DNA of 64,000 bases from Paraspadella gotoi (taxonomy: Eukaryota; Animalia; Chaetognatha). The position numbers were made by a program, and so were the translations under genes. The stretch is from contig CM119269.1 in assembly GCA_051294375.1 (NCBI GenBank), positions 18,788,607-18,852,606 on the forward strand. Direction: 5' to 3'. Position 1 is the first letter of the stretch. Each line of letters opens with the position of its first letter. The notes beneath the pieces were generated by a model. It was not told the DNA's origin and did not search any database. It worked only from the letters and a program-made list of their open reading frames with translations. Shown here in pieces: positions 1 to 64,000 of this stretch.

Positions 1-202
1 TAATGTTTTATCAAAACAAACAAATTCTCTCTTTTATTTTCATATTTCTTTCTCTTTTAATTACATGTCTCTCTCTCTTTTCCCTAGTCACTGATTCATA
101 ATCATAGGGGAAAAAAAGAGCCTGCAGCTGGCTCTGCAGGGGCTTATTCTTTTTCTCTCTTTTCTCCTGCTGCTTCTGCAGCTGCCTTTTGATTTCTTTT
201 TT

Positions 203-235
<33 letters not shown>

Positions 236-2000
236 GCATTTTTATTAAAAAAAAATTGAATTAGGATTGAACTTGTAAAATTAAGCATCGCATTCGTGCA
301 TGTTATCATTTTGCTTTCGCATCATTGGTTTTTATTTCTTTTTTTTTTCTTAAGGACTGCGTCTGCTGATCAGTTAATTTTTTGATAATGAAAATTTTTT
401 TTTCTTTTGCTTTTTTCAGAAACTGTAACTTTAATTTTCCTTTATTATTTTTGTTAATTGACAATCGCAAAATATAATTTTTCTTTGTTTATAATTTCAT
501 TTTCTTTTCTTAAATTTTATTTTTTTTAGTATCAAAATTTGTCTTCAATCCAGATTTTTCTTATGTGATTGCGACGATCCTTATGCTTTTAAGATTTTTA
601 TGATTAAATTTGGGAGTATGAAGCTGAAAATTTATATACAGCTTCTTATCATCGAGGTCCTTGAAATTGGGTGAGGTCGTTTATTAAATATGTTTTGTTT
701 ACATTTTATCAAAACAAACAAATTTGTTCTACTTTTATTTTTGTCTCTTTCTCTCTCTTTTCTCTTTTAATTATATGTAGCTCTCTCTCTCTCTTTTCCT
801 CAGGCTGATTCATCGAGAAAAAAACGAGTCTGCAGCTGGCTCTGCAGGGGCTTTTTCTTTTTCTCTCTTTTCTCCTGCTGCTTCTGCCTTTTGATTTTTT
901 TTTCTGGTCGCCGCTGATTTGTCCGAAAACGATTTGGCCTCTCTGCGTTTTTATTTAAAAAAAAATTTAATTAGGATTGAACTCGTAAAATTGGGCATCT
1001 CATTCGTGCATGTTATCAATTTGCTATTGCAACATCGGGTTTTTATTTGGTTCTTCTCGTCACTCTTTATTTTTATTTTTCTTTCTTTCCTTTCTATTCT
1101 TTCTTTTCTTTCTATTCTTTCCTTTCTATTCTTTCTTTCCTTTTTATTCTTTCTTTCCTTTTTATTCTTTCTTTCCTTTCTATTCTTTTTTTCCTTTCTA
1201 TTCTTTTTTTCCTTTCTATTCTTTTTCCTTTCTATTCTTTCTTTAATTTCTATTCTTTCTGTCCTTTCTTTCCTTTCTATTTTTTCTTTCTTTTCTATTC
1301 TTTCTTTCTTTATATTCTTTCTTTCTTTTCTATTTTTTCTTTTTTTTCTATTCTTTCTTTTCTTTTCTATTCTTTTTTTCCTTTCTATTCTTTCTTTTCT
1401 TTTTATTCTTTCTTTCCTTTCTATTCTTTCTTTCCTTTTTATTCTTTCTTTCATTTCTATTCTTTTTTTCCTATTTATTTTTTTTCCCCTTTTTATTCTT
1501 TCTTTATATTTAATCTTCTTTTTCTTTTCTCAAATTTGATTTTTTTTAATACCAAAATTTGTCGTCAATCCAGATTTTTCTTATGCAATTGCGACGATCC
1601 TTATGCTTTTAAGATTTCTTTTTTAATTATATACATCTTTCTCTCTCTCTCTTTTTCTGATTTGTTTAAAAACGAGTTCTGCTCTGCAGCGGTTGAATTA
1701 CTATTACATCAATCAATTACAATTACATCAATTATTTATTATTACATCAGTCATTAATTTTTTTTAGGATTTTTTTATTGATTTTTTTTATAGTTATGTC
1801 TGGCGAGATCAGTATACTTTAAGATTTTTTTTGGATCGAGATTGTTTTTTTGTGATTGAGAAGCGAGACAAAGTGAAAAACGATTTAAACTCGAATTAAA
1901 AAAATTATATTAATTAATTTATTAATTAATTATCTGACCAACTGCTTACCGCTAATGTTCGTGGGCAGATCTGCCATTGTTTGCTCAAACTCGTTTAATT
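1..2000 (+). mobile_element. 3' part of the same HINE-like family, with an internal duplication and a pyrimidine-rich 18-bp array
   Basis: 3' end GTGGGCAGATCTGCCATTGTTTGCTCAAAC at 1961-1990. About 1-600 is repeated at about 705-1620, with a CTTTCTATTCTTT-type array at 1080-1500. The internal sequence matches the reverse complement of about 25150-26290. Confidence 0.55.
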
Positions 2001-2199
2001 AAAACATCTTCAGCATCTTAAGCTTGGTATTATTGCCTATCCTTCGTTAATTTTTATTTAACTCAAATTTTGATAATTTTTTGGCCATGTTATCTCTTGT
2101 TTTTCTTTTCAGTTTTCCGCATTTAACTCAAGGCGCCGCCTATCAGTCGAGCGCACTTACCTCCAATATACGTTGCTCTTTTTTCTTCCAGTTTCACGA

Positions 2200-2484
2200 C
2201 CTTGACTCTCTCTCTTCGGCGCTGATTCTCCTTAAATTCGCGCGCCCTCGCTCTCTCGTCGTGCACAAGAGTGTATGCGCCTGCGTCAGGACGAGTATTC
2301 CTCAGAAGGCTGAGCGAAAAAAAGGCCTGCGAAAAAGTCACAACATCATCTTTCTGTTTCGGTCTCCCTGAATTTTTTGTCTTCTCTTTTAAGTCTTAGG
2401 GGGAGAATCGGATGCGAGACCTTCTCCACTTTTATATCCATTGTCATCGTCAAAGCAAAGATCGCCTACTTATCTCATTTGCAG
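2200..2484 (+). promoter_or_regulatory. Probable promoter and non-coding first exon of the Na+/K+-ATPase gene
   Basis: CpG-richer island ending in a donor-like CAG|GTCAGT at 2484/2485. The first coding exon has an acceptor (tttcag, 5790) 23 nt before the ATG, so an upstream UTR exon or trans-splicing is implied. The 5' limit is approximate. Confidence 0.4.
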
Positions 2485-2519
2485 GTCAGTGCTGAGCGGA
2501 TGAAGAAAAAAAAAATCTC

Positions 2520-2634
<115 letters not shown>

Positions 2635-3415
2635 CTCTTTGCAACCCGTCAGCGTCGTTTCCGTCATAATCATGTCTTTCGGCCTTTTTAAAACTAGATC
2701 ATAATATATTTACATAATAAAATCACAAAACATTTCATCACAAATATTTTCAGTAATAGGAGAACACGATTTTTTGTATAATTTCTTACGAACAGAATTA
2801 CTTCGTGTTAAAAATCTTAAAATTTTTAGAGCAACTTCTCAGAGACAGAAAGGTTTTAATTCTTAATATTCTCTAAATTTGGTTTCGGTTGGTTTTTTCC
2901 TCCCCACACACGGTTTTTGCCTCATCGAATTCTATGATTTTCATCAAATGGGTTTGTGGTTCCATTTCTTGAAGATATTTCTTGATCAGCTCAGCTTTTT
3001 TCTCTTTGGCATTTTCTCAAGTGAATCTTTCGTTTGCAAGAAGTATTAGCAAGCGATGCGATCGATGTCTTTTCCTCAAATCCGTTTGGACGATAAATTT
3101 ATATTCCTATGTAGTATTTTTTTTTAAATGGACTTTTTTTTTTTATTAAAATCGAAATTATTTATCCAGCATTCCTGGAGATAAATACGCTCTTGAGGTT
3201 TATGGGAAAACGAAGAGCAAGGTTTTTCTTACAGAATTAACAGAAAAAGAAGATTAATAAAACGGAAAAGGATAATTTCTCGGAAAAAAAAATTAAAGGA
3301 ATTCAGATAGCTTAATAACAAATATTAAAAAGTTATTATACATTTTATTTTCCCAAACCGTGTTTTTGGCGTTTTTTCAAAAATTACTTAAAAATAATTA
3401 TTTAAAAAATTATTA

Positions 3416-4925
3416 CCTAATTACCCTAACCTTTTTAACCTTAACCACCCCTAACCCTAAACCATCCTTAACCCTAACCCTTAACCCTAGTCGGCGTAAG
3501 TATAATTAGCCTTTTTTTATTTTATTATATTAAAATTTGGGTAAAAATTAATGTTATAATAAATTAAGGTTAAGTATAAATTAAGAATAAGTATAAGTTA
3601 ATTAGAAAAGTAAATTAGAGTTAAAAATAATTTGGGGGTTGGTTAGGGTAAGGGGTAAGTTAGGGTTAATTTTTAAATTATGTTTTAGCTTAAGTATATG
3701 ATAATTTAAAATTTAAAAAAAAAATTTTACTGTTAATAAATTTATAAATAATATAATAATATTTAAGAAAAACGATAGTTTTTTTATGGCAGAAACAACG
3801 ACCTAATAGTTAATATAAGTTTATTTAAAATTGTTTCTTTTTTTCGTAACAAAAACTTTACTAATTCAAATCGCTGATAAAGACTCGACATATAAAAATC
3901 TCACTATGCCAAAATAAAAAAAAATACTGGTAAAGGTCGAAAATTTTTTTATTTTAATTCTTAACCACCCCTAAACCTAACTACCCCTAATCCCTAACCA
4001 ACCTTAACCCAATTGTTAACCGTTTAAAAAATATAATATAAATTTGTCTTTCCTTTCCTTTCTTTGTTTATGTACAACGAGTTTTATTAAGAAACAAATT
4101 TCTGATACATTTCGGCTCCTATGTAAACCTTCATCAGCGAAAAAACGAATTGAATTGTGATACAAATATTTTCACAGACTTTGAAGTTTGAAGAGAGAGG
4201 AAGAGAAAGAGTGTGAAAATATTTGTTTCATAAATCAATTTGTTTTTGCGTTGATGAAGGCTTACATTGAAGCTGAAACATGTCAAAAATTTGTTTCTTT
4301 ATGAAACTCGTACGTAAACAAACAATTAATTTTCTACCTCAAACATAAAAATTTAAATTTATTATAAAATTTTAAAATTTGTATTACTAAACAAAAAAAT
4401 GTATATTATTGCACAAACTGAAACTCGATGCAAGAAGTAAAACAAAATTAAATGGATTAACAAAGCACCGACCGGAGGTACCTTAGGTTGGTTGCGGACG
4501 TCATAAAGTAAAGTTACCCTTATTCTTTTCCGTAAAGAAACGAATGTCATTTTTTTATCTTTCTTTTCGTTTTCCCATAAGCATCCCGAGCGTATTAAAA
4601 TCGCCGGTTTCAATTAAAATTTTTACTATTTAAATTATTTGAAAGAATAATTGTACACAGAATTATTGGTACACTTGAACCGATCGCGAAGAGCAAATTC
4701 TGTTATCAAGCATCGATTATCTTTCCACCTTTTTGTTTTGAGATAAGGTCACGGTGTCATTGAAGATATTTTGCTCCCTACCTTTCTAGCTGTATTTTTT
4801 TGTATTTAATTCTTGTTTTCTTTTTTTATTCCTTGTTTTGTCGATCCCCGGTAAGGTTTGTCTAAGGTTAGGGGGTATTTAGGGTTAGGGTTGAGGTGGT
4901 TAGGGTTAGGAATGGTTAGGGGTTG
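3416..4925. repeat. Degenerate CCCTAA/TTAGGG-like short arrays in both orientations (also about 20606-20635 and 22672-22730)
   Basis: CCCTAACCCTAAACC... at 3416-3489 and 3960-4012; GGTTAGGG... at 3635-3670 and 4861-4925. Confidence 0.55.
4063..4323. repeat. Long imperfect palindrome (foldback MITE-like)
   Basis: About 115-bp arms (ACGAGTTTTATTAAGAAACAAATTT...AAATATTTTCACA / TGTGAAAATATTT...AAATTTGTTTCTTTATGAAACTCGT) around a short AG-rich loop. Confidence 0.7.
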
Positions 4926-5813
4926 TTGGGCTAAAGTTCGAAAAAAACATTTTTTTCCGCGGAATAAATTTTTTATACGTTTGTGCTCATAAGATTATAA
5001 ATAAACAACCGACTGGAAGATCTTACAGTGAATTTACAAATTTACCAACATTTTTAATTTCCGTATTAAAAAATGTGTGAATTAGTAGTTTTCTCAAACT
5101 GACCTCGCATTGTTTGACATCACGGTTAATGTTTCTCTTCTTGTCGTTAATATATTATATCTCTGTCTGATACACTCCCCTAAAGAAAACTTTCCAGCGA
5201 AAATTAACCTCATTTTTTGCGAATGCTTTCAAAGGAATTATTTACTATTTAGTATATAAAGGTTCTAACTTTGATTATAAATTGCCTATTTAATGTTGAA
5301 AATCCTTGGTTGTTTTGCTCTTTTATTTTTTCACCTTTCTACGGTCGATGACTTTTGACGAAGAAGAGGAGTAGGAGGATGAAGATAAGAAACCGAAAGA
5401 TGGGTTGCGTGTTCGACCAACGATCGCTTCGTTTTTACTGTCTGAAAAACTCTCTCTCTCTCTCACACACACTAACTTGTTTTCCGCCTATCCTGCTTCG
5501 TCCCCAACGAACTTTCGTTCAAACTTGACGTGATTTTGAATTATCGATGTCCATTAGAGCACAAACCGGATTCTATTAACATAATGAACAAATGTTATAT
5601 ATATTGAATAAAGAAAAAAAACAACAAATATTTGTGAAGATCTCGTCGTGATTTTAGTATTTGCTTCAACTGTTTTCCTTCCCGTAATCACCCGGCATAC
5701 TTTTTTATACAATTTTTAATTAAGGCTTTTTTGAATGGAAAAAATGGTATTGATGGTATTGACTAATTTTCCCTGCATATTTCGTTTCAGGTTGAAAATA
5801 TAAAGCCGCAAAA

Positions 5814-17475
<11,662 letters not shown>

Positions 17476-20400
17476 ACAAAATATCCTCTTCTTTTTTGCT
17501 CGTGGTCTTCGACATAAAGAAAAAGTTATGCAAAAATATGTGCATTTGTGGAAAAAAGATACGTCGGGCGGCGATGCAAAAACTTCATTTCAATTTTTTT
17601 TCATTTTTTAATAATACGACGACGACTCGACCGAGTTTGTTAGGTGGCGTTGTGGACCCTGAGGGCAGGGTAAGTTAGGGGATGAGCTAGATATTCGTAA
17701 ATATTGCTGCGCGCGGTCCGATTATCAAAATAAGCTTTTTTAAAATAAGTTTTCGAGGTTATGGCAAGACTGGGTTTGAGAGTTATGAAGAGGAAATGAA
17801 GAAGTTTCTTTTTCGTTTTTTTTTCTTTTTTTGGGTGGGGGGCTGGGGTTTTTTTCTACTCGGACACCGAATAGGTTTGTTTACTTTTAAAACTAAGTCA
17901 TACACGAATTTTGTGGTAATAGATGTACACTATTATTAGCAAGTTTCATACCTAGTGAAATTTAATGCCGAGTGAAAAATATGCGCTCACAGGAATTAAT
18001 GGCGAAAAAGTTTATTTGCATCGATCGATCAGTTTTTTCTTGTACATTAACTTTTTTTTTTAATTAGTTCACAAATTTTCCTTCGCGCGTCGATTCCACT
18101 CGAGATTTTTGCCTCTGACATTTATTTTTTTTCATTACGATTGCTACATCGTTTTTTATCGTTAAATAACCAAGAGATTTAAATCAATAAGTTAAGAGTT
18201 TTTTCCCTTTTTTTTCGCGTGTGATCAACGTGGCTCGATCGATGTTCATTTATCAGTTAGTTTTTGGGTTGAATGTCATTCATTGCAAGGGAGAACAAGT
18301 TTTCCAACTCATTCGCTTTATTTTAGACAAAATAAGATTTAATCGTTTTTTGTTGTTCCATTTTACGTGATACATTTTTTCTCTCTAGTTCTCCGTACTT
18401 AGCTTATTTCTAGATTTGTTTTTTTCAATAGTTTACCGGCGAAATAGTTGGTGGGCGCGTCCCTTAGTCGTTTATGAATACAATCTTTCTTTGCAAGGGT
18501 ACATCTACTTTTTTGTTTTGTTTTTTTTTGTTTAATGTAAAAATTGTTTCTCCAGCCAAAGTTGCTACTATCGGTTTTGTGACAACGCTCAAAACAAAAA
18601 AAAGATTAATGTTTGCCTTGAGTGTCTATTTTTATTATTTTTAATTTACACTGAAGATGACAATTGATAATTCCTTACGTATCCACCTTATTCTCTCTAT
18701 GCATAAAGTAGGTCACATTATAAATTTTTGCATTTTTGATATGTTCAGTGGCTTTTCGAAGAGCGAGAGAAAAATGCTTCATGGCTGTCTCTGATTTTAC
18801 TGTACTTATCAACGACAGTAACTGAAAATCAATGCTGTTTGTAATAAATCTTTATATATATAGTCATTTCATACGAATCATGGGTTGTTTTAAATCCATG
18901 CGTTTGTTTGTGTGTTATAACATCTAATGGGCTATTACCTCGAAGTCAATGTTTGTCAGTTTTTGTTTAATTTTTATTCATTAACTCTGATCGAATTCCC
19001 GTCAGCGTTGTCAGGTTTTTTTTATAATTTATTTTTTCCTTAATTTTGTTATAAAACATTTCATCTAAGTCAATGCTCAAACATAGTATTCATAATCAAT
19101 ATAAGTAAGATTCTTTGTCGAAAGTAAAGTTGCTGACTAACGATCGGCTTTTACTTTTATGTCATCGTTGTATGTACTACAAAATTGCTACACATTTTGT
19201 TTCGTTCTTTTAAGTAGTAAACAAGTTGAAATATTTTCGTTTGTTTTTATTTTAGTTTCTAGATTTCAGTTATTTTAGTTTAATTCGTATGCAAATCAGT
19301 TTAATTTTAGTTTTTGTTTAATTTTCGTATTTATCTTTTTTTAATTTATTTTTTATTAATTTTTAATTTGCAAGTTTGGCTGTCAGTGGCGATCACGCAG
19401 TCCGCGTCCTTTTAACAGCAACAAAAGAATAACGTTTACTTCGTTTCAATTATCCACGATACTAAATTACTATCTAAAAAAGGAGGAAAAAGAGCGATTC
19501 TTCGTCGACCCAAATAAGTTTCCATTATCAGACAGAAAGAATAAGCTTTAGCTCTAGAGTTCTTCGTGAGCCTTTGACGTCTCTTAGACCCAAGGAAACG
19601 GAAGTTGTCGTCCGCTTAAAGCGGGCGCCAATTTCGTATCCTTTGGGCCCTTTAAGCGGCGCTTTTGGGCTTGCCGGCGGTGACACTTAACCTTTTTAGG
19701 CCAACAGTTGCCGCTATGTGGGCCAGTTTTCCGCTTTGTCAAAACTTGTGACTCACAAGCGTCTCACTCTGTCCCTTTTCGTTAGGCGTGCAGAGAGCGC
19801 GCGCTTGGCAGCTTTTCCTTAAAGAGTCAACGCCTCCCGTTTCACACAGGAGGGGGGCGCCCACTTGCACCTGATCATTTGATAGGCATCAATTATACCG
19901 GTATCACTAGGCGACCCTGTTCTCTTCCCGCTATTCATATTTAACGAAATTGCAAGCGCAAGACCGAAAAAAAAGAAAGAAATTGAAAAATCTTTAAAAC
20001 CATTTGCTCTTTTCCTTATGATTATTTCTGCTTTTATCATGTCATCTTAATTACGATCTCAAGTATTTGCACATGCCTTATCCTTCCCATCATTTTAAAT
20101 TTTCAAGATTTATAAATACAAAGCCAAAAAATAAGATACTATCCCTGAAATAGGTGGTGAAAGGGATACAAACCTTTGCACCCATTCGTATCTCCACTCA
20201 GTTTTATACGCTCCCTTTTCTTTTTTCACTAGCCCGTAATATATTCCAATCAGTTTTTTCATGTTATATAAAATCTTGATACTGTTTGAAAAACTATTGC
20301 GGCAACCGTCTTTTTTTTTCTTAAGTCGCCTTAAATTTAATTTAAAATAATGAATTTTCTTTATTTTTGGAGGGGTGGGAATTAAAAATGTTACTTGTGG

Positions 20401-21757
20401 GAATTATAGATATAGTATATTAAACATCCAGAGAAAAGAAATAGTAAGACAATTTTATTTCATTTAAGAGTTTGTCAGGTTTTATGAATGTCCTAAAATT
20501 TGGATTCTATAGTTAAATTTTTAAAAATAATGCAATTTATGTACAGAATATTCTCGTTACTTTCTTAATATAAAATGAGGGGTTAATTCTACTTTCGCCG
20601 ACCGGGGTTAGGGGGGTTTAGGCTTAAGGGTGGTAATAAATATTTTTAAATGGTCTGCGAAAGTAAAATTTTACCAAAATGAGTTATATAACATTAAATG
20701 AGTTATTAAAATTTATAGAAACGGATGTCGCCAAAGCCAACAATCGAAGCATAAAAAGTTAATGACCTTGATATATTATTCCGGCGTATGGTTTAGATAT
20801 TTGTTTTAAGGCCCGGGGTGCGGTTGGACTTTTGGTTTCCGCCGTGAAAAGTTTTCCGTTACGTTTTTCGCGACAAGATTTTTAACATTCCAAAATCCTG
20901 ACCCACAGTGGCCTTAAGTGGGGATGAGTTTCTTCGATTCGTATTTGAAAGAGGATTTTTTTTCCCGATTTTTCTTGAGAGTCCTATCATAATAAAGTCT
21001 GTTCAAAAAATATCCGTATTAAAATTTTTGTTCTCTCGGAGGGAAAGTACAACTCAAACTGTTCCCTGCCCAAAAGCAAGCTGTAAATAAAGATTTATAA
21101 TTTTTTTAGAAATAGTACTAATACCATTTACAATCGTGTCGATTAGTTATGATTTTAAATTACGGTGAGTAGGTTGAAAATATTGCTAAGCTGCGTATCT
21201 TTCGTAGTTTTGATGGTAGGAGCTCAGCAATTAAAGTTGGTCATTATTATTACTAAGAGAAACTGTACAGTCATTTCACAAAAAAAATCACTCGGCATAT
21301 ATTATTGCAATCTTTTCTGCTTTCTTCTTTCTTATTGTTAACAAGAAAGGAACTAGCATTTGTTACTTTTAACAATATATTTATATCTATATAACTTAAG
21401 CACTTGGCTCATAAAAAGGAAAGTAGTTTTTGTCCACTGTCCTGTGTTTTGATTATTTTTAAAAAAAAATCATTTTGTTAATGATTGTTTAAAAAAAATT
21501 ATTTTTCGTTTGCAAGTTTTAGCGTCATAAATCACTTGTAGATAATCACTGTAGTTAAACTAAGTATTTAAAAAATAACTATGAATTTGCCAAACCGAAA
21601 CCCAAAAATTTAAAAAAAAATTTCATCATTATGAATTTTCTCGACCAATACTACTAATAAGGGTAGCACTTTTTTTTTACATCGTGAGATTGAAAATATT
21701 GTTTGCAATATAAATTACAAGATTTTTGCTTATAGTTTTCAGTAAGTGATTTATACC

Positions 21758-21848
<91 letters not shown>

Positions 21849-22262
21849 CTTCGCTCGTTCGCATCTGTAATATTGACGTTTTTATGTAATATGTAGATCT
21901 TCTGCTGGAGCGGATCGCCAACTGAAAAATTGTAAGCAAATGCAAAGGATATGTTGGCCACGTTATCTCAATCGATGGATTAAAATTATGATTGGTGTTA
22001 CGTTCGGTTATTTCTCGATATATTTAATGTAGTTAGATTATAACCTTTTTTGCAATGCATCAGACAAAACTGTTGCCACAGTGCCTTGAAGAATGACAGC
22101 TAGAAAACTGTTAACCATATGTAGCTCATGAAAAATTGCAATATTACTTGTTTTACTATATTAGACTTTAAAATTTTTTTATTAAAGTTTCAGAATAAAT
22201 GTTAATGTTTCTTTATATAAAGAATAAATATATATAAATAATATGTGTAATGGGGAGAGGGA

Positions 22263-22497
22263 TGTTAGTGTTGTCTTCTGGAAATAGAGGGAGCATCTAT
22301 ACAACATAGGGTTAAAAGTTACTTCCTGACTTAGTTTTCTAATTAGATATTAGACATATTTGTTAAGAATTCATTTATTTTAAATTCAAAATATCTAGAA
22401 GTCTGAACAAGTTCCAAAAGGAATTATGTAAGATATCTATTAGAAAACTAGAGCAGAAAGTAATCTAACCCTTTATTTCCGGAAGACAACACTAACG
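22263..22497. repeat. Short inverted-repeat element; related fragments near 49660-49750 and 50685-50765
   Basis: GTTAGTGTTGTCTTCTGGAAATAGAGGG / CCCTTTATTTCCGGAAGACAACACTAAC. The motifs ATAGAGGGAGCATCTA and TTTTCTAAATAGATATC recur downstream. Confidence 0.6.
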
Positions 22498-23736
22498 TTT
22501 AAAAAAAACTTAAATTAAATGAAATCCCCAAAAAAATGAATTCCTAAATATTAAATCTTTTAAAAACTAAAAAAAACTATAGATCGTGAAACAAGTAATT
22601 TTGAAATTTTCATATAATTACCTTTTCTAGGTTAAAGATTCTTACTATATATATTATCCCTATATATATGAGGGGTTGTTAGGAGTTAGAGGTGATCAGG
22701 TGTTAGGGGTGGTTAGGGGTTAGGGTGGTTTTTGAAAAACCAGTTATTTTTTTCTCGTAATTAAATTTTCACACATTTTGTTGTTCGTTTCCGACTGGAA
22801 AATCTCAAACAGTCAATGTAAAATTTTACCGCAAAAGCGTAGGTATATTTGTTGTCCCTGCGTCATGCGATCAGCTCGATATTTTATTTAGAGATTTCAC
22901 GAACGCATGGTAATTGCACTCATCAAGAGGTAAGAAAAAAAAATTCTTTCAGCAACTCACTGATTGGTTAACATATATTTTTAAAATTTGAAATTTAAAT
23001 ATACTTGAGTCCCTATCTGACTTTGTTAGGCTTTGCCGATGACCATTTGTTATTTTTACAATACGGTGCCTCCTCAATCGGAAAGGAGGAAAGAAGAAAA
23101 ACAATGTACGCTTTAAAAGACGTTAAATGACAACAATGGGGCTATTTTTTTCTAAAAACCAACCTGGCATTCGTTTAAGATTTGAATTCATTGTTTTATA
23201 TATTAAAACGTCGTTGGAAAAATTGGAAAAATTCTCAAATGTTGATTAATGAATATCTTTCTCTTTCAAAAAATGGATTTTATAAAAAACGTATCTAGTG
23301 ACTATATAATTAACTATATAATTATGAAAGGAAAATTTAGTCCTATAATTTAATTTAAGGGTTTTCTCTACATTGCCGTTGACTATGAAACAATCAAGTA
23401 TTAAACGAGATAGAGATTGAATAAAAGAGAAACAAAAGGTTTTCTTCGAACGACAATGCCTACTAAAAAAAAGACAACTCCTAGCGCATAACGTCGAACG
23501 GTTAATGAAAAATGAAGTTCCCCTCGAGTCTTCGTCTCCGGAAACGCAGCTGATGCGCGGTGCCAAAGTCGTCTTGGCTTCTGCGCTAGTGGGCGGGGGC
23601 CCGGGACGAGAGGCTGTTGAAAGGGTGTGGACTGATGTTGCAAATAGGGAGCGTGAGAGTGCGCTGCGGAATGGTCAGAGGGTTTGCTTCTATTCTCTAA
23701 CCATCCCCCATCCTTCCGTCGAGGTCCCCGCTTCTA

Positions 23737-25369
23737 TTTTTAGTCGGATCTGCTTATCAGCAGTTCCGACTCTATAACTCACTTTTTCGTTCCGTCGTCC
23801 GCCCCCTCAATATTGTCGGGCACACACTTATATCATGTCAGAACATCGAATTATGATAAATTATGCAAAAAAAATGATGTCCGTCCGTCCGTCCGTCCGT
23901 CCTCCGTCCCGTCCGTCCGTCCGTCCGTCCGTCCGTCCGTCACCTTAGCAAAAAAACACCAATTACTCGTGATTGGATGGATGGATTTTAATGAAATTTT
24001 GTGTGAGGATAGGTAAGTGTGTGATTGAGCTGGATATGAAGTTTCGATGGAATCGTCCGAGTGGAAATGAGTTTAAATGGAAAAAACAAAAAAAAATATT
24101 CACTATTTGAACACCAATTGCTCATGAGTGGATGGGCTGATTGACCTGGAATTTTGTATGTGGGTAGGAAAGTGTGTGATTGAACAGGAAATCAAGTTTC
24201 GATGGAATAGTTTGAGTGGAAATGAGTTTAAATGGAAAAAAAACAAAAAACCTGTTTTACTAATTGATTATGCTCTTTTTTCCTTTTATATTAAATGTAT
24301 ATGCAGGATGTATTAATAAATCAAATAATTAATCAGTTAATTAATCAATTAGTAATAAATTAATCAATAATTAATTAATTAGTCAATCAATCCGTCCATC
24401 CGTCTAATCTTAGCAAAAAGCTCCAAAAAACTCGTGATTGGCTGGTTGGATTGGAATTAAATTTTGTGTGTGAGTAGGAAAGTGTGTGTATAAAGCTGGA
24501 TATAAAGTTTCGATGGAATCGTGTGAGTGGAAATTAGTTTAAATGGAAAAAAACATAAGTCGAATTTACTAAAATCTTTTTACTTATTTTAACCAATAAA
24601 TACTCTAATTAATCATAATTGGATGGATAGATTGAGTTGAAATTTTGTGTGTGGGTAGGAAAATGTGTGACGAAGCTTGATATAAAGTTTCAGTGGAAAC
24701 GTACCAGTGGAAATGAGTTTAAATGAAAAAAATATGAGTCACATTTACTTGAATCTTTTTATTTATTTTTAACCCATGATAGATTGAGATGAAATTTTGT
24801 GAGCCAGTAGGAAAGTGAGTGAAGAAGCTAGATATAAAGTTTTGACGGAATGCAAGTTGAAAAAATGATGCAAGTTGAAAAAATGAGCAAGTTAAAAAAT
24901 CTAAAAAGCATAAGGACGTCGAATTGCATAAAAAGAGAGAGAGAGAGAGAGAAAGAGAGAGTGGAGAGAGAGAGAGTGAGAGAGTGAGAGAGAAAGAGAG
25001 AGAGTGGAGAGAGAGGAGTGAGAGAGAGAGAGAGAGAGAAGGAGACATAAAATAAAAAAATCTTAAAAGACTCAAGATCGAGCCAGAGCCCACTATCAAA
25101 GAAAATTAATGAAAAACCGGGAAAAAAACGAATGAATCATGCGATAACGAATTATTGATGTAATAGTAATTGATTAAGGTAATACTATTGATTGATGTAA
25201 TAGTAATTTATTGATGTAATAGGAATGATAATTGATTCGATGATAATCAATTATTGATGCGATGATAGTCATTCACTGCTGTGATGATAGTCATTTACTG
25301 ATGCGATGATTGTCATTCATTGATGCGATGATAGTCAATAAAACAAAAAATATGCGTGTATTGAGTGAA

Positions 25370-25400
<31 letters not shown>

Positions 25401-25860
25401 GAGAGAGAGAGAGAGAAAGATAGAGAATAAATCCACGAAAATCTCGGATGAAAATATGGGATTTTGTATTGAAAAAAAGCGCGGAATAAATGGTAATAAT
25501 AAAAGTTTTTAGAAGGAAAAAAATAATCAGAATTTTTCAAAAAACAAACGATCACGCAGAGATCGGACAGAGAGGGACAGACACACACAGAGAGAAAAAA
25601 AGAGAGAGAGAGACAGCCGCTGCAAGAGAAAAGAGGAGAAGAAAGAGCGATATATAATAATTAAAAGAGAGAGAAAGAGAGAAGCTCTACAGCCCCTTTA
25701 CTCGTTAAAGAATCAGCAGTACCACATGGCGCTGGACGTAGTGTGAGCTTTTCTTTTACCCAAGGACCCGGATTCGCACCCTGTTCGCGGCATCGTTTTT
25801 TACATTAGTGAGCCCACATTATATCTAAAATTTTTTTTAAAAAGAAAAAAAAGAAAAAAA

Positions 25861-25921
<61 letters not shown>

Positions 25922-26420
25922 AGCTGAGAGAGAAATCAGAAGAAGCAGTGACGGAGAAAAAGAGAGAGAGAGAGAGCGACATATATTTAAAAGAAAGAGA
26001 GAGAGAGAGCGACATATAAATTAAACGTTTTGTTTTGTAAATAAAACATAAACAAAACAATACGAATATTGATATGAAACATGAGAATTTTAAAGATCTT
26101 GATCTTAGAAGCCATATATGAAATTTCAACTCCCTTTGATATCACACTTTCAGAAGCCATGATTGCAAAAAAGCGTGACCGAAAGCTAAACCGAATCAAA
26201 ATCGATAATAGAGGATATTTGTTTGTTTTGATAAAATGTAAACAAAACATTTAATAACTGTCCTGACTCAATTTTAAGGACATCGATGAGGACAAGCTGA
26301 ATATAAATTAATAATTAAATTATTAATTAATTAATTAATTATCTATTAATTAATTAATTAATCTATTGATTAATTAATTATCGTAGGCAGATCCGACACT
26401 TGTTTGCTCAAACTTGTTTT
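23737..26420 (+). mobile_element. DINE-1/HINE-like (Helentron-associated) non-autonomous element
   Basis: 5' TTTTTAGTCGGATCTGC-TTATCA-GCAGTTCCGACT (subTIR plus adjacent IR), (GTCC)n microsatellite at 23879-23940, internal about 120-bp tandem repeats, 3' subTIR GCAGATCCGAC and terminal hairpin GTTTG-CT-CAAAC. The same ends bound 40190-41270. Confidence 0.7.
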
Positions 26421-26600
26421 ATAGTCATTCGTTTTACTTTAATACTTCAGGTAGCCAATTCCGGTAAACACTTCAATTAACATATTTTGAATTGACCTTT
26501 TTCATGGATGCAATAACAAACAAAACATCAGTTCAATTGAATTTAGAATCATTTTGTAGTTTCTTTCATTTTCGTTGCGTTTGAGATTAGAATGAAAAGT

Positions 26601-26968
26601 TTAATTAATTACTTATTTTCACTATGGAGTATCAGTGCATAAGAAACAAACAATTTTCAATTTTTTGCTTATTTTTCGACTTAATTTCTAATTTCTAAGT
26701 GGCTAAAAAAGACAAAACAAGAAAATGTAATAAATTTAAAAAAAAAGAAAGGTTAACCATAGAGAAAGAGAAAGAGAAAGTGTGTTTAAGTCAAAAGTCA
26801 AATGGACCAAATGACCGAAAACCCAAGAAAGGTTGCCCCCCCCCTCCAATCATGAAAGACTGAGTTCCAGGCGTCCAGGCGAACTCAGTCGAAATATATG
26901 GAATAAAATTGAAATTTTTCTGTTTCTTATGCACTGATACTCCATAGTGAAAATAAGTATTTAATTAA
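26601..26968. mobile_element. MITE-like inverted repeat
   Basis: About 39-bp perfect IR TACTTATTTTCACTATGGAGTATCAGTGCATAAGAAACA (26610-26648 / 26921-26959), flanked by TTAATTAA. Confidence 0.65.
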
Positions 26969-29900
26969 GCATTCTATTAGTGCATGTGATGTCATCAAAG
27001 CAAGGAGAAAAATTTTTTTTAGTGTTTACAAACAACAGTTTTTAAAATAAAATTCGTTGTTTGTAAAGATAAAAAAAAAACCCTTCCCTCCTACGTTTAT
27101 AATCCAATTAAATCTAATTAAAAAAAAAAAATCGCTGATTAAAAAAAAAAGTTCATCTTTGGTTGGTTTGGTTGCCTCGTCTCTTCTTTGCAAATTTATA
27201 ATCAATGTTTCGGAGGGCTTTGTTGTTTTTTTTTTGGTTGTTGTCGTCGTCGACGTTGTTGTTCTCTTGTCGTCGCGTCGTCATCCGCCATCTTCCGCCG
27301 CCAGCGAAAATCCCGCGCTTCATTACCGCCTCTTGTTTTTTTAATCAGGCCTTTTGTTTGACGGAGGAAAGAGGGGGGGAGTGGAGGAGAAGGGCTGGGG
27401 ACAGAGGAAGAAGGAAGAAAATCTGAGGAGAATCTGATAAATTTTGAGGAAAAGAGAGAAAATTAAAGCGTTTCTAAAGGGGAGAAAATGGCTGCCGGAG
27501 TTTGAAAGGATTTCTTGAAAAGATGCTTAATTTAAACAAGTCGACGCCATTCTGCGAATGAAATGTGACGAAAGATTGAAAGGGAAGATAGAAAAGATGG
27601 GGGGGGGGCGTGGCGGAAAAGAAAGTCATTCGAAAAAGGACAACACAAATGGGGCCTTTGTTAAGAGAAAGTTTGGAAGGATTTTAATCCCATCGGAACA
27701 GATAGCTGTTGCGCAGCTGTCTTTTCTGTTCTGTTCTGCTGGCTGGTATCTTCTTCTCTTTCACCCATGATAGATGGGCAAGTTACCTGGCCGTTTATCA
27801 TGTTATTTAAAATATTTTTACATTTCCTGATAGGAAATGATGTCAATATTGTTAATACAATATTTCAAATCAATCGATCCTCGCGTTTAGAAATAATTCA
27901 CATAAAAGGGTCATTTTCCACGCACAATTTTTAAAACAAATTGCGTTCGATAAATTTTCTTTTCGGTTCCACTCAAATTTTTAACTTCCGCCGAGTGACT
28001 TAATTGACAATAAAAAAATTTATTTTTTTAGATATCTTTTGAACCAAAAATGATAGAATGATGGGTCAGGTGTCTAATTAAAGCCCTAATTATTGGGCAT
28101 CTTTTCCATATAATTTTTCTTGAACGTTTCAGAGGATTTTTTTAAATCTGGATCGGAATCTTAGTCAAAAGTATAACAACATTTAAAATTAATTTAAACA
28201 CACTTGGCCAAATTTCAAAAAATAAAAAAATAAAGATTCTGAAAGAGAAAAGTTTGAATATTGTTTGTGATATAAGCGAAATTTTTCTTTGCTTCACACG
28301 TATATGTAAATACTAAGAATAATAAATTATCATTTTGATGAAAAGAAAAAATAAGCAAATTTTATGTAGTAACCATAAAAAATATATTATTTAAATATGA
28401 AAATTAAGGAGTTAAAACTTTGTTTTGGCTAATTTAATAGGGCTAAAAGGCTCTAATATCAGAATTATTAATTTGGTGCGAACAATTTTTATTAAAAAAA
28501 ACCACTGCAGCCTTTCAATAACATGCAAATGAATGTTGCTGTATGGTGAAATTGTTGTTTTCATTTTACCCTATAATACAAGTCTTTTATCAATAAAGAG
28601 GTAAATTACAAAGAAAATAAGGTATTTTAAGGCTCCATATTGATACTATAATATCAATGAATTTTCTTTGTTCCGGCAACGAAATGTACCTAAAACATTG
28701 TAGTTTCATTCATTCATAAAAATTTAAAGGGCATGTTTGGCAAAAACAGTAAGAAACAAAAATGACAACAAATTATGACGTCAATTTCATTTTTTATCTG
28801 CTTGAAAGACAGCCTAAACCCAACAGAATCAAAATCAGAACAAGACCACTGCAAATATATTTGACTTCAACAGTAAAAACCGCAAAATATAAAAAAATTA
28901 AAAAGAAATCCTATTGAAAGCCGTGTTTTCTTTTTAGTATTTTTTGGACAAGACCTTTATGTATTTTTTTTGTTCCGGCTGAGTTGGATAGCTCAAACTC
29001 TGTATTTTCGAAAACTATCCATGCTTTTGAAATATTTTCTGCGCTACTGGTACAAAAATTGCTAGGAACCAAAGTTATCGAAAACCGGTTCGTTCTTTCT
29101 TTGTGGATAATGCGCTAAGTGGGGCTGAAGAGTCCTATCCGCAACATCTTTCTCTAGCAGCCATGGAACGGGTCCTGGGCTTGGAACCAAGCTTGAGGGT
29201 TTTCCACGCTCCCAAGGGTGGGTACCGGGTTGGGATTGAACCCAGTACCTAGTGGTAATGAGGTGAACCTAGGCAATGCCCGACTACATATTTACCCATG
29301 TCATGGATTCGACTTCGAGATTTTATTACCTAAAACGAAACAAAACGAATCAATTCATTTAGAAAATAAATCTTTCTGATTTTATCATCGAAAAAAAAAA
29401 ACTTGCTGCGGTATTATTTCATACCCCGCTACTCTTCCAAGAATCAGCATCATCCGAAAACGGAGCATTTCAAACTAAATTTTCAAAATTCCAATTTCTT
29501 TCGCCGTTTTTTCCCCCGTGATTCGACGCCATCTTTTGTCCTCGTCACGATCGCGTTCTTTTTTTTTTCTGGCGACCGGAAGTCGCTGCCAGGATAGCAA
29601 GATTCAAATTTTCAGTTCCAGTCAGAAAAAAGGAATTCATCTCTTCCCACCTTTTCTCAATCCCCAAAAACCCCGTGGGTGTCACCTGTTACAGTTTTCA
29701 GCGGTGCACGACCCAATGTCTAAGTCGAGTAGCTGTCGGTTCTTCGTTTCTCTTCTGAAGGACGCTTGCAGGTCTCATGGTGAGCAAAGTCGACCTTCGA
29801 CGCTTTCGTCGACGGTACAATTTGTTGGGGACCCGAATTTTTTTTCGGTTTCACAATTTTCGACTGCGGGTTCAGCATTTAACATTTAACATTCAACATT

Positions 29901-30630
29901 TACGAAAAATTTCGATCTTCTTCAGGACTGTCTCAGGCGGGTGTTGTTCTGTGTCTAACGGAGGGATAAGGGTGCGGCGTTAACTTGACGGTCAACCTTA
30001 GTTACTCAATAGTAACAAATGCAAATGAAGATCGAGGATCGAAATATCAAGAAATTGAAATTGAAATTGAAGAAGCTGCGTCGTCGATCGAACGAAACTC
30101 CAACATCAAAGGATCTGCTGTAACCAGTGAATACAATAAAAACAACAACATTGATCGGTGAAAGCGACGGCGAACGTGTGAACGCATCGTGATTTTACAT
30201 GAGAAAATCTTCAACTGTGATGCGGCTGTTGTTGTTGTTGTAGTGGAAGGGATTGGCATAAACAGTTTTATCTCAAAGGTGAACTGTAGAAATTAACTAA
30301 TATAAGGCGGAATTTGAAGTAATGAAAATTAGTTTGTGTTTATTTGAATCCAGGGATCTACTATATTTAGTGGTTTACTAACCAAGGTTAGATATTATTT
30401 TGCCACAGTGGAATGAGATTTCATTTAAGACTTGTCGAGGCGAACCACTATTGCCAGGCACGCCAAAACTTAACCGATGTTGTCAGCTTGTGCCCCGGCG
30501 CCATTACACGTCGTTGCACGCAGAGAGAGAGAGAGAGAGAGAGACGCCCCCGCACGCCGTCGCACGCTCCGCTTTCTGCTTGGGGGCAATCTTCTAATTT
30601 GCATAAAGAAATGTGAAAAGAAAGCGTCCG

Positions 30631-30704
<74 letters not shown>

Positions 30705-31079
30705 CTCGCTTTCTCTCGCTCTCGCTTTCTCACTCTTTCTATCTTTATATGTTTATGTCTCATTTTCTTTCCATTATATTTTTTCTCTCGAGATTCACGT
30801 AGCGTTTTTAATCTGATCTTTTCTTCCGCTTTTCGTCGCTGTCTTTGCCTCTTTCCTTCTGTTTCTGTTTGTCTATCTACGTATAGTATATCTTTTGTAT
30901 CTGTATTTCTATTTGTCTGTAGGTTCATCTGTCTGTATTTTTCCTCAAGTTTTCTTCCAACCGGATCGAAGACGCATTGTATTGACGTCAGCGTAGGATG
31001 AATTATAATTAACCAGCGACAATTTCTCAGAAAAAAAAAAACATGGAATGAAGTTATAAATCTTCAGAGAGAGAGAGAG

Positions 31080-31111
<32 letters not shown>

Positions 31112-32371
31112 AGAGAAAAAAAAAATTTAATGAAAACTTTCTCAAAAGCGAAGACAATGGGCCGTTGGGTCTTGCAATCGAGTGACTAATTAACCGATTT
31201 CTATGTTTAATTTTGTTACTAAGATTCTCTACGTGTACTAATATCCTTTTTTTTCTAAATAGGCTAATGACTAGTAGCTATTGAGGGAAATACAACGAAT
31301 GAGAGCATCGTCATGGCGACCGAGAGAAACCGAGAGGGAAACCCATGTCTCTTCATTTTTCTTCGATGAGATTTTCAATTTCCCCCGCGTCGCCTCTGAA
31401 CGATCGATTGTAGTACTACCGACATTGAAGATAAACAATTACGATGACATGGTCAATGGTCACGGACCATCAATGAGTTGATGACGAAGACGAAAAATAC
31501 AATTTAAGATGAAGACGACGACGATGATGACGACGACGTTGATGATGACGTCGAAGACCATTGTATCAGGCGTCGACAACAAAACCAAAACGACCGAGGA
31601 GCGAGACGACGCAATCAAAGTAGCGGCGCTTAAAACCGAAAGTTGCGGCGCTCCAGACCCAAAGTTTGCCACTCCTGTTGCCGATAATTGCCACGCCCAA
31701 AGACTGAAAAATGGGGACGTGGAGACTGCGATGGCCGATGACGAGAATGTGATCCGCTCTCCGCGAACTATCGCCTCGTCAATTATTTAGTAGATGTCTC
31801 ATGAATCGGGGAAAACGACGGCGACGAAAGGCGGTATTGTGTATTGCGTCCACACTTCACGCTCTACACTCCGCAGTATCGACATTAACAAATCCAAGTT
31901 GCTCCTCAATACAATTTTTACATGACAAAGATCGGACTCCCCAAATCGCAGCGGGAAGTGGAGGAACCCGGAATTTCGTGGTGAGGGTTTCTCGTGGCTG
32001 CAACAACATTGTTCCTAATTTGTTTTCATTTTCTTTCCTTATTCTCTGGGGGCCCATCTAATCCTCGGCCGGTCTTTTCCCTTCTTTTTTTTTCTCCCCT
32101 CGCTCCTTCTTTTCTTCCAACTTTTCTCACTTTCTTTTTTTATCTTCCTTTCTCTCTTCTCCTTTTCCTATCTTTTCTTATTTTTTTCTTCCAACTTCTC
32201 TTCCTTTAATTTCACATTTTTTTCCTTCCACTTTCGCTTTTGTATTGAATTTTTAAGCCTTTTGGCTCCTTATGTTTTTCTTTGTTCATTCAGTCTATTT
32301 TCTCCGGTTCTTCTCTTTTCTACCTTCCAGTTTCCTTCATTTCCTTCTTTTCCCATGAAGAAAGCCATTAA

Positions 32372-32411
<40 letters not shown>

Positions 32412-32686
32412 CTCCTCGTCTTCTCTCTTCTCTCTCATCTCCTCTCTCTTCGTTTCTCTCTCTCTCTCTTATCAAATTTTGTTTCGATCCTTATCTTTTA
32501 CGGAGTACGTCATTGACCACAAAATGGTTTCATGCCGAATATAAATTGAAAATTCAGAGTTGATATATTTTAATTTAATTGAATACGTAGAATACATAAA
32601 ATAAAAGAAAGAGAGAAGAAATCAAATCAAGAAAAATACAGCCAAAAGGAAAGAAAGAAAGAAAGAAAGAAAGAAAGAAGAAAGAC

Positions 32687-32722
<36 letters not shown>

Positions 32723-32750
32723 CAATAAGAACAAGAACGGTTATTCCAAT

Positions 32751-33067
32751 GTGTTGCGCCGCAGTGACTTTATTTTAACGTGTATTTCCCTTTGATCGCA
32801 TTATATGACATGACATGACATGATTAAAAAACTTTCTTCGCTCGTATTTATTCCTTATAGTTTTAGGAATTCCTGAAGGCGGGAAGTCCCTTTGATTTGA
32901 GGTTTTTTCTGTCATAACAAACGAGCTATCAACTATAGGCAAATTATATGCATTTTTAACGTAAGTGGGACAGACCAACAGACAGACATACCGACTGACA
33001 GACCGACCGACCGAAAAGTGACTAGAGTTAAGTTGAGTTGCTCCGCTAGTAATCGCGGCGCAACTGA
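32751..33067 (-). mobile_element. Small HINE-like element of a different family
   Basis: subTIRs GTTGCGCCGC (32753) / GCGGCGCAAC (about 33056), an adjacent IR and (GACA/GACC)n microsatellite at 32970-33013. Confidence 0.45.
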
Positions 33068-33491
33068 AACGAAAGAAACCTAAAACAACATTAAAATAAA
33101 AAATGTTTCAAATTAAATAAAGGAAAAAAAAAAACCCGACATCGCCCAGAAACTTGATTTCATTTTCCAAACGTTCGTCGCCGTAGTTGTCGTCGTAGTT
33201 GTCGCCGTCGTCATTTTTTTTGGGGGCAATCGGCAGGAAAGGCGAAAAAATCTCAATAGTTGCAATGGTTACGGTCTTCGCCTTGGGCGTCGTTGCCGTC
33301 AACAATCGACGTTGCATTTGGAAGAAATTGTAGTCGATCGTCGTCTGGGTTTTCGTCTCAGTTTTCGTCGTCATCAAAACAATAGTTTAGACCAATAATC
33401 TTTGTCACATATATGTGATATTAGATAAACAAGACTTGACCGTCTTTGACTCTCTACATTCCCAAGTTTTTTTGTCGTGGTCGTCGTCGTG

Positions 33492-33523
<32 letters not shown>

Positions 33524-33621
33524 TTTGGCATCACCATTATCGTTCGTCGCTGCATCGATTCGTTGGAAGGCGTTGTAGAAATCGCCCATTGAAAGGAAGA
33601 CGGGAATACTGACTTGTTTGC

Positions 33622-33706
<85 letters not shown>

Positions 33707-35462
33707 CTCGTCATTTCGGTTTCGCCTAAAAAATTCGGGTGAACGTACTCTTCAAGGTCTGGGACATTGGACAACGACCCAAAACGTAGACGACTACACC
33801 TAGAATAACGACTGTATAGGACAAGGACATATCAATCATATGATAAAACGACATTAGTTTTCATTACAATATTCTCATATTTTCAGTTGCTGAGCGGAAG
33901 AGGATTTTTTTAGAAATTAAGGTTTCGATTAACAATTATATTAACAAGTGTATTCAAATAACGTAGTATAAAAACCTACTTACGGTTCAATTTTCATCGT
34001 CGTCGTCGTCGTCGTCGTCGTCGTCCATAAACTCTAAACTTAAAATCCGGGTCTTTGATCTTTTCTCCATCGCCCCTCCCTCATGCCCCTTACTCTAGAA
34101 AAAGAAAATTAAAAAAAAAAACTTAACGGAACTCATGACGCAAGGACCACGCATGCGCGTTCCCCGTCAGATCGATTGACGCAACTTCTCGTTGAAGAGG
34201 AACCGAATGAACGGTTCGTTGTCCGTCGAATCGCGAAAATGTGTCGACAAAAGGGAATCGCCCTCAACTTGTAGGCGAACAAAAAAATGAGAAATGATAT
34301 GAGAAATGATATGAGGATTTCACTTTTCTAATTAAATTAATTATTAAACGAATGCTGTCCCACTCAATTTAATTTTCCCGCGTAGTCGAAGTCGCTGATC
34401 AAAATTCGAATTGTACATCGCGAACAATCTTGTACTAATGAACATTTACGTATTTATAATAAAATTATATTTTTAATTTTAAAATTTTTCGCATTTGGCC
34501 ATAGGTGCCCTTTTTACTTCTTAAATTATTTTATTTCAAATTTGTTCTTTCTTAGTTTGAAAAGAAGAAATATCTAAATTCCTCATAAAAAGTTGATAGG
34601 TGAAAATTAACAAAAAAGATTTTGAAGTACTATGCAGTAAGGCGGGCCAAAATTGATCACTTTTTATCATTAAGAGTTCTGTAATATAAAATTCATTAGT
34701 CCATCATATACTTAATCAATATTTACTATCACTTTTTTAACTAGTGAAGCACAGTATAACATTAAAGCATTTAAATATTTATCAATACATAGGCAATGAA
34801 AAATTAAAAAAAAAAAAATTTTTAAGAACGGATTCAGATAGCCCATAAAAAGTTGTCTACACAAAGTATAACGCGTTTTTCAATAATTCGATGATAAGTG
34901 GGTCAAATAATGGAAAAACTTTTTAAAATCATCATTATCAATATCATCATCATCATTGTACCATAATTTTTATAGTTTTGTTAATTTTAACCAATAAAAC
35001 ATAAAAAATTGGAAATCTTGTAGTAATATTTTTTATTTACTTTTTCAATCTCTGCCCGATAAACTTTAAATGCTTCTATGTAGTATGTTATTAACTATAT
35101 ATAAAATCTTATTTTTTTAAAAAATTTCATCATCCCACAGGGATGCTCTAACGTTATTTATATTACAGAACTCTTAGTTATTACTTTGTTCCGCCTTACT
35201 ATGCAGTCCTATCCAAAAAAAAAGCATAGTATTAAAGCGTTGATAGGTACAAGGCTTCTCAAGTGTTCACGATTCATTATTCACATTTTAATTAGGATTG
35301 GGATTGCTTTTAATTTTTTTACTAGGCCGCCCTGTTTTCCTGTTCACCGCTACCACCCTTTGTATCTCCCTCTCCCGATTCGCCCTTTCCCCTCTGAGAA
35401 GTGAAACGGACTCGGACGCCTCCGCGATCGGGGCGGAAACCATTTCGCCACCGAAACGGGCT

Positions 35463-35505
<43 letters not shown>

Positions 35506-35619
35506 GTTCGCTTTTTGATTTGGGATCGTCTTCTCCTTTAACGTCTTACGTCGTTTTTCCCGTCGGTGTAATCGATGGGCGTCGTCGCATTGAGAGAGAG
35601 AGAGAGAGAGAGAGGAATG

Positions 35620-35756
35620 GCGGAGTTCGACGGTTGGTGTCATGGGCGTTGTCGTTCGTTTAAAAGAGGGGCCGCCGACTTACCCGAGGCAGAGACGAGA
35701 AAACTTACCTTCGACGCTTCGCTTCGCGTCGATAAAATAATAGTAAAAAAAATCAG
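35620..35756 (+). promoter_or_regulatory. Putative core promoter and non-coding first exon of paralogue A
   Basis: TTTAAAA-GAGGGGCCG...GAGGCAGAGACG...TCGACGCTTCGCTTCGCGTCGA followed by donor CAG|GTGAGT. Clearly homologous to 51770-51897 upstream of paralogue B. Confidence 0.55.
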
Positions 35757-36069
35757 GTGAGTTGCATAAAATCGGAGATGAAATATCGAACAAAACTTAA
35801 TATAATTTTCAATTATTATACAATTATCCTTCATTTATTTATATACATAATAATTATATGAGTTTTGAAAATCTGTTATGCGCTTGGGAACTCTCTTAGC
35901 AAGTGGAAACATAGTTTTTACACTCAAGTAAAAAACTTTGCAATTGATATAAACAAACAAACAAAAAAAACACAAAAAAAAAAAAAAGAAACAAAAAAAA
36001 AAAAAACAAACTTGGTCGCATTTTCTTGAAAATAATACTAAAACTTTGTTGCTTGGATATTCCTAATTC

Positions 36070-36079
36070 NNNNNNNNNN
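36070..36079. other. Assembly gap (10 N)
   Basis: Run of N. Confidence 1.
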
Positions 36080-36235
36080 AGAGAGAGAGAGAGATGAAAA
36101 GATATATGCAGAAATGGGGGAAAAAGGAAGAAAGTCGACAAATAGGAAGAGGAATCATAGTGAGTGTGGGAAGGGTAACTGAGGTGGGAGAACTGTATTC
36201 GATTCTCAACAGCTGTCAACTTATTTCTATTTCAG

Positions 36236-36426
36236 CCGCGCCACACAATTTTAACCACAACCATCAGGTAAATTGACCACTTTCATATTAATTATCTTAA
36301 TCATAATAATCATCGAAACGTAGCTCTTCAAAAATGATTTTGTGGCAAATAATGATTATAATAATGCCACAATTTACAAATTTATAAATGTGAAAATTTA
36401 AGTTTGAAATTTAAGATTTTGTGGCA

Positions 36427-36459
<33 letters not shown>

Positions 36460-39400
36460 TCCACAATTTACAAGTTTATATATGTTAAAATGTAAGTTCT
36501 TAAATTTTGTTTCGATATCCGATAATTGCTTTGAAAAGTTTTACGAATGCGATTGTTGTATGGTTGTCCTATTCATATATTTATATATTATTTTACTGGA
36601 TTCGATTTTTTTCTTAATTCTGACCTTTTCTTTAAAATTTTCTTTCCGCCCAGCATTTCTTGGATCGCAGAGATCTGGAGGAGCGAGGAGAGAAACTTTG
36701 CAAGAAATGTCCGGTTGTTCTCAACCACCTGACGTGCAGCACGGGCTACAAAGCCATCTACGGCCCTTTGCAGAAAGACTGCCGCTGCGTCAAAGCTTAC
36801 AAGTGTTGTGAAAAGTGCAAAGCGCTCACAGAGAAAGACAAGAAAAAGTGTAAACCTGGTAGGTGTCTCTGGTTTCGAATTAGTATTACAAAATAATGTA
36901 TAAGTTTTTAAATTTCGAGTGTGATTTTTTATGCACCGTTTTATATTCTTATATTTAATATAACTATTTCACAATTTTTTTTTTTATTAGGTAAATATAT
37001 TCCAAAAAGAATCCACGATTGTTGTGGATGCGAACAGATCGTGTGCAAACCTTGTCCGGAGTTCCTTCTACCTGGTCCAGGAAGTAAGTAAGACAAACGG
37101 GGCAATAAGTCAGGGGCAAGATAGCTTATTTATTTAAAAAAATGGATCATTTTTATTTTTGTTTGTACAAATTTCATATTCCCCTCTTTCCATTCCTCCA
37201 ACTTTCTCACCCCGGCCCTTGCCCCCTTCTCCAGAGGATGTCCCTGTAGACTTCGAAAACGCAACAAAACTTACCACCAACGACAAAGTAAACAAACCAA
37301 AACCCGAAGATGTTTTCAATAACGACAAACCATTCAAGATTAAGCCTGGAAAAGCCGTCATCGCCAAGCTCGACCTGCCAGTGCACGTAAGCAAAGTCAC
37401 CATCACTGGTCCAGAAGATCCGAAAAAAGCCCCAAACAAGTTTACCCTCCTCGTGTCTAAAGACAAGAAGTGCACAAAATGGGTCAAGATTGTCATGCGA
37501 GTGAGAAACTTTGATAAACCAAACCAGAAAAAATCTTTTTCCATTCCGAACATGAGGCGGAGAACCAGTTGGTGTGTCGCGCTGAAAATCGACAAGAAGC
37601 CCAAGACTACGCCTTCGCCCCCAACCACTACGGCTCCCCCCACCACTATGGCTCCTCCAACCACCATGCCCCCACCTACAACCGAACAACCCACTTCACC
37701 CGGTGCAACTGGAGGAAGCCCAAATACAGCACCCTCCCAACCTACGGGCCCACCAAGCGTTACTACCCCTCAGGCAACTACTACCACCACGCTTGGGAAA
37801 CCTGGTGAACCAGGCGGAAATGGTGGACCAGGTGGACCGGGGGGTCCAGGAGGACCTGGAGGCCCTGGCGGACCGGGTGGACCAACCACCACTTCTGGAC
37901 CTACAACAACTACAACCACAAATTTGCCAGGTAAACCAGGTGGACCGGGTGGACCACTCGGAAATGGAGGGCCAGGTGGACCTGGAGGGCCAGGTGGACC
38001 TGGAGGTCCTGGGGGTCCTGCAGGGCCTGGAGGACCGGGTGGACCTGGAGGACCAACTACCACTCCTGGACCTACTACAACTACTTCTACTAATATACCT
38101 GGTAAACCAGGTGGGCCTGGTGGTCCACTTGGCAATGCTGGACCAGGAGGACCGGGAGGACCAGGAGGACCTGGAGGACCTGGTGGACCTGCTGGACCTG
38201 GAGGACCGGGTGGACCTGGAGGACCACTACCACTCCTGGACCTACTACAACTACTTCTACTAATAAAGCTGGTGAACCAGGTGGTCCTGGTGGTCCACTT
38301 GGAAATGGAGGACCAGGAGGACCGGAGGACCAGGCGGCCTGGAGGACCTGGAGGACCTGCTGGCCTGGAGGACCGGTGGACCTGGAGGACCAACTACCAC
38401 TCCTGGACCTACTACAACACTTCTACTAATATAACCTGGTAACCAGGTGGGCCTGGTGGTCCACTTGGGAAATGAGGACCAGGAGGACGCGGAGGACCAG
38501 GTGGACCTGGAGGACCTGGAGGACCTGCTGGACCTGGAGGACCGGGTGGACCTGGAGGACCAACTACCACTCCTGGACCTACTACAACTACTTCTACTAA
38601 TAAAGCTGGTGAACCAGGTGGGCCTGGTGGTCCACTTGGAAATGGAGGACCAGGAGGACCGGGAGGACCAGGTGGTCCTGGAGGACCTGGAGGACCTGCT
38701 GGACCTGGAGGACCGGGTGGACCTGGAGGACAACTACCACTCCTGGACCTACTACAACCACTTCTACTAATATACTGGTCAACCAGGTGGGCCTGGTGGT
38801 CCACTTGAAAAATGGGGACAGGAGGACCGGGAGACGCAGGTGGACCTGGAGGACCAGGTGGGCCTGGTGGCCCTGGAGGACCAGGAGGCCCAGGCGGACC
38901 ATACACTACGGTTAAACCTGAAAAAACTACTACCCCAAATGGACCACCTGGAAAAACAACTACCCCAAATGGACCACCTGGAAGTGTTACTATCATACCT
39001 GTTCCAACTACAACTAAAAAGCCTGGCACCCCTGGAGGACCTGGCGGACCTGGAGGCCCTGGAGGACCAAATGGACCTGGAGGACCTGGTGGTCCTGGCG
39101 GACCGGGTGGACCTGGAGGACCAACTACCACTCCTGGATCTACTACAACTACTTCTACTAATATACCTGGTCAACCAGGTGGTCCTGGTGGTCCACTTGG
39201 AAATGGAGGACCAGGAGGACCTGGAGGACCAGGCGGACCTGGAGGACCTGGAGGACCTGGAGGACCGGGTGGACCTGGAGGACCAACTACCACTCCTGGA
39301 CCTACTACAACTACTTCTACTAATAAAGCTGGTGAACCAGGTGGGCCTGGTGGTCCACTTGGAAATGGAGGACCAGGAGGACCGGGAGGACCAGGCGGAC

Positions 39401-42400
39401 CTGGAGGACCTGGAGGACCTGCTGGACCTGGAGGACCGGGTGGACCTGGAGGACCAACTACCACTCCTGGACCTACTACAACTACTTCTACTAATAAAGC
39501 TGGTGAACCAGGTGGGCCTGGTGGTCCACTTGGAAATGGAGGACCAGGAGGACCGGGAGGCCAGGTGGACCTGGAGGACCTGGAGGACCTGCTGGACCTG
39601 GAGGTCCGGGTGGACCTGGAGGACCAACTACCACTCCTGGACCTACTACAACTACTTCTACTAATATACCCGGTAAACCAGGTGGACCTGGTGGTCCACT
39701 TGGGAATGCAGGACCAGGAGGACCGGGAGGACCAGGTGGACCTGGAGGACCTGGAGGACCTGCTGGACCTGGAGGTCCGGGTGGACCTGGAGGACCAACT
39801 ACCACTCCTGGACCTACTACAACTACTTCTACTAATATACCTGGTCAACCAGGTGGGCCTGGTGGACCAGGAGGAAACGGCGGACCTGGCGGACCAGGAG
39901 GACCAGGCGGACCTGGAGGGCCTGGTGGACCTGGTGGGCCAACAACTACCCCTTATCCTACAACGGGAAAGCCAGGGCAAACCACAACTCCAGGGGTCAC
40001 AACCAAGCCGACACCCACACCTCCAACTAAACCCGAGACTGTCGAATTGCGGAGGATTACTATGCTTAGGAGAGTCAAAGCAGGTTGGATCAATTTACTT
40101 AATATCACGTAATTTTTTGGGGTTCAGTTCTACATCTATCAATTGATCTCCTTCACATAAGCTGCTGCAGCAGTCACGCCTCCTGACCGTTTTTAGTCGG
40201 ATCTGCTTATCAGCAGATTCCGACTCTATAATTCACTTTGTCGGTCCGTCGGTCCGCCACCACAATCTTGTCGGTCATTCACTTAAATCATGTCACAACA
40301 TTGAATTATGATAAATTAAGTAAATAAAAACTATGTCCGTCCGTCTGTCTGTCCGTCTGTAGGTTCGTCCATCCCCTTTAGCATTAAACTCCAATAACTT
40401 GTGATTGGATGGATAAATTGGAAAGAAATTTTGTGTGTGGATAGGAAAGTGTGTGATTGAGTTGAATATAAAGTTCCGATGGAATTTTGCAAGGGGAAAT
40501 GAGTTTAAATGGAAAAAACAAAAGTCATGTTTACCGAAAAATTTTTTACTTATAATTACGTATAATTATTCTATTTATTCAGAATTGCATGGATGAACAG
40601 CGATACAATTTTGGTTGAGGGTAAAAGTTTGTCATTAAGCTAGCTATTAAGTTTTGATGGAATGGTGCAAGTAATATAATGGTTGAACTGCAAGTAATAT
40701 AAAAATTATTAAAACAATTATGCAATTTGAGCATATTATGCAAGTTGAGCAAATTATGCAAGATAGCCAAATTATGCAAGTTGACCAAATAATGCAACTA
40801 GGCCAAATTATGACAGTTGACCAAATTATACCAGTTGACCAAATTAATCCAGTTTACCAAATTATGCCAGTTGACCAAATTATGCCAGTTGACAAAATAT
40901 GCCAGTTGACCAAATTATGCCTGTTGACCAAATATTGCAAGTGAACCAAATTTTTGAAGTAGACCAAATTTTGCAAGTTAACCAAATTATGCCAGTTGAT
41001 CAAATTAGGCAAGTTGCTAAATTATGCCAGTTGACTAAATTATGGTGGTTGGTATTGGCGCAGCTCCTGGTAATGATTGATAGATAAATTGATTTATAGA
41101 TATGTTCATAAATTTATAAAAAAGTCTCTTATGATTTGTTATGTTATGATTTGTTATGATCTGTTAAGACAACAAATTGAAAGTCAGAAAGAATTATAGT
41201 GATTTAACAGCGGAATAGCTTATTACCGCTTAATTATCGTAGGCAGATCCGACATTGTTTGCTCAAACTCAAAAAATCTATTAAACATTTAAAAAAATTA
41301 CAATTATTTCTACTTCCAAGTCAAATTGGAATTACGTAGCTCTAGTTCATTGTTGAAATTATGTAGGATTCAAATAAGATTCATTTTATAATTCTATTGA
41401 GATTCAGGAAAAAAACAAGGAGAGTGATTTCACTCTCTCTCTCCCTCCTCTTTCTTTTCTGTCTCTTGCTCTCTCAGCTCTCTTTGTTTGTCTTTCTCTT
41501 TTATATGCTTAAAAAGGCTCTCAAATAAAAATATGTTAAAAATATTTTTGTAAATTTATTGTATGATTTATGTATAAAGTAAAAATTATTAAAAAAATGG
41601 GAGAATCGTTGAAATCTTAACGTTCATTTGTTTTCGTCTTCAGGCAAGCCCAAGCCAGGACCTAACCAGGTAGTCTTTGAATGCCCCAATCCATGCGACA
41701 AGCCAATGAAGCACAAGGACAGCAGCACCAAGTGCCCCATCTACAAGTGTGAGCGCCGCCCAAGACCTAACTACCCAAAACCGGTAAGACATTTTTATTA
41801 TAACTAACTAATAACTACATTTCTTTAGGTTTTGGTCTTTTTTCTTTTTATTTCCGTTTTTTCTTCATTTTTTTTGGCGACTTGTTATCTGTCTTTTAAG
41901 TACTATTCGAGTCACTTACAATAAATTTTGAAAAACAAAATTAACAATTTGGTATTGAATATTGTAACTTTTAGAAATCGATGCAGATGAGTTCATCAAT
42001 CCTAGGAGAGTATTTTTCTTTCTTTCCTAGAATTGTACCGAGTGTCAAAAGGAGTGGTCGGTCACGGACCGATGCGGCCACCATCGCGATGTGTGCAAGT
42101 GCGTAAAAGTGCCAGAGTGCAAACCCCCGATTCCGCCACCGAAGGAGTGCCACAAGATCGTCAAGGTTGACCTCAAAGAGACGGCCTGCACTAAAAACAA
42201 GACGACCTGCGAGAGATGTTATCGTTACGAGTACGAACCCATCAAGATCAAGCCTATCGTCAAAAAGGTGCGTCCCTTAATTTAAAGAGAAAAATTTATA
42301 GGAAAAATATTATTTTCCTTTTATTTATTTTTATTAGTCTACTTATTTTTGTTGCGGGAATAGTAATTTGTTTGTAAAACAAAACCATGTATGTAACATC

Positions 42401-44819
42401 TGAAGAGACAGTGATTATTGTTATGTGTTAGTGACAGAACCGTTCAATATAAGCAGTCCCTGAGCTTCGGATCAGGCTGTAACACCATGTTACTGGCGGG
42501 TTAAGCGCCCCATCCCTCTTAACTGCTAGGCGACCACCGGGCAAGAACTCCGGACCTTTGGGTTGGGAGGTGAATGACTTGCCTCCGGCACCAATGGCCG
42601 CTGATGAACGGTTGGTGGATTTTAGTCCACCATACATCCCCCCCTCCCGTAGGGAAAAATCTGTTGCGTCTCTTCAGTGAATTGTTGGTGAAAAGTACGT
42701 CACCAAGTTGAGGCATGTTGCCTCATGTGTTGTTGGCGGAAAGTGCATAGCCAGGTTGAGGCATGTCGCCTGAAAGTGTTGTTGTTGCTGTAGTGTTCGG
42801 AAGTTGGGCTCACCAATGAAGAGACAGTGATTATTGTTATGTGTTAGTGACAGAACTGTTCAATATAAGCAGTCCCTGAGCTTCGGATCAGGCTGTAACA
42901 CCATGTTACAGGCGGGTTAAGCGCCCCGTCCCTCTTAACTGCAAGGCGACCACCGGGCTAGAACCCCAGACCTTTGGGTTGGGAGGCAAATGACTTGCCT
43001 CCGGCACCAATGGCCGCTGATGAACGGTTGGTGGATTTTAGTCCACCATACATCTTTTATAAATTATTTTTCGTCTTCAGCAATGAGTAGTTTTTAATAT
43101 CATTAACTTGTTTACGTATTTTTCTCTTTCTTATATACAGTGCAATGCCGATTGTCTGGAGGAAAAGATAATAAAGGGCAAATGCGGGTCCTACGCCGTC
43201 GTTTGCGCCTGCAAGGACGTCAAGAACTGCTTCCCCAACAAGCCCAAGTGCCCCAGCGACAAGTGAGTTGTTTGTGAATTGCATCTCTCCAGTTGTGACC
43301 ACCTTTCAGAAATATTAATGGCGACATTTGCTAAATATCTAGATTTACTTGTTTGTTTTTTTTTGTCTGCCCCTTATCGGTAATAAATATTTTTTCAAAA
43401 CTGTATGGTTCAGTTACGGATTTATTTAAAGCAAAATCACCCAAAAAATGTTATCAATGCGCTCTTCATGCTCTCTATCAAGGTGTCCCAAGTGTCACAA
43501 AATGGAGAAGAAATACATCAAGGACCTCTCCAAGTGCGTGAAGAAGAAGAACGGCACTATGGTCTGCAAGAAATGCTATAATTGGTTTCCGGTCCCGATC
43601 AAAATCAATAGCACTCTTCCTGAGGTCAGTTAAGGGTCAGCATTTACGTTTGCGCGTCGTAAATAAGTCGCTTCCAAAACTGATTTATTATCATTTTAAT
43701 TTTAATTTTAAACGTTATTTTTCATGAAAACTCTCTCAAATGATATTTTGTGATCTTTAATAAAAATAAAAGGTTAAAGATAAAGAGATTTTCCCCCTGA
43801 CATTTTGACATTTTTGGTCGGTCCAAGTCTAAGTCTAAGTCTAAGTCCAAGTCTAAATTGAGTTTTCTTAAATCCTCATTTTTTCCTCCCCGACCAAACA
43901 GAACTGCGACTTCCGTTGCAAGTCGTTGGTGCCGGTCAGCAAGGATTGCGGTTCCGCCGTCACTTGTCAATGCATCGATAAAAAACCCAAGTGAGTCATA
44001 GACATTAGACATTAGACAAGTACTAGTAAAAGTCAAAAATATTTTTTGTCAAATTTGTTTCCACTACGAAATCTGATTCAAAGCCGACATTAGTTTTAAC
44101 AATAGCAAATACTACGAATTTATTATCGGTGACTAGGTTCTGCCAGCCAAAGAAGAAGGTTCCATCCAAATGCTACGAAGCCAAGAAGATCAAAAATAAG
44201 GAAGATTTCATGTGCACCAAGGACAACAGCACTTGCGTGCCATGCTGGAGCTGGGAGTACACGAAGAAGGAGTGCACGAACAATAAGACGGTGAGATAGA
44301 TAATAATGTTGACGATTGTGCTGGTGATGTTGTTGTTGGTGATTATGGATATATGATGATAATGATGAATTCATGTTGACAATTATGTAATGACGATGAT
44401 AAACCTCGATGATTTACACAAAAAATAATAAAGCCTGAGATGATAAACAAAATATATATACATATATATACATACTTTCAAAGTTAATAAATATATTTAA
44501 TAAATAATAAACTTTCCTTGCAGACATGCTTGAAACCTTGCCAAAGCAAAGTGGAGGTTCACGACAAATGCGGTTGTTACGTCGAGAAATGCAAGAATCA
44601 CGTGATCAAGGACTGCCAGCCGACCAAGCCAACCTACGATCCATGCTTCAAAGAACCTAAGAAGAATTACACTGGCGCCACCTCTTACAATGACCAAAAC
44701 AAAATATGCGAAAAGTCAGTACCGGTTCTTAAAGAAAGTGAAGTCAATTTTTACGTACTCTCGTTTTTTTTAAAGTGATGGGAAGAAAGAACCTTTTTTT
44801 TTAATAGAAAAACCGTAAA

Positions 44820-44851
<32 letters not shown>

Positions 44852-46986
44852 TATATCATCTTTCTATGATTACATCAGTTTAATTATATTTTTTGATTAA
44901 CTTTTTATAAAAATCCAATATAATATTTAAAGATTTAAAATTTTCTATTAAATGATAATAAATTTATTATTGTTTACAACAAGGACGTTTTTATTAAATG
45001 ATTTACTCGCTGATAAAGACTAACATATAACGTTTTTGTAAACAATAATAAACTTATTTTTCGTTCTCTAATGTAATGTATACATTTTTTTATTGCTAAA
45101 GATGTTACGAATGGAAGATCGAGAAAAAGAAGCTTCCACCACGAGACGAATGCAAGCACAAGGACTTGCCCAAAAAGTGCTACTCTAAGTACACCGTCAA
45201 AGGTTAGGCTTTGATTTAAATAGTGAATTAAGTTATTTTGCATAAATGAATATTTTTAAATTAAATTTTTCATTCTTTTTTCTCGTCCTCGTCCTCACCT
45301 CCCACGCAGGTAAGTGCGACCAGTTGATCACCAAGTGCAGCCGCAACGACGACGTCTGCGTGGAGCGCTACGAGGGTCCCAAGCCTTGCCCCAAGGGGCT
45401 CAAGAAGGTCACCCTTAAGTCACGTTGCGGAAAATCTCGCGATGTCTGCGTCAGCTGCAAGAGAATCGCCAGAGGATTCAAGCCAATCACCTTCCCTCTT
45501 TCCTGCTACACCCAAAGAACCCTCTACGTCCTGGGTGCCTGCAAAGTCGCCATGTAAGGGAAATGGAAGGGACAAAAGGGAAGCGGTAGCAAAAAGGAAG
45601 AAGAAAAAAAAAGGAAGAAATTGATTAGAAAATGGGATTATCAATGTTACGAAAAGTTATTGAGAGAAGGACAAACTATTAAATAAAACGGAAGGGTAAG
45701 CGAAAACAGGGAAAAAAGAAAATGGATATAAGGCCAATGAAAATGTAAAAAAAAACAAAAAACCAAGCAATGAATGAAGATAAAATCGTCAAATGATTAT
45801 GATTATTACTACACGTTCACTATATGTTCGCAGCTACGACAAGAAAGAGTGCGACTGGAATAAGCTGATCGTCAAACCTTGCCCGAAACCCGGAATGGCC
45901 CGCAAGATCTTCACCGACAAGTGCAACTGTCCTCATCTGGAATGCTCTGGTAAGTTCTCGAGGGTGAACATTTTCATTCAATCTAAATTATTTTCCTCAA
46001 AGTTCATTATTGACCTGTTCACTGTTCAGTATTCTTCCTAGCCATCTTCCATACTTCCCATCAGGTTGCCCATCTAACATCCACCTCGACATTCAACTGA
46101 TCCTCGACCACTCCGGCTCAGTCGGAGCTAAGAATGGGGAGCACATGCGCAAGATGATTCGCGACCAAATCGTGGCCCAGCTCGTCGATCCCAAGATGCA
46201 GCGCGTCGCCATGATGTATTACGGAACATCACAGTTGGTCGTCAGGTACTACTATAACGAGACTCATTGGCGCTGCCATTTTGATTTTGTTTTTTTCCAC
46301 AATAGGGGCGATTAAGAATTTTATTTAATGACAATTTACAAATTCCCAGTACCTTGAACGATGAACTCACTCCCTCGGACATGAACAAAAAGCTCTTCAA
46401 TTACCGAAATATGGGAAGGACCCACACTGGCAAGGCGCTTCGAGTTGCTCGAGAAAAGTTCCAACCGCAAATGAAGGCCTCATCCAAAAAGGTTGGATTT
46501 CAAAAAGGAAGGACACAAATATTAGCCGAGACTCACGTAATTGTTTCTTTTTAAAAAAAATTAACCATAAACTGTCTCACTAGGTACTCGTGCTCTTTAC
46601 GGACGGCAATAACAACGGCAAAGAGGATGTGCGCGAGGAAGCGAAAAAGTGGAAGGCGTTGGGCGTGCATTTGTTCGCCGTCGGTTTCGACAAATCCAGC
46701 AAAAACGGTTAGGGTTGCCAGTGACCTTAGTTTTCATTTCTTTTATTATATTTCATTCTTTTATTTTTTTTTTCTTTGCTCTTCTTTTCTCTTCTTTTCT
46801 TTCATCATCGATTTTTTTAATTCATTTTTTTAATTAAAAAATTTAAAAAAATATTTATTTCGCGCAGACTTGGCGCTGGTCGGGGAACTCGACTCCTTCA
46901 AACTGAAGACTTTGGACGACGTCGAGAAATTCGTTAAGACGACGCTCATGCCCAAGATCTGCGGGACTTCAGTCATCAAGGTCTAA
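36236..46986 (+). CDS. Paralogue A: Cys/Lys-rich protein with a discoidin-like domain interrupted by (GGP)n/Thr-rich repeats, Cys-rich repeats and one C-terminal VWA domain (5' coding exon not found)
   Basis: GT-AG exons: 36236-36267, 36654-36858, 36991-37083, 37235-40083, 41644-41783, 42031-42267, 43141-43262, 43483-43624, 43902-43990, 44137-44290, 44524-44714, 45102-45202, 45310-45553, 45834-45949, 46065-46245, 46350-46491, 46584-46707, 46868-46986 (TAA). VWA MIDAS residues LILDHSGS...GRTHTG...LFTDG. Homologous exon-by-exon to paralogue B. The big repeat exon contains 1-nt indels (for example about 38226 and 39560). Confidence 0.85.
37790..39950 (+). repeat. Coding tandem repeat, about 12 units of 162-171 nt: (GGP)[14 protein letters not shown](IPGK/KAGE)[12 protein letters not shown]
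   Basis: Unit starts such as 39121, 39283 and 39454 (CCAACTACCACTCCTGGA...). Lies within the large exon of paralogue A. Confidence 0.9.
40190..41270 (+). mobile_element. DINE-1/HINE-like element (same family), with an internal 18-bp tandem array at 40720-41040
   Basis: Same 5' subTIR/IR, GTCY repeats and 3' GTAGGCAGATCCGAC...GTTTGCTCAAAC end. Array unit is about CCAGTTGACCAAATTATG. Confidence 0.7.
42453..42526 (-). ncRNA. Candidate type-P5 twister ribozyme (3' LTR, copy 2)
   Basis: Same motif. T1' is GA-UGG (a G-U wobble with L4 CCG) and there is one P3 mismatch. Confidence 0.62.
42869..42942 (-). ncRNA. Candidate type-P5 twister ribozyme (5' LTR, copy 2)
   Basis: Same sequence as 16135-16208; lies 416 nt from 42453-42526. 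Confidence 0.7.
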
Positions 46987-47450
46987 AGCCTCTGCTTAAT
47001 CTTGGCCTCGGGATTGACCGAACCGAACCCGAAACGCGGGAAAAAATACGCGAATATGAATTCACGAAACATAACAGGAAATCTGGATAATATAGTCCGC
47101 TGTAAATATAACGGTTAAACAGTCGTCCTTTCTTAATCATTGCTTTCATACTCTTTTTTTTATGTTTGTGTAGTACAACTTGCTTTTTGATCTCAAATCG
47201 TTCCTTCGAAACAAAACAAATTCAAAAAAACGAACGTCGTGCCTCGATTGTAATCATAGTTAAAAAATAAATATAGTTGTAAATTCGTTAATTATAAATG
47301 TGGTTATTTCGTTATCTTTATGCATAGGGCAGTAAAAGTTTAATAATTACAGATAGACTTTTATAAAGGAAGAAAGACGAAAATATGATTGATTGTATAG
47401 CTGCAAGTGTCCGGAGAAAACGGCACCTCCCTGTAAATATATATATATAT

Positions 47451-48732
47451 CTGTAGTCGGGCATTGCCTAGGTTCACCCCGCCTAGAATCATGACACTTT
47501 CAGTTGTGACCCGGTGGCTCATTGAGTAAAGCTTTTCTTCTATCATCAACCGTGTCAGTCACGGTTCCCTAGACACCCCGTAAAAGAAAATAGAAATAAC
47601 CCATTTTTAAAACATAAAAAAATTAAAAATATGTTTTTACTACATCGTAGTAAAAAAATTGTGATCCAAGCAAGTTTTTTTAAATTAAAGTTTTGTTATA
47701 TTTTTTATACAAAATAATGAGAAATTATCAACTACTTATTATTCTTTGTGAAATTTTAATTTCTTTATATCAATTATTATCTACTGAAAGAGAGCTTTAA
47801 TTTGAACTCACTCTCATTAGCCTACGGTTCTTGTTCTTAAGTATTAATGAAAATATCTCAATTTATAACAAAAATACTAACAATTTGGTAATTAATATGT
47901 GAAAGACTTATTCATTTCTTATTTAATAAAAAACTATAGAAATGTAACATACTATTGTTTAGCTTGAAAATTAACCTAATTTTAAATTTTTCTTCAACAA
48001 ATAACTACTATGAAATGTTATGTATAAAATTTTAAATTTTAAATATATATTTTTAAATAATTAAACATTAAGCAAGAGTATAATGAGTAATATTATATGT
48101 CCAAAAATATCCTCACTTTATGAGCTTTCTTTTGAGTCTAATCTCAGTTCTTAAGGATAATTTATTTCAATTCCCAGAATATGCTTAAAAAGAAATATCA
48201 AAATATCACAATTCCACAAAATGCTTAAAAAGTAAAAAAATAATCAAAAAATATTATCTTAATTTTTAATTTTCGATCGATTTGGTCATAAAAGATAGAA
48301 AAGTATCCTAATAATAGATTAAATGTCATATACAAAGGTTTTTTATCAAACATGACTTGTGTTTCCCGTTTTTTCTCTATATACAAATAAAATTGTGATT
48401 TGTCTATTTTTTGCTAATATTTTAAGCTTTATAAAATATAAAATAAATATAAACATAATCATAAAATATGACTATTTCTGATTAAAATAAAATATTATAA
48501 AAAATGAAAGAAATAATGTCAGCACCGAAATCTATTTTTAGTAATTTCTTAGAGGAGAGAGAGAGAGAGTGTGAGAGAGAGAGAGTCAGGTGTAAAAATA
48601 ATCTTTTTAAAGATTATTTTGTTAAAAACAGCAAATTTTTAGGATGTGGAATTTGATAAGTGATCATCTCCTGGTCACAACTGAAAGATTCATCTTATAG
48701 GCGGGGTGAACCTAGGCAATGCCCGACTACAG
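47451..48732. mobile_element. Non-autonomous TIR element (about 1.28 kb)
   Basis: Perfect 35-bp TIR CTGTAGTCGGGCATTGCCTAGGTTCACCCCGCCTA (47451-47485 / 48698-48732), extending imperfectly to about 63 bp. AT-rich interior; no clear TSD. Confidence 0.8.
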
Positions 48733-50110
48733 TCTTAACCCCCCTCTTTTCCTATCTCTCTCTCTCACTCTCTCTCTGCAGTCTCATTAGAGCTGGACCT
48801 CCCTTTATTTAAACTAGCTTAACTAAATTGCTCTTTATCTATATTCAAGACTAATCAACAAACAAACCATCAACAAACCATCAACAAATAATAACAAAAA
48901 ACAAACGCGAAATTTGAAAAGAATCCTGTGGAACCGCATACAGTATCTAATTTTTACCATTTTTGTGACGACCTCAATCAATTTTCTAATACGCGGTTTG
49001 GTATTATCGTTAATATATACATATACCATTAAAAAAAGCAATTCTGAACTTGAAAAGCTAAGAAAAAAGAATATGAAACCAAGAAGAAAAAAAAGGGAAA
49101 AGAAGGAAAATAAAAGAGAAAATAATTTTCTGATGTCTGATTTTGATGTCTCGTTTTGTCTCGTTTTCCGCTTGGCCCTTTTGTTGATCGAGGGGTTAAG
49201 GGAGGTCAGCACGAGGCGTGGAGAAACCACCCGGCCCTCTAACGACGTCCGTCGGAATAAATAAATAAAAACGAAAACAAAAAGAGACCGACTTAGAAAT
49301 ACCAAGCAGAAAGGTAGGTCTTGTGAAACGAAATGGGGAAATAGTGAATGAAGAATTTAATCGTTGAAAATGAAAATACGATTTAATATTTATTTTAAAT
49401 ATTGGTAGATATCGAACATTAAAAACAAAAACATAGAAATATTACGGATATAATATTGGTGAGTTGAGTTAAATTTAATATGAAAATTTTCAAATTACTT
49501 GTTTCACTATTTTTTTAAAAATTTTTTATTTTTATATTATTATGAAAGATATTACCATTTAATCTATATTCTTTAAAGTATTATATATATTAGCTTTCTT
49601 AAGAATTTTTTTTACTTATCATTATATCTAATAACATGCAATTTTGGAATGGGAAGTTCAGTGTTGTTCTCTGGAAATAGAGGGGAGCATCTAACAACCA
49701 AGGTTAGATTACAATAACTGTCGCTAGGTTTTCTAAATAGATATCCACATCATTCCTGTTAGAATAGTCATTAACTGAAAAATCATAATATCTAATAGGG
49801 CTGAACAGAAAGGGGTGGGAATGGATAATTTTTTGATGGGGGACCAAAAGTTATATATGATTTTTTTAAAAACTAATAGGGATAAGACTACAAAGTAGAT
49901 TGTATGTTTGATAGGGATACATACTGGGGAAAGGTCTATAGGGGCACTTTTATGTCATTGAATATAATTTTAAAAATACTTTAATGAAAATAAATTTTTT
50001 TCCTTTATCCTAATTTTTAATTATTCTATTTCTGAATATTTTTTATCTATTATGTTTATACAATGCGGAAGGTCATCAAGTTGGGTGAACGAGCTATACC
50101 TATATGAAGA

Positions 50111-50166
<56 letters not shown>

Positions 50167-51467
50167 GCAAAAAATTAAAGTTATTCGAGTTTCGCCCGAA
50201 CGTAAAAGGTCTTTGCCAGGCGACGATGACGATAACGACGACGAAGTCTAAATACAATTGCTTATAATGACAATAACTGTTAAATTGATAATGATATGAA
50301 ATGTGATTAGTAATTATTTTTTGAGACGACAATAACTTAAAAATCATTAAATCTTGATCAAACTATTTCTAAACTAGAACGAAAATGAGAAAAAAAGACA
50401 ATGATAATAATTAATGAATATAATGACAATGATAAGAATTAATATGGGCGATAATGATGTTGAACGAAGTCGTCAACTTCGAAAGAGGGCGGAAACGAAA
50501 CGAAACGAAACGAAAACTACGACGACGCCGACGAAAGCAAAACCTGTTTTTAATTTGGCCTCTGTTCGCTCAGAAATTAATTCAAAGGTTTCCTCGCCAA
50601 CTCTTACATTGGTGTCTCAAAATGTCAAATTCTTGTTTCACTATTTTAAGTTTTAGATTTTAAAATATTCATTAAAATTATTTATTATAGAGGGAGCATC
50701 TATAGTTTCTATACAACACAAGGTTATATTACTTCCTGTCTTAGTTTTCTAAATAGATATCACACATTAAGAAAATCATTAGTCAGAACCTCATAAAATC
50801 TAAATTTCTAGCCATACTACAAGTTAAGGTAATTGTCGTAATTTTTAGTAAATGCTGAGAGAAACAAAAATTAGGAGATAGAGACGAGACGAAGAGAAAT
50901 TAGCTGAAAGAGAGATAGGAAAAGAAGGTATGTGAGAGAGAGAGAGAGTGAGAGAGAAGAGAGAGGAGAGAGAGAGAGCAGAGAGAGAGAAAAGAGAAGA
51001 GAGAGAGAGAGAAAAACTGCCCAAGATCCGGAAACACCTACGTGTTTAAAGCAGTCGACGCCTCTGAAAACCGACATAAAAATTGTCAACAGTTTTTTGA
51101 ACGTTTAAAAATGTTTTAAACTTCTACGTACAAATACATTGTAATTTAATATAAACGTAAATACTTGGTAAACGTAAACGTAAAATGTTTTAAAACTTTT
51201 ACATCAAGTAATATTAATGTTAATATTTATAATAATTAATAAATGAAATTCGTTGATATTAGCAATAGCTTCAAAAAAAGAAAGAAGGAAAAAAGAAAGA
51301 AGATGAGGCGATTAAAAAAAACGAGAAAAACGCGAAGGAAGGAAAAAGAAAAGAGATGACGAAAATGAACTGAGGAAAGGGTGTTGTTGTTTTCTGCCTT
51401 TTTTTAAAGTGTTTGACCTGAAAACGATGGGCGTTTATTCGGTAAAGAGAGAAGGAAAAAAAGCAAA

Positions 51468-51517
<50 letters not shown>

Positions 51518-51698
51518 GAGAGAGAAAAAAGAGAGAGAGAGAGAGAGAGAGAGCAGAGAGGGAGAGACAGGGAGAACGGAAAACGCTTCTGAAGCAGCCA
51601 ACGATGGGTGGAGGGCGAGAAAAAACTGGTATGATTGTTTTTGCAACGCCTTTGCGGGAGGGAACTGCCAATGAGAGTTAAGGAGAGAGAGAGTGAAA

Positions 51699-51756
<58 letters not shown>

Positions 51757-51769
51757 GGAGAGCAGCGGT

Positions 51770-51897
51770 CGACCGTGGCGCTGGGCGTCTCCGATTCTTT
51801 AAAGGGGCCGTCGTCTGACTCGAGACAGAGACGGGAAAAAACTGACTCTCGACGATTCGCTTGGCGTCGACAACTAAACCCTTACGACGACGATTGG
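51770..51897 (+). promoter_or_regulatory. Putative core promoter and non-coding first exon of paralogue B
   Basis: TTTAAAGGGGCCG...GAGACAGAGACG...TCGACGATTCGCTTGGCGTCGA followed by donor TGG|GTAAGT. Homologous to 35620-35756. Confidence 0.55.
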
Positions 51898-52294
51898 GTA
51901 AGTTAAGTAACTTGCCGATTGATTGATTTATTGATCGATTTAATTTTTGATTGGATTTTTTTCCCGATTATTGATTATGCGATTATTTGGTGATTCTCTT
52001 GATTTATTCTATAATTTCTGCGGTTTGATCTAAATAAAATAACTTAAGCAACTTTTATGATATTAAAAATTCAATGAATATTTTTGTAATAAATTTTTTG
52101 CCAAATGATATTACGAAATTTATTTGACTTTTAAAATGCTCTGAACAGTGTTGATTTTAACGCGACAATGTCAACAGTCTGACCTCACAAATAAGATCGC
52201 TGCTTAGGTTTGCGCCTTATGCGCGTCCGTGTAGGTCGGTCCAGTTGCCGTGGTAAGGAAGGGAAGAGAGAGAGAGAGGAGAGGAAATGAAGAC

Positions 52295-52330
<36 letters not shown>

Positions 52331-52359
52331 ATTGACAATTTCTTTCCTTTTTCTATCAG

Positions 52360-55300
52360 CCCAAGGCGAAGAATCGAATACGAATTCGAATTTCAACGAA
52401 GTTCATCAAGTAAGTTGGTTCATAAATAAATGTTTCGTTAAGATACAACTTTTTTTTTGTTTTATTCCCTCCCGTTTAAATTCGTTTTCTTTTTTTTCAT
52501 TTCTCCCACCCACCCTTCCAGAATTACCTTGACCGACGAGATCTGGAGGAGCGGGGTGAGCAGCTCTGCAAGAAATGTCCTCCGGTCATAAACCATCTGA
52601 CTTGCAAAACCGGATACAAGGCTGTTTACGGACCTATGAAGAAAGGATGTCGCTGCGTGAAAAAATACAAGTGTTGCGAAAAGTGTAAGAAGATCACCGC
52701 CCGTGACAAGAAAAAGTGTAAAAAGGGTAAGCAGTTTGCCGTCTTACATTTTTTTTGTTGTGGTTTTTATTCTATTTAGTGTCGAGAATCTCTTGTACTC
52801 GTTGTCTTAATTTTTTTCGGTTCAGGAAAATACATTCCGCACAAAATCCACGACTGTTGCGGATGTGAGAAAATCGTGTGCAGACGATGTCCCAAATACG
52901 TCCTTTCCGGTCCCGGAAGTGAGTTTCGTTATACGTAATAATAATGTATGTATGTATGTATATATAATTAACTTTAACATCCTTTAACTCCACACCATCC
53001 CCCTTTCGTGTTCTCTCCGAGCAGAGGAGGTCTGGGTGCGTCCGAAAAAAGTCAAATCTAACGACAAATCGGCCAAAAAGCCCAACAACGCCTTCAACTC
53101 GCCCAAGAAGCCGTTCAAAGTCACGCCCAAAAAGAAAATCATCGCCCGCTTCAGGCTGCCGGTTCACGTCAGCAAAATCTTGGTCCAGGCGCCAAAAAAT
53201 CCGAAGAAGGCGCCCAATAAGTTTAAGATTTACGTGTCGAAGAACAAGAAGTGCACCAAGTGGAGGAGGGTCACCACCGCGGTTCGCCGGTTCCACAAGC
53301 GCTTTCAGAAGCGATGGATCAAGATCAAGAACATGAAGCGCAAGACGGGATGGTGTTTGGCCATTAAGGTCGATTGGATTCCGAGAAAATCGAAGCCCAA
53401 GGAAAAGAAGCCCAAGAAGCTCCAAGTCGGTCGCATTCGCATCAAGAGGAAAGTCAAGAAAGGTGTGTAAAGGACTGAGGTCGAAAATTGATTGATTAAA
53501 TGAAAAAGTCATGTTTTATGTTTGTCCAAAAGTCGTTCTGTTTTAGATTGCTACAGGCCAAATTATATTTGATTTTTTTTTCATTTTTGACCAGGCAAGC
53601 CTAAGCCGGGAGCGAACCAAGTGGTTTTCTCTTGTCCCAACCCTTGCGATCGCCCCAAGAAACACCATGACAGCAGCACTAAGTGCCCCATCTACAAGTG
53701 CGAGAGGAGGCCCAAGCCGAAGTACAGGAACCCGGTAGGGAATTTAATTGTTGTTAAAACAGGAAGAGAGAGAGGAAGAGAGATAACGATTCGTATTTCC
53801 TAATCTCCGTCATTCTCTTGCGACGACGCAGAAATGCTCAAAATGCCAAACGAAAACGACAGTGACCGACAAGTGCGGTTATCACCGCCACCGTTGCGAG
53901 TGCGTCACCCCGCCCGCTTGCACACCCAAGAGGCCGACCAAGAAGAAGTGTCACAGGATCGTAAAGAAGAAGCTCAACGGCTGGAAGTGCTCCAAAAACA
54001 AGAAGCGTTGCATCCGCTGCTGGCAATACCGGTACAAGAAAATCAAGGTCAAGAACATCGTCAAGAAGGTGAGTCGTGGGAAAGCGTGGTTGTTGGCGTT
54101 TGGGTCGAAGAAACAAGAGCCGTTGGCGTTTTTAGGGTTTTTCCATATAATCATGGATTCATCCTCTTAATAAATAAAATGAAGTAAACCTCTAATTTTC
54201 TTTTTTCTTTTCGCTCCTCTTCCTTCTCTCTACCCTCAGTGCAAATCGTGCCAAGTGGCCAAGCTGAAGAAGGGCAAATGCGGATCCTGGATCACCAGAT
54301 GCGTCTGCAAGAAGACCGCCCATTGCAGACCCAAGAGACCAAAGTGCCCCGGCCCCAAGTGTCCGAGGTGTTTCACTATGAGGAAGAAATACTTGAGCGG
54401 ATTGACCTATTGCGGCAAGAACAAGAAGGGCAAGCGTGCGTGTAAGCGCTGCTACACTTGGGTCCCCAAACCACTGAAGGGTGCTCTTTCCTCCTCCAAG
54501 TCGAATAAGCCAATCGTGAGTAAATTTGTATTTATGTAGCAATTATGGGAAAATTTTACATTTAAAAACGGAGAAATGAAAATTTAAGCAGAATGTTGTT
54601 TGGGAACTGGTATGAAATTGGTACAACCAATATAAAAATTATCCATTCATTTAATAAATAAGCTATCTTGCCCCTGACTTTGGACAGGCTTTGGTGGTTT
54701 AAGGCCTCCATCACTCTTACAAGATAATGTAATTTTTTTAAATATTCAATTGGCTTCAATTTCATCTCTCTCAGAAATGCGGCCCCTGCAAAATTCCAGT
54801 CCCCGTCAGCAAAAAATGCGGCTCAGCCCTCAAGTGCAAATGCATCAAGAAAAAGTACAGATTGTGCCGACCCAAAGTTTCCGCACCGTCCAGCTGTTAC
54901 AAGGCCTCTAAGAAGTGGAACAAGCAGTACATGTGCAACAAGAGGAAGAAGTGCATTCGTTGTTGGACTGTCAAGTACACGAAGAAGAAGTGCAAGCACA
55001 GAAAGAGGGTAAGAAGTAAATATGATTATCGTTCCTTGTAATTGGTTGACAAGTGTATAAGTAATTAGTTATAGAAGCACAACAATTTTTTTTCTACAGA
55101 AATGCCAGAAAAAGTGCCAAACAAAGATTCGTAAGCATGACAAGTGTGGCTGCGTGACAGACACTTGCAAGAGTCACGTGATCAAGGGTTGTCGCCCGAA
55201 AAAACCCGTCCGCGACCCTTGCTTCAGGAATCCAAAAAAGATTTGGCGAAAGATTTGGAGTTTCCGCAAAGGCCGATGCATGAAGTGCTACAGGTGGAGT

Positions 55301-55444
55301 ACGAAGAGGATCGGAGCCAAACCACAGTACAGATGCAAATACAAGGGATTGCCGAAGAAGTGCTACTCGACCTATACCGTGCAAGGTATGTAATCGGCAC
55401 AAGAAATGACAAGGATGCTTTTTTTTGGATTAATTTTATTTATA

Positions 55445-55504
<60 letters not shown>

Positions 55505-56122
55505 CATTATTACGTTTCTTCGTCTTTTGGTTAAACATTATGCAGATCCAGTATCGACAGTTTACAAAGTATAACTATAAAAAGTAAACGATTAAAACCA
55601 TCGGTCTCTCTCCCAAACTGCAGGAAAGTGCAACCAGTTGATCACCAAGTGCCGAAGAAACGACAATATTTGTTCGGAGCGCTACAAGGGACGCAACGCT
55701 TGTCCCAGAGGGCTCAAAAAGGCAACGCTCAAGTCCAACTGCGGCCGGGCTCGCGACGTCTGCGTCAACTGCAGGAGAATCGCCAGGGGTTTCAAGCCTA
55801 TTCGCTATCCGGGCTCCTGCTTCAGCAAGCGCACACTGATCGTCATGGGAGTTTGCAGAGTTAGAATGTAAGTTCTTTTTTTTAAATGTTATCATCACAA
55901 TTATACCATTCTAATTTGTTACTTATATTATTATTCTCATAATTGCAATGATAATCATAATGACATTTTTATCATCATGGCAGCTATGACAAAAAAGACT
56001 GCAGCTGGAGAGGCCTCTCCTTCAGTCGTCCCTGCCGTAGAGGCCAGAAGAGAAAGTTCTACCGCAACAAGTGCGGTTGTCCGAAGTCCAAGTGCGTCGG
56101 CGGCAGCGGTGGCGGCGGCGGT

Positions 56123-56155
<33 letters not shown>

Positions 56156-56178
56156 GGAAGTGGCGGCGGTGGCGGCAG

Positions 56179-56209
<31 letters not shown>

Positions 56210-57626
56210 GGCGGTGAGTTTAAATGAACGGTAATGAATTGAAAGTGATAAATCTATAATACCTAACCTAACCCGGAAACCCATCCATGTGATCTAATTT
56301 TCAGGTCCCAAACGTGAGTAAACATCGGACTTTATGCTGTGATTTCTGTGCAAAAATTGTTTTGAAATACGTAAAAAATAAGTATATATTTATCAGCTTT
56401 CTTGTTTTTAAAATTAATAGGCTTGATGGTGAAAAAAAAAAATATTTTTTTTTGCATAACATCCCTACCAAAAATTGTTTTCAAATCTATTTTTTTTACT
56501 AAAAAAGGCCTTGAATATTATTTAATCCAACAACATATATATTTACCAAGACCACCAAATAAGAATGAATAAAGAATGGCATTGGAGACTTTGCAATATC
56601 TTATTCAGTATTCATTTGCACCTTATTACTGATTGCAACCATCATCAATCTAACTTTTTTTGCAAAGTTAATTTTTCTAATCTAATCTCTCAAATAATTT
56701 TCAGCTTGTCCCAAAACCAAAAAGATCGACCTCCAATTGATCGTCGATCATTCCGGTTCAATCAAAAATAAGGATGGAAAGAGACTCCGTTGGATGATCA
56801 AAAGACACATCGTGGGCAAACTCCAGAATCATCACAGTCGCATCGGGATTGTCTACTTTGGAACCAAGCCAAGACTTGGCAGGTATAAAATTGATACCGC
56901 AATTCCAGAACTCGTTTTCAAATTCAGCTAAATAAACTTTAAGGAATCAAGCGCAAAAAGCGAACAAATTGGCAATCGGAAAATATTTGAAAATTAATAG
57001 CAAAGGAAACTCTGTCATTCCAGTAGTCTGTTAGGTCGATTCATTATTTTATCACAGCAAACTGAAAGCCCTCAAGCCAAAAGACATCAACAAAAAAACG
57101 CACAAGTATAAGAGCATGGGAAACACTCACCTTGGAAAAGCTCTGAGATATGGTTTGAGAAAATTTAAACCACACTACAGAAGAAACAAAAAAGTGATCA
57201 AAGTACGTAATTTATTGCCTTAAAAGTAATGAGGACTTGACCTTAGGTTATATTATCGACGGTTTTCAATTATTCTTTTACCAGGCCGTCATTGTATTCA
57301 CCGATGGTAAGGCCAATGGGAAATTGAGCGTCTCCAAGGAGGCGAAGAAATGGCGCAAGGCCATCCGCGGCCTCAAGATGTTCGCTGTTGGCTTCAAGGG
57401 AGCCAGCTTGAAGGGTAAGGAATCTCTCTTTCTAAAATTCAATCCTCAATTCACGCCCGTTTTTTTATCTTCCATTTTTTTAAATCACTTTTAATCACTT
57501 ACCTGCTACCCACGACCTGTATTAGGCCTGAAAAAGATCACGAAGCGTCACGCGTACAAAGTGAAAACCGCGAAGGATGTGGACAAGGTGATCACCAAAA
57601 CCATCATGCCTGGAATGTGCGGCGGA

Positions 57627-57676
<50 letters not shown>

Positions 57677-59219
57677 AGGTGAGTGAACCTAAATGTACAA
57701 AGTAAAGCTCATATCTTTTATTTTTTATTCCTTGATGATAATTCCAATCTGGAACAATGTTTAAAAAAAAATTCAAAAGTAGACCATGATTAACTGATAA
57801 TCCGATATAATTGCAGGTTGTCCCAAAACCAAAAAGATCGATCTCCAACTGGTCGTCGATCATTCCGGTTCCATTAAAGCGAAGGACGGAGCTAAGATCC
57901 GTTCCTTAATCAAGAATCACATCGTGAAATTCCTTTCCGGACACCGCAGCAACAGAATCGCCATCTGCTACTTCGGAACTAAGACGAGAATTGCCAAGTG
58001 AGAAGCTCATGAGCGGATAAAATTTCATTCAAAAATAGTTTATACAGATTTGCTTATAATAGGCGAGTAAACCTTTAAACGAAAAGAGAAATGATTTAAT
58101 TCCCTAAAAATGTTTTATTGATTTAATACCGGGTATGGGATAAATTTTTGTTTTTGGTTGTACTAATTTAATTTTTTTACCTGGTCGTTTATTTTCCTGT
58201 TTCCAGCAAATTGAAATTCATGAGGCCCCATGAAATTGACGCAAAGAAACATAAGTATAAGAGCATGAAATACACTCACCTCGGAAGAGCGCTCAAAACG
58301 GCATTGAAATCGTTCAAACCGCACTACCGAAAAAGCAAAAAAGTCAAGAAGGTGAGTTGTTCGATTAGAGTTTCTCAAAAAAATATTTTATACCTGTTTT
58401 TTTTTTAAATTATTAGTTTTGTTTGTTTAATAATTAAAAATCCAATTCGTAATCCTTTCAACTTCTCTTTAGGTCGTCATTGTCATCACCGACGGAAAAG
58501 CCAACGGCAAACTGAACGTCAAGAAAGAAGCGGCCAAATGGCGCAAGGCCATCCGGGGCGTCAAGATGATCGCCATTGGCTTTAAGAAGGCCAGCATGAA
58601 GGGTAAGATCCTGTTGTGGCTTTCAAATCAAATAGATCGATCGAGTAAAATCTAGATAAATATTTTCCACGTTGAATAATTTAGCTAATCGTTAATTACG
58701 TCCATAAATAAATATACCTATTTAGAAATCATCATCCATCAATTAATTTATCAGTTATTTCAGTTTTTTGATAAATCGAATTATTATTATTATTACTAAT
58801 GTTCATCCGCTTTGCCGCCATCCGTCTTTCCTAAAAACACTTTCAATATTTCAGGTCTGAAGAAAATCTCTAAGCACGCCTTCAAAGTCAAATCCGAAAG
58901 GGACGTGGAAAAACTGATCAAGAACAAGATCATGCCCGGAATGTGCGGCATCCGAAAGGGAAAAGGAAAAGGGAAAGGAAAGGGAATCGGAAAGGGAAAG
59001 AAAAAGGGGAAGGGAAAGAAAGGGGGAAAGGGAAAGGGAAAGGGAAAGGGAAAGGGAAAGGGAAAGAAAAAGGGAAAGGGAAAGGGAAAGGGAAAGAAAG
59101 GAGGAAAGGGAAAGAAAAAGGGAAAGGGAAATAAAAAGTCAAAAGGAAAGAAAAAGTCAAAGTCAAAGGGAAAGAAAAAGGCAAAGGGAAAAAAAAAGGC
59201 AAAGGGAGGGGATGATTGA
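52360..59219 (+). CDS. Paralogue B: highly basic Cys/Lys/Arg-rich protein with a discoidin-like domain, Cys repeats, poly-Gly linkers, two VWA domains and a (GK)-rich tail (start exon uncertain)
   Basis: GT-AG exons: 52360-52409, 52522-52726, 52826-52918, 53025-53462, 53595-53734, 53832-54068, 54240-54515, 54775-55008, 55100-55385, 55624-55867, 55984-56213, (56305-56313?), 56705-56882, 57058-57202, 57285-57414, 57526-57678, 57817-57997, 58207-58351, 58473-58602, 58855-59219 (TGA). Two DHSGS...THLG...TDG VWA units. Several exons have the same length as in A (205, 93, 140, 237, 244 nt). Confidence 0.88.
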
Positions 59220-61289
59220 AAGAAACACGATTAGGTAAAAAACTCAAAACCGGAAATCTCAACTCGATTATAATCGAGTTCTGGACATAACGAATGGAAA
59301 AGAGAAAAATCAAATGTTGTCTTAAAAAAAAAACAGTCGTTTTTTAATTATCTTATCCTGTATTTTTCGTTTTTTTTTTAAATTTTGAGCGAACGGGGAA
59401 GTAAATCTCTTCTAATGATCTCAAACCAAAGTCGTTCCTTTAAAGAAAACAAAACAAAACCAATCAAAACAAAAAACAAAAAACAGAGGTGGTGAATCTA
59501 TCCTTCGTTCCGCTCTCGGACTCTTTGCATTTATGGTGGCTTTATTTGTATCAATAAAAAAAACAACTTAATTAAATCTGATTTAATTTGATGTGAGCGT
59601 TGCAAGCAGCCTAGAGCATTTTTTGATTTATCTATATAGTTCATCTTTCCTTTCTTATTAAACTACTATTAACTACTTTTTCCTTAATAAGTAAAAATTT
59701 CCGAATGAAATAAATTGAGAAAAAACAAATACAGTTTTGTCATGAAAAAAGTTAACTGGTACAACAGTTATTCATCTCTCACGTACTTCATTCCCTATTT
59801 CTCCTCGTGGTTTTCTTGTTGCCAGATCTGAGTTAAGACTTAATTTACTAAGACATCCGACACGTACCAATTTATTTACATCGGATTTAGTCTAAATTAA
59901 GTAAATCGAAAGGCGGATGAGTTTCAAACTTCACAAAATTAGATCCTACTTATTTCTTGAACAAGTCTTTGCGAATGCGATCATAGCGTAGCATTTCGGT
60001 ACTTCGAATGAAGAACAACCGGTTAAAAAAAAAACCTTTCAGAGCACACACGCCCGCCGAGGAGCGCCCCCTTTACCCTTCACAAGAGCTCATTTTCGGC
60101 CTCGGGGCCATTCCCGCTTTAATGGGCCATACCTCGACGGGATTCGAATGACCCGCTTCAAAAAGGGTTATACTCATCGTTCGCGATTCAAAGTAGGGCT
60201 GCATGGGCGGCGGTGGGGGGCCGGCGGGAAAAGCGTCGTCGATTGGTTGTGAGCGGCCCTGCGTCGTCCGGCAGGTCTTGGCTTCGAGGTACAACCACAC
60301 CCATTTTTTTCGTTGTCTGCGCGGATTGTGACAAACTTTTGCAAACTCTTAATCCATGGCTTATGTCTTTTTGTGCTGTAATTGTATGTACTATGTACAC
60401 GAAAACAGAAACACCACTACAAAAAACGAAAGCACTAACAACAACAACAACAACAACAGAGGGCGCTGGCCCTCGTGTACGGCGGAAGATTCACCGAATA
60501 CAAATGGCGACCAAAAAAAAGTTTCTTTTTTCAGTTTTGAACGAGGGAATTTAGGCCTAAATTAAAAATCGGAGGAAGTAAAAGGGAGGCAAGGAGACAG
60601 AGAGAAAAGAGGAAAAGGGAGACAAGGAGACAGAGAGAGAAAAGAAAAAGGGAGACAAGGAGACAGAGAGAAAAGAGGAAAAGGGAGACAGAGAGAGAAA
60701 AGAGAAAAAGGGAGACAAGGAGACAGAGAGAGAAAAGAGGAAAAGGGAGACAGAGAGAGAAAAAAGGAGAAGAAGAGAGAAAAGAAAAAATAGTCAAGAG
60801 GAGCTGAAAAGTTATAAAAATGGGGCGGGCGTGAAATATTCATCCAGAGCGGAATCGACGAAACACCCGACGATTCGAATTCGGAAATGAAGACGTCGTT
60901 GGCGTCATTCGTTGACAACATCGTCGTCATTGTCGTCATGGACATTTAACAAGAGACATGAAATGATGGCGACTTATGCGCTATATGTTTTATCACCACA
61001 AAAATAAAAAAATCGTTTGCCGAGGGTAATTTACAACTGTTGTGTATTGATTGGGTAACACTTTTCGCTGGTTCATCTAAACAATAAACATGCTGAAAAT
61101 TATTTAACCTTCATATTACTGATTAAGAGGACCTCTATATACAATTATACATGTACAATTATACATATAACGGGCTGTTTGCCAAAAGCGTCTAGTCTTT
61201 TTGAACACCCTATTTTCTTAATGGACGCCCTTCTTTTGAATATTTAACCATACAGAAGCAGAAAATGCAACGTTATTCCTTTATTTTTT

Positions 61290-61346
<57 letters not shown>

Positions 61347-61373
61347 TAGAGACAGAGAGAGAGAGAGAAGAGA

Positions 61374-61410
<37 letters not shown>

Positions 61411-61536
61411 TAGGGAAAGAAAATTATTATGAATATAGTATCAAAGCAGACAATAAAGAAGTGATGAAAATATTCCCAGCTCGGTCATTTGTCATTCCTC
61501 CAAAGCATTTTGGGCTCATCCAAGAGAGTGAGAGTC

Positions 61537-61621
<85 letters not shown>

Positions 61622-62047
61622 ATAGAGAGAGAGAGATGCTCTTCGCGGACGACATTCGCATAAACAGAAAGGCAGAAAAATGGAGGTACAACGTTGAATC
61701 CGTGTGACCTTATCACGCTGCCTACGAAAACGGAAAATGGAAAAAGAGTCTGGGCCAAGTCAACATTGTATATTATTAAGCTTCATATAGTTTACAACTA
61801 GACATTTTCTCTATTTAACTCGATATCGTGAAACTATTGAAACTCTTGAAACTTTATCAGACGTTGCAGCTTCCGAGAACGTAGTTTGCGCTTTTATTAA
61901 TCATTTTATTAAACTTTTTTTCTCGTCACTATTTGTAATGTGTATTTATTAACCAATGCATTTCTTTCATTACATATTTCTTTCTTTCTTTTTCCTACCT
62001 CACTTTTAACTCTTTCTCTCTTTAATGCTTGCTTGCTTGCTTAGTTG

Positions 62048-62126
<79 letters not shown>

Positions 62127-63239
62127 TCCTTCTTTCTTTCCCTACCATCTTTTTTTCTGGTATCAACGGCGCCGGTTTTCACCTCCGACTCACGAGATCC
62201 GCATAATTATCGTTTCTATGACGACGAAGAAAAACTTTCTGCGTCGTTTCGCCGAGGAAAAAAAAAACTTGAGTCTGGATCCGCGCGACGGAAAATCCTA
62301 GCGAAATGAATTCTGTTGCCGCTAGGCGGCCCCGTCGTCGTTGTTGTTATCGTCGGAAATATAGCTGGAGGGGTAGGAATAGTTAGTTAGTATTCGATAG
62401 TGTTGAATCTTGTAAAAAATTACAGAAATTCAAAATACACGATTTGATTTGATTTGATTTATTTTATTATATTTAGAATTTTCACCACGCTTTATTCACC
62501 TCCTCTATAAACCTTCAGCCTCCACCACATCCCCCAAACCCGGTTCTACGACATCATTCCACCGGAGAGTTGGGAATTCAATTCCGTAGGTCGATTCATC
62601 GTCGTCGTCGTCGTCGTCGTCTTTCTGTTGGTCGTCCTCGTTGCCTTCTCCTCTTTACAACCTCACCCTTTAAAAATGTCCGATTGATTATATATTTTAC
62701 AAGTTAAAAAAAAAAAAACAAACAGCCACCGGAGTTGGTCAAATATTTGGATGATCATTATTCTTCCTCCTTCCTTTTTCTTTCCTCAGTTTCATATCTC
62801 TCTGTGGCGGTACCCTCCCCTTCTCGTTTCCCTCTCCTCACCCACAACATTTTCTCCTTATCCTCTCACCTTTTCCCTCTCACTACCCTTCACCCCTTCC
62901 ACGTCCCTCTCCCTTTTCTCTCTCACTACTTCACCCCTTCCACTCCCCTCTCGCCTTTCTCTCTCACTACCTTTCACCCTTCCATCCTTCCCTTTCTCTC
63001 TCACCTACCTTTCACTTCTCCTCTTCCTTTTTCTCTCTCACTACCCCTATTCCACCCATTCCACTCCCCTCTCCCTTATCTCTCCTTCCTACCCCTTTCA
63101 CCCCTTCCTACTCCCTCTCCCCTTTCCTCCACCCACCCTTCCTCGATCTTGTCTCCTCAAAAATTCGATCGCTGTGTCTCTCCACTTTATTATGGCGCAA
63201 TTATGGTCCGCAACCGGCCGAAGAAGCGAGATTATCGGA

Positions 63240-63640
63240 AAATGCGATCATCGGAAGCAGATGCGATCGGCAGAAGGAGAATGCCGGTTTTGGTAGCGAT
63301 TGCGAACGGAGAAGGATATACCGATAGGAGTTGGCGATCAGTTAGCAAGTAATTTGTGATCGGTAGAGAGATGCAACTAGGAATAGGAGATGCTCGATCA
63401 AGCGATTGCTAATCGGAGGAAGGAGGTGCGATTGGACTTGCGATAGGAGGAAGAAGATGCGACAAAAGGAAGGAGATGCATTCAGAGAAGTTCGATCGTA
63501 AGAAGATATATGATTGAGGAGTTGCGATTGTAAGAAGGAATGCGATGCGGAGCAGTGTGCCGAATCAAGGAACAGATGCGATCAGAGCATTTGCGATCAG
63601 AAGGAAAGAAAGGCGTCCCAAAAATGCGATCACAAGAACT
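63240..63640 (+). repeat. Degenerate minisatellite (ATGCGATCGG..AGAAGG-like units)
   Basis: TGCGAT core recurring every 18-25 nt or so. Confidence 0.55.
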
Positions 63641-64000
63641 GAGACCTCACACAAAAAGAGTTTATGATGTAAAATTATAATGATGTAAATAACACATTTA
63701 CAAATTACAACAACTTAATGTGCAGGATGTTTGTTAGTATCTCATCTCGCCTGCCACCACATTAATTAGCGATTTACTATTTACTGAATATATTAAATGT
63801 TAGCAGAAAACGTATATTTGACAAACGCTTTTATTGTTAAAAAAAATAGCCAATTAAACAAAATATAAAAAGTGTTTTTTCAAATTTTGAACAGTGATTA
63901 TTATTCATTATAGTTAAAAGAAGAAACACTTTTTTGCTTATATAGATCACTTGTTTTTCTCCGTATTGATTGAGTTGATTGTTTTCATTGAAGGCCTTAA

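Follow-up and report, generated by a model that had tools for sequence, protein, structure and literature searches.

A TRIM-like LTR element with a probable twister in each repeat from the chaetognath Paraspadella gotoi

In a window of Paraspadella gotoi DNA (the whole stretch that was analysed, 64,000 nucleotides long) we observed a small element which we regard as a TRIM-like LTR element with a probable twister. The reading that we prefer, and to which we give a probability of about 0.45, is that of an abundant non-coding TRIM-like LTR family in which each LTR carries a twister-type motif predicted to cut the RNA of the element. A more far-reaching model seems to us rather doubtful. It would make the element an animal twister LTR retrozyme, in which P1-less twisters pair by a palindrome, only a transcript spanning two LTRs is cut, at two sites, and the resulting 416-nt RNA is circularised and primed by tRNA-Trp, with the same twister subtype also serving a second retroelement of a non-LTR type.

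The layout proposed in the first-pass annotation of this DNA, namely a 652-bp element with 236-bp direct repeats and a non-coding centre of about 180 bp, was reproduced. On the minus strand, the sequence from 43052 to 42401 consists of a 236-bp repeat, a 180-bp centre and another 236-bp repeat, 652 bp in total, and the two LTRs differ at 9 of 236 positions. The second copy that the annotation had pointed to is also present (Table 1). Its 5′ LTR is without the first 12 nt, its LTR pair differs at 4 of 224 positions, and it is placed antisense to a P-type ATPase gene, with one exon on either side. No reading frame of at least 90 aa overlaps either copy. Additionally, a scan of 130 frames (12 + 118) revealed no reverse-transcriptase or integrase domain and no autonomous partner in the window.

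Table 1. Positions of the element copies, their parts and the related motif in the window
Feature	Position	Strand	Remarks
Copy 1, mini LTR element	42401..43052	-	family-wide unit 42401-43050
5′ LTR, copy 1	42817..43052	-	236 bp, 96.2% identical to 42401-42636
3′ LTR, copy 1	42401..42636	-	236 bp
Twister-like motif, copy 1 5′ LTR	42869..42942	-	predicted cut between 42919 and 42918
Twister-like motif, copy 1 3′ LTR	42453..42526	-	predicted cut between 42503 and 42502
PBS-like TGGTGAGCCCAAC	42803..42815	-	2 nt (TT) 3′ of the 5′ LTR
Polypurine tract GGGAGGGGGGGA, 12-nt purine run	42637..42648	-	followed by TG, then the 3′ LTR unit at 42634
GATG, left half of putative 4-bp target-site duplication, copy 1	43051..43054	-	from flanks and unit boundary in runs
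GATG, right half of putative target-site duplication, copy 1	42397..42400	-	from flanking letters
Copy 2	16083..16718	-	92.5% identical to copy 1
5′ LTR, copy 2	16718-16495	-	
Centre, copy 2	16494-16319	-	
3′ LTR, copy 2	16318-16083	-	
Twister-like motif, copy 2 5′ LTR	16547..16620	-	parse, pattern scan
Twister-like motif, copy 2 3′ LTR	16135..16208	-	parse, pattern scan
Sister twister, same subtype	54665..54725	-	in unrelated repeat 54611-54729; not part of the LTR element

To see the element as a family, we used public sequencing runs of the same organism in the form of contigs only (runs X1, X5 and X9 among them). These data corrected the ends of the element. It had been described as bounded by TG...CA, but the matching of most copies in the runs ends at 43050 and 42634, 2 nt inside the TG; the integrated unit therefore begins with TATGG. 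When the start of the unit is set at 43050, GATG stands immediately to either side of copy 1. This putative target-site duplication comes from copy 1 alone, the sole testable copy of the two, because copy 2 is truncated. The flanking GATG of copy 1 is also identical to the final 4 nt of the centre, which may point to a partial tandem instead.

A PBS-like site after the 5′ LTR and a polypurine tract ahead of the 3′ LTR, both of which had been claimed for the minus strand, were found. Among the variants listed for the runs, none with a frequency of at least 10% falls in the polypurine tract. The PBS motif given in the annotation is the complement of the human tRNA-Trp 3′ end, as judged from an antisense oligo printed in bioRxiv 10.1101/400127, but the stated match of 12 of 13 nt for copy 1 did not hold. 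With the human tRNA-Trp as the reference, copy 1 matches at 11 of 13 positions and copy 2 at 12 of 13. At 42805, the majority letter in three runs of the same organism is that of copy 2.

The pieces of a twister core in P5-permuted order, reported earlier within the LTRs, lie where they had been placed, running from 42942 to 42869. Parsing by hand and by script gave the order P5, UAAGAG-G, GA-CGG, the palindrome GGCGCU, U^AA, CCC, GC, P3, P4-L4-P4′ and P5′, in which L4 is UCCGAAGC. Type P5 is defined by the block order C-A-B (supplement of PMC10085705), and the LTR motif has this order, that is P2′-L1′(GA+T1)-P1-N^AA-P2-RC-(P3)-P4-L4-P4′, closed by P5. The minimum free energy fold returned P5, P3 and P4. 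In addition, the motif has in every LTR the same sense as the PBS and the polypurine tract.

All four LTRs in the window contain GA-CGG or GA-UGG, the palindrome, UAA, CCC, GC, P3, CCUG-A-U-CCG-AAGC-U-CAGG and the closing P5. Pseudoknots T1 (CCG:CGG) and T2 (GC:GC) can be formed in three of the four, with a G-U in the fourth. The private changes of the copy 1 3′ LTR are GA-UGG, which turns a T1 pair into G-U, and one broken pair in P3. As for the spacing of the predicted cut sites, which had been put at 412-416 nt, copy 1 gives 416 nt and copy 2 gives 412 nt.

The motif departs from the published twister core in several respects. A covariance-model match, which the first-pass annotation had proposed as a check, was not obtained: the LTR gave no Rfam twister match either at the gathering threshold or, on a stretch of 111 nt, at E ≤ 10. 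No hammerhead was matched by Rfam in the element either. According to the accessible portions of the PMC10085705 supplement and of PMC5408937, P2 has 4 pairs and the G-C next to L4 is “essentially invariant”. In the LTR motif, only 3 nt separate UAA from GC, and P2 consists of two Watson-Crick pairs and a C.A instead of 4 bp. The CCUG/CAGG of P4 is present, and an extra A-U pair stands between its G-C and the loop and closes L4. There is also no P1 hairpin; the stretch from GA-CGG to UAA holds only GGCGCU, which is self-complementary with a G-U. The earlier reading located the core correctly but missed the palindrome in place of the P1 hairpin. Stem P1 is dispensable for twister cleavage, as stated in the available part of the review PMC5408937.

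We also considered a parse in which the GGG downstream of P4′ supplies P2′, and rejected it; type P5 breaks between P4′ and P2′, and the Rfam alignment of the related motif described below runs counter to it.

The first-pass annotation overlooked that related motif. It is a twister of the same subtype, here called the sister motif, and it lies in the tail of a second repeat. This repeat belongs to a different family, at least as abundant as the LTR element, which is 3′-anchored and 5′-truncated. Against Rfam Twister-P5 (RF02684) the sister motif scored 25.8 bits (E 4.1e-4) over model positions 1-58 (54673-54715), below the curated threshold of 37.6 bits. It has UAAGAG-N-GA-NGG, a 6-nt palindrome, a 3-nt P2 with a conserved C.A, which is flagged in Rfam's own alignment, and a closing P5. 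Its pseudoknots are CCA:UGG and AC:GU, and its P4/L4 closing pair is canonical.

A comparison of the LTR motif with the sister motif, limited to just these two families, revealed compensatory changes: G-C to A-U in T1, G-C to A-U in T2 and C-G to A-U in the first P2 pair. The P1 palindrome changes from GGCGCU to AGGCCU, and P5 from GCAGU/ACUGC to AUCUUG/CAAGAU. For this comparison pairs were counted by script on slices of the window instead of being taken from MAFFT, which misplaced L4 and P5 between the motif families. Since the P2 and P1 departures recur in the sister motif together with compensatory changes, they look like traits of a subtype and not like decay.

In the LTR family, the variants listed for the runs with a frequency of at least 10% affect at least 3 of 74 core positions versus at least 13 of 162 other LTR positions. 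Selection on the motif is therefore not evident from the variation within the family. Both variable positions of T1 (LTR offsets 125 and 169) are CpG sites, and ordinary decay therefore explains them; for the same reason we dropped them as evidence of covariation.

These observations bear on the strongest competing explanation, which we regard as somewhat unlikely: an ordinary TRIM-like element that spreads when a helper element packages its terminally redundant Pol II transcript. In such a case the motif would be inactive, structural or a single-cut processing or termination signal, and no circle would take part in the spread. The full set of LTR features agrees with it, as do the missing Rfam match and the broken rules for P2 length, the closing pair and the P1 hairpin. 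A TATA-like TATAT lies directly 3′ of the motif in the LTR, and the element might therefore initiate its own transcript beyond the 5′ twister. Ribozyme-free animal TRIMs are also known, to judge from the available text of PMC4558846. What speaks against an inert motif is that the departures from the core recur, with compensatory differences, in an unrelated repeat that is scored as Twister-P5. The motif is moreover intact in four of four LTRs, and the letters of the copy 1 5′ LTR are the majority letters in the runs at all core positions except one loop position.

The genomic data allow another alternative to be weighed, a non-LTR retrozyme of the Penelope type. The apparent LTRs would then be pseudo-LTRs: a Penelope-like enzyme would have copied a partial tandem in which a 416-bp repeat occurs 1.57 times, and the resemblance to a PBS and a polypurine tract would be accidental. 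We find this quite improbable. Its attraction lies in the second repeat of the window, where the same twister subtype occurs in a 3′-anchored and 5′-truncated tail, as well as in the truncated 5′ LTR of copy 2 and the GATG ahead of both repeats of copy 1.

Nevertheless, the ends of the family are not those expected from a 5′-truncating mechanism. We aligned 19,614 contigs of run X1 to the element, and their loose ends cluster at 42400/42401 (29 + 127 contigs), 43050 (86) and 42634 (67). At these pile-ups the flanks agree at a level of just 0.41-0.44, being unrelated and AT-rich. The 5′ boundary is at the same place in X5 and X9 as in X1. The element family is thus very abundant, with ends fixed across hundreds of contigs. 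Of the 11 runs listed for this sequence none is on record as RNA, though X9, labelled “RNA?”, contains spliced contigs.

Depth argues in the same direction. On most LTR bins the summed word depth lies between about 2 and 3.8 million (all LTR bins, about 0.4-3.8 million), and on the centre it is 0.5-1.1 million. The repeat is therefore about 3-fold deeper than the centre, which fits full elements together with solo LTRs, whereas arrays would give a ratio near 1:1. No joint of about 416 nt appears among the 15 of 87 joints listed. Joints that could be taken for arrays (skips of 427-478 and back-steps of 370/388) come from single contigs with extra letters, and we read them as indel variants or chimeras. 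The signature of an LTR element is likewise seen in a TGG-type PBS that lies exactly 2 nt past the repeat, in a 12-nt purine run ahead of the next repeat and in a tRNA match of 12 of 13 nt.

Exact patterns were also searched for elsewhere. The LTR-specific pattern gave 0 matches in metagenome contigs, and the pattern of the subtype gave 0 in metagenome contigs and in genome contigs.

How often the motif would arise by accident was assessed on shuffled windows. A subtype pattern made of the shared letters occurred at 5 places in the window and nowhere in 100 shuffles. It was written after the motif had been seen, and therefore only the fifth, unrelated site is an independent test. A relaxed core descriptor, also fitted after the motif was seen, occurs 0.25-0.29 times per shuffled window by itself and, when a palindromic P1 segment is added, at 2 sites in 1500 shuffled windows. 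The first test for P5 closing was too loose, as 183 of 379 chance sites passed it, and it was given no weight. A chance likeness inside a structured LTR, with no ribozyme of any kind, would agree with the silence of Rfam on the LTR motif and with the frequency of the post hoc relaxed descriptor, but it appears very improbable in view of the rarity of the palindrome-armed descriptor, the contrast between the 5 real sites and the empty shuffles, and the match of the independent fifth site to Rfam Twister-P5 over the full model.

Returning to the preferred reading of a TRIM-like family with a twister in each LTR, we can outline how the twisters might act. In a transcript that reaches across both LTRs, each LTR would be cut after its U134. 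The two LTR twisters of one transcript would probably pair via GGCGCU, which would build P1 and couple both cuts. A unit-length RNA would be without terminal redundancy and would therefore have to be circularised. A host ligase of the RtcB type could join it into a circle, the junction of which would restore the LTR sequence. An autonomous LTR element might then supply the enzyme that copies the circle round, starting from a tRNA-Trp-like primer, in a scheme like the one proposed for plant retrozymes.

The promoter of such a transcript had been sought in a 72-nt tRNA-derived segment of the LTR. Here the earlier claim fails: ARAGORN reported 0 genes, no Rfam tRNA model matched at E ≤ 10, and the predicted fold of the segment is not a cloverleaf but Y-shaped, its stem being 11 bp long. 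A scan with A- and B-box consensus motifs gave a B-box-like match of 10 of 11 at LTR offset 88; the best A-box-like match, at offset 93, overlaps it instead of lying upstream. The lack of T4 runs in copy 2 (none versus about 1.4 expected in 636 nt) is not significant and was dropped as a sign of Pol III transcription. In general, a tRNA-derived Pol III promoter in the LTR is not supported.

To our knowledge, LTR retrozymes have been described in plants only, and with hammerheads only. The earlier statement that a twister LTR retrozyme had no precedent agrees with our literature search, which yielded no twister in an LTR or in a retrozyme. In the part of PMC8501958 available to us, a role of twisters in eukaryotes is established for one LINE family only, and the accessible text of the 2020 review PMC7761336 presents animal retrozymes as elements without LTR, PBS or PPT.

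If the retrozyme model is true, the retrozyme lifestyle is tied neither to one ribozyme class nor to one kingdom. The twister would then be a module shared between classes of retroelements, and animals would have evolved retrozymes independently. The element would additionally offer a natural test case of a twister requiring two copies, and Paraspadella gotoi would possess a large and so far unannotated reservoir of small circular RNAs. Even without circles, the window shows a twister subtype that is missed or under-scored by Rfam models and present at very many genomic sites.

The nearest relatives of the motif itself are the type-P5 twister ribozymes (RF02684), which were reportedly described by Roth et al. 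in 2014. Both have the C-A-B order, the N^AA cut site, GA followed by a 3-bp T1 with L4, a GC/GY T2, the U...AAGY loop, P4 and a closing P5. The LTR motif differs by a 6-nt palindrome for P1, a 3-nt P2 with C.A, the extra A-U on top of P4, an insertion in P3 and the lack of an Rfam score.

Promoters or ribozymes built into small retroelements have parallels elsewhere. Schistosome Sm-alpha repeats combine Pol III boxes with a hammerhead, and plant Cassandra TRIMs have a 5S promoter in the LTR. The likeness is one of idea: both differ from our element, for which a Pol III promoter is unsupported by ARAGORN, Rfam and the box scan. TRIMs in general are non-coding elements present in many copies, with LTRs of about 100-250 bp, a centre of about 100-300 bp, a PBS and a PPT, and all of these features are found here. 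We know of no TRIMs described as carrying self-cleaving ribozymes. The TRIMs also include ta-TRIM of taeniid cestodes, which, as far as the available text of PMC4558846 goes, resembles our element in size, non-coding centre, short LTRs, PBS, PPT and copy number.

A twister linked to a retrotransposon is known from the Perere-3/RTE elements of Schistosoma mansoni (Liu et al. 2021, PMC8501958; this comparison draws on part of that paper). Its P1 is likewise weak or variable, and its P3, CUGUA...UUACUG, resembles the CUGUAACA...UGUUACAG of the LTR motif. Those twisters are of type P1 and occur singly at the 5′ end of a coding LINE, where they act in 5′ processing and translation. In contrast, the motif described here is type-P5-like, and the non-coding LTR element has it twice, once per LTR.

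Metazoan non-LTR retrozymes (Cervera and de la Pena 2020, PMC7229834, as described in the accessible sections of PMC7761336) are similarly small, non-coding, ribozyme-bearing repeats of animal hosts, the ribozyme being a predicted one in our case. Their ribozymes may need two copies for cutting, and we propose a similar need here. They are tandem repeats with type I hammerheads and are presented in PMC7761336 as being without LTR, PBS and PPT, whereas our element has all three together with a twister-like motif.

The overall architecture comes closest to that of plant LTR retrozymes, as portrayed in the available parts of Cervera, Urbina and de la Pena 2016 (PMC4918200) and of the review PMC7761336. 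In plants, each LTR has a type III hammerhead instead of the twister-like motif and the PBS is of the tRNA-Met type instead of the tRNA-Trp-like one; the host here is an animal. Plant LTRs measure about 350 bp and the unit 600-1000 nt, compared with 236 bp and about 415 nt in our case. The plant elements are accompanied by 4-bp target duplications, for which the putative GATG/GATG of copy 1 would be the counterpart, and by circular RNA, which is only predicted for the element described here. What they have in common is a small, non-coding body with direct LTRs, each bearing a self-cleaving ribozyme (predicted in our element), a PBS after the 5′ LTR and a PPT before the 3′ LTR, both situated between the cut sites.

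The 652-bp family is best read as a TRIM-like LTR retroelement that carries a probable P1-less type-P5 twister in its LTRs, a predicted retrozyme. On the minus strand, copy 1 (42401-43052) consists of a 236-bp repeat, TT, TGGTGAGCCCAAC, a further 150 nt or so of non-coding centre that closes with GGGAGGGGGGGA-TG, and a second 236-bp repeat. When the element was used as a blastn query against the window, only copy 1 and a second copy at 16718->16083 (copy 2, 92.5% identity) were recovered. The two LTRs differ at 9 of 236 positions in copy 1 and at 4 of 224 in copy 2, whose 5' LTR lacks the first 12 nt. No open frame of at least 90 aa overlaps either copy, and Pfam found no reverse-transcriptase or integrase domain in 130 frames of the window. 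The blastn search, repeat comparison and frame scan thus confirm the mini LTR layout with a non-coding centre and a second copy, as proposed in the first-pass annotation.

The centre (42637-42816, minus strand) contains two diverged copies of a unit of about 50-55 nt (CATGCCTCAAC...TGG...CACTTT...CCAACAA). The very start of each LTR (43048-43029 and 42632-42613, minus strand) can form a perfect 7-bp hairpin, UGGUGGA-CUAAAA-UCCACCA, which is the source of spurious weak plus-strand Rfam matches (P26, E 6.6).

Both the primer-binding site (PBS) described after the 5' LTR and the polypurine tract (PPT) described before the 3' LTR are present on the minus strand. The PBS-like TGGTGAGCCCAAC begins 2 nt past the 5' LTR and opens with TGG. 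The 13-mer with which it had been compared is, in the accessible text of one report, the start of an antisense oligonucleotide to human tRNA-Trp including CCA (bioRxiv 10.1101/400127) and, in that of another, also serves to amplify avian proviruses by PCR (PMC5029493). Copy 2 matches this human sequence, which may not equal that of the host, at 12 of 13 positions and copy 1 at 11, so that the likeness to tRNA-Trp stands while the 12/13 match belongs to copy 2 and not, as first assigned, to copy 1. In three public sequencing runs of a coded source organism, organism A, between 97 and 99.7% of the depth at place 42805 carries the letter of copy 2. The polypurine run GGGAGGGGGGGA has no variants among those listed for the runs. 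Right after the PBS, at GAACAC, the sequence goes on resembling the tRNA-Trp T arm in antisense, with a 3-nt gap. Taken together, the repeat-PBS spacing of 2 nt, the initial TGG, the resemblance to a tRNA and a purine run that adjoins the next LTR make it very probable that this is an LTR element.

Words of the element's sequence occur in 11 public runs, 8 of them at shares of 0.44-0.73, all from organism A. Contigs were compared with the element in 4 of the 11 (X1, X5, X9 and X10). In X1, 19,614 contigs match the element stretch, and loose ends gather at 42400/42401 (29 + 127 contigs), 43050 (86) and 42634 (67). Past these points the letter agreement is only 0.41-0.44 and the sequence AT-rich, as expected where a genuine end of the element meets unrelated DNA. 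The summed depth of words, a rough figure that does not equal copy number, is about 2-3.8 million on most LTR bins (range about 0.4-3.8 million), and the centre has 0.5-1.1 million, consistent with a mixture of full elements and many solo LTRs.

The contig ends also revise the TG...CA termini claimed at first: the left family boundary lies 2 nt inside that TG, and the integrated unit begins TATGG. Retroviruses lose a dinucleotide on integration; by analogy, the TG before the 3' LTR may be part of the PPT-LTR junction. With the unit taken from 43050, GATG lies on either side of copy 1. This putative 4-bp duplication is weak, since it is seen in a single copy and GATG also ends the centre; plant retrozymes and many Ty3/Gypsy elements have a duplication of the same length.

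The first-pass annotation had also placed a tRNA-derived Pol III promoter in the LTR. This is not supported: ARAGORN found no tRNA in the window, Rfam gave no tRNA match at E<=10 in the LTR element stretch, and the supposed tRNA-like segment folds as a Y with an 11-bp stem. A B-box-like match (10/11) lies at LTR offset 88; the best A-box-like match is not upstream of it but overlaps it. Copy 2 has no T4 runs, which is not significant as only about 1.4 are expected.

Coordinates of the features discussed in the text
Feature	Position	Strand	Remark
5' LTR of copy 1	236 bp, starts at 43052	-	direct repeat with 3' LTR
Twister-like motif of the LTR	LTR offsets 111-184, 42942->42869	-	parsed against type-P5 rules
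Tail repeat with sister motif	54611-54729	-	15,530 contigs in X1; family at least as abundant as the LTR element
Tail-family copy	11595-11704	+	extends further 5'; 9-nt deletion within twister motif
Tail-family copy	37107-37178	+	5'-truncated, starts inside twister motif
Two exons of highly represented transcript	54350-54515, 54775-55008	+	X9 2,433-nt contig
Implied intron, ~873 nt	about 42268-43140	+	X9 contig, letters ending near 42267 joined to 43139/43141
P-type cation ATPase gene, several exons	7332-17472	+	E1-E2_ATPase, Cation_ATPase, Hydrolase and Cation_ATPase_C matches
Collagen triple-helix repeat frame	39174-40094	-	E 1e-11

The LTR motif was parsed by twister rules from the accessible parts of PMC5408937, PMC8501958 (Table 1) and PMC10085705 (supplement descriptors) and from the Rfam alignment. 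As far as the descriptors of PMC10085705 go, type P5 has the block order C-A-B (P2'-GA-T1-P1', P1-NAA-P2-RC, (P3)-P4-L4-P4'), with its ends in the P5 stem between P4' and P2'. The LTR motif reads GCAGU (P5), UAAGAG-G, GA-CGG, GGCGCU, U^AA, CCC, GC, followed by CUGUAACA-UGG-UGUUACAG (P3), CCUG-A, U-CCG-AAGC, U-CAGG, G and ACUGC (P5'). Both pseudoknots pair perfectly (T1 CCG:CGG, T2 GC:GC), and P5, P3 and P4 form in the MFE fold of the stretch. Three features depart from the published type: P2 has 3 nt, with two Watson-Crick pairs and a C.A, versus 4 bp; the "essentially invariant" G-C pair is separated from the loop by an extra A-U pair; and a self-complementary GGCGCU stands between T1 and the cut site, with no P1 hairpin. 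The twister pieces are thus found in the P5-permuted order described at first, and Rfam returned no twister match on the LTR at gathering, nor with the cut-off relaxed to E<=10, whether given 851 nt or 111 nt.

A relaxed C-A-B descriptor, fitted to the LTR motif and scanned across the window, matched all four LTRs and, fifth, an unrelated site at 54712-54673 (minus strand). Extended outwards, this sister motif reads AUCUUG (P5), UAAGAG-U, GA-UGG, AGGCCU, UAA, ACC, AC, then CAAAG, CCUG, U-CCA-AAGU, CAGG, GG and CAAGAU (P5'). On 81 nt, Rfam matched it to Twister-P5 at 25.8 bits (E 4.1e-4, model positions 1-58; threshold 37.6), aligning P1 as a stem whose loop has zero length and flagging the same odd P2 pair. 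Both motifs have UAAGAG before P2', a 3-nt P2 with C.A, a 6-nt P1 palindrome and a closing P5. Between them, compensatory changes turn G-C into A-U in T1 (G-U in the 3' LTR of copy 1) and in T2, and C-G into A-U in the first P2 pair. The letters of the palindrome differ with self-complementarity kept, and those of P5 differ wholly with pairing kept.

In 300 shuffled windows the core descriptor alone gave 87 sites, and in 1500 it gave 379; when a palindromic P1 segment was also required, 2 sites were left in 1500. The subtype pattern occurs at 5 sites in the window versus none in 100 shuffles. Only the fifth of these sites is an independent test, because the LTR motif had served as the model for the descriptors. 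This site provides good evidence that the twister subtype is real and recurrent, and that Rfam misses or under-scores it. Catalytic activity of the LTR version is somewhat favoured.

The sister motif lies in a different kind of repeat. The flanks before 54611 are unrelated between copies of this tail family, and behind 54728/54729 other copies run on with shared sequence (agreement about 0.6). All three window copies have identical final letters and varying 5' ends. Such a pattern is what a retroelement of non-LTR type leaves behind when its copies are 3'-anchored and 5'-truncated. The family is present in a coded organism B too (X10).

X9 contains spliced RNA contigs. One of them (depth 5,129) connects 54515 with 54775 and skips a 259-nt GT..AG intron, inside which the tail repeat lies in antisense; the exon frames of this contig look Cys- and Lys-rich, and no Pfam family was found in them. 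Since a loose end at 43139 bears letters ending near 42267, copy 1 would lie antisense in an intron of a plus-strand gene, most of which it takes up. Copy 2 sits antisense between two ATPase exons, and one tail-family copy also lies in the introns of that gene. By its content the window resembles animal DNA: besides the exon-split ATPase, Pfam matches VWA, F5/8-C and, in one frame, collagen triple-helix repeats. The stretch 37100-40150 is GC-rich (59% at 38-40 kb), with long open frames in several frames of both strands. GC skew reaches 0.42 and 0.33, and AT skew 0.25 and 0.23, at 24001-26000 and 50001-52000, which are probably simple or satellite-like sequence. The window has 10 N letters.

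If the twisters are active, a transcript across both LTRs would be cut after U134 of each, releasing a predicted RNA of 416 nt from copy 1 and 412 nt from copy 2. As the 416-nt product has no terminal redundancy, strand transfer as LTR elements normally perform it would be unworkable and ligation into a circle would be needed. Twister cleavage leaves 5'-OH as well as 2',3'-cyclic phosphate termini, which are substrates of RtcB-type ligases, and such a ligase could close the circle. The predicted circle is not rod-like, given its fold (z = -2.75, 57% pairing). Starting at the PBS, the enzyme of a helper element might then copy it round, as a 2020 review, in its accessible text, describes the proposal for plant retrozymes (PMC7761336).

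Overall, what the first-pass annotation observed was largely right, and its interpretation is supported in part, and not for the promoter. No paper in the literature searched described an LTR retroelement with a twister in its LTR, or a twister retrozyme; subscription papers and supplements may differ. The available text of a paper of November 2026 links twister to retrotransposons in general terms only. The accessible parts of the 2020 review describe animal retrozymes as being without LTR, PBS and PPT, and say that RTE elements carry truncated twisters at their 5' end (PMC7761336). In the family studied here, the two LTR twisters might pair via GGCGCU and so supply the missing P1, an arrangement that would resemble the dimeric hammerheads of Penelope-like elements covered in the same review.
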